Shown here: positions 1 through 38,671 of the stretch, piece after piece
Layout: each line of letters opens with the position of its first letter
Position numbering within the stretch: position 1 is the stretch's first letter
Assembly (NCBI GenBank): GCA_029858305.1
Contig: JAOUFI010000016.1
Coordinates: 1-38,671 of the forward strand
Length of the DNA: 38,671 nucleotides
From: Candidatus Thorarchaeota archaeon
GTDB lineage: Archaea > Asgardarchaeota > Thorarchaeia > Thorarchaeales > Thorarchaeaceae
Direction: 5' to 3'
Notes under the pieces: model-generated
Database searches by the model: none
What the model saw: only the letters and a program-made list of their open reading frames with translations
What the model was told of the DNA's origin: nothing
Made by a program: the position numbers and the translations under genes

Positions 1-25
1 AGTACTTGTACATCTGGTTTGGGAA

Positions 26-520
26 ATGCCTTTACTTCATGAAAGACAAAGTAATACACTTCAGTCACTCAAATCCATAGTTAGCAAGGTCGTTGAGAAG
101 TTATTGATTGGAAACCGAAAGACAAGTGAAAATCTTGCTCACACTGCCTCCCAAGTGATGAGCTGGATTGAGAATAGCTTCTTTTCCGAAACTAGATTGG
201 AAATGCTATCTGAACGTATGCTTTCGCTTGGAATCAAGGCATTTGCATTAAACCAGCTGGAGGAGGCTGAAAATAGATTTCTTGATGCCATTCGCCTGAA
301 TCGTGACTCGGTGCTTCCTCGCTGGAATTTAGCGCGAGTATATGCATTGATGGGACTGACTGAGAAGTCTCTTCGCTGCTATGAGAGCCTCAGGGAATAT
401 CTAGTAATTCAATTTCTAAGGCGGAGTAAGCACTATATCAAGAGGATAGAGAGCGAAACACACTCTGTAAGGCTAGGTAACATGAAAGTAATTGCCAATC
501 CTGTTCATTCTATGCCGTGA
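26..520 (+). CDS. TPR-repeat-containing protein
   Basis: Helical ORF with TPR-like segments (LGIKAFALNQLEEAENRFLDAIRLN; WNLARVYALMGLTEKSLRCYE). Start is uncertain near the window edge. Confidence 0.6.
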   Translation: MPLLHERQSNTLQSLKSIVSKVVEKLLIGNRKTSENLAHTASQVMSWIENSFFSETRLEMLSERMLSLGIKAFALNQLEEAENRFLDAIRLNRDSVLPRWNLARVYALMGLTEKSLRCYESLREYLVIQFLRRSKHYIKRIESETHSVRLGNMKVIANPVHSMP

Positions 521-532
521 TTTCGTTCGGAC

Positions 533-544
533 AGAAACTTAAAT
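533..544 (+). promoter_or_regulatory. Putative archaeal BRE/TATA element (agaaacttaaat) for a leaderless transcript
   Basis: Purine-rich run followed by TTAAAT, ending about 25 nt upstream of ATG 569, which has no SD site. Confidence 0.4.
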
Positions 545-568
545 CATGGCTAGTATTATCAAATCGAT

Positions 569-1660
569 ATGAAGCTGCTACATACCGAACTCTGCGACAT
601 CGTTGGCATCAAACATCCGATTATGCAGGGTGGGATGGGACCCTATAAAACAGAATCACTTGCGATTGCTGTGGCCAATGCTGGTGCATTAGGCATCATT
701 AGCAGTATTGGCATGGCTGCGACCCTTCTTCCTGAGGCTGCGCCTGTTGACGCGATAAGGTTGTTTGGTTCAGATCCACCACCTGTGATTCTGCAGAAAT
801 CGATAGAAGCTGTCACAAAAGGAACTCGAACCTCCGGGGGCGTTTTCGGTGTGAATATACCTGTAGCTTCTGAGTTCATGTTAGCATCTGAGATGTTTGT
901 TAAACAGACGATAGAGTCATGCCAGTCAGATTCAGACACAGAACGCTCACTCAGGATCATTGTAACCTCAGCCGGGAATCCAAAACCATGGTCAGTGCTT
1001 AAGGAGGAGGGCTTCATATGGGCACATGTTGTGCCTTCAGTCTATCATGCTAAGAAGGCAGAACAAGCTGGAGCAGATATCATCGTGGCTTCAGGACATG
1101 AGGGCGGTGCACATGTTTCGTGGGAGCCGGTCCACTCCATGGTCTTAGTTCCAGCTGTCAGTAAAGCTGTAAAAACACCTGTCGTGGGAGCTGGTGGATT
1201 CTGCGATGGTGCGTCTCTTGCTGCAGCCCTCTGCCTCGGCGCTGTAGGCATTCAAATGGGAACTCGACTGATTGCAACACAGGAGAGCGACTTCGAACCA
1301 ATGTGGAAACAGGCCATTATTGAGAGAGAGGAACGGCGTACTCTTGTGGGAAGAGGTCTCTTTGGCCCAATGCGGTTCCTCCGTAATGCAAGAGCAGAGG
1401 ATATTGTGAAACGCACACTTGAAGACATTCCAGATTTCTTCCTTGGTGAACCATTAGATTCGAATGAGGAGATCTTGGAGCTAGAACGCTCTGGATTTGA
1501 TGATCTGATAGATGCAAAAGCGGATACAGCTCTCATGTTTGGAGGCGAGGTTGTCGGACGCATTGACGATTTACCTACGACATATGATCTCATTCAGAGA
1601 ATCATTGCAGAGGCTGTTGAAACTTTGAAAACAATACCCAAGAATGCTCTTCGAGAATGA
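569..1660 (+). CDS. Nitronate monooxygenase / FabK-like FMN TIM-barrel oxidoreductase
   Basis: Motifs HPIMQGGM, GHEGGAH, VVGAGG and GAVGIQMGTR. Confidence 0.85.
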   Translation: MKLLHTELCDIVGIKHPIMQGGMGPYKTESLAIAVANAGALGIISSIGMAATLLPEAAPVDAIRLFGSDPPPVILQKSIEAVTKGTRTSGGVFGVNIPVASEFMLASEMFVKQTIESCQSDSDTERSLRIIVTSAGNPKPWSVLKEEGFIWAHVVPSVYHAKKAEQAGADIIVASGHEGGAHVSWEPVHSMVLVPAVSKAVKTPVVGAGGFCDGASLAAALCLGAVGIQMGTRLIATQESDFEPMWKQAIIEREERRTLVGRGLFGPMRFLRNARAEDIVKRTLEDIPDFFLGEPLDSNEEILELERSGFDDLIDAKADTALMFGGEVVGRIDDLPTTYDLIQRIIAEAVETLKTIPKNALRE

Positions 1661-1743
1661 ATGTTATCCGGCAGAGCAAATAAGAGGAGGGACTATTACT
1701 AACCTAGCTATATTCATTGTGTTGTAATGTACTCGGAGGAGAG

Positions 1744-2925
1744 ATGAAATTGGTATGGTGGTTTTCTGTACCGAGGATTGTTTTTGGTGATGATGCACTC
1801 AGCGAGCTTGATCTTATTCAAGGCAAGAGAGCAATCATCATTACAGATAGGGTTGTCAACGGTCTAGGTCTAGCAGATAAGGTTTCGAACAAACTGTGTG
1901 AGAAACAGTGGTCAACAGCAATATGGGATGGAGCGATTCCTGATCCGAAGGTCTCAACGGTCAAAGAGGCTGCTGAAGCAATGAAGCATTTTGAAGCAGA
2001 CTGGATTATTGCTATCGGAGGTGGCAGTGTCATCGATACCGCAAAGGCAGCTTGGGTCCTTTACGAAAAGCCCAACGTTCAGTTGGATGCACTCACGCCC
2101 TTTGATGTACTTGGTCTTCGTGCCAAGGCCAAACTCATTTGTATCCCTACAACCACAGGGACAGGATCTGAAGCAACAAAGGCGATAGTTATCAGAGATG
2201 ATGAAACTGGTCGCAAATTCGCCACAATAAATCCCGAATTGACCCCCGATCTTGCACTTCTTGATCCAGCCTTTGTAGTGGGACTTCCAAAAGAACTCAC
2301 AGCTCACACTGGAATGGATGCACTGACTCATGCAATTGAGGGATATGTTTCCGTCTGGAAGAATGATTTCTCGGATGGATGCTCATTGCAGGCAGTGAAG
2401 ATGATATTCAAATGGTTACCAAAATCAGTTGAAGACCTATCAGACTTAGAAGCGCGAGAGAAGATGCTAGTAGCTGCATGCCTTGCAGGTATGTCTTTTG
2501 GCAATTCACAAGCTGCCCTTGCTCATTCGCTTGGACATAGCATGGGATCAGTATTGAGATTGCATCATGGACTATCTGTTGGGATGGCACTTCCATACAC
2601 AATAGAGTTCAACTGTAGGGATAACGAGGTTTGCGCCTCGCAGTACGCAGAGCTTGCAGGAATACTAGGTATTACGGGAAAAGATCATGTTAAGGTGTCA
2701 ATGAAGCTAGCAGAGGCAGTTAGAGACCTTATGGGCAAGGTTGGCAGTCCAAGGAGCTTTACTGAAGCGGGTGTTAAAAAGAATCAATTCGAGAAAGGAC
2801 TCGAGAAACTTGTTGAGTTCGCCATGATGGACTCCAGTCTAACAATGAATCCACGAAACACAGATAGTCATGAAATCCAAAAGATGTACGAATACATGTT
2901 CGAGGGGAAGATCATAGATTTCTGA
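1744..2925 (+). CDS. Iron-containing alcohol dehydrogenase
   Basis: GGGSVIDTAK, PTTTGTGSE, DALTHAIE and HSLGH...HG metal ligands. ATG 1744 follows a GGAGGA SD. Confidence 0.92.
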   Translation: MKLVWWFSVPRIVFGDDALSELDLIQGKRAIIITDRVVNGLGLADKVSNKLCEKQWSTAIWDGAIPDPKVSTVKEAAEAMKHFEADWIIAIGGGSVIDTAKAAWVLYEKPNVQLDALTPFDVLGLRAKAKLICIPTTTGTGSEATKAIVIRDDETGRKFATINPELTPDLALLDPAFVVGLPKELTAHTGMDALTHAIEGYVSVWKNDFSDGCSLQAVKMIFKWLPKSVEDLSDLEAREKMLVAACLAGMSFGNSQAALAHSLGHSMGSVLRLHHGLSVGMALPYTIEFNCRDNEVCASQYAELAGILGITGKDHVKVSMKLAEAVRDLMGKVGSPRSFTEAGVKKNQFEKGLEKLVEFAMMDSSLTMNPRNTDSHEIQKMYEYMFEGKIIDF

Positions 2926-2940
2926 GGGAGGCAAGTATGA

Positions 2941-4761
2941 ATGGTAGGCTATAGAGGAAAAATACTCCAAGTGAATCTAGATGATGGAGCAACAACGGTC
3001 AAATCGCTTGATGAGATTCTCTTGAAGCAGTTCATTGGTGGCGCAGGGCTTGGTACACGTCTACTCTATGACATGATCAATTCAAATACAGACCCACTGG
3101 GACCGGAAAATCCATTGATATTCATGACTGGGCCTTGTACAGGCACAGCTGTGCCGACAAGTGGTAAATCGACATTTTGTGCAAGGTCCCCCAAAACAGG
3201 TCTCTTGGGATATAGTACGGTAGGAGGCCACTTTGGAGCAGACCTGAAATTCGCTGGATATGATGGTATAATCATCACAGGAGTTTCCGAGGAGCCATGT
3301 TATCTACTAGTTGAAGATTCAGATATTGAGATACGTAATGCAAGACACCTCTGGGGTAAAGATACAGAACAGGTCTGGGACATACTCAAAAAAGAAACTA
3401 ATCATAAGACTGCGGGCATAGCTAGGATTGGTATTGCAGGAGAAAATCTGGTCAAGTATGCAAGTATAATTGTCGATCATCACAGAGCAGCTGGGCGAAC
3501 TGGGCTAGGTGCAGTAATGGGCGCAAAGAAGCTCAAGGCTATAGTCGTTCATGGATCCGATAGGAAGGTTCCAGTCGCTCATGAAGAAGAACTCCAGAGG
3601 TATACAAAAGAACTCAATGAAGATAGTAAGGAAGATCCGACCTTTAGAATGTACTCAGATCTTGGTACAGCAGGATATATAGACATGGCGAGTTTGATGT
3701 ATGGATCATTTCCTGCAGGATATTATACCGTTGGAGATTTTGACACCTACAATCTTAGTGGTACTACTGTAAAAGAAACCATTCTTGTTGGTAAGACTGC
3801 ATGCTTCCGATGCCCGATAGGTTGTGGTCGGGTCGTAGAAGTACCGTCTGGCAAGTACAAGATGAATAAGTTCGCCGGTCCAGAGTTGGAGGTCACCGGG
3901 ACTATGGGATCTCTTCTACTAAACAACAATGTGGAGTCGGTGGCCTATGCAAATATGATGTTTGATCTCTTTGGTATCGACACTATCTCTGGAGGCAATA
4001 CTATTGCTTTTGCATACTATCTATTCAAGGAAGGGAGAATAACAGCCAAGGATCTTGATGGTATTAGCCCCGAATGGGGAGAGATCGACTCTGCCCTAGC
4101 ATTCATAGAGAAGATAGCAAAGAGAGAGGGCATCGGAGACCTGATGGCGGAGGGCAGTTTCCAGTTCGGGAGCAAGTTTGGAGTTCAAGAGCTTGCAGCA
4201 CAAGTCAATGGACTCGAGCTACCTCAACACGATCCAAGAGGATTCTCAGGACTTGCAGCAGGTTATGCTACTTCGCCACGAGGGGCTTGTCATATGGCTG
4301 CTGATATGTACAATGTTCAGATGGGTCAACCTAACGAGGCATTTGGAATTGATAGTATGGATAGATTCGCAAACGAGGCGGATCTTGTTGCAAGACATCA
4401 AGATTTCAGATGCGTCACAAACTCAGCTGTCATCTGCAACTTCTATCCAGTGGATGGCGATAAAATGACTCGATTACTACGGTTGGTAACAGGCTGGGAT
4501 ATTTCTGTGGCAGATGTTGTGATGTCCGGAGAGAGAATATTCACATTAATGAGACTCCTTAATCTCAAGCTGGGGTATGATACTAAGAACGAGATTCTAC
4601 CCGAGTTGATATCAAGACCACTCGAGGGAGCCACAGAGGAGCATGTTCCTGATATTAATGAACATCTCAACAAATGGTATGAGACCCGTGGCTGGCGTAG
4701 AGATAGTGGAAGACCTCCCAATGATCGACTCAAAATACTTGGTCTTGAAAACCTGGTGTAG
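2941..4761 (+). CDS. aor: Tungsten-dependent aldehyde:ferredoxin oxidoreductase family protein
   Basis: GRTGLGAVMGAKKLKAI, CFRCPIGC, DTIS, HDPRG and RGACH motifs. Confidence 0.92.
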   Translation: MVGYRGKILQVNLDDGATTVKSLDEILLKQFIGGAGLGTRLLYDMINSNTDPLGPENPLIFMTGPCTGTAVPTSGKSTFCARSPKTGLLGYSTVGGHFGADLKFAGYDGIIITGVSEEPCYLLVEDSDIEIRNARHLWGKDTEQVWDILKKETNHKTAGIARIGIAGENLVKYASIIVDHHRAAGRTGLGAVMGAKKLKAIVVHGSDRKVPVAHEEELQRYTKELNEDSKEDPTFRMYSDLGTAGYIDMASLMYGSFPAGYYTVGDFDTYNLSGTTVKETILVGKTACFRCPIGCGRVVEVPSGKYKMNKFAGPELEVTGTMGSLLLNNNVESVAYANMMFDLFGIDTISGGNTIAFAYYLFKEGRITAKDLDGISPEWGEIDSALAFIEKIAKREGIGDLMAEGSFQFGSKFGVQELAAQVNGLELPQHDPRGFSGLAAGYATSPRGACHMAADMYNVQMGQPNEAFGIDSMDRFANEADLVARHQDFRCVTNSAVICNFYPVDGDKMTRLLRLVTGWDISVADVVMSGERIFTLMRLLNLKLGYDTKNEILPELISRPLEGATEEHVPDINEHLNKWYETRGWRRDSGRPPNDRLKILGLENLV

Positions 4762-4765
4762 CAGT

Positions 4766-6277
4766 TCAGAGCTTTGCTTTGGGTAAATCCTGCACGATGC
4801 TCTTGAGAAATTCATAGAGGATAGGGATATCTGATATCTTGACACGCTCATCTGGTGTGTGGGCGTTCTCTGCCGTTGGTCCGATGGATACCATCTGGAG
4901 ACCGGGGATCTTCGCACCAATTATACCACACTCAAGTCCGGCATGAATTGCTTCAATCTTTACCTCATGCTCGGTAGCTACTTCATAGTGTTTCTGAATG
5001 AATTTGAGAAAGGGACTATTCGGTTCTGGATTCCATCCAGGATACATAGGTTTCAGAATAGCTTCCCAACCTGAGAAATCTGCGATGTTAGTTAGCTGTG
5101 TTCTAAAGAATTCAAGCTCTGTGTTTACACTGCTTCTTGTGCTGAGAAGGACCTCGATAGTGGATCCTGAAGTCTTGATGATAGCTACATTGTTTGAGGT
5201 CTCCACTAGACCTTCGACATTAGCTGAGAAGCAGAGGGGACCATTAGGAATGATATTGACAGACGTGATGATTTTCTTTGACTCGTCAAGAGAGAACGCA
5301 GGTCTTGGATCTGATATGCTCCAATTGATGGAAATATCTGGCTCAAGAGGTGATGAACCTTTAGCGGCTTCTTTGTAGTATGACAAGATTTCAGACTGTG
5401 CTTGTTTTAGAAGCTCTTCTGCACGTATTGCCATATCCGACTCTACTGCAAACTTGACTCGAGACTCACGTGTTATTGCGTTATGCTTGCTACCACCATT
5501 CCACTCGCAAAGGTGAACATTCATCTCTTTCACAAGACCAGATAGCATTCTTGCTACGAGCTTGTTTGCATTGGCACGATGTTTGTCAATATCGACACCC
5601 GAGTGTCCACCAAAGAGCCCTGTGACCTCTAGATCAAAGAAGGTAGCATTACCAGTTACCTTCTTTGTTTGTAGATTTTTCGTCAGTATTGTGTCGCCAC
5701 CACCTGCTGAGCCAATAGTGATGACACCAAGTTTCTCGGAGTCCACATTGATCAAAAACTTGCTCGTTATTCCCATTGAGTCAGGTTCTATAGCAAATGC
5801 ACCAACTAGGCCAGTTTCTTCGTCAACAGTGATGAGGAGTTCTAGAGGCCCGGTTTTTATCTTCGGGTCGAGTAATAATGCCAAAGCCAATGCGACGCCA
5901 ATACCATTGTCTGCACCAAGAGTTGTCCCATCTGCGTCCACCCACTCACCATTATCTTGGATGCGTACAGGAATTGGATTCTTGCTAAAATCAAAGCCAG
6001 CCGCTCGGTTAGTTTCACAGACCATGTCCATATGACCTTGGAACAAGAGCGATGGAATAGATTCCATTCCTTTGGAACCATTCCTTCTGATAAGTAAATT
6101 ACCCGCAGTATCCTCAGCTATCTTTAAGTCAATACCTAGTGACTTTGCGCGTTCGGGAATCCATGTCTTCAATTTAGCCCGAATTTGTTCCTCTTTCTTA
6201 GATTCACGTGGTGTTGCAATGAACACCTTCTCAAAAATCTCCCATACGAGTCTTGGTTCTAGACGCTCAAGGACCAT
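4766..6277 (-). CDS. pepD: Aminoacyl-histidine dipeptidase (M20 family, PepD-like)
   Basis: QGHMDMV, TTLGADNGIG, DEETG, IHAGLECG and HTPDE motifs. Start placed at ATG 6277. Confidence 0.9.
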   Translation of the reverse strand: MVLERLEPRLVWEIFEKVFIATPRESKKEEQIRAKLKTWIPERAKSLGIDLKIAEDTAGNLLIRRNGSKGMESIPSLLFQGHMDMVCETNRAAGFDFSKNPIPVRIQDNGEWVDADGTTLGADNGIGVALALALLLDPKIKTGPLELLITVDEETGLVGAFAIEPDSMGITSKFLINVDSEKLGVITIGSAGGGDTILTKNLQTKKVTGNATFFDLEVTGLFGGHSGVDIDKHRANANKLVARMLSGLVKEMNVHLCEWNGGSKHNAITRESRVKFAVESDMAIRAEELLKQAQSEILSYYKEAAKGSSPLEPDISINWSISDPRPAFSLDESKKIITSVNIIPNGPLCFSANVEGLVETSNNVAIIKTSGSTIEVLLSTRSSVNTELEFFRTQLTNIADFSGWEAILKPMYPGWNPEPNSPFLKFIQKHYEVATEHEVKIEAIHAGLECGIIGAKIPGLQMVSIGPTAENAHTPDERVKISDIPILYEFLKSIVQDLPKAKL

Positions 6278-6397
6278 TGATAAGACCTCTCTCTGCAAGG
6301 TGAGAGTGTCCCTAACTTTAAGGTTTTGTCAAGGAACAGGCATCTTTTTGTCTTGGATAAGCTAGAACCAAAATCTGAGCTCAAGGAGTGAAATCAT

Positions 6398-7270
6398 GTG
6401 TTTTTCGATCCCGGCTTAACCGATGTCCTTCGTAATATCATGCCAGGTCTTGGAGACCTCTTCCTTATCATCACCGAGTTTGGGAGTGAGCTGGTATTTA
6501 TTGGAGTACTACTAACTCTCTATTGGGCGGTGAATAAGAAGGAGGCTATACTTGCCACCTATTTGCTTGTTTTCGCGCTTCTCTCAAACTACTGGTTAAA
6601 AATCATCATAGCAAAAGAGCGACCACCAGTGAGTAACTGGTATCCAGGCGCAGATGCTCCAAACTATAGTACTCCTAGTGGACATAGCCAGTCTTCTGCA
6701 TCTCTCTACGGATGGTTCACTATAAGAGTAAGAAAGTGGTGGATGGCCGTCATAGCAGTAACAATTACAGTACTGGTTGGTATTTCTAGAATTTACCTTG
6801 GCGTGCACTATCTTGGTGATGTATTATTAGGATGGGGAATTGGTATCATTACAGTGATAGCTTTTGTCTATCTAGAGAACCCGATGCGACAATTCTTCTC
6901 ACGATTCAAACAGGAGTACATCTTGATGTCACTCGTCATCATCGGATTTGTAATGACCTTGATTGCCTACCTTCTTCCTCAACCACCAAATGATAATTTT
7001 GGCGCAGTCGGAGGCTTGACAATGGGACTTGCTCTGGGTCTTGTTCTAGAGAACAGGTTCGTCGGATTCTCTGTTGAAGTACAAGAGGGAGAGAGATTGA
7101 AACTCGTTCTTCGTGTCATCATTGGGTTTGTCCTTGTATTTGGAGTGATGTTAGGTCTGGCACCAATACTTCCAACAGAAGAGATTTGGCTACGTGCCTT
7201 AAGATACATGTTAATTGCTCTCACAGGAGTCTTTGTCTGGCCAGCTATCTTCAAGAGAATGAATCTATAG
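6398..7270 (+). CDS. PAP2-superfamily membrane phosphatase
   Basis: KxxxxxxRP, PSGH and SRIYLGVH motifs plus multiple hydrophobic helices. Confidence 0.9.
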   Translation: MFFDPGLTDVLRNIMPGLGDLFLIITEFGSELVFIGVLLTLYWAVNKKEAILATYLLVFALLSNYWLKIIIAKERPPVSNWYPGADAPNYSTPSGHSQSSASLYGWFTIRVRKWWMAVIAVTITVLVGISRIYLGVHYLGDVLLGWGIGIITVIAFVYLENPMRQFFSRFKQEYILMSLVIIGFVMTLIAYLLPQPPNDNFGAVGGLTMGLALGLVLENRFVGFSVEVQEGERLKLVLRVIIGFVLVFGVMLGLAPILPTEEIWLRALRYMLIALTGVFVWPAIFKRMNL

Positions 7271-7371
7271 TGAAGGTCAACCTATCCTACGACTCTCAAA
7301 ATTTACTCCTTGGAGTTGCTCGACAGATTCAAGAGGTGGAGTGTCTAACTACCGAGAGGATGGTGAAACAC

Positions 7372-8091
7372 GTGAAAAAGGGAATCAGTACACCACTACT
7401 AACACCCCTATATCCAGGACCTCCGTATCACTATGTTGACGCGAAAGTCTTCCTTGCATTATTCAATCCAACTGAGGAATCAATAAGATCCTTGCTTCCA
7501 GCCCCATTACGACCATCACAGATGCCACTGGCTGGACTATTGTTTGGTGAACAACCGTGCAAGGAGGCAGGAACATTCATGGAATCAGGAATGCTTGTTC
7601 AATGCCTGTTCGACAATCCTGAAACAAAGGAGGAAGAAGTAGGGGTTTACTTTTGCTACAATTATGTAGATACTGATGTTGCTCAGGCAGCGGGTAGAGA
7701 GATCTGGGGATATCCACGAAAACGTGCAGAGATCTCGTTGGATTGGAAGAAAGACACTCTAGTCGCAACAACAAAGAGAAGTGGAACAACCATTCTCAAG
7801 GCAACATGTACGTTTAATGAAGATGGTGAATGGATCGATAGTGGGCCAAATATCAACATCAAAATGATACCAAGTGTCACAGGAAAGGGGTATGATCTAG
7901 CAGCAATTACTGCAGCATATCTAAAGTACGACATCAAAAAAGGGCGTTCAGGAGACGTAGAGGTTGAGATACAGAACGGTCCTGATGATGATTTCTCCAA
8001 GGTGAATATTGAGAGCAATATGATTGGACTCTACTTTGATTGTGATATTTTTCTACCAGCAGGCAAGATAGTTGGCACTGTTAAGTTATGA
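7372..8091 (+). CDS. Acetoacetate decarboxylase-like superfamily protein
   Basis: LLPAPLRP and AAGREIWGYPRK signature. Start is probably GTG 7372 after a GGTGA SD (alternative ATG 7360). Confidence 0.8.
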   Translation: MKKGISTPLLTPLYPGPPYHYVDAKVFLALFNPTEESIRSLLPAPLRPSQMPLAGLLFGEQPCKEAGTFMESGMLVQCLFDNPETKEEEVGVYFCYNYVDTDVAQAAGREIWGYPRKRAEISLDWKKDTLVATTKRSGTTILKATCTFNEDGEWIDSGPNINIKMIPSVTGKGYDLAAITAAYLKYDIKKGRSGDVEVEIQNGPDDDFSKVNIESNMIGLYFDCDIFLPAGKIVGTVKL

Positions 8092-9810
8092 TTATAGATA
8101 TTCTGATGCTTCAATCGTCTGAAGTCTCCGACCAGACTTGCCAACATAGCTACGCATGAGTTGAATACAGATTAAGGCAAAGAGGGGGACTACAAGATAA
8201 CTGTATAGCGGATTCAAAAAGATACCAATCCCCAGAATGGCTCCAATTCCGATGAATCCTATCATGTTGGGCAAGAGATGTGCCCTTGCCATTGCCCACA
8301 TGTTCCGAATAGGCATTTGCACAGCAGCACCACGCTGTCTGCTTATGTTTCTCTGCGCCTTGAAGTCGCCTCCGGTTGCAGCAGAGTAAGATGCAATTCC
8401 ACCAGCTGCGAGAGTTAGAAAGATACTAGAGATGAGTACCGCAGGGATATAGATCCATAGAGAGGGTTGAACAAAGATGACTAGCACTGAGGCAATTCCC
8501 GTGGCAATCATTGTAAAAGGAACAGCACTGAAGACCTTGCCTTTGACATAGTCAGTCAGACTGGCAGGAGCCAGCAGCAAATTCATGAGATTCTTGCCTT
8601 CATAGACCAACTCGTATCCTGCAAAATAAACCCCATAGGAAACTGCGAATGGAATCATTGCAGAAATTATGATGAAGGGAGCAAATGATACCATCATGCC
8701 ACCCGGTGCCAAGAAAATCAATAGGAACCATAAGACTGTACGCATGGGTCCAACAAGATAATTAGCCAATACACGGCCTTCACGCCTAACTGAAGCAGTG
8801 TTGTACCACATTGATACACTGGTGGTAGTAGTCATCTTCAGTAATGGAACGTCTGAAGGATTCCAGACAGTGTGAGCAATCTTTACCTCTCTTTTTGAGG
8901 ATCTCTTAGAACCACTAGCAAGCCAGCCACTATAGTGTGCAGTCTCACTTGCAATTGCATTTATGTAAATCAACAAAATCGATACCAGAACGAATAGGAC
9001 GGCAAGAAAGACGTCAACAAGATTGACGGGAAGACCTACAATGAGCCTTACTGTGACGGCATTCATTGCACCACCAGGACTAAAATCGGACGAGAGACCG
9101 ATTTGCCGGGCGAAATCCAGAATCACACTAAAGAATTGAGAAAAGCCTGAGTCTGTTGCGTAAAGGGAATAATAGTAAAACGTGCTAAAGATAATTGCCA
9201 ATGAGGTCCCCAGGAACCATCCAATTTGCTTGAGCCTTCTTCGACCTGCAAGGAATCGGGAGATGGACAAACCGATGAGTCCTCCTACAGCAACACCCAA
9301 TGTGACATTTCCAAGCAGCATCACAATGAAGATAGGAATGGACAGAATGGCAAAGGGAACAGGTGATGAGATAGCTAGTCCAATTACTATTGGTATTCCG
9401 ATGACCAGATAGATCAAGGAATTATAGAAGACCACAACTATGGTTTTCTCTAAGAATAGAGTTCTTAGTGAGATTGGCATACACATCATATACTCCATTT
9501 TGGAGGAGTTTGCCACGGTTGCTACGCTCACTGCGATTGACCCCATAAAAGAGATTATCACAGTAAAATTGAATATAGTGGCACCAAAGTCTATACCCGC
9601 AATAATAGCCGTTTGAAAGAAACTCCAGCCAAGGAGCTGGACCATAAAGATGATGACCCAGAGAATGATTACCGCAAAACTAGCTGCAGCCACATAACGA
9701 AACAAGCGTCGGAATGCGCTGCGTCGTTCTGACCTCTTCCCCTTAACATTTCTCACTCGTAGTATGCCGCCAAGGTCGTGCCTTATGAGGATAAGGAGGT
9801 CTTCAAGCAA
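8092..9810 (-). CDS. ABC exporter permease (ABC-2-like, multi-TM)
   Basis: Roughly 12-14 hydrophobic segments in two similar halves (MPIS..LFLEK; AP.S..YVKGK), 2 nt downstream of an ABC ATPase gene. Confidence 0.75.
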   Translation of the reverse strand: MLEDLLILIRHDLGGILRVRNVKGKRSERRSAFRRLFRYVAAASFAVIILWVIIFMVQLLGWSFFQTAIIAGIDFGATIFNFTVIISFMGSIAVSVATVANSSKMEYMMCMPISLRTLFLEKTIVVVFYNSLIYLVIGIPIVIGLAISSPVPFAILSIPIFIVMLLGNVTLGVAVGGLIGLSISRFLAGRRRLKQIGWFLGTSLAIIFSTFYYYSLYATDSGFSQFFSVILDFARQIGLSSDFSPGGAMNAVTVRLIVGLPVNLVDVFLAVLFVLVSILLIYINAIASETAHYSGWLASGSKRSSKREVKIAHTVWNPSDVPLLKMTTTTSVSMWYNTASVRREGRVLANYLVGPMRTVLWFLLIFLAPGGMMVSFAPFIIISAMIPFAVSYGVYFAGYELVYEGKNLMNLLLAPASLTDYVKGKVFSAVPFTMIATGIASVLVIFVQPSLWIYIPAVLISSIFLTLAAGGIASYSAATGGDFKAQRNISRQRGAAVQMPIRNMWAMARAHLLPNMIGFIGIGAILGIGIFLNPLYSYLVVPLFALICIQLMRSYVGKSGRRLQTIEASEYL

Positions 9811-9812
9811 CT

Positions 9813-10571
9813 CTATTCACCAAGAAAGTCTGCAATACGTTGCATATCAGGTCCACCAGTCAAGTCAAGGAAAATCTCCTCAAGGGACTCATGTCCTTTT
9901 GCTTTCACACGAAGCTCATTCATTGTGCCTTCAGCAATCATTGATCCCTTGTTGATAATACCAATGCGATCACACATACGTTCAGCAATCTCAAGAATGT
10001 GAGTACTCATGAGAATAGTATTACCCTTTTCACTGAGGCCTACGAGAATCTCTTTAATGGTAGCCGCACCACGAGGGTCAATTCCAGCTTGAAGCTCATC
10101 AAGAATTAGAATCTTCGGACTGTGAATCAGAGCAGCCACTAGACTGATTTTTCGAGCCATTCCCTTGGAGTATGTTTCGATGAGATCGTCACTTGCATCC
10201 TTAATGTCCAAAAGGGTTAGCAGCTCATCTATCTCTTCATCTCGCTCAGAGCCACGAGGCACTCTCCAGATATCACTCACATAGTTGATGTACTCCCATC
10301 CTGTCAATCTCTCAGGCAATACAGGCTCCTCAGGAACATAGCCCATTGACCGTTTTGCCTCCACTATATGAGTCTGCACATCAAATCCATTGATACGTGC
10401 TGTTCCCATAGTAGGCTTGAGTAGACCCAACAGCATTCTCATTGTGGTAGACTTTCCGGACCCGTTAGGTCCAAGCAATCCATAGATTTCACCAGGGTTC
10501 ACTGTAAAGGAAAGTTTATCGACTGCAGTGAATTCGCTGAACTGCTTTGTCAACTCGATTGCTTCTATCAT
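9813..10571 (-). CDS. ABC transporter ATP-binding protein
   Basis: Walker A GPNGSGKS, signature YSKGM, Walker B ILILDE and H-loop STH. Confidence 0.95.
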   Translation of the reverse strand: MIEAIELTKQFSEFTAVDKLSFTVNPGEIYGLLGPNGSGKSTTMRMLLGLLKPTMGTARINGFDVQTHIVEAKRSMGYVPEEPVLPERLTGWEYINYVSDIWRVPRGSERDEEIDELLTLLDIKDASDDLIETYSKGMARKISLVAALIHSPKILILDELQAGIDPRGAATIKEILVGLSEKGNTILMSTHILEIAERMCDRIGIINKGSMIAEGTMNELRVKAKGHESLEEIFLDLTGGPDMQRIADFLGE

Positions 10572-10676
10572 TAGTATCTGTGCGAGCTACCTTTCAAGCC
10601 GATTTATGTCTTAGCATATATGTTGAACAATTGCTATTGGGATACTATTATAAGAATCACAAAAATGCTCCAAAGT

Positions 10677-11774
10677 ATGCCACTCGAGAGTTGGAGACTT
10701 CTGGATATTGGAGCTATAGATCCCTTAGAAACGCAAATCATCTATGACATGATTGCTCAGGGAATCACAGAAGGTGAATCTGAAAACACTTTGATAATCT
10801 GCTGGCCAGCAAAGCCATTGGTCAGTCTCGGACATTTCCAAGAGGCAGAGGAAGATATAGACACAAAATTCTGCCGAGAAAACAACATTGTCTTTACACG
10901 ACGCGTGATCGGTGGGGGTGGCGTCTATCTTGATGATGGACAAATGTTCTATCAGCTTATCGGTAGAAAAGATAGTCCAACGACTCCAAAGAAAATTGAT
11001 GATTATTATCGAAAATTCCTACAGGCACCCGTTCAAGCATACAGAAATCTTGGTATTCAGGCAGAGTTCAAACCTGTGAACGATCTCATTGTTAATGGTA
11101 AGAAAATCTCAGGTAACGGCGCGGGTGATGTCGGTGATGCCCGAATTCTAACGGGTAACCTCATCTTTGACTTCAACTTTGACATGATGGTAAAAGTGCT
11201 GAAAGTTCCGGATGAAAAATTCAGGGATAAGATATCCAAGAGTCTACGTGAGCGTATGACAACTGTTCTTTTAGAAACTGGTTCAATGCCTGACCGAACT
11301 GAGGTCAAGGAGGACCTTGTTAGACTTTACGAAAAAACTTTGGATATCGAGCTAACTCGGAGAAATCTAACCAACTGGGAGAGAGAGAGGATGGCACAAC
11401 TCCGACCAAAATACCTCTCTGACGAATGGCTTCACTGGAGGGAGGGCGGTCGTCTCAAGGGTGCCAGGACTGTGAGAATATCAGCAACAACCATAGTTGG
11501 AACAGCCAATCATAAGGCACCAGGCGGCCTTATTAGAGCAACAATCGAGAGAGTGGATGGAAAGGTCAATGAAGTCGTAATCAGTGGTGACTTCTTCATG
11601 TTGCCCAACGAAGCCATATCGCAGCTCGAACGCAAGATTATCGGAGCATCCATCGAAGGAGATGCAATCATCGAGCGCATTAAGCATGCATACACAGAAT
11701 TCGATATTGAGTCCCCGGGTGTAACACCTGAGGACATCGAAACAGCGATACGGTTGGCTATCGGGAAGGACTGA
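10677..11774 (+). CDS. lplA: Lipoate-protein ligase A family protein with C-terminal domain
   Basis: RRVIGGGGVYLD, NDLIVNGKKISGNG and C-terminal ISGDFF. Start placed at ATG 10677. Confidence 0.88.
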   Translation: MPLESWRLLDIGAIDPLETQIIYDMIAQGITEGESENTLIICWPAKPLVSLGHFQEAEEDIDTKFCRENNIVFTRRVIGGGGVYLDDGQMFYQLIGRKDSPTTPKKIDDYYRKFLQAPVQAYRNLGIQAEFKPVNDLIVNGKKISGNGAGDVGDARILTGNLIFDFNFDMMVKVLKVPDEKFRDKISKSLRERMTTVLLETGSMPDRTEVKEDLVRLYEKTLDIELTRRNLTNWERERMAQLRPKYLSDEWLHWREGGRLKGARTVRISATTIVGTANHKAPGGLIRATIERVDGKVNEVVISGDFFMLPNEAISQLERKIIGASIEGDAIIERIKHAYTEFDIESPGVTPEDIETAIRLAIGKD

Positions 11775-11816
11775 TGTAGCGGATAACTTCATGTTACTGG
11801 GTGTCTAGGCATCATC

Positions 11817-12788
11817 ATGCATGTTCGACAATATCAGGCTGGAGATGAAACAGCTCTAGCGACTATCCACAACAAGGCATTTCAGCACCTAATTCACCGA
11901 CTCCCAGAAATATACCAGTTACGGAATGTTGGTTCTGAAGATGTACAAGACTGGCTCAAACAAGGATCGAACATGTTATGGATCATTGAATCAACAGACC
12001 AGATTATCGGTTATGCTCAAATTCGGATTGAAGTTGAACATGGTAAACGAGACGTGTCAGTCCTTCAATTTATGCCAGCTCAAAAGTGGGATCTGGCTCA
12101 GACGAATATAGCTATACTACCAGAATATCAAAAGAGAGGAATTGGCACATTACTTGTTGAGGAGATATTAGAAAAATACAGGGGGACTGCTGAGCTAGCT
12201 AGTGCTCACACATTTAGTGATAATATCGCAGGGGAGAGATTCTTCTCAAGTCTAGGCTTTACTATGCATGATGCGTTTTATTATCCTCCATTCTCAGACA
12301 AATACCCAATCGCTAACAGCAGTATCTATGAAACCCTTGAATTCGAGCACCTTACGGCTCCAAGAAACCTCAATCCGAATGTAACAATCAGACGGGCTAC
12401 AGTAGATGACGCGGCAGTGGTTGCAGAGATTCATGAACAAAATGTTTGGTGGTGTGATGAATGTAACTCTCTTGAATGGAGTATACGTTTTATCAAGGGA
12501 AAATATGGACATACCGTCTTTGTTGCTGAGATTGATGCAGAAGTTGCAGGGTCGATCGATTACTATAGAGATGGTCGCATTGGGATTTCAGGTGTATTGC
12601 CAGAGTATAAGAGAAGAGGAATCGGAAGTACTATGTTCTATAAGATCATGAAGGTCATGAAGAAGGCAGGCTTCAAATCAGCTTTTGTCGATTCAGGACT
12701 TACTCAGAGTGAGGCTATCGGAATGTACGCAGAGTTTGGTTTCACAATTCAACGAAGGCAGAATGCGTGGATTAAGAAACTCATGTGA
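11817..12788 (+). CDS. Tandem (two-domain) GNAT acetyltransferase
   Basis: Two acetyl-CoA motif A copies: ILPEYQKRGIG and VLPEYKRRGIG. Confidence 0.88.
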   Translation: MHVRQYQAGDETALATIHNKAFQHLIHRLPEIYQLRNVGSEDVQDWLKQGSNMLWIIESTDQIIGYAQIRIEVEHGKRDVSVLQFMPAQKWDLAQTNIAILPEYQKRGIGTLLVEEILEKYRGTAELASAHTFSDNIAGERFFSSLGFTMHDAFYYPPFSDKYPIANSSIYETLEFEHLTAPRNLNPNVTIRRATVDDAAVVAEIHEQNVWWCDECNSLEWSIRFIKGKYGHTVFVAEIDAEVAGSIDYYRDGRIGISGVLPEYKRRGIGSTMFYKIMKVMKKAGFKSAFVDSGLTQSEAIGMYAEFGFTIQRRQNAWIKKLM

Positions 12789-12799
12789 GGAGATTATGA

Positions 12800-13876
12800 T
12801 TGACTGGACATCCATTTCGTGTGAGAGCACCCGGGAGAGTCTGCCTCTTTGGTGAGCACAGTGACTATCTGGGATTGGATGTAATCGCAGCTGCAATCGA
12901 CATGGAGATAGAGATTACAGCTGAACCAAGAACTGACAGTGAAGTCCACATCATCTATAGCGATTTAGGAGAAGAAGATACATTCACTCTAGAGTCAGAA
13001 ATTGCCTATAGAAACCATCGAGACTACATCAGAAGTGCTTTCAATGTCATGGCACGAAAAGGCTTTCAGCCGCTCCATGGATGGAATCTTCAGATCAAGG
13101 GGACTATCCCTATTGCTGCAGGTCTCTCAAGCTCATCAGCTCTGACCGTGGGAGCAGTTATGGCAATTGCCAAGATGTCAGGAAGAAAAATAGCTGAAGG
13201 AGATACTGCACTGACAGCCTATGATGCAGAGGTTCGCGAATTTGGTGAGAGCGGCGGGATGATGGACCACTACGCATCAGTCTATGGTGGAATCATTCAT
13301 GTCGACATGGAAAAAGGACATGTCACGAAACTCCCGGCGAAACTGGGCTCTCTTGTTATCGGAGATTCGGGAGAGAAAAAGAGGGATACTGTGGGCGACC
13401 TTCGATTCATCAGAACCTCAGTAGAGAGAGAATACCAGGTTATTTCAGAGAGAATAGGCTCTTTCAATAGAAGAACCACATCATTGGACGAGGTCGCTGC
13501 TATACGCAACAGGAAATCAGCTACGGAGTTAGGAATGGCTGAAGCAACCCTGCGTAACAGAGACCTTACGAGTAGAGCTCTTGATCTTCTCAGTAGCGAG
13601 AATCCTAACCCAAAGGAGATTGGTCTGTTGCTGAATGCGCATCATGAGGTTCTTAGAGATGAACTTGATAGATCAACTCCGAAGATAGAGCGGATGATTG
13701 CGGCTGCGCGCGAGGTTGGTGCCCTAGGATGCAAGATAAATGGCAGTGGAGGAGGAGGAACCATGATGGCTTACTGCCCTGAGAGAGAAAGAGAGGTTGT
13801 GAGAGCAATCAAAGATGAGGGCGGAAAGGCATACATTGCGAAAGTAGGATCTGGAGTCACAATAACAAGAGAATAA
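12800..13876 (+). CDS. GHMP kinase, galactokinase-like
   Basis: APGRVCLFGEHSDY, PIAAGLSSSSA and KINGSGGGG motifs. TTG start after GAGGAG. Confidence 0.85.
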   Translation: MTGHPFRVRAPGRVCLFGEHSDYLGLDVIAAAIDMEIEITAEPRTDSEVHIIYSDLGEEDTFTLESEIAYRNHRDYIRSAFNVMARKGFQPLHGWNLQIKGTIPIAAGLSSSSALTVGAVMAIAKMSGRKIAEGDTALTAYDAEVREFGESGGMMDHYASVYGGIIHVDMEKGHVTKLPAKLGSLVIGDSGEKKRDTVGDLRFIRTSVEREYQVISERIGSFNRRTTSLDEVAAIRNRKSATELGMAEATLRNRDLTSRALDLLSSENPNPKEIGLLLNAHHEVLRDELDRSTPKIERMIAAAREVGALGCKINGSGGGGTMMAYCPEREREVVRAIKDEGGKAYIAKVGSGVTITRE

Positions 13877-13950
13877 ACTCACTCATCTCGCTAAGCGTAA
13901 TTATTGCTGTTGTCTAATTCTTCTAATATACTCGAGAATTGGTATTTCAT

Positions 13951-14643
13951 ATGAAGAATGAAGATAGTTTGAAGATATTGCTAGGATTATTAATAGTCAC
14001 AATTATTCTCTTTGCTCAGACCGCAGGTGTGTCAGCCATCAATGATCAAGGTCTTGTGTGGGGAATCGAAGTAGGTAATCGGTTTGACTATAACATCAAG
14101 TTGGAATATCATAGTTCAACAATGGATGTATCAATAGATGACAAAATGTATGTTATCGTCGATGAATTGAATACTATCCCAGATTATGTCACTCAATTAT
14201 CAGACCTAACAATATTTAGCCTAGCCTTAGAGAGCTACACAACTTACTGGGAAAATGGTACAATAATGGATGACTTATGGTTTGATGTCTTGGATGTAGC
14301 GAATCCATTCTCAGCATATCCAGTTGGAAACTGGAGCTTGTTGGCTCAGATATTCGAAGATGCCTCTCCTGTAGTTATAACTCAGAATACAACTATGATG
14401 AATTGCTCGTTGGTAGATTTTCCTGTTGTAGGAAATGTGCATGAAACAATCTTTCTGAAAAGTAGTGGAGTTCCTCATTCGATACTCTATATTAGAACAT
14501 GGGATTCAGGAGCAAATATTCACTTAAATCTAACAATGATACAAACACCAACAGGAACAGTTGATATCATTCTCGCACTTGTTATAGGCGGAGTAGTACT
14601 GGTAACAGTTGTTGCTGTAGTAGTCATTATTCGTCGAAAATAG
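13951..14643 (+). CDS. Secreted protein with C-terminal membrane anchor, function unknown
   Basis: N-terminal signal-peptide-like stretch, acidic ectodomain, and C-terminal TM helix followed by RRK. Confidence 0.75.
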   Translation: MKNEDSLKILLGLLIVTIILFAQTAGVSAINDQGLVWGIEVGNRFDYNIKLEYHSSTMDVSIDDKMYVIVDELNTIPDYVTQLSDLTIFSLALESYTTYWENGTIMDDLWFDVLDVANPFSAYPVGNWSLLAQIFEDASPVVITQNTTMMNCSLVDFPVVGNVHETIFLKSSGVPHSILYIRTWDSGANIHLNLTMIQTPTGTVDIILALVIGGVVLVTVVAVVVIIRRK

Positions 14644-14722
14644 AAAAGAGTAATGGCCTTTTGTTGTTGGCTTATATGACCAACATCGTCAGGGGTATCG
14701 AATGGAGTGTCTAGCGGATTAT

Positions 14723-16285
14723 CTATTTCATTTCAGCTAGTTCTTTCATTCGTGTTTCCACTATCTCGAGAATTTCTTCCTTGAGTTTACGACCTTCAGT
14801 GAGAATCTTCTCGATTTCTTTTGCAGTCTTGTCTACAAAGCTCTTGTTCTTGATGTTACCAAGATTGATTCGCACATTGAGTGCTGCACCTTCAATAGCG
14901 GCCATTAAGGCATGGGATGCAACACCAGCATCTGTAATGGTGTTGATGTTTCCATTTTGAGCCATGAATTTTGCATGTTCAAGTGCATTAAAGGAATGCT
15001 TCATGGTCGCCAAGGGCATCTCGGCTGCATGGATAGTGGCTTTCTCGGTTGCTTCCGCCTTTGTTTTCTTATCGGCGGCAGTTTCATCAGGCATCCTGAA
15101 TGTTTCCATCACTACATCAAAAGCAGCTGAGTCTTTCTCGATGAGATCCATAAGGAGACCCCGATCGTATTCACAAGCATGGCGGTGTTCTATCATCTCA
15201 TCCTTGATACCAGCGAATTTTCTTCCTGAGAGTGAAAGACCAGCGACCATGCATACCAGTCCGGCTCCAAAAGAACCCATTGCCGCAGCAACACTACCAC
15301 CACCGGGAGTTGCACGAGCTCGTCGAACTTCATTTCCAAATTCAATCATTGACATCTCGGTGAATGTTTTCTTTGTGGGGTCTTGTGCTCCCCCAAGGTA
15401 GTAGAGGTCTAGAATCATTGACTCCTCTAGCTTCTCGGGTTGGAGATAATACTTGAGAGCATCAAGAAGAGCAAAGAGTGGCACCATTCCAATAATCTCG
15501 GTTTCTATGACTGTTGCACCAAACCTGCGCGCTTCGTTCTTCACAACCTCAAACACTTGGTGAATCTTAGTGCGTCGAGGATGTGTGAGATTGAGTGAAA
15601 CCTGAACGCAATTCTTAGCAGGAAGATCAAGTCCTATACCTTGAACGTTGACAAAGCCACCAGTAGTTCCTCGTACCGCATCTGCACAAGCCTTTGCAAC
15701 AGCAACATTAGTTGTATTCAGGTTGAAATTGATTGCAATGAGAAAGTTTCGAGAACCTGTGGCTGTCGCACCTGCGGTTGGATGAATCTTATTTGGACCA
15801 TAGTCAGGAGTCTTTTCAGGATCGGTGCCAATCAGGTCTCTGAGGCCCTCAAATTCTCCCTCACGAATATTTGGCAAATCGACTCTGTCTTTTCTTGTAG
15901 CAGCCTTGGAATATAGATAGACTGGTACATTATGTTTCTTGGAGAACTCATCAGCAAACTCCTTCGAGAGCTCGATACACTCGCCTACTGTGGTACCATG
16001 GAGTGGAATGAAGGGAACAACATCGACTGCACCCATTCGAGGGTGTGCACCTTTGTGCTTCGTCAAATCGATTTTCTCCACCGCTACATCAGCAGCCTTC
16101 AGAGCAGCTATTTTCACGTCCTGAGGTTCACCAATGAATGTGAATACAGAACGGTTATGATCTGGGTCAAACTCAATGTCGAGAAGTCGAACTGATTCCA
16201 CACTCTTGATTGCATCAGCAATTGCATCAATGACTTCCTTTCTACGGCCTTCAGAGAAGTTGGGTACACACTCAACGACTTTCAA
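14723..16285 (-). CDS. ftcd: Fused glutamate formiminotransferase / formiminotetrahydrofolate cyclodeaminase
   Basis: N-domain ECVPNFSEGR, DPDHNRSV, HPRMGAVDV; C-domain TPGGGSVAA, NVRINL. TTG start 16285 after GGTGA. Confidence 0.93.
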   Translation of the reverse strand: MKVVECVPNFSEGRRKEVIDAIADAIKSVESVRLLDIEFDPDHNRSVFTFIGEPQDVKIAALKAADVAVEKIDLTKHKGAHPRMGAVDVVPFIPLHGTTVGECIELSKEFADEFSKKHNVPVYLYSKAATRKDRVDLPNIREGEFEGLRDLIGTDPEKTPDYGPNKIHPTAGATATGSRNFLIAINFNLNTTNVAVAKACADAVRGTTGGFVNVQGIGLDLPAKNCVQVSLNLTHPRRTKIHQVFEVVKNEARRFGATVIETEIIGMVPLFALLDALKYYLQPEKLEESMILDLYYLGGAQDPTKKTFTEMSMIEFGNEVRRARATPGGGSVAAAMGSFGAGLVCMVAGLSLSGRKFAGIKDEMIEHRHACEYDRGLLMDLIEKDSAAFDVVMETFRMPDETAADKKTKAEATEKATIHAAEMPLATMKHSFNALEHAKFMAQNGNINTITDAGVASHALMAAIEGAALNVRINLGNIKNKSFVDKTAKEIEKILTEGRKLKEEILEIVETRMKELAEMK

Positions 16286-16357
16286 ACGATTCACCGAGGA
16301 CCGTTCGAACCTATGACATAGAAAAGCGTTTGGGCATGCGCTCAAAGACAATGAAAA

Positions 16358-17242
16358 TCACTTAGTCACTTGAGCAACATATGCATCCAGCACATTTCGA
16401 AGGAGCAAGGTGATAGTCATAGGACCGACTCCTCCTGGAACAGGAGTGATACATTTTGCCTTCTCCTTCACATTCTCAAAGTCAACATCGCCATACGGAG
16501 TCGCAACATCAATAACCACAGCATCATCCTTTATCATATCCGCAGTGATGAAGAATGAATCTTCCTTACTCTTTCTGCGACCAATTGCTGTTATCAGAAC
16601 GTCAGCCTGCCTTGTAAAGCTTGCAAGATCAGCAGTTCGTGAGTGACAGACGGTTACAGTAGCATTTCTGTTCAAGAGCAAAAAGATGAGTGGTTTTCCA
16701 ACAATCGTTGATCGATTGATGACGACCACATGCTTTCCTGAGAGGTCATTCATCCCGAGATTGTCCAATATTGTGACTATACCATGAGGTGTGGCGGAAC
16801 TAAGCTCTTCACCACCATAAAAGAGATGATAGATATTCGCCGGAGAGAATCCATCCACATCCTTTAGGGGAGCAATTGCACTAATAATGGTCTTTTCGTC
16901 GATGTGGGGAGGAAGAGGTAATTGGACGAGAATCCCATGGACTGCCTTGTCCTTATTGAGACGATCAAGCAGCTTCAGTAATTCATCCTGAGTTGTTGTT
17001 ACAGGAAGATCATAATTGTCAGAGAGGATTCCGGCATCGCTTGAGGCTTTGCGCTTCATTCGAACATACATCTGGGAACCCTCGTCCTCCCCAACAATTA
17101 TTGTGACAAGTTTGGGGGCGATGCCATGCTTAGCAACGAGTTGTTCCACTTCCATTTTGACTTGGGTACGAAGGCGCTTTGAGAGCCTTTTTCCCATTAT
17201 AACGTGGTCCTCGCAGATTGGTCTTTCCTCATCTTCCGACAT
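16358..17242 (-). CDS. folD: Methylene-THF dehydrogenase / methenyl-THF cyclohydrolase
   Basis: YVRMK, GILVQLPLP, KDVDG, ATVTVCHSRT and TPVPGGVGPMT motifs. Confidence 0.95.
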   Translation of the reverse strand: MSEDEERPICEDHVIMGKRLSKRLRTQVKMEVEQLVAKHGIAPKLVTIIVGEDEGSQMYVRMKRKASSDAGILSDNYDLPVTTTQDELLKLLDRLNKDKAVHGILVQLPLPPHIDEKTIISAIAPLKDVDGFSPANIYHLFYGGEELSSATPHGIVTILDNLGMNDLSGKHVVVINRSTIVGKPLIFLLLNRNATVTVCHSRTADLASFTRQADVLITAIGRRKSKEDSFFITADMIKDDAVVIDVATPYGDVDFENVKEKAKCITPVPGGVGPMTITLLLRNVLDAYVAQVTK

Positions 17243-17254
17243 TGAAATCACCTT

Positions 17255-18856
17255 TTAGAATACTCCACTGATGTTGCCGTCATCATCAACATCCATCTGT
17301 TCTGCTGCTGGGAATTCTGGAAGGCCAGGCATGAGACTGATGTCGCCCATATAAATTACAACAAACCCAGCACCGTTGCTCACATCAGCACCTACGACTT
17401 CCACATTAAAACCGCATGGTTTCCCTAGTAGTCCCTTGTTGTCAGACAGGCTAAACTGAGTTTTGGCAATGCAAATTGGCAGATTTCCATAGCCTCGTTT
17501 CTCAAGGGAACTGATGCGACCTCGCGCGCCTGTAGTGTAGTCAACATCGCGCGCACCATAGATTTGTTGAGCCACTTTCAAAATCTTAGTCTTGATTGGG
17601 TCATCTAGATCATAGGTGTACTTTATTGGTGCAGCTGGTTGTGATTGTATAATTTCGACCACAGTTCTTGCCAGATCTTTGCCACCCTCGCTCCCTTTGG
17701 CATAGACTTCCGACACTTCAACCTTGACATCACTCATGGAACAATGCTTCCGGATGAGTTCAATCTCTTCATCAGTATCGTCTGGAAATCTATTGACAGC
17801 GACCACCACTGGAACTCCAAAATTACGCATATTTTCAACATGCTTCTCAAGATTTGGAAAGCCTTGTTCAAGAACATCATTCCCATGAGTCTTGAGTGCC
17901 CGAATTGTTGTGATGATGACACAGGCATCTACCTTCAGGTCGCCTGTTCTAGCCGCGATATTGAAGAATTTCTCAGCGCCAAGGTCGGCTCCAAATCCAG
18001 CCTCAATGACAACATAGTCAAAGAGCCGAAGAGCAAGATCAGTCGCAATGATAGAGCTAGTGCCGTGCGCAATATTTGCAAAGGGCCCTGTGTGCATTAG
18101 TGCTGGCGTTCCCTCCATGGTCTGAATAAGGTTAGGTTTCAAAGCATCACGAAGAAGGACTGTCATTGCTCCATTAGCCTTCACGTCCTTTGCATACATC
18201 TCTTTCAACTGTTCAGACCTAGCTATCAGGATGTTACCCAACCGCTCCTTTAATTCATGATAATTCATTGATAGACCTAGGATAGCCATCACCTCTGAGG
18301 CAGAGGTTATTATGAAAGTGTCTTCTCGTGGCATTCCATCATATCTACCGCCAAGACCCACAATGACTTTTCTCAGTGCGCGATCGTTCATGTCAACATT
18401 TCTTGGCCAATAGGTTCGTCGAATGTCAATCTCGGGTTGATGGTCAAATTGAACATAATTATCAATCATTGCAGAGAGGAGGTTGTGAGCTGCAGCCACT
18501 GCAGGAAAATCACCAGTGAGAAAGAGGTTAACCTGTTCAAATGGTTCAAGCCGAGATTTACCTCCACCTGCTGCACCACCCTTAACACCAAATACAGGAC
18601 CCAAGGACGGTTGGCGGAGTGTCACTACAGCATTATGACCCAAGGCATTCAGAGCCATCGATAAACCAATGGAATTGGTTGTCTTACCCTCCCCTGCTGG
18701 TGTAGGATTTGTAGCAGTGACTAGGATTAATTTTCCTTTTCGAGGCCCAAGATTCTTACGAATATCGAGGTTAATCTTAGCCATATACTTGCCATAAAGT
18801 TCCAAGAACTTCTTGTCAATACCAGCCTTCTTTGCCACATCAGTGATTGGAATCAT
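17255..18856 (-). CDS. fhs: Formate-tetrahydrofolate ligase
   Basis: PTPAGEGKTT, GVKGGAAGGG, GPFANIAHG, EAGFGADLGAEKF and ICIAKTQFS motifs. Start placed at ATG 18856. Confidence 0.95.
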   Translation of the reverse strand: MIPITDVAKKAGIDKKFLELYGKYMAKINLDIRKNLGPRKGKLILVTATNPTPAGEGKTTNSIGLSMALNALGHNAVVTLRQPSLGPVFGVKGGAAGGGKSRLEPFEQVNLFLTGDFPAVAAAHNLLSAMIDNYVQFDHQPEIDIRRTYWPRNVDMNDRALRKVIVGLGGRYDGMPREDTFIITSASEVMAILGLSMNYHELKERLGNILIARSEQLKEMYAKDVKANGAMTVLLRDALKPNLIQTMEGTPALMHTGPFANIAHGTSSIIATDLALRLFDYVVIEAGFGADLGAEKFFNIAARTGDLKVDACVIITTIRALKTHGNDVLEQGFPNLEKHVENMRNFGVPVVVAVNRFPDDTDEEIELIRKHCSMSDVKVEVSEVYAKGSEGGKDLARTVVEIIQSQPAAPIKYTYDLDDPIKTKILKVAQQIYGARDVDYTTGARGRISSLEKRGYGNLPICIAKTQFSLSDNKGLLGKPCGFNVEVVGADVSNGAGFVVIYMGDISLMPGLPEFPAAEQMDVDDDGNISGVF

Positions 18857-18903
18857 TCTAATCAGACCCAGCCTATTAGCATCTATGGTTTTTTTCGATG
18901 TTA

Positions 18904-18916
18904 TTATCACTGATAA
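18904..18916. promoter_or_regulatory. Palindrome TTATCA-C-TGATAA, candidate operator in the fhs / RLP divergent region
   Basis: Perfect 6-1-6 inverted repeat about 50 nt upstream of the fhs start. Confidence 0.3.
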
Positions 18917-19055
18917 AATAAGCTCTCTGGCAAGCAACTCCATGTCACATGCTAAACAGAGCTATTCTTTGCTTTTCAGTTAGGATTGTGTTGTCTGTAA
19001 TTCTCTGCAAAAGAACATAAGACGGGGTGTCCATGTAGTAGACCGGTTGATTGTC

Positions 19056-20369
19056 ATGGATAAACTCCCACTTGACGCATTACCTGACGCCCTCCCTGAT
19101 GCAATTGACGAGGAAAAGTACGTCATTGGCACGTACTATGTTGGTCTTCCCCCGTTTCTAGATGCACGAGAGATGGCTTGGGCTGCAGCAGTTGAACAGA
19201 GTACTGGAACATGGACTCTTGTCCCTGGAGAAACCCCAGAGATTCGAAGAAGGCATGTTGCAAAGGTCATTGGAGTGTATGAAGTTCCACAGCATGAGTA
19301 TAGTATCCCCAAGGACCTAGAAAGACGAGAATATATCATGCAAGTTGCCTTCCCTTGGGAGAACTTCGGTCAACAGATTCCGATGCTTCTCAGTACTGTG
19401 ATTGGTAACATCTCCCTCTATGGGAGAATCAAATGCTTGGACATGAAGTTTCCCAAGAGCTGGCTAAAGGGATTCAAAGGGCCAAAGTTTGGCATCTCTG
19501 GTCTTAGGAAACTATTGAAAATAAAGAAAAGACCCCTTCTGAACAACATGATCAAACCATGTGTCTACACATCTTGCCAGATGGGGGCGGACCTAGCCTT
19601 TGAGGCTGCTGTAGGCGGAGCAGACATTATCAAGGATGATGAACTCCTAGCGAACCCGGAATTCAATACTCTAGAAGACAGAATTCCACGTTTTATGGAA
19701 GCACTAGACCGTGCAGACTCAGAGAAGGGAGAGAAGACCATCTATACGGTCAACATCACTGACAAACTGCCAAGAATGTTCGAAAATGCTGAAAGAGCAG
19801 TCGAGCTGGGAGCAAATGGTCTAATGATTAATTTCCTTGCAGTGGGATACTCCGCTTTCCAACACGTCTGTGAGAACCTGTCACCCAAAGTTCCAGTTCT
19901 TGCACACATGGATGTAACTGGAGCAATGTCATATTCACCCATTGTGGGTATTGCTTCAAACCTAGTGACCGGCAAACTGCCAAGAATCTGCGGGTCTGAC
20001 ATCACCGTGTTTCCAGCTCCATATGGAAAAGCTCCGATTCTCAAGGAGAGGTTCCTCAATATCGCTCATGATATGATCATGCCACTTCACAACATCGAAC
20101 AAACAGCTCCGATGCCGAGTGGCGGAATTAGCCCAGGACACGTTGAGGAGGTCATGAACGACCTAGGTCCAGATATAGTAATAGGAACCGGTGCGGGTAT
20201 CCACGCGCATCCAAAGGGTCCACGTGCAGGAGCTATTGCATTCAGACAAGCTATCGAAGCAAAAATGCAGGATATTCCTGTAAGCAGGTATGCAAAAGAA
20301 GAAGGTCATGAAGAGCTCAAAATTGCCATGGAATCGTGGGGCACAGGAAAAACAGGAGCCGATCTCTAA
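19056..20369 (+). CDS. RuBisCO-like protein (form IV RLP)
   Basis: EQSTGTW, IGN, IKP, GADIIKDDE, YGK, PSGG and HP motifs. Positions equivalent to K177, R295 and H327 are not conserved. Confidence 0.9.
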   Translation: MDKLPLDALPDALPDAIDEEKYVIGTYYVGLPPFLDAREMAWAAAVEQSTGTWTLVPGETPEIRRRHVAKVIGVYEVPQHEYSIPKDLERREYIMQVAFPWENFGQQIPMLLSTVIGNISLYGRIKCLDMKFPKSWLKGFKGPKFGISGLRKLLKIKKRPLLNNMIKPCVYTSCQMGADLAFEAAVGGADIIKDDELLANPEFNTLEDRIPRFMEALDRADSEKGEKTIYTVNITDKLPRMFENAERAVELGANGLMINFLAVGYSAFQHVCENLSPKVPVLAHMDVTGAMSYSPIVGIASNLVTGKLPRICGSDITVFPAPYGKAPILKERFLNIAHDMIMPLHNIEQTAPMPSGGISPGHVEEVMNDLGPDIVIGTGAGIHAHPKGPRAGAIAFRQAIEAKMQDIPVSRYAKEEGHEELKIAMESWGTGKTGADL

Positions 20370-20412
20370 GAAAAGCGCCTAAAAATGAGAATCTGTTAAA
20401 CGTGATGTTAGA

Positions 20413-21456
20413 ATGGTCGAGTTGGCAGATCCTATAATCATTGGAGGCCTTAAAGTCCGTAATCGAACCGTAATGCCACCGATGGTCCGTAATCTCGCGA
20501 CAGATGACGGCTATGTCACTCAAGAGCTTGTCGAGCACTATGCTGCAAGAAGCAAGGGAGAAGTTGGACTAATCATTGTGGAAGCAGCCTCGATAGCAAA
20601 AGAGCATGGTATCATGAAACGAAATATCGGGATTTACGATGACGATATGATTCCAGGCCTTTCAACCCTTGCAGAAGGTATAAAGAAACACGGTGCTCGG
20701 GCATTCATTCAGATCAACCATGCAGGTCCAAAGTCGCATGTGGCAACAAAATTTGTTGGACCTTCAACGATTCCAATCATGAAGAATAAGATTCCAAAAG
20801 CCCTCACAATAGAAGAAATCGAAAACATCAAGAGTATGTTTGTGGATGCTACGAGAAGGGCAAAGGAGGCGGGATTTGATGGGGTTGAGATTCATGGAGC
20901 TCATTTCTATCTTCTAAGTGCATTTCTCTCCCCATTCACAAATAATAGAAAAGATGAGTATGGAGGAACGATAGAAAAGAGAGCTAAATTCTCTGTTGAT
21001 GTTATCAGAAAAATCCGTCAGGAAATTGGCGGGTATCCTCTGTTATTTCGAATGAATGGAATTGAAAATGTAAAGGGAGGCATCACAATAGAGGAGGGAG
21101 TGAAGATAGCCAAGATTATAGAACACGCAGGAGTTGACGCCATGCATGTTTCTTGTGTAGTAGACGCTATCTCCAATCCAGGGATTCCAGCCCTCTTTGA
21201 CGAGAAGACAATGCCAGAAGTGCTGCGTGGATATCCATATGATAGTTGCATTCCCTGTGCCTCGAAAATCAAACAAAAGATAAAGATACCAGTTATTGGC
21301 GTCGGAATGGTACGGGATGGTGAGTTTGCGAGGCAAGTCATTAAGAATGGAAGTTGCGATTTGCTTGGAATAGGTAGAGCTTTACTTGCAGATCCTGACT
21401 TTGTCGCAAAGGCTATTGATTATTGCGATGATGAAATAATCCCTTGGAAAGATTAG
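20413..21456 (+). CDS. NADH:flavin oxidoreductase (Old Yellow Enzyme family)
   Basis: RNRTVMPPM, QINHAG, AGFDGVEIHGAHFYL, RKDEYGG and GRALLADP motifs. Confidence 0.92.
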   Translation: MVELADPIIIGGLKVRNRTVMPPMVRNLATDDGYVTQELVEHYAARSKGEVGLIIVEAASIAKEHGIMKRNIGIYDDDMIPGLSTLAEGIKKHGARAFIQINHAGPKSHVATKFVGPSTIPIMKNKIPKALTIEEIENIKSMFVDATRRAKEAGFDGVEIHGAHFYLLSAFLSPFTNNRKDEYGGTIEKRAKFSVDVIRKIRQEIGGYPLLFRMNGIENVKGGITIEEGVKIAKIIEHAGVDAMHVSCVVDAISNPGIPALFDEKTMPEVLRGYPYDSCIPCASKIKQKIKIPVIGVGMVRDGEFARQVIKNGSCDLLGIGRALLADPDFVAKAIDYCDDEIIPWKD

Positions 21457-21528
21457 TGCGATCAGAACACTACAGAATTCTATATTTTTGACTTACAGTT
21501 TTATAGAAGTATCAATATAATAGGAATC

Positions 21529-22524
21529 ATGAGTTGGGAAAAATTTGCAAGTAATGAAGTTCTGAATTGGCTTCTTGGACCCGAGAATCCAAGTATTCGA
21601 TACTGGGCCCTGCAACATCTTAAGAACAGACCATTGAATGCGTCGGAGGTAGTAGAAACTCAAAATGCAATCATGGCTTCTCCGTGCGTGAAAGCGATGC
21701 TCAAGGCTCAGAAGGGAGAAGGACAGTGGGGCCATTATAATGACATTTACAATCCAAAGTATACAGCTACAACTCACAACCTATTGATTTTGGCAGAATT
21801 GGGAGCGAAGAGAGTGCCACAGATTGAGAAGGCAGTCGAATACCTTTTTCAATTCCAAAGGAACTCGGGTCATTTCTTGGTAGAACTTCCAAAGACTGAG
21901 AAGGGAAAGGATAGTATAGTAAAAGATGGTTGCTGTATAGATGGAAACATTCTGTATTATCTCGTTCATTTCGGTTATCTCGATGACCCAAGAACCCAGA
22001 GATTGATCAATTTCCAAATCGAGTATCATTCTGATGATGTTGGTGGTTGGTTGTGCCGTGCTTTTCCAATTGACAAGAGCAAGGTGTTCCCAATAAACTG
22101 CTACATGGGTGGAGTCAAAGGCCTGAAGGCATTCGCACGAATTCCCTCGAAAAACAGGTCTTCTGAGTTGAAACGAATAATAAACCAGGAAGTAGAAATT
22201 ATACTTGAGAATCAGGTTTTCAATTACCTACGAAATCCCAATGGTAGCAGAAAAGCCAAAGCAGGTTGGAAGAGATTCGGCTTCCCTCTTTTCTATCAGT
22301 CAGATATACTAGAGGTACTGGATGTGCTAACTGAACTTGGCATCAAAGATGAAAGGATGCAGGAATCAATTAATCTAGTACTAGAGAGTAGGAACAAACT
22401 TGGATCATGGGATTTGAAAAATACATTCAATGGCAAAATGCTATGTGACATTGAAAGGAAAAATGCGCCATCGAAATGGATCACATTGAGAGCCCTTAGA
22501 GTGCTTCACAGATACTACACTTGA
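21529..22524 (+). CDS. Uncharacterised alpha/alpha-toroid (prenyltransferase / terpene-cyclase-like repeat) protein
   Basis: QW-like repeats (QKGEGQW, QRNSGHF, DVGGWLC, RNKLGSW) and FGFPLFYQSDILEVL, PSKWITLRAL blocks. Confidence 0.6.
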   Translation: MSWEKFASNEVLNWLLGPENPSIRYWALQHLKNRPLNASEVVETQNAIMASPCVKAMLKAQKGEGQWGHYNDIYNPKYTATTHNLLILAELGAKRVPQIEKAVEYLFQFQRNSGHFLVELPKTEKGKDSIVKDGCCIDGNILYYLVHFGYLDDPRTQRLINFQIEYHSDDVGGWLCRAFPIDKSKVFPINCYMGGVKGLKAFARIPSKNRSSELKRIINQEVEIILENQVFNYLRNPNGSRKAKAGWKRFGFPLFYQSDILEVLDVLTELGIKDERMQESINLVLESRNKLGSWDLKNTFNGKMLCDIERKNAPSKWITLRALRVLHRYYT

Positions 22525-22550
22525 TGTGTAGTGATATATCGACTAAAGCA

Positions 22551-23462
22551 TCATTTTGTAGCGAATTCAGACAGCTCTGCTTTGAAGTCCTGACCTTTTG
22601 TGAAGATTTCCTTTGGATCTATTACTATGATAGCAAATCGATATACCATAGTCGTTGCAGTGCTGTTCCAGAAAAAGTACTCAGGGGGTAGAATAAATTG
22701 AGGCTGCCACTTCTCGCAGACCTTTGTGAAATAGGACTTTGCTTCTTGCTGCGAGCAGGTCTTCTCTAGCTCTACATCAAATGTATACCGATAGACCTCA
22801 TCACCCTTCAGGATGAATTTGAATTTCTCCATTGCATCTCGAATCCTTGTATCCTCATCGGCATCAAGATCAAAGATATCGCGATGGTATTCAAGTCCCC
22901 GCTCGTCGAAATAATCATCAACACGTACGCGGAAGTTTGTCATTCTCTGGTCAACTGTAGAAGAGTTGGGGATGAATTGGCGAGTGTGATCTGGACGGAG
23001 TAATCTGGTATAGTTTAGAGTGATCTCAGTCACAATGCCTTCTGAGTCCCCCATCCGAACATAATCTCCAACGCGAAATGGTCTGGCAACCAATACATAA
23101 AATCCACTTACAATGTTTGAGAGAGCCTTTGAGAAGGCAAGACCTATTGCAGTACCCAGTAGGGCACCACCTGCGACAATATACGTAGAAACTACATCAC
23201 CGGCCCATGCAAGTAAGAACAAAAGTGCGAATGCGAAGAAGAAGAGCCGCACACCGAAGATTATCCCACTTGATGCCTCACGAGGCATGCCAACTCTCCG
23301 AAATGTTAGTTTTATTGAACGAATCACAATAAGGTAGAATATGTAGATCAGCACGAAGATGGGGAAAGATGCAATGAGCCCTGCATAGTTTTGATAGTCT
23401 ATAGGTAGGAGATTCTTAATGAACTCCACAAATAGTGCAAAGATGTCTTCCTGCATAATCAT
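22551..23462 (-). CDS. Small-conductance mechanosensitive channel (MscS family)
   Basis: Three TM helices followed by AIGLAF...LSNIVSG, RPFRVGDYV and IPNS. Confidence 0.88.
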   Translation of the reverse strand: MIMQEDIFALFVEFIKNLLPIDYQNYAGLIASFPIFVLIYIFYLIVIRSIKLTFRRVGMPREASSGIIFGVRLFFFAFALLFLLAWAGDVVSTYIVAGGALLGTAIGLAFSKALSNIVSGFYVLVARPFRVGDYVRMGDSEGIVTEITLNYTRLLRPDHTRQFIPNSSTVDQRMTNFRVRVDDYFDERGLEYHRDIFDLDADEDTRIRDAMEKFKFILKGDEVYRYTFDVELEKTCSQQEAKSYFTKVCEKWQPQFILPPEYFFWNSTATTMVYRFAIIVIDPKEIFTKGQDFKAELSEFATK

Positions 23463-23644
23463 GGTATCCTCCTGCTGAGTAGAGATTGCTGAAGAGTTGT
23501 CGGTTTAATTCTTATGGGTTATCAATTTCTGCAGATAATATGACTGTTTAGATAGAAAATATGGAATCCGTCTATGAGGGCATACTACCATGAGGGCAAT
23601 TGGCTGGAAAATCATCTCCTTCTCTGCGGATCTGTTTCAATCAA

Positions 23645-24403
23645 TCATGTGCTTTCAACAATCTGATAATCCAATGTTTCAACTGGTCCCTTCATCACTA
23701 TATCAGTCCTGGTGAAGAAGAAGAGAATAGCAGCAATATACATGAGAACGTGAATGAATCCAACTGGAGGCCAGAGGAAACCTAGCGAGCCAAATGACGC
23801 ACCAATCAGATACATGCCACTTGCGGCGACTGTCACATTTTCGATCTTAGTCTGCCCTACATAGAGGATAATGCTTAATCCCACTGTAAGTGTAAACAGT
23901 GCATACATAGTAACCGTCAATGAGTAGTAGCCAAATCCCTTTGTGAGAATCATACCTTCTATCTCATAATATGGACCACCAATAATAAGATCCCATATTG
24001 CCAGAATTTGAGTAATCACAGACACCAAAGCAGTGAGAAGGCAAGCTATACTGGCGGCAGGGATTAACTCGCGATTGAGGGCGTAGAATCCTAATCCCTG
24101 TAACAATACAGAAACAGTCATACCACAATAATAGAACGTCATTGGAGGGATGTAGAAGTCAAACATCACTGGAGTGAAGACCAGCGCATAAAGCACACCA
24201 ATGGTCACCTCAAATAGGCCAATAAGCGCCCCTAATGCACCGATAATAAAGAAGGGTCGTTCTTCGAAGGACCCCTTGGGTTTTTGAGCAAGAATGCATT
24301 CATTACATGCAATTGCGCCTTGGTATCTCATCGCGGTTGAGGCATCAAGTTCCTTTCCACAGAATATGCAGGAGACCAACTTTGCCTTTTCCCTATCGAC
24401 CAC
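23645..24403 (-). CDS. Membrane protein with N-terminal Cys4 zinc finger
   Basis: CIFC...CNEC followed by about 6 hydrophobic helices. Start is GTG 24403 or TTG 24412. Confidence 0.7.
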   Translation of the reverse strand: MVDREKAKLVSCIFCGKELDASTAMRYQGAIACNECILAQKPKGSFEERPFFIIGALGALIGLFEVTIGVLYALVFTPVMFDFYIPPMTFYYCGMTVSVLLQGLGFYALNRELIPAASIACLLTALVSVITQILAIWDLIIGGPYYEIEGMILTKGFGYYSLTVTMYALFTLTVGLSIILYVGQTKIENVTVAASGMYLIGASFGSLGFLWPPVGFIHVLMYIAAILFFFTRTDIVMKGPVETLDYQIVEST

Positions 24404-24520
24404 GAAACTCAACTCCTAGAAATATCATCCCATAAACAGCTTCATCTGAAGTAAAATAAGGATTATGAGATGTTTGCGAGTTTCAAAACTGAATCAATCA
24501 TTTGCCCGTGACATTTTCCT

Positions 24521-26098
24521 CTATTTGTTCAAGCGATGATACATTGCTTTGTTCTTCTTATAGAGCGTAATGAATTCATGATACAGCTTTCGATAGAGTT
24601 CATGGTTGTCGGGATTGGGATGGAAAATGTTCGAATACTGGACAAGCTCAGGAATGTCTTCGAACTTGCAATAACCCAATCCTGCTGCGGCAATGAATGC
24701 CGCTCCACGAGCGTTTGCCATAATAGGATCCTTCACCTGTCTGATTGTTCGATTTAGTACATCAGCATAAATCTGACACCATACATCTGATTGTGCTCCA
24801 CCACCAATCATGTTTACAGGATCCATCTTTCGTTTAATGAACTTCTCAACCAAATCGAATAACCACTTGGAATTGTAAGCAACTCCCTCAAACACAGCAC
24901 GTATGATGTCTTCTCGTTTCACTGGGAGAGAGATGTTGTGGAGACCACCCCGTATTGTATGGTCCTCGACAGGAGTTCGCTCACCGTACAGCCATGGAGT
25001 AAAGATAAGTCCATTACTACCAGCAGGAACTTGTTCAACAATTCTATCGAACTCTTGGTAGACTTCTGGATTATTGAAACGAGTGGCATCGTCTCCAAAG
25101 AATACATTATCACGGAGAAACTTGAGGCATGCTCCAGCAGTTTCCTGCTCGTTAGCCACAAAATACTTGCCAGGAATTGAAGAGGGGACTGATGCCATGT
25201 TGTGTGATATGGAGGTCTTCTTGAAAGGCACATGGCATGTAATCCAGCTACTTGTTCCAATGTATATGTGCCCTTCGTAGTCTTGTACTGCCCCCGATCC
25301 TATAACTGCAGATTGAAGGTCTGGAGAACCCACTACAACTTTGGTGTCATCACTTATCCCAAGCTCCTGTGCAACCTCAAGCTTTACCACGCCTAAGATA
25401 TCAACAGCTCTCATGAGTTTGGGCAGTTTTTCTCTATCAATACCCATCTTTTTGATGAGACCTTTGTTGTACTTGATATTGTGAATGTCGCGAATGTCAG
25501 TGACCCAGTGGAGCATGATGGAGTCATAGGAGGCGGCAAACTCACCAGTGAGCCTGAGATTCATGTAGTCTTTGGGTTCCAGAAACTTGTATGTAGCCTC
25601 ATAGATTTCAGGTCGTTCGTTCTTGATATAGAGAATATGTGCAATTGAGTCCTTTCCACTCTTGGCAGGGAGTCCACCAGTTGAGCGTAGCCATCTAGCA
25701 ATATTCAATATGCCATAGCCCTGAATGTTGATAATGCCTTGATTTTTCTCTCTGATGAATGGTTCTCCACGGGAGTCCATCCAGATGATAGCATTCATCA
25801 AATGGCGTCCCTCTGAGTCGACAGCAACAGTTCCGGACCATTGACTGGACACACAGATTCCTACAATATCTTCCTTTGGCACTGGATGATTTGCCAGTAG
25901 CCGTTGTGTAGCCTTAACGAAGCTATCCCACCACTCATCTGGATTCTGTTCAGCTCCGCCATCAGGGGAGAGATAGAGTGGCGTATCTTCAAACTCAAAA
26001 GCGAAAATTTCCCCACATGTATCTGCAAGGGCAACTTTCATTGCCGATGTTCCATGGTCAACAGCTATAATGTACTTCTTAATGCGCTCTGCAGTCAT
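24521..26098 (-). CDS. FGGY-family carbohydrate kinase (xylulokinase-like)
   Basis: DHGTSAMK, IIWMDSR, IGTSSW, PWLYGERTP, RAVFEGVA and GGGAQS motifs. Confidence 0.92.
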   Translation of the reverse strand: MTAERIKKYIIAVDHGTSAMKVALADTCGEIFAFEFEDTPLYLSPDGGAEQNPDEWWDSFVKATQRLLANHPVPKEDIVGICVSSQWSGTVAVDSEGRHLMNAIIWMDSRGEPFIREKNQGIINIQGYGILNIARWLRSTGGLPAKSGKDSIAHILYIKNERPEIYEATYKFLEPKDYMNLRLTGEFAASYDSIMLHWVTDIRDIHNIKYNKGLIKKMGIDREKLPKLMRAVDILGVVKLEVAQELGISDDTKVVVGSPDLQSAVIGSGAVQDYEGHIYIGTSSWITCHVPFKKTSISHNMASVPSSIPGKYFVANEQETAGACLKFLRDNVFFGDDATRFNNPEVYQEFDRIVEQVPAGSNGLIFTPWLYGERTPVEDHTIRGGLHNISLPVKREDIIRAVFEGVAYNSKWLFDLVEKFIKRKMDPVNMIGGGAQSDVWCQIYADVLNRTIRQVKDPIMANARGAAFIAAAGLGYCKFEDIPELVQYSNIFHPNPDNHELYRKLYHEFITLYKKNKAMYHRLNK

Positions 26099-26155
26099 GT
26101 CCTAACCCGTTATATCCAATGGTCAAACGACCATATATACAGCGGCTCTGACTAT

Positions 26156-27370
26156 TTACATCTGAAGTCGCTCAATTTTGCCACTCTTATCGATGGACTC
26201 TATAATTAGTGGTGACTCACCACCAGTCATTTTATCCAGCTTTAGATGTTCCTGCATCAGACCTAGGAAGTCAAGTGGCTTAACACAAGCCTCAGGAGGA
26301 AGCACACCTTTCTCAGTGATTTTCCCTCTTTGCATAAGAATCGCTCCAAGAGCTGCAGGAATCCCTGTTCCCTCTCCCATTGATTGGCCAATAGAAGCCA
26401 TGGAGAAATCGTATTGCTTTGGTTCTCCATCCTCGATGCCCTTTATTGTAATCTTGAGGCATCCGCGTTGCTCTCCAAATTTTGCCTCCTTTAGAATTCG
26501 TTCACGTTGTTGAATTATGAATGCAATAGAGAAATCTCGTGGGACAACCATCTGATTTCCTACAGCAAGAGGCGTTTCACTCACAATACCAAGTCGCGCA
26601 ATTTCTTGTATCATCCGATAATACTGAGGTGGGATGACACAACCAAGGTTGGTTACTCTCTTGCACTTGATGTAGTTAGGGAGAGTTATGGTTTCAGGAT
26701 GTGGATATGGATAGCATCTGTATGTTCCCAAATAGTGGAACGTCACGTCTTCTTCGAGTGCTTTGCCACTCTCCCCGAAATAATCAACAGTTGTGAATTT
26801 TCCATTTAGATACATGGGTATCGGGGATGTCATGCTATGAATTCTATGAGCAACCACAGCTGCTCCTTCAGTTGGCTCGCCTCCGTGTGCATGAAGTATA
26901 TCTATCGAATCTACCTTATCCAGCATGAGATCTGCACAGAACTTCACAAGTAAATTGGCAACTCCCGGAGAACTCCCCATACCAGTGAGAGCAGAGATGC
27001 CTGCTTTCTTTGCCGCTCCATTCATATCAAGTAGTTTCTTCGTTGCATCATAGTCGTCGCACACGTCAACATAATTGATTTTTGACTCGATAACAGCCTT
27101 CAACACGACGGGCCCTAGTCGATAGAAAGGACCACAGCAGTTGAGAACAACATCAGATCCTTTGATTGCCTGTTTGACAGCTGCAGGATCACTCGCATCG
27201 ACTTTGAAGGACGAGAGACACTCATCGCCTATTTGGGACACACATTCATTCGCCTTCTCAAGGTCAATATCGCCAATAATGATCTCAGAGAAATCTCCAG
27301 CTGAAATTAGAGTCTTGACTGCAACCGTGCCTACGACACCGCATCCACCCAAGACAGTCACACGCGCCAT
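26156..27370 (-). CDS. Saccharopine dehydrogenase-like NAD(P)-dependent oxidoreductase
   Basis: GGCGVVG Rossmann loop, NCCGPFY, YVDVCDD, GMGSSPG, HPETITLP and GVLPPE. Start placed at ATG 27370. Confidence 0.88.
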   Translation of the reverse strand: MARVTVLGGCGVVGTVAVKTLISAGDFSEIIIGDIDLEKANECVSQIGDECLSSFKVDASDPAAVKQAIKGSDVVLNCCGPFYRLGPVVLKAVIESKINYVDVCDDYDATKKLLDMNGAAKKAGISALTGMGSSPGVANLLVKFCADLMLDKVDSIDILHAHGGEPTEGAAVVAHRIHSMTSPIPMYLNGKFTTVDYFGESGKALEEDVTFHYLGTYRCYPYPHPETITLPNYIKCKRVTNLGCVIPPQYYRMIQEIARLGIVSETPLAVGNQMVVPRDFSIAFIIQQRERILKEAKFGEQRGCLKITIKGIEDGEPKQYDFSMASIGQSMGEGTGIPAALGAILMQRGKITEKGVLPPEACVKPLDFLGLMQEHLKLDKMTGGESPLIIESIDKSGKIERLQM

Positions 27371-27579
27371 AGCATACCAGAAGACATTCCAGATATTTAG
27401 GTATAATGGATGTTCAAACAAACCAGTGGAATCACTTACAGCAGTATGAGAGATATCAATAGCTTCTTCTCAATACCTCAGAAGTACGATGTGTCTGGAG
27501 ATAGTATACTCCTGGGTCAGAAACCTTGAGCAAAAAATATGATTGCCTTTATTTTGAGGTATCATATGAGTGATACATT

Positions 27580-28314
27580 TTATTTTTCAATTGTTATCCT
27601 TTCACCGATTTTAACGGATAGAAGATCGATTGCGCGTTTATTCTGGGAGGCAATCTCGAGAGTTCCATAACTCCCAGTCACAAGAAAGAGTCCTTCAGAT
27701 GGTCCCTGCGCATAGGTTCCAACAAGTTGAAGCTCTAATTGGGTAGTTCCATATAGCACCTGGAGAGAATCAGAACGCTCAGGAGGTATATTTGTTATAA
27801 TATTTCCAAACCTGTCGACACGAACAATCTCACCTGTGCGTCCTTCAAGGTAGAAGGAGATACTTTCACTTAGGGCTCTTTTCGGCATGCCAATCTCTCT
27901 TGCAGGAGTTCCTGAGTGATATTGTGCAGCGGCAACAGCAAATACATCTCGACCATGAAAAGTACTCGAAACCGTAGAACCCACCTTTATACTATAGATG
28001 TGTTCTATTCCTGTGGCTTTTGTGACTTCATGGAAAATACCATTATCTGGTCCAATGAAGACATAGTCTGGAGTAATTACAAGGACTGCATCTCTAGTAG
28101 TTCCTACGCCTGGATCAACAACGCATACGAAAACAGTATGTTTGGGGAAGTACTTGTACGAGTTGACCAGAATCCAGGCTGCCTCTCGCACGGACTGAGG
28201 AGAGATGGAATGAGTTAGGTCGACAATGTGTGCATCGGGGGCAATACCTAGGATGACGCCTTTCATCACGCCCACATACTCAGACTCTCCAAAATCAGTA
28301 AGCAAGACAATCAT
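27580..28314 (-). CDS. SAM hydroxide adenosyltransferase (DUF62; chlorinase/fluorinase family)
   Basis: LLTDFG, VVDPGVG, GPDNG, TFHGRDVF and DRFGNIITN motifs. Confidence 0.92.
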   Translation of the reverse strand: MIVLLTDFGESEYVGVMKGVILGIAPDAHIVDLTHSISPQSVREAAWILVNSYKYFPKHTVFVCVVDPGVGTTRDAVLVITPDYVFIGPDNGIFHEVTKATGIEHIYSIKVGSTVSSTFHGRDVFAVAAAQYHSGTPAREIGMPKRALSESISFYLEGRTGEIVRVDRFGNIITNIPPERSDSLQVLYGTTQLELQLVGTYAQGPSEGLFLVTGSYGTLEIASQNKRAIDLLSVKIGERITIEK

Positions 28315-28326
28315 GTGCTCGACTCC

Positions 28327-29457
28327 TCACTCGACATGTACCAGTCGTATCTCATTGTAGTCGGTAATCACTCGAATATATCCCCTCAGAAGTTCATCTA
28401 CCAGTGTATCACCAGTGTCCACCTTGAGTGTTTCGCCATCAATACCCTTTAGCTTTGAGAGCGTGGAGATGACGAAGATATGGTCTCTTCCAACACGTTC
28501 GATGATGCCAGGACTAATCTGCTGATTGCCACGGCCGAATAGCATCCCCTGGTGGCCAATTGGAGATACAATAATCCAAGTTTTATTGAAATCATCAACC
28601 AACTGGAGAATCTGAGTTTCGTTTACATCATTGTAGATAGAACCTCTATGGTAGATGTCCACGCCAAGGATTGTCTTTTTCACTTCAAGTAAATCAGTCA
28701 CCGTCTTCACTGTAGTACCAGGTCCCATGATATAGGTCCCATCAGGAACCATCTGTTCAATGATATACTTCGCAATAGCCTCTTGAGCCTCGTGTTCATC
28801 AATGGTCTCCGGACTTGCTTGTTTAGCCCCCTGAAAACGAGCTGGAACAGCAGGCCCCTTCATATAGCCATAGAGGCGAATAACAAAACGATCCTCGCGA
28901 TAGGCTCTTTCATCTGCATCCATTATCTCAAACTCTGCGGTTCCAGCTCCATCCTCAAGAACAAGGCGGACCACCTCCGCTGCATCAGCGGGATTCACGA
29001 CAAAGATGCCACTGTACATCTTCACCCCAGAGGGAACTCCAAGAACAAGTAGGTCATCGAGTTTCTCCTCCATTATCACATCGAGAATATCACGCGCTGT
29101 TCCATCACCGCCTACAAAGACGACAAGACGGACTCCTGCTTCATACAGAGCCCGTATACACTGATGCGTGTCCTCAGAATCAGTCACGTCATTTATCTCA
29201 ACATCTACGACAGAATGTTCCAATCCAACCTCTTGGGCAATATCCGCCCCCATCTGTTGTGGACAGACGACCAGATTCATTCTTGGATTTCCTTGAACTA
29301 GCGGAGTGAGTGCCTCAAGGAATTCAATCGCGCGACCAGGTGCGACAGGGGTGGCTCCTCGTTTGATGGCCTCTTCCACCACTCCATCAGTACCTTTGAG
29401 GCCTACACGACCACCCATACCTGCGATTGGATTGACGAGAACACCAAGATACATCAT
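28327..29457 (-). CDS. ATP-NAD kinase / AcoX-like family protein
   Basis: NPIAGMGGRVGLKGTDG, GGDGTARD, GVKMYS and GRGNQQ motifs. Confidence 0.85.
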   Translation of the reverse strand: MMYLGVLVNPIAGMGGRVGLKGTDGVVEEAIKRGATPVAPGRAIEFLEALTPLVQGNPRMNLVVCPQQMGADIAQEVGLEHSVVDVEINDVTDSEDTHQCIRALYEAGVRLVVFVGGDGTARDILDVIMEEKLDDLLVLGVPSGVKMYSGIFVVNPADAAEVVRLVLEDGAGTAEFEIMDADERAYREDRFVIRLYGYMKGPAVPARFQGAKQASPETIDEHEAQEAIAKYIIEQMVPDGTYIMGPGTTVKTVTDLLEVKKTILGVDIYHRGSIYNDVNETQILQLVDDFNKTWIIVSPIGHQGMLFGRGNQQISPGIIERVGRDHIFVISTLSKLKGIDGETLKVDTGDTLVDELLRGYIRVITDYNEIRLVHVE

Positions 29458-29511
29458 GAGTACTAATCCCTACTTCCTAAAAGACACAACCGAGCTCTAA
29501 AGCAGTTTTGA

Positions 29512-30096
29512 TTAGTATTTCAATGCCTTGACCTGGGCTGCAGTCTGTATCCAGAACGAAACTCGAACCAGGACTTCCTCAAGGAACTTGTCCCTGTTAT
29601 CTGTAGTTGCATCCTCAGGCCACTTATTTCGACGATATTCATCGAATTTCTTGAATGTGCGCCCATATTTTGTGGTAAGCGGGATTTCTACACGCCTATC
29701 GCACATGGTGTTTAAAGCACGAATGAGTGTGACAAAATCGAACTTCAGACGGACCAGCCACTTTCGCAACGCGATGAAGAAGGAACGATCGTTTGTTTCC
29801 CCCCATAGTAGTGTCTTTAGAGCCTCTCTATCACTCCCATCTAACCGGCCAGAGTTGAAGCTGCAGGCCTTGTCATAACTACAACGAGCCCTGAGGTAGA
29901 GTTTCTTCTTCGACATCCAGAGAATTATCTCATGCTCTCCTTTTTTGCGCATCACTTCCTTATGAGCGCCAGCAGGAAATATTAGCTCAACAATGCCGCC
30001 CTCCTTGAACGCACCGCCAGCCTTGAAGTAGAGGTCTAATGCCCATGCAAGAGCTGGAATTGTGTTCACCGGATAATACTCATCAGGGTCTGTCAT
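29512..30096 (-). CDS. Hypothetical protein
   Basis: 194-aa ATG-started ORF with protein-like composition filling the gap between co-oriented genes. No family recognised. Confidence 0.7.
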   Translation of the reverse strand: MTDPDEYYPVNTIPALAWALDLYFKAGGAFKEGGIVELIFPAGAHKEVMRKKGEHEIILWMSKKKLYLRARCSYDKACSFNSGRLDGSDREALKTLLWGETNDRSFFIALRKWLVRLKFDFVTLIRALNTMCDRRVEIPLTTKYGRTFKKFDEYRRNKWPEDATTDNRDKFLEEVLVRVSFWIQTAAQVKALKY

Positions 30097-30185
30097 AGTT
30101 GCACGTCACATCACATATTCTCACTGATATGAATTAGCTCTCATACAGGCAAAGTGTGAATTGAAGGGAGGTAGAGATTCGCAGG

Positions 30186-30734
30186 CTATATTTGCTTCTG
30201 CTCGCGGTTTACTACAAGAACCTCAGCAAGCTCCTCGAAAATATCGATGATTCCCTCTCCAGTCTTTGCACTACTCTCAATATAGGGCATATCATGATTG
30301 TCCGCAAATTCACGGCCTTCGGATGGTTCAACCACACGGTCAGGAAGATCTGTTTTGTTTGCTACCAGAATCAGTGGGATGGTCTTCCCAAGCGCTTTAT
30401 GGAGCTCCTCGAGCCATTCCTCAAGCACGATGAAGGTTCTGCGTCTTGTTACGTCATAGACCAGCAGGCCCCCACTTGAACCTCTATAATACATTGGTCT
30501 CAGAATCTGGAACCGCGACTGGCCTGCGACATCCCAAATCTGCAGCTTCACTGTGACCTTCTCGTGCTCAGACTTGACAATGTCGACATTCTTTACAGCG
30601 AACTGGGACCCGATGGTTGTCTTGTAATCCGTCCTGAAGAATCCGTGGGAGAAACGAGTAACGATGGCAGTCTTGCCTACTGCGCCTTCTCCCAAAATTA
30701 CGATTTTAAAAAGGTAGTCATAGGCACTGCTCAT
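30186..30734 (-). CDS. Rab-like small GTPase (Ras superfamily)
   Basis: G1 GEGAVGKT, G2 TIG, G3 WDVAGQ, G4 NKTD, G5 SAK; RabF-like KLQIW, YYRG, LVYDVT; N-terminal YDYLFK. Confidence 0.95.
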   Translation of the reverse strand: MSSAYDYLFKIVILGEGAVGKTAIVTRFSHGFFRTDYKTTIGSQFAVKNVDIVKSEHEKVTVKLQIWDVAGQSRFQILRPMYYRGSSGGLLVYDVTRRRTFIVLEEWLEELHKALGKTIPLILVANKTDLPDRVVEPSEGREFADNHDMPYIESSAKTGEGIIDIFEELAEVLVVNREQKQI

Positions 30735-30889
30735 GTATCAGTCCTCCAACTGTAAAGATGACTGGGGATATCATACGTGACTACGATATTGACATATGAA
30801 GAGTCTTTGTGTGTATTCATGAAGATCCCCATGTTGTCTGTAGGCATCAAGAATGCCTGCGCAATCGGAGGGTAAATGACTGATGGCAC

Positions 30890-30943
30890 TAATAAGGTTT
30901 CGCGATGTGTTGCGTGATACGAACCAAACATGACAAGCCATCA
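30890..30943. repeat. 54-bp direct repeat, copy 1
   Basis: taataaggtttcgcgatgtgttgcgtgatacgaaccaaacatgacaagccatca, 50/54 identical to 33844-33897. Confidence 0.9.
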
Positions 30944-31058
30944 GGCATGCATCATTGGGAGTCCAAATAGCTTAAGATTCAAAATCCACGAGACCAATAC
31001 TAAATTATATAGCTATAACATAAATTCATTGAATTCTAGTGAATTGTGGGGAAGTCTG

Positions 31059-31268
31059 ATGCCCGGTCCACTCACCAAGAGATTAGCAATTCTCTTCACA
31101 TGTGTAGGTGGGATTTTAGTTCTCGGGGGGATTACATATCTGGTGTACTATCTAGTCAAAGGATCAGATGTTGGTGAGTACATCGAATTGCTAGGTTTTG
31201 GCGGTACTATGCTTATCATTGGACTGCTCCTGCTTTATTATGAATGCAAGACAGGTTGGAGGTGGTGA
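31059..31268 (+). CDS. Small two-helix membrane protein (69 aa)
   Basis: MPGPLTKR start at ATG 31059, two hydrophobic helices, AT-rich promoter-like sequence upstream. Confidence 0.6.
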   Translation: MPGPLTKRLAILFTCVGGILVLGGITYLVYYLVKGSDVGEYIELLGFGGTMLIIGLLLLYYECKTGWRW

Positions 31269-31609
31269 GGGTGAGTTGCCCTGTTATTTCCCCTGTGTTG
31301 GCAGTAGCCTAATCACTCATACAAGAACCAGCTTTTGTTGCGTGGTAGTAGTTGGATATTGATCGACCGTCAAGAATAGCTATGTAATGTTAATATATGA
31401 TAATATATTGGTTGTTTCTTAAAGCTCTTTGAAATGCCTGAAGATGGCCATTCTGAAGCATAGCCTGTTTTTTGTCTATTGTTAGCAAATCAATCTCCAT
31501 GCTTCAGTAGGTGCTATTGGGCAAGTGTAGTTCACTATGGTTACTCACAACTGATTTCTTTGACTATGTCCGGATGTCTGCAGGCGGCTTCTCTTCGTAT
31601 CTCTCCTCA

Positions 31610-31638
31610 CAGATGTTTACTTACAAGCAATACATCTG
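31610..31638. terminator. Imperfect hairpin downstream of the 31655 stop codon, possible terminator
   Basis: cagatgt...acatctg arms with additional inner pairing, 16 nt past the minus-strand stop. Confidence 0.25.
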
Positions 31639-31654
31639 ATTAACCAAGCGGGAT

Positions 31655-32632
31655 TCACAGGCCGTTTTCCCGCAGAGCTTGTTCAACAAGTTTCTGCATT
31701 GGGTATCTCTGCCAAACAATAGTACTTAGGAGAGAGTATCTATTTGCTGGTGCGGAGGCAAGACGACCACCTGTAATTTTTCCCATACACGCTAGCAGGT
31801 AGAGAAGTGAGGAGTTGCGTTCCACACGTGTGTCCCGTGGATATTTCTGAATGGCAGCCTCAATATACGTGAGTGCCCGATTATCACCAAGCTCGGCTAG
31901 ATGTTGCATTGATTGTTTCCAACTCTTGTATCCACCAACGCAAAACTTGAGTATATTCCATAGGAGCATCTTCAAGTAAGGCGAACAGCCTCGAAAGGCA
32001 AGGGACGAGAACTTAAGTTGCTTGGTCGTGAGGTCTGTGACAGACCCGATTTCCCCAAGAGTCTCAATGATCTTTTCTCGGAGTTCTGGTGGCACTCCGC
32101 TCTGATGGAACATCACACCGCCACTTGCGATGATTGAAAATCCATAGTATGTCGAGTAGACATCGGAGAGTGGGGGATGCGATTCAAGTTCTTGGACCTC
32201 ACTCATCCTTGCATTGAGAACGTCAGGTATGAAGGGTAGTAGGTCCTCCTTATGTTGCATGGCTTCAACATCTAGAAAGAACGTGACTCCGATTTTCAAT
32301 TGTTCCCTGAGAAGGTCCTTTGCATGCTCCCATGCGCCAATCCGAATTTCATCAAGAGCCGCACCCTTAAGGTCAGAGAAAGCCTCTAGATAATCAACAT
32401 CTAAACCGTACAATTCATTCAGATGAAGCAGATTAGCCAGACCATCATTAATGATGCCGTCCCTTAGAGGGTTTTTTCCATCCTCGAGGAGTTCCTTGAA
32501 TGTTTTTGCCTGCCTAAGAAGGCTTACAATGTATTTCCAGTCGTGCTCTTCTAGTAGTCTAGATACATACCTCTCTAGTGATGTATAATTCCTGAGTTCC
32601 ATCAGGTATGCAATAATCTTCTCCGGCTCCAT
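31655..32632 (-). CDS. Hypothetical alpha-helical protein, possible HEAT-like repeats
   Basis: Long ORF with IETLGEIG and HLAELGDNRALTYI segments resembling HEAT/PBS-lyase repeats. Start placed at ATG 32632. Confidence 0.65.
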   Translation of the reverse strand: MEPEKIIAYLMELRNYTSLERYVSRLLEEHDWKYIVSLLRQAKTFKELLEDGKNPLRDGIINDGLANLLHLNELYGLDVDYLEAFSDLKGAALDEIRIGAWEHAKDLLREQLKIGVTFFLDVEAMQHKEDLLPFIPDVLNARMSEVQELESHPPLSDVYSTYYGFSIIASGGVMFHQSGVPPELREKIIETLGEIGSVTDLTTKQLKFSSLAFRGCSPYLKMLLWNILKFCVGGYKSWKQSMQHLAELGDNRALTYIEAAIQKYPRDTRVERNSSLLYLLACMGKITGGRLASAPANRYSLLSTIVWQRYPMQKLVEQALRENGL

Positions 32633-33147
32633 TGCTATGCCTGTGGAATAGAGCAGTGAATTTAAGCCTCTTGATGAATTCAGTAGCCAACTTGCGCCAT
32701 ACATCGACTGTTGTTTTCAGTATGTTGAATCCTTAATCATCTGTTCTATGCAAATGCCCATGAAAGTAAGATACGAGTTTGGGAATGCCAGTTGCTTCAC
32801 TTGGAAGCAGATTGAGAAAAGAAAGAGGTAATTCATCCACATATTTGTGGAAATAACTGGTCATGGTGTAGTTGAAATTGTTAACCGATTCTGGTTCGCA
32901 ATAGTGAATCTTCATATGACTAACTGTTCAAAAACAAGGAAAAGAAAGATACCAACTCTGGTGCACTATAGTAAATATCACATGACTTTTTCTCACCCAA
33001 TCGCCTATCTTTCTATTGGCTATGATTTTCAATAGTATCAACCTAAATTCATCGACCTATCAGTTACGCGATATATTCAACAGACCAGTTGCCTCTCTCC
33101 ACCCTTGTGAATAAGCAACACGTGAAACATCAATCTCAGTTCACACG

Positions 33148-33777
33148 CTATAGATCAGAAACCTCTTGAATTGCGTGATCATTCGTGGAGTCAGGCGCAG
33201 CTTTCCAGTTCTGATAAAAAGCAAACAGAACCAAGGCTGCTGTCGAGAAACCAGCGAAAAGGTATAGCACATCTGCATGCTCTGCGATAAGCATCTCTAG
33301 AACAACGAAAGCAAACCCTGTGAGCGACATAAAAACAGAAAAGACTGCCAAGACCATCCAGAAGGTGGTTGCCTCATCCCTCGGACGAATTCCGATACCG
33401 TATCCCATCCCAATTCCAGCTATAGAACCTATATATGACGATGCTATTGCTGAATATTGATGGTTATTGAACGCGGTGGACACAAAGTAGTTCCAGTGGA
33501 TGAGATCAGACCCACTTAGACCCTGAATGGCAGGCCCCACCCAAAATGTCACGAGCTCGATGAATCTATAGATAGCAAGCCCGGAGATTGTTCCAGCAAA
33601 GATTGTCAAAATCCCCCCAATACTCCATGTGATATTGGCAGGTCTGCCTCGAGTAAGGTATGTTCCACAAAGACTGGCAATAATGAATGCAGCACCTAGT
33701 CCAAGAGCTAGACCATCTAGGAGTAATACTGAAACGATACTGGCCAAGAAACTCAACCACCAGTCAACAATCTCCAT
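33148..33777 (-). CDS. Hypothetical multi-pass membrane protein
   Basis: About 5-6 hydrophobic segments and a strong AGGAGGAG SD upstream of the ATG. Confidence 0.72.
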   Translation of the reverse strand: MEIVDWWLSFLASIVSVLLLDGLALGLGAAFIIASLCGTYLTRGRPANITWSIGGILTIFAGTISGLAIYRFIELVTFWVGPAIQGLSGSDLIHWNYFVSTAFNNHQYSAIASSYIGSIAGIGMGYGIGIRPRDEATTFWMVLAVFSVFMSLTGFAFVVLEMLIAEHADVLYLFAGFSTAALVLFAFYQNWKAAPDSTNDHAIQEVSDL

Positions 33778-33843
33778 ACTGGATTCTCCTCCTACTGATG
33801 AATACCGCTGAGCTTTATCTCAACCATTCATTTCTCGTGAGAA

Positions 33844-33897
33844 TAATAAGGTTTCGCGATATGTTGCGCGATACGATCCGAACATGACAAGCCATCA
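33844..33897. repeat. 54-bp direct repeat, copy 2
   Basis: taataaggtttcgcgatatgttgcgcgatacgatccgaacatgacaagccatca, 4 substitutions relative to copy 1. Confidence 0.9.
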
Positions 33898-33917
33898 TGG
33901 ACACAATGGAATAGATT

Positions 33918-33949
33918 AGAAAAAGTTGAAGCAGGGCCATGTGGCCCTG
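33918..33949 (-). terminator. Hairpin plus T-tract terminator for the fasciclin gene
   Basis: Inverted repeat cagggcca-tg-tggccctg (33932-33949) followed on the minus strand by CTTCAACTTTTTCT, 22 nt after the stop. Confidence 0.55.
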
Positions 33950-33971
33950 AGTGAGTGAATGAGCTGTAGAC

Positions 33972-34373
33972 CTACGCTGGCAGGATCACAGTATCAATCA
34001 CATGAATGACACCATTGCTGGCCTCGATATCGGCCTTCACAACATTAGCGTTGTTGACCTTTACGCCAGACTTAGTATCAATCTTGATGTCCTGTCCCTG
34101 GACTGTCTTAGCCTTTTTCAAGTTCATGACATCCTTGGACATGACCTTACCTGACACGACATGATAGGTCAGGATTGAAGTTAGCTTTGCTTTGTCTTTC
34201 AAGAGAGACTCTACGGTACCCTTTGGGAGTTTGGCAAATGCCTCATCAGTCGGTGCGAAGACTGTGAATGGACCCTTACCTTTTAGAGTTTCTACAAGAC
34301 CTGCTGCCTGCACGGCTGCAACAAGAGTCTTGAAGCTGCCTGCGGCTATAGCTGTTTCTACGATGTTTTTCAT
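33972..34373 (-). CDS. Single-domain fasciclin (FAS1) protein
   Basis: H1 [20 protein letters not shown] and H2 [15 protein letters not shown] 34373 follows GGTGA. Confidence 0.95.
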
Positions 34374-34490
34374 AATAATCACCAAAAAGTTTGGTAAAAA
34401 GTTCTAGAATTAACAATAGTGAATTATTATATATATCTTGTGGCCGTGGCTATTTCGTGCTATCATTTGACAACTTGACTGACGAAATTG

Positions 34491-35291
34491 TCATGCATTG
34501 TCCTTTTGCTCGACCCGAGCGAGGTAGTCACGCAATAATCTGTTGAACTCAGCAGGCTGCTCAATCATAGGCGCATGATGAGCACCACGGACAATGGCAA
34601 GATTGGCGTTTGGGAGGCGATTCCTGAGGTTCTCTGCGACTTTTGGGTGTATGATATCATCATGCTCTCCCACGAGAACCAGTGCATCTTCTTTGATATT
34701 ATGAACCCTATCAGTGATGTTGAACTTATCACATGCCGCAAGGTCACGCTGAAGGACACCCGGATTTGCTCTCCGAATACGATCCTCAAGTTCCTTGACT
34801 TTGTATGTGTCAGTATAGTCCTCAAAGAACTGGCTCTTGAAGATGAATAACCGGTCTTCAATCGCCTCTTTGACTAGACCCAATGCTAACTTAGAGAGTT
34901 CAAGAACAGGCGCTGTATCTACGAGAACAAGAGCCTTCGGAGGAGTGAGAGAACTGTTTAGGCTATATGACATGGCAACACCGCCACCCATGGAATGCCC
35001 GACGAGTATGAAGTTATTCAATTCCAAATGCTCAACCAAAGCGGCAACTTCCAATGAGTACGTTTCATCTATGGACACTGCCCCCCCTATATCGTCTGAT
35101 TTACCATGTCCAGAGAGATCAATTGCGATCATTCTATTTGTAGAGGAAAGTTCCCTCAGTTGTAGAGCCCATGAGATGTGTGAGGATCCGGCACCATGAA
35201 CAAGAAGAAGAGGAGGTCTCTGCGTCGTCACTTCACGACTGCCTACATCAGCATAATGAATCTGTGCGCCTCTGTGGTGAAAATAAGGCAT
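34491..35291 (-). CDS. Alpha/beta-hydrolase
   Basis: HGAG oxyanion loop, DLSGHG, nucleophile elbow GHSMGG, Asp in GEHDDII and His in AHHAP. Confidence 0.92.
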   Translation of the reverse strand: MPYFHHRGAQIHYADVGSREVTTQRPPLLLVHGAGSSHISWALQLRELSSTNRMIAIDLSGHGKSDDIGGAVSIDETYSLEVAALVEHLELNNFILVGHSMGGGVAMSYSLNSSLTPPKALVLVDTAPVLELSKLALGLVKEAIEDRLFIFKSQFFEDYTDTYKVKELEDRIRRANPGVLQRDLAACDKFNITDRVHNIKEDALVLVGEHDDIIHPKVAENLRNRLPNANLAIVRGAHHAPMIEQPAEFNRLLRDYLARVEQKDNA

Positions 35292-35396
35292 AATATAATA
35301 GCTTAGACAAATGCATAAAAATACACTTTTTCAGCATTTTAGAATATTCAGGTATCTTTTTCTCTAGAGTGTACAGAGTGAACAGGAGTGAGCTCC

Positions 35397-36776
35397 ATGG
35401 CGGACAGACTCTTCGGAACAACTGGTGTACGGAAGATATATGGTAGCGAATTTGATCTTGAGATGGCACTCAACCTAGGAAAAGCACTTGGAACTTTATT
35501 GGGAGAGGGGACAGTTCTTGTTGCAAGGGATGCACGCACAACTGGACTGATGGTTGCAGATACACTCTCAGCAGGTCTGCTTTCGACAGGAGTCAATGTC
35601 ATCCAAGCTGGTATCATTCCAACGCCCACGCTAGCATTCATAACAATGCGTCGAGGATTAGATGCAGGCGTCATGGTGACCGCATCTCACAATCCACCAG
35701 AGTACACTGGAGTCAAGTTCTGGTCAAAGACCAGTATGGGATTTACATCAGAGGAGGAGCGGCAGCTTGAAGAGATCTATATGTCAAGGAGGTTTAAGGT
35801 CGCGCCTTGGGATAGGTTAGGCAACGAACTTACGACTGAGACTGCTGCTGATGAACACATTCAGGCAATCCTAGCGAATTGTGATACAGATTTGGTAAAG
35901 TCAAAGTCCTACACCGTGGTGGTCGATCCTGGCAATGGTGCAGCTTGCGTCTTGACCCCCTATCTCATGCAGAAGATCTCAGGGAAGGTCGTAACAATAA
36001 ATGGTCAGCTAGATGGACACTTTCCAGGAAGGAAATCGGAGCCAGAAGAGAGCTCTTTAGGTGATCTCATTCAGATGGTGAAAGATATTGGAGCTGACCT
36101 TGGTATAGCTCATGATGGAGACTCCGACAGAGTTGTATTCGTTACTGAGAAGGGAGAGGTAGTCAATGGAGATAGAACAATTGCCCTTCTTGCTGAAGAT
36201 TATCTACGAACCAATAAACAGGGCACCATAGTGACCACTGTGGACAGTTCACTTGTACTTGATGAAACTGTTCAGAAGAGAGGTGGAGAGGTAATTCGAA
36301 CACCTGTAGGTGATATTCAGGTTGCAATGAAAGTGAAAGAAACAGGTGCAGTCATGGGTGGCGAAGCCTGTGGTGTGTTCATCTTTCCAGAGTTCCAACT
36401 AGCTCCAGAACCATTTCTTGCAGCATGCAGGATTCTCGAGATGATGGCGAGAACAGGAAGGAGCTTTGGAGACTTGATTGGTGACATTCCTGTATATCCT
36501 CTGATAAAAGCCAAAGTGAGGTGTCCGAACGAGAAGAAGACACATGTTATGCAGGAGCTTACTAAGGTGCTTCCCAAGGCTTTAGAGAATGTCACCCAAA
36601 TTCTCACAGTAGATGGTATTGGTGTTATATTGAAAGAGGGGTGGATTCTTGTGAGACCATCAGGAACAGAACCCTTGATTAGAATCACGTGCGAAGGACC
36701 CACCCGGAAATTAGTTGAGAAAGTGCTGAGCACAGCACAACATGTTATTGAGAAAACCATCGATTCTACCTCATAA
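35397..36776 (+). CDS. glmM: Phosphohexomutase (phosphoglucosamine mutase / PMM-PGM family)
   Basis: LFGTTGVR, TASHNP, HDGDSDR and VRPSGTEP motifs. Exact sugar specificity cannot be determined from sequence. Confidence 0.85.
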   Translation: MADRLFGTTGVRKIYGSEFDLEMALNLGKALGTLLGEGTVLVARDARTTGLMVADTLSAGLLSTGVNVIQAGIIPTPTLAFITMRRGLDAGVMVTASHNPPEYTGVKFWSKTSMGFTSEEERQLEEIYMSRRFKVAPWDRLGNELTTETAADEHIQAILANCDTDLVKSKSYTVVVDPGNGAACVLTPYLMQKISGKVVTINGQLDGHFPGRKSEPEESSLGDLIQMVKDIGADLGIAHDGDSDRVVFVTEKGEVVNGDRTIALLAEDYLRTNKQGTIVTTVDSSLVLDETVQKRGGEVIRTPVGDIQVAMKVKETGAVMGGEACGVFIFPEFQLAPEPFLAACRILEMMARTGRSFGDLIGDIPVYPLIKAKVRCPNEKKTHVMQELTKVLPKALENVTQILTVDGIGVILKEGWILVRPSGTEPLIRITCEGPTRKLVEKVLSTAQHVIEKTIDSTS

Positions 36777-36850
36777 TATTAAAGCAAAAGTGCAGACAAG
36801 GTTTATAGCGAATCACACGACCATTTCAGATACTTGATGGAGCTAGACCA

Positions 36851-37240
36851 ATGAGCAAAGAAAAGAAGGAACTTGAAGATGCGGTGATGGAAGAATTCGA
36901 GTGGGCACTTCAGGATCCAAACACAGAGAAAATCCGCCAACTAGGCGAAGTCGTAAGTATCATTACCACCAAGCTCACTGAGGCGATTTCCAATCTTCAA
37001 GCGACAACAGTTCAGCTCCAGTCAGAAGTTAATGCCTTGGCCTCTAGACTTGATTCACTATCGAGTCGGATTGCTAGCGGTGCCACGGTCTCAGCAGGAG
37101 GTCCCTCAGCAGCTGGAGGAGAACCAATTCCAACCATGGCAAAGGCGCCGACAGCTCCCCCACCCGCACCAGGAGGAGGTATGAGTATGATGGGCGAACT
37201 CAAACAACTACTGGCTGCAAGAAGAAGAAAGACCGATTAG
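36851..37240 (+). CDS. Small coiled-coil / proline-rich protein with C-terminal Ena/VASP FAB- or WH2-like helix
   Basis: Leucine heptad L42-L49-L56-L63-L70, then APTAPPPAPGGG and MMGELKQLLAARRRKTD. GGAG SD and TTTATA upstream. Confidence 0.75.
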   Translation: MSKEKKELEDAVMEEFEWALQDPNTEKIRQLGEVVSIITTKLTEAISNLQATTVQLQSEVNALASRLDSLSSRIASGATVSAGGPSAAGGEPIPTMAKAPTAPPPAPGGGMSMMGELKQLLAARRRKTD

Positions 37241-37249
37241 TTCATTTTG

Positions 37250-37903
37250 TTACAAGAGACTCTCAACACTGTTTTCCTTATAGAATGGTCCAGCATGTTC
37301 AGGAAGAGTAATTGAAAAAGCCTCAGCACGATCACATTTTGCTTGTGCTCCACGAAGCCTAGTTCTGGCATCGTAGAGTTTCTCATAGAACAAGTCTGCT
37401 TTTTGAAGCTGAGACTTGTGTTCCTTAATCGCACCTAGTGCATACTTGTATGTTTTTGTGATGTCAACATATACGTGCGGTCGTGAGATCATAGTATTGA
37501 TCTCCATGTTGTAGATGCGTTCGACCCTATGTGCATCATCAAATAGAGTTGTGTGGGAAGCCCATTCGACTGCATCAAAGACTATCTGCGCGCATTGCTG
37601 ATGATTCACGTTGTAGTCCCCAGAGAAATGAGTTATCACAATCTTAGGACGTGATCTCAGAATAGCTCCTATGACTTCATTTCTGAGGCTCATGTCTATG
37701 GCAAAATCATCCCGGTCGCTTTGGAAAAGATTTCGTACTCCAAGATGGCAACAGGCAGCCTTCAACTCAGAGTTCCTAGTTTCATTACCGGTCATGCAGT
37801 GCACGTCAACAGGAATCCCAAGATCAGTATGTTTTCGTATCGTGCCACCAGCTCCAAGACTCTCATCGTCAGGGTGTGCCACTACGACTAGGATGGAACT
37901 CAT
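37250..37903 (-). CDS. PIG-L / LmbE-family de-N-acetylase (BshB-like)
   Basis: VVAHPDDESLGAGGTI, VDIT, HKSQ and AEAF motifs. Divergent from the bshA-like gene. Confidence 0.85.
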   Translation of the reverse strand: MSSILVVVAHPDDESLGAGGTIRKHTDLGIPVDVHCMTGNETRNSELKAACCHLGVRNLFQSDRDDFAIDMSLRNEVIGAILRSRPKIVITHFSGDYNVNHQQCAQIVFDAVEWASHTTLFDDAHRVERIYNMEINTMISRPHVYVDITKTYKYALGAIKEHKSQLQKADLFYEKLYDARTRLRGAQAKCDRAEAFSITLPEHAGPFYKENSVESLL

Positions 37904-38000
37904 AAGTTTCCGTACTTTTAGTATCTAATCAAGGTTTGGCATGATTTATTTCTTAGACCAAGTCCCTTAAAGGGGGACAGAACTAACTCAAGGAGCAGGT

Positions 38001-38671
38001 ATGGCTATGCGAATTGGCGTGAATCTCTATCCTTCAGTGGGTGGTAGCGGTTATGTTGCTACTAGACTTGGCCAACACCTAGCAGATAAAGGACACCTGA
38101 TACACTTTATCACTTATCAGAGACCCTTCTCATTGATGTGGCAGCAGACAAAGGGTGTGTACGTTGATCTCGTCGATAGCTTTGACTATCCGTTATTCAA
38201 TTCGATTGGACCGCCGTATACTATGGCACTCACATCAAAGATTATCAAGGTGGCAAAGACTGCTGAGTTGGACCTGATCCACGCACATTATGCGATTCCT
38301 CATGCAATGGCGGCATACATGGCGCGTGAGATTATTGGTATACCCTATGTTGTAACACTTCATGGTTCAGACGTTCATACTCTAGGACAGGACCCTGCAT
38401 ACAAACCTGTGGTCCAGCATACTGTAGAGAGAGCAGATGCAGTGACAGCGGTCTCAGAATTTCTTGCAGACAAGGCTCACAAAGAACTTGGAATCAAGAG
38501 AGAGATCCATGTTATTCCTAACTTCATCGACACCGAGAAATTCACAGGGGTATCAGGCATCAGGCTTGTTGTTGAGAGTGGATGCATTTCCGTACGAAAA
38601 GAGGAGGATGCCTTCGAATTAGGTCCTGACGATAAGATATTACTTCACGCTTCCAATTTTCGAAAGGTAAA
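38001..38671 (+). CDS. bshA: GT4 glycosyltransferase, BshA-like N-acetyl-alpha-D-glucosaminyl L-malate synthase (3' end beyond window)
   Basis: Not in the ORF track because it has no stop in the window. My translation gives MAMRIGVNLYPSVGGSGYVATRLG, LDLIHAHYAIPHA, TLHGSDV, VTAVS, IPNFID and HASNFRKV, all BshA-type blocks. AGGAG SD upstream. Confidence 0.85.
   Translation, partial: MAMRIGVNLYPSVGGSGYVATRLGQHLADKGHLIHFITYQRPFSLMWQQTKGVYVDLVDSFDYPLFNSIGPPYTMALTSKIIKVAKTAELDLIHAHYAIPHAMAAYMAREIIGIPYVVTLHGSDVHTLGQDPAYKPVVQHTVERADAVTAVSEFLADKAHKELGIKREIHVIPNFIDTEKFTGVSGIRLVVESGCISVRKEEDAFELGPDDKILLHASNFRKV

Follow-up and report, generated by a model that had tools for sequence, protein, structure and literature searches.

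A small coiled-coil protein family of Asgard archaea with a near-invariant C-terminal helix: a candidate actin adaptor

Near the end of a contig of a Candidatus Thorarchaeota archaeon (assembly GCA_029858305.1, contig JAOUFI010000016.1; genome of 3.04 Mb, 89% complete) lies a small gene that raises the question of which partner a coiled-coil protein with a conserved basic C-terminus would hold in an Asgard cell, and whether this partner is actin. The window considered here is the whole stretch of 38,671 nucleotides that was analysed. The first-pass annotation of this DNA described an open reading frame of 129 residues and interpreted it as a minimal Ena/VASP-like actin regulator, composed of a coiled coil, a proline-rich linker and a helix resembling the F-actin-binding (FAB) segment of VASP. 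The translation matches this description exactly, and the open reading frame, which begins with ATG and ends in a stop codon, is a complete coding sequence (Table 1).

The protein has a helical hairpin with a leucine zipper at its N-terminus, and a disordered Gly/Ala/Pro tether connects this part to a basic helix at the C-terminus. An AlphaFold2 model based on a 28-sequence alignment predicts helices at residues 3–21, 25–75 and 112–128, with pLDDT values above 90 over residues 31–70 and disorder over residues 76–111; it contains helices and a disordered linker only, without an enzyme-like fold. When the model was used as a query for Foldseek, the best E-value was 6.9, to designed helical proteins. 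The leucine zipper claimed at first reading was borne out: in the best heptad register of residues 25–75, I28, V35, L42, L49, L56, L63 and L70 share one core position (7/7 hydrophobic), while the other is occupied by T, G, T, I46, T, V60, L67 and I74. This long helix is presumed to be an oligomerising stalk, and the terminal helix, residues 112–128, is presumed to be a docking helix. The tether differs among relatives in length and sequence, and within the linker motif of the Thor-type proteins G89, E91, P92 and I93 are conserved at 90% or more. The invariant block at residues 15–46 reads EFEWALxDPNxxKIRQLGEVVSIITTKLxEAI in Thor-type proteins and persists in a weaker form in the alignment of other Asgard families. 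Because its conservation goes beyond the needs of a plain coiled coil, this block is probably a second interaction surface.

Table 1. Coordinates of the gene, of the segments of its product and of the flanking genes, as positions of the window.
Feature	Position	Strand	Basis
Coding sequence, member of an undescribed Asgard-wide family	36851..37240	+	ORF translation, homologue searches
Helix 1, residues 3-21, taking in the start of the invariant block (EFEWAL.DPN)	36857..36913	+	AlphaFold2 model, alignment
Invariant N-terminal block, residues 15-46	36893..36988	+	Alignment, 34 sequences
Long helix, residues 25-75, with leucine-zipper heptad I28, V35, L42, L49, L56, L63, L70	36923..37075	+	Model and heptad scan
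Disordered Gly/Ala/Pro tether, residues 76-111, pLDDT 41-46	37076..37183	+	Model, alignments
Semi-conserved linker motif of Thor-type proteins, residues 89-100, GGEPIPTMAKAP	37115..37150	+	Alignment
Near-invariant tail, residues 108-127, GGGMSMMGELKQLLAARRRK	37172..37231	+	Alignments, profile searches, model
Phosphoglucosamine/phosphoglucomutase gene (glmM), directly upstream	35388..36776	+	25/29 Thor-family loci
PIG-L (BshB-like) deacetylase gene, convergent, downstream	37250..37903	-	28/29 Thor-family loci

Homologue searches yielded 309 sequences at E ≤ 0.01 out of 433 candidates. The 120 homologues listed are 62–89% identical to the protein, and all of them end, as judged by eye, in ..MMGELK.LLAAR... 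In an alignment of 34 Thor sequences, residues 15–46 and the tail (residues 108–127) are invariant, whereas the linker and the central part of the zipper are variable. No other part of the family is as strongly conserved as the C-terminal helix, on whose conservation the initial proposal had depended; every Asgard lineage sampled keeps L117 and K118 without exception, and E116 and L120 almost always. Each of 30 Thor loci has its own DNA version of the 12-codon tail core, 30 in all. The choice among Leu, Gly, Ala and Arg codons is completely mixed, and 11 of the 12 encoded residues are the same throughout. Strong purifying selection on the tail core, at which synonymous change is saturated, and the large number of homologues show that the gene is real. 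In a metatranscriptome run, one contig of 185 nt spans positions 36971–37152 of the window with two mismatches; since DNA carry-over is possible, this is only a weak hint of transcription.

The family had no earlier description: a full-text literature search found no paper describing it, and the nearest ESM Atlas clusters, one from Thorarchaeota and two from Promethearchaeota, are all labelled 'hypothetical'. A Pfam hmmscan of the window protein and 28 members (E ≤ 10) gave no family at the cut-off, and the weak matches were coiled-coil noise; for the 28 members this refers to the 25 most frequent families listed, in a scan whose HMMER filters can drop weak matches to short models. The PDB contains no sequence relative of the protein or of the family. 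Members share a plan of an N-terminal [DE][DE]F..helix, a heptad stalk, a Pro/Gly/Ala tether and a C-terminal ..[ED]LK.L[FL]..[KR][KR] helix in 120–190 residues, and 130 open reading frames at E ≤ 1e-5 were found among the loci examined. The non-Thor members (121–190 residues) follow the same order of N-terminal [DE][DE]F helix, stalk, tether and tail, and the tail of the Loki-type proteins reads ..RPASPVSLRGAIMGELKxLFAKRK.

Within the Asgard phylum the family is widespread. A Thor profile matches 174 of 400 genomes, including 79 of 85 in its own family, and a 34-residue tail profile matches 254 of the 400 and 73 of the 90 high-quality genomes, mostly once per genome. The tail profile is present in families f1 (79/85), f21 (13/14), f22 (121/135), f15 (5/5), f16 (5/6) and f29 (4/4), and it has no match in f8 (0/31), f10 (0/12), f13 (0/12) and f14 (0/19). 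Of 61 genomes sampled from the phylum, 54 were found to encode actin, and members of these four tail-less families are among them. In the source genome, the tail profile matches only the gene described here. Two tandem paralogues occupy one small contig of another genome (L040:599-973 (-) and L040:85-447 (-), on G124:C202), and some others (G127, G130 and G182) contain 2–4 tail matches.

The named contigs with relatives, among the best 80 of 119, are assigned to Promethearchaeota, Promethearchaeia, Hermod-, Hod-, Odin- and Thorarchaeota or to an 'uncultured archaeon', and the cultured Promethearchaeum syntrophicum MK-D1 also carries a member (L147). A contig labelled Nanopelagicaceae bacterium (L150, DATKTW010000134.1) was considered as a bacterial member and rejected, as it is 90–95% identical over ~4 kb to Promethearchaeota loci and is probably mis-binned. 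No homologue outside Asgard archaea was present among the named contigs of the best 80 of 119 relatives or among the atlas clusters. The distribution seen in these searches is restricted to Asgard archaea, and they gave no support to the objection, raised with the original proposal, that homologues might be common in actin-less prokaryotes.

The tail also occurs outside the family. In a search of 1.84 billion representatives, the tail profile retrieved 31 proteins at E ≤ 0.001, which are nearly all family-sized; none of them is eukaryote-like, at a database size at which a profile of 34 positions could not reach VASP. In one protein of 426 residues (P0137), a coil and then a proline-rich stretch connect an Arf/Rag-like GTPase to the tail, and two more Arf/Rag-like GTPase–tail fusions are encoded in different Asgard families (L192:262-1599 (+) and L197:1489-2709 (-)). 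The fusions, at least three in number, match Gtr1_RagA and Arf domains with E-values of 1e-15 to 1e-23 and contain the proline-rich stretch before the tail. The tail is thus a reusable module. The only fused form found with the Thor tail is a phosphoglucomutase (PGM) fusion or merged gene call (P0122), and for the Loki-type tail no fused form was found at E ≤ 1.

The proline content of the linker separates Thor-type from Loki-type members. Among 88 Loki-type proteins, proline runs of at least five residues occur in 58 and of at least three in 81, and seven have runs of two or fewer; the corresponding numbers for 30 Thor-type proteins are 0, 9 and 21. The proline-rich linker proposed for the window protein consequently holds as a tether and fails as a polyproline tract, as the protein contains a single PPP and none of the 30 Thor-type relatives has a run of at least five. 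Without long proline runs in the Thor-type proteins, the idea of a profilin-binding polyproline tract fits the family at large and not the window protein. The profilins themselves bear on this idea: those of Loki and Odin are reported to lack polyproline binding, and the Thor profilin is described as binding only at millimolar concentrations (PMC8410842).

How far the tail resembles known actin-binding motifs was determined by scoring and pattern searches. Human VASP is described as containing a GAB at residues 223–239, the FAB at residues 259–278 and a tetramerising coiled coil at residues 343–380, and the FAB peptide given in the first-pass annotation is printed identically there (PMC10340426). 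In ungapped BLOSUM62 comparisons of this 20-residue peptide with the 6101 open reading frames of the genome, the tail ranks first, with a score of 45 ahead of 39 and 37, and a score of 45 is reached in 0.7% of 300 proteome shuffles. With the 15-residue FAB core the tail ranks third among the 6101, at a score that 72% of the shuffles reach. As the core is at chance, the signal of the 20-mer leans on its Gly run and its basic run. The 17-residue VASP GAB places the protein at rank 869 of 6101. A WH2 helix starts with R-x-x-L-L-x-x-I, and an LKKV/LKKT-type motif follows the amphipathic helix after a few residues. Among 124 distinct tails, a WH2-helix-like start of the form R-x-x-h-h-x-x-h is found in 89, the LKKV-type motif (L[KR][KR][VTA]) in one and the canonical WH2 pattern in none; a FAB-like pattern, which was written after the data had been seen, fits 121. 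A PDB search with the tail profile gave neither a WH2 chain nor a chain from an actin complex. In the Pfam scans of the window protein and of 28 members at E ≤ 10, with the 25 most frequent families listed for the latter, there was no match to the WH2 family (PF02205), to an EVH1 (WH1) domain or to VASP_tetra. The VASP likeness of the tail is suggestive only. From the proposal of an Ena/VASP-like regulator, the layout of coil, tether and end helix stands, as does the polyproline tract for the 58 of 88 Loki-type relatives; formal membership of the WH2 or Ena/VASP families was not supported, and neither was a resemblance to the FAB core above chance.

The genomic neighbourhood differs between lineages. 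In addition to the two genes of Table 1, the Thor gene is flanked by a GT4 glycosyltransferase gene (38001-38669 (+)), which is cut by the end of the window. Genes for actin, profilin or gelsolin were not found nearby in the window or in 18 non-Thor loci, and the actin gene of the source genome (L002:1474-2610) is located on another contig (C185). In 75 of the loci L082–L161, an open reading frame on the same strand ends just upstream of the family gene, and 74 of these 75 belong to one family of ~205 residues (for example L085:2257-2874 (+), with homologues at L086, L097, L106, L112, L114, L130, L136, L034, L035, L045 and L046). The model of this neighbour (mean pLDDT 91.6) has three long helices, and the protein is without a Pfam family. 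Its best structural matches are BAR domains, led by arfaptin (Z 13.7 over 186 residues) and followed by FAM92A, SNX1, APPL and endophilin, with Foldseek E-values of ~1e-2. Because a Z of 13.7 is borderline for helical bundles, the modelled Loki-type neighbour is called BAR-like and not BAR. The neighbour family was not found in the source Thor genome at E ≤ 0.1, which is 89% complete. At the MK-D1-type loci (L147:2295-2912 (+); L036, L039 and L044), the upstream neighbour is instead a protein of 205 residues that combines an Elf1-like zinc ribbon with a long acidic tail.

Other genes of the window were identified as well. A Ras-family small GTPase (Ras, 7.7e-49) of the Asgard-typical, eukaryote-like kind is encoded at 30186-30734 (-), ~6 kb from the gene, and a similar gene lies ~2 kb from the homologue in L041. 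A folate one-carbon block, consisting of formiminotransferase-cyclodeaminase, FolD-type dehydrogenase/cyclohydrolase and formate-tetrahydrofolate ligase, adjoins a RuBisCO large-subunit-like gene, the set occupying 14723-18943 (-) and 19047-20369 (+), and a small fasciclin-domain protein (3e-44) is encoded at 33972-34385 (-).

The explanation that we prefer, with a confidence that stays short of even, is that the protein is an oligomeric adaptor that uses its tail to dock a conserved partner, for which actin is the most likely candidate. In such a small cytosolic adaptor, the N-terminal hairpin and the leucine zipper would pair or bundle several chains, the disordered tether would extend from the stalk, and the near-invariant basic helix at the C-terminus would dock the partner. 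Asgard actin could be bound in its hydrophobic cleft, as by WH2 motifs and arcadin-2, or at the side of the filament, as by the VASP FAB. A stalk bearing several tails would then serve to tether, bundle or feed actin, and the polyproline tract of the Loki-type proteins could add profilin–actin. Actin is considered the most likely partner because the tail has a spacing like that of FAB and WH2 and most relatives contain polyproline, because of the precedent of arcadin-2 and the Asgard-only distribution, and because of the BAR-like and Arf/Rag links, in view of a Lokiactin pull-down. In this pull-down an ARF GTPase (UYP48373.1) was significant and two BAR proteins were detected without reaching significance, and the main text of the study names no such coiled-coil protein as an interactor (PMC13716822). 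This silence of the main text counts against the actin reading, as do the failure of all formal membership tests, the chance-level FAB core and the GAB rank, the absence of an actin-gene neighbourhood, the actin-bearing families without the tail, the reportedly weak or absent binding of polyproline by Asgard profilins, and a window protein without a conserved polyproline tract.

It is possible, although we consider it rather unlikely, that the tail docks a conserved partner other than actin and that the protein is a scaffold in a membrane-remodelling pathway linked to small GTPases and BAR proteins. The three Arf/Rag-like GTPase fusions that end in the tail suggest such a pathway, although in eukaryotes a connection to GTPases and BAR proteins usually ends at actin in any case. 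The BAR-like neighbour at 74 of 75 Loki-type loci suggests it as well, but this neighbour was not found in the source genome and is replaced by the zinc ribbon protein at MK-D1-type loci. The Ras-family genes close to the gene and to the L041 homologue, the failure of every formal actin-motif test, and the invariant N-terminal block, which would be suited to a second specific interaction, are also in line with a scaffold of this kind; however, no candidate partner was found for it.

The remaining alternatives concern the tail helix alone or the neighbouring genes. The tail could act as an MIT-interacting motif and so recruit Vps4, the ESCRT ATPase, and the genome does encode a Vps4 (L164:1492-2721 (-)) with an N-terminal helical domain (residues 1–85). 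A MIM1 follows the consensus [DE]xxLxxRLxxL[KR], in which positions i, i+4 and i+7 are hydrophobic. The short C-terminal helix behind a proline-rich tether shares this hydrophobic pattern, but it has an invariant Glu at the position of the MIM1 arginine, and the consensus, strict or relaxed, fits none of the 124 distinct tails. As the family is not ESCRT-III-like by Pfam and Vps4 is also present in tail-less families (f8, 1/1; f10, 1/1; f14, 2/2), we regard this function as improbable. A direct binding of the basic amphipathic tail to acidic membranes or nucleic acid, which would make the protein a membrane-associated coiled-coil tether, is judged a little less probable again. A cluster of 3–5 Arg/Lys residues indeed follows the hydrophobic helix at the extreme C-terminus, and the weak coiled-coil noise in Pfam includes lipoprotein and baculovirus P10-type families; yet the 14-residue core has a low hydrophobic moment (0.16–0.22), which suits a helix that docks a protein better than one that anchors in a membrane, the invariance of G115, E116, L117 and K118 across divergent lineages points to a protein interface, and Thor-type tails lack an aromatic residue. 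Finally, the Thorarchaeota protein might work together with the sugar and thiol genes on either side of its gene (glmM, bshB-like, GT4). The sampled Thor genomes are close kin, and the synteny of PGM upstream (25/29) and PIG-L convergent downstream (28/29) may therefore be inherited; the adjacency is lost outside the order, where Loki-type loci have other neighbours, and the protein has no enzyme-like fold. Even with the fused PGM gene call (P0122), such a role appears very remote.

A wider proposal builds on the actin adaptor, namely that the family represents an ancestral minimal Asgard polymerase or bundler of actin, with an oligomeric stalk and polyproline and WH2/FAB-like arms, steered by BAR-like and Arf/Rag-like proteins. 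In this full form the proposal is unlikely; if it were true, the assembly logic of Ena/VASP and WASP-type proteins, and perhaps the FAB motif itself, would predate eukaryotes. The family is small, widespread and mostly single-copy, it joins a stalk to a proline-rich arm and to a helix resembling those of VASP and WH2, and its relatives have BAR-like and Arf/Rag-like links. This combination makes it a concrete and cheap-to-test candidate for the missing Asgard factor of actin assembly or tethering, and tests in vivo are possible because the cultured MK-D1 strain carries a member. Actin binding, if true, would bear on the origin of regulated actin assembly before eukaryotes, and if another partner is the true one, the family would still give Asgard cell biology a defined and conserved docking peptide. 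This analysis adds counts across the phylum, a test for selection, statistics from shuffled proteomes, the recurrence of the GTPase fusions and a quantified adjacency to the BAR-like gene.

The comparison with Ena/VASP proteins, which makes no claim of common ancestry, reveals a shared set of parts in a different arrangement. In both, a Gly run precedes a short helix whose hydrophobic residues are spaced alike and which ends in basic residues of the RRRK type. Both also possess a coiled coil for oligomerisation, presumed in the case of the Asgard protein, and the Loki-type relatives add polyproline tracts similar to GP5. The order of the modules is reversed, however, with the coil N-terminal here and C-terminal in VASP, and the family is without an EVH1 domain, a GAB-like motif and a Pfam match to VASP. 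With the WH2 motifs of the N-WASP, WAVE, WIP and thymosin-beta type, the tail has in common a short amphipathic helix with a proline-rich region before it and basic residues after it, and the Loki-type helix starts with R-G-A-I-M-x-E-L, comparable to the R-x-x-L-L-x-x-I start of WH2; the spacer between the helix and the basic cluster is shorter in the family tails. Actin polymerases with oligomerised WH2 motifs and proline-rich regions are a known system.

Within archaea, two systems can be compared. The WH2-like LKDV motif of the Asgard two-domain gelsolin (2DGel) is presented as the one short motif for actin binding that has been described from Asgard proteins to date (10.1101/2025.11.30.690169). 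It is located between two gelsolin domains, whereas the family described here has a different motif and no gelsolin domain. The other system is arcadin-2 of Pyrobaculum calidifontis (PDB 5LY3), an archaeal protein with a structured core, an unstructured and non-conserved linker and a small conserved C-terminal helix, the last 17 residues of which are reported to bind the hydrophobic groove of crenactin with 31 nM affinity; this helix alone carries the actin-binding activity (PMC5173319). The arcadin-2 helix relies on a tryptophan, which is absent from the family tail, and its gene sits in the arcade cluster beside crenactin, whereas the family gene is not beside actin. Arcadin-2 is described as sequestering actin monomers, whereas a multivalent stalk would predict tethering or bundling.
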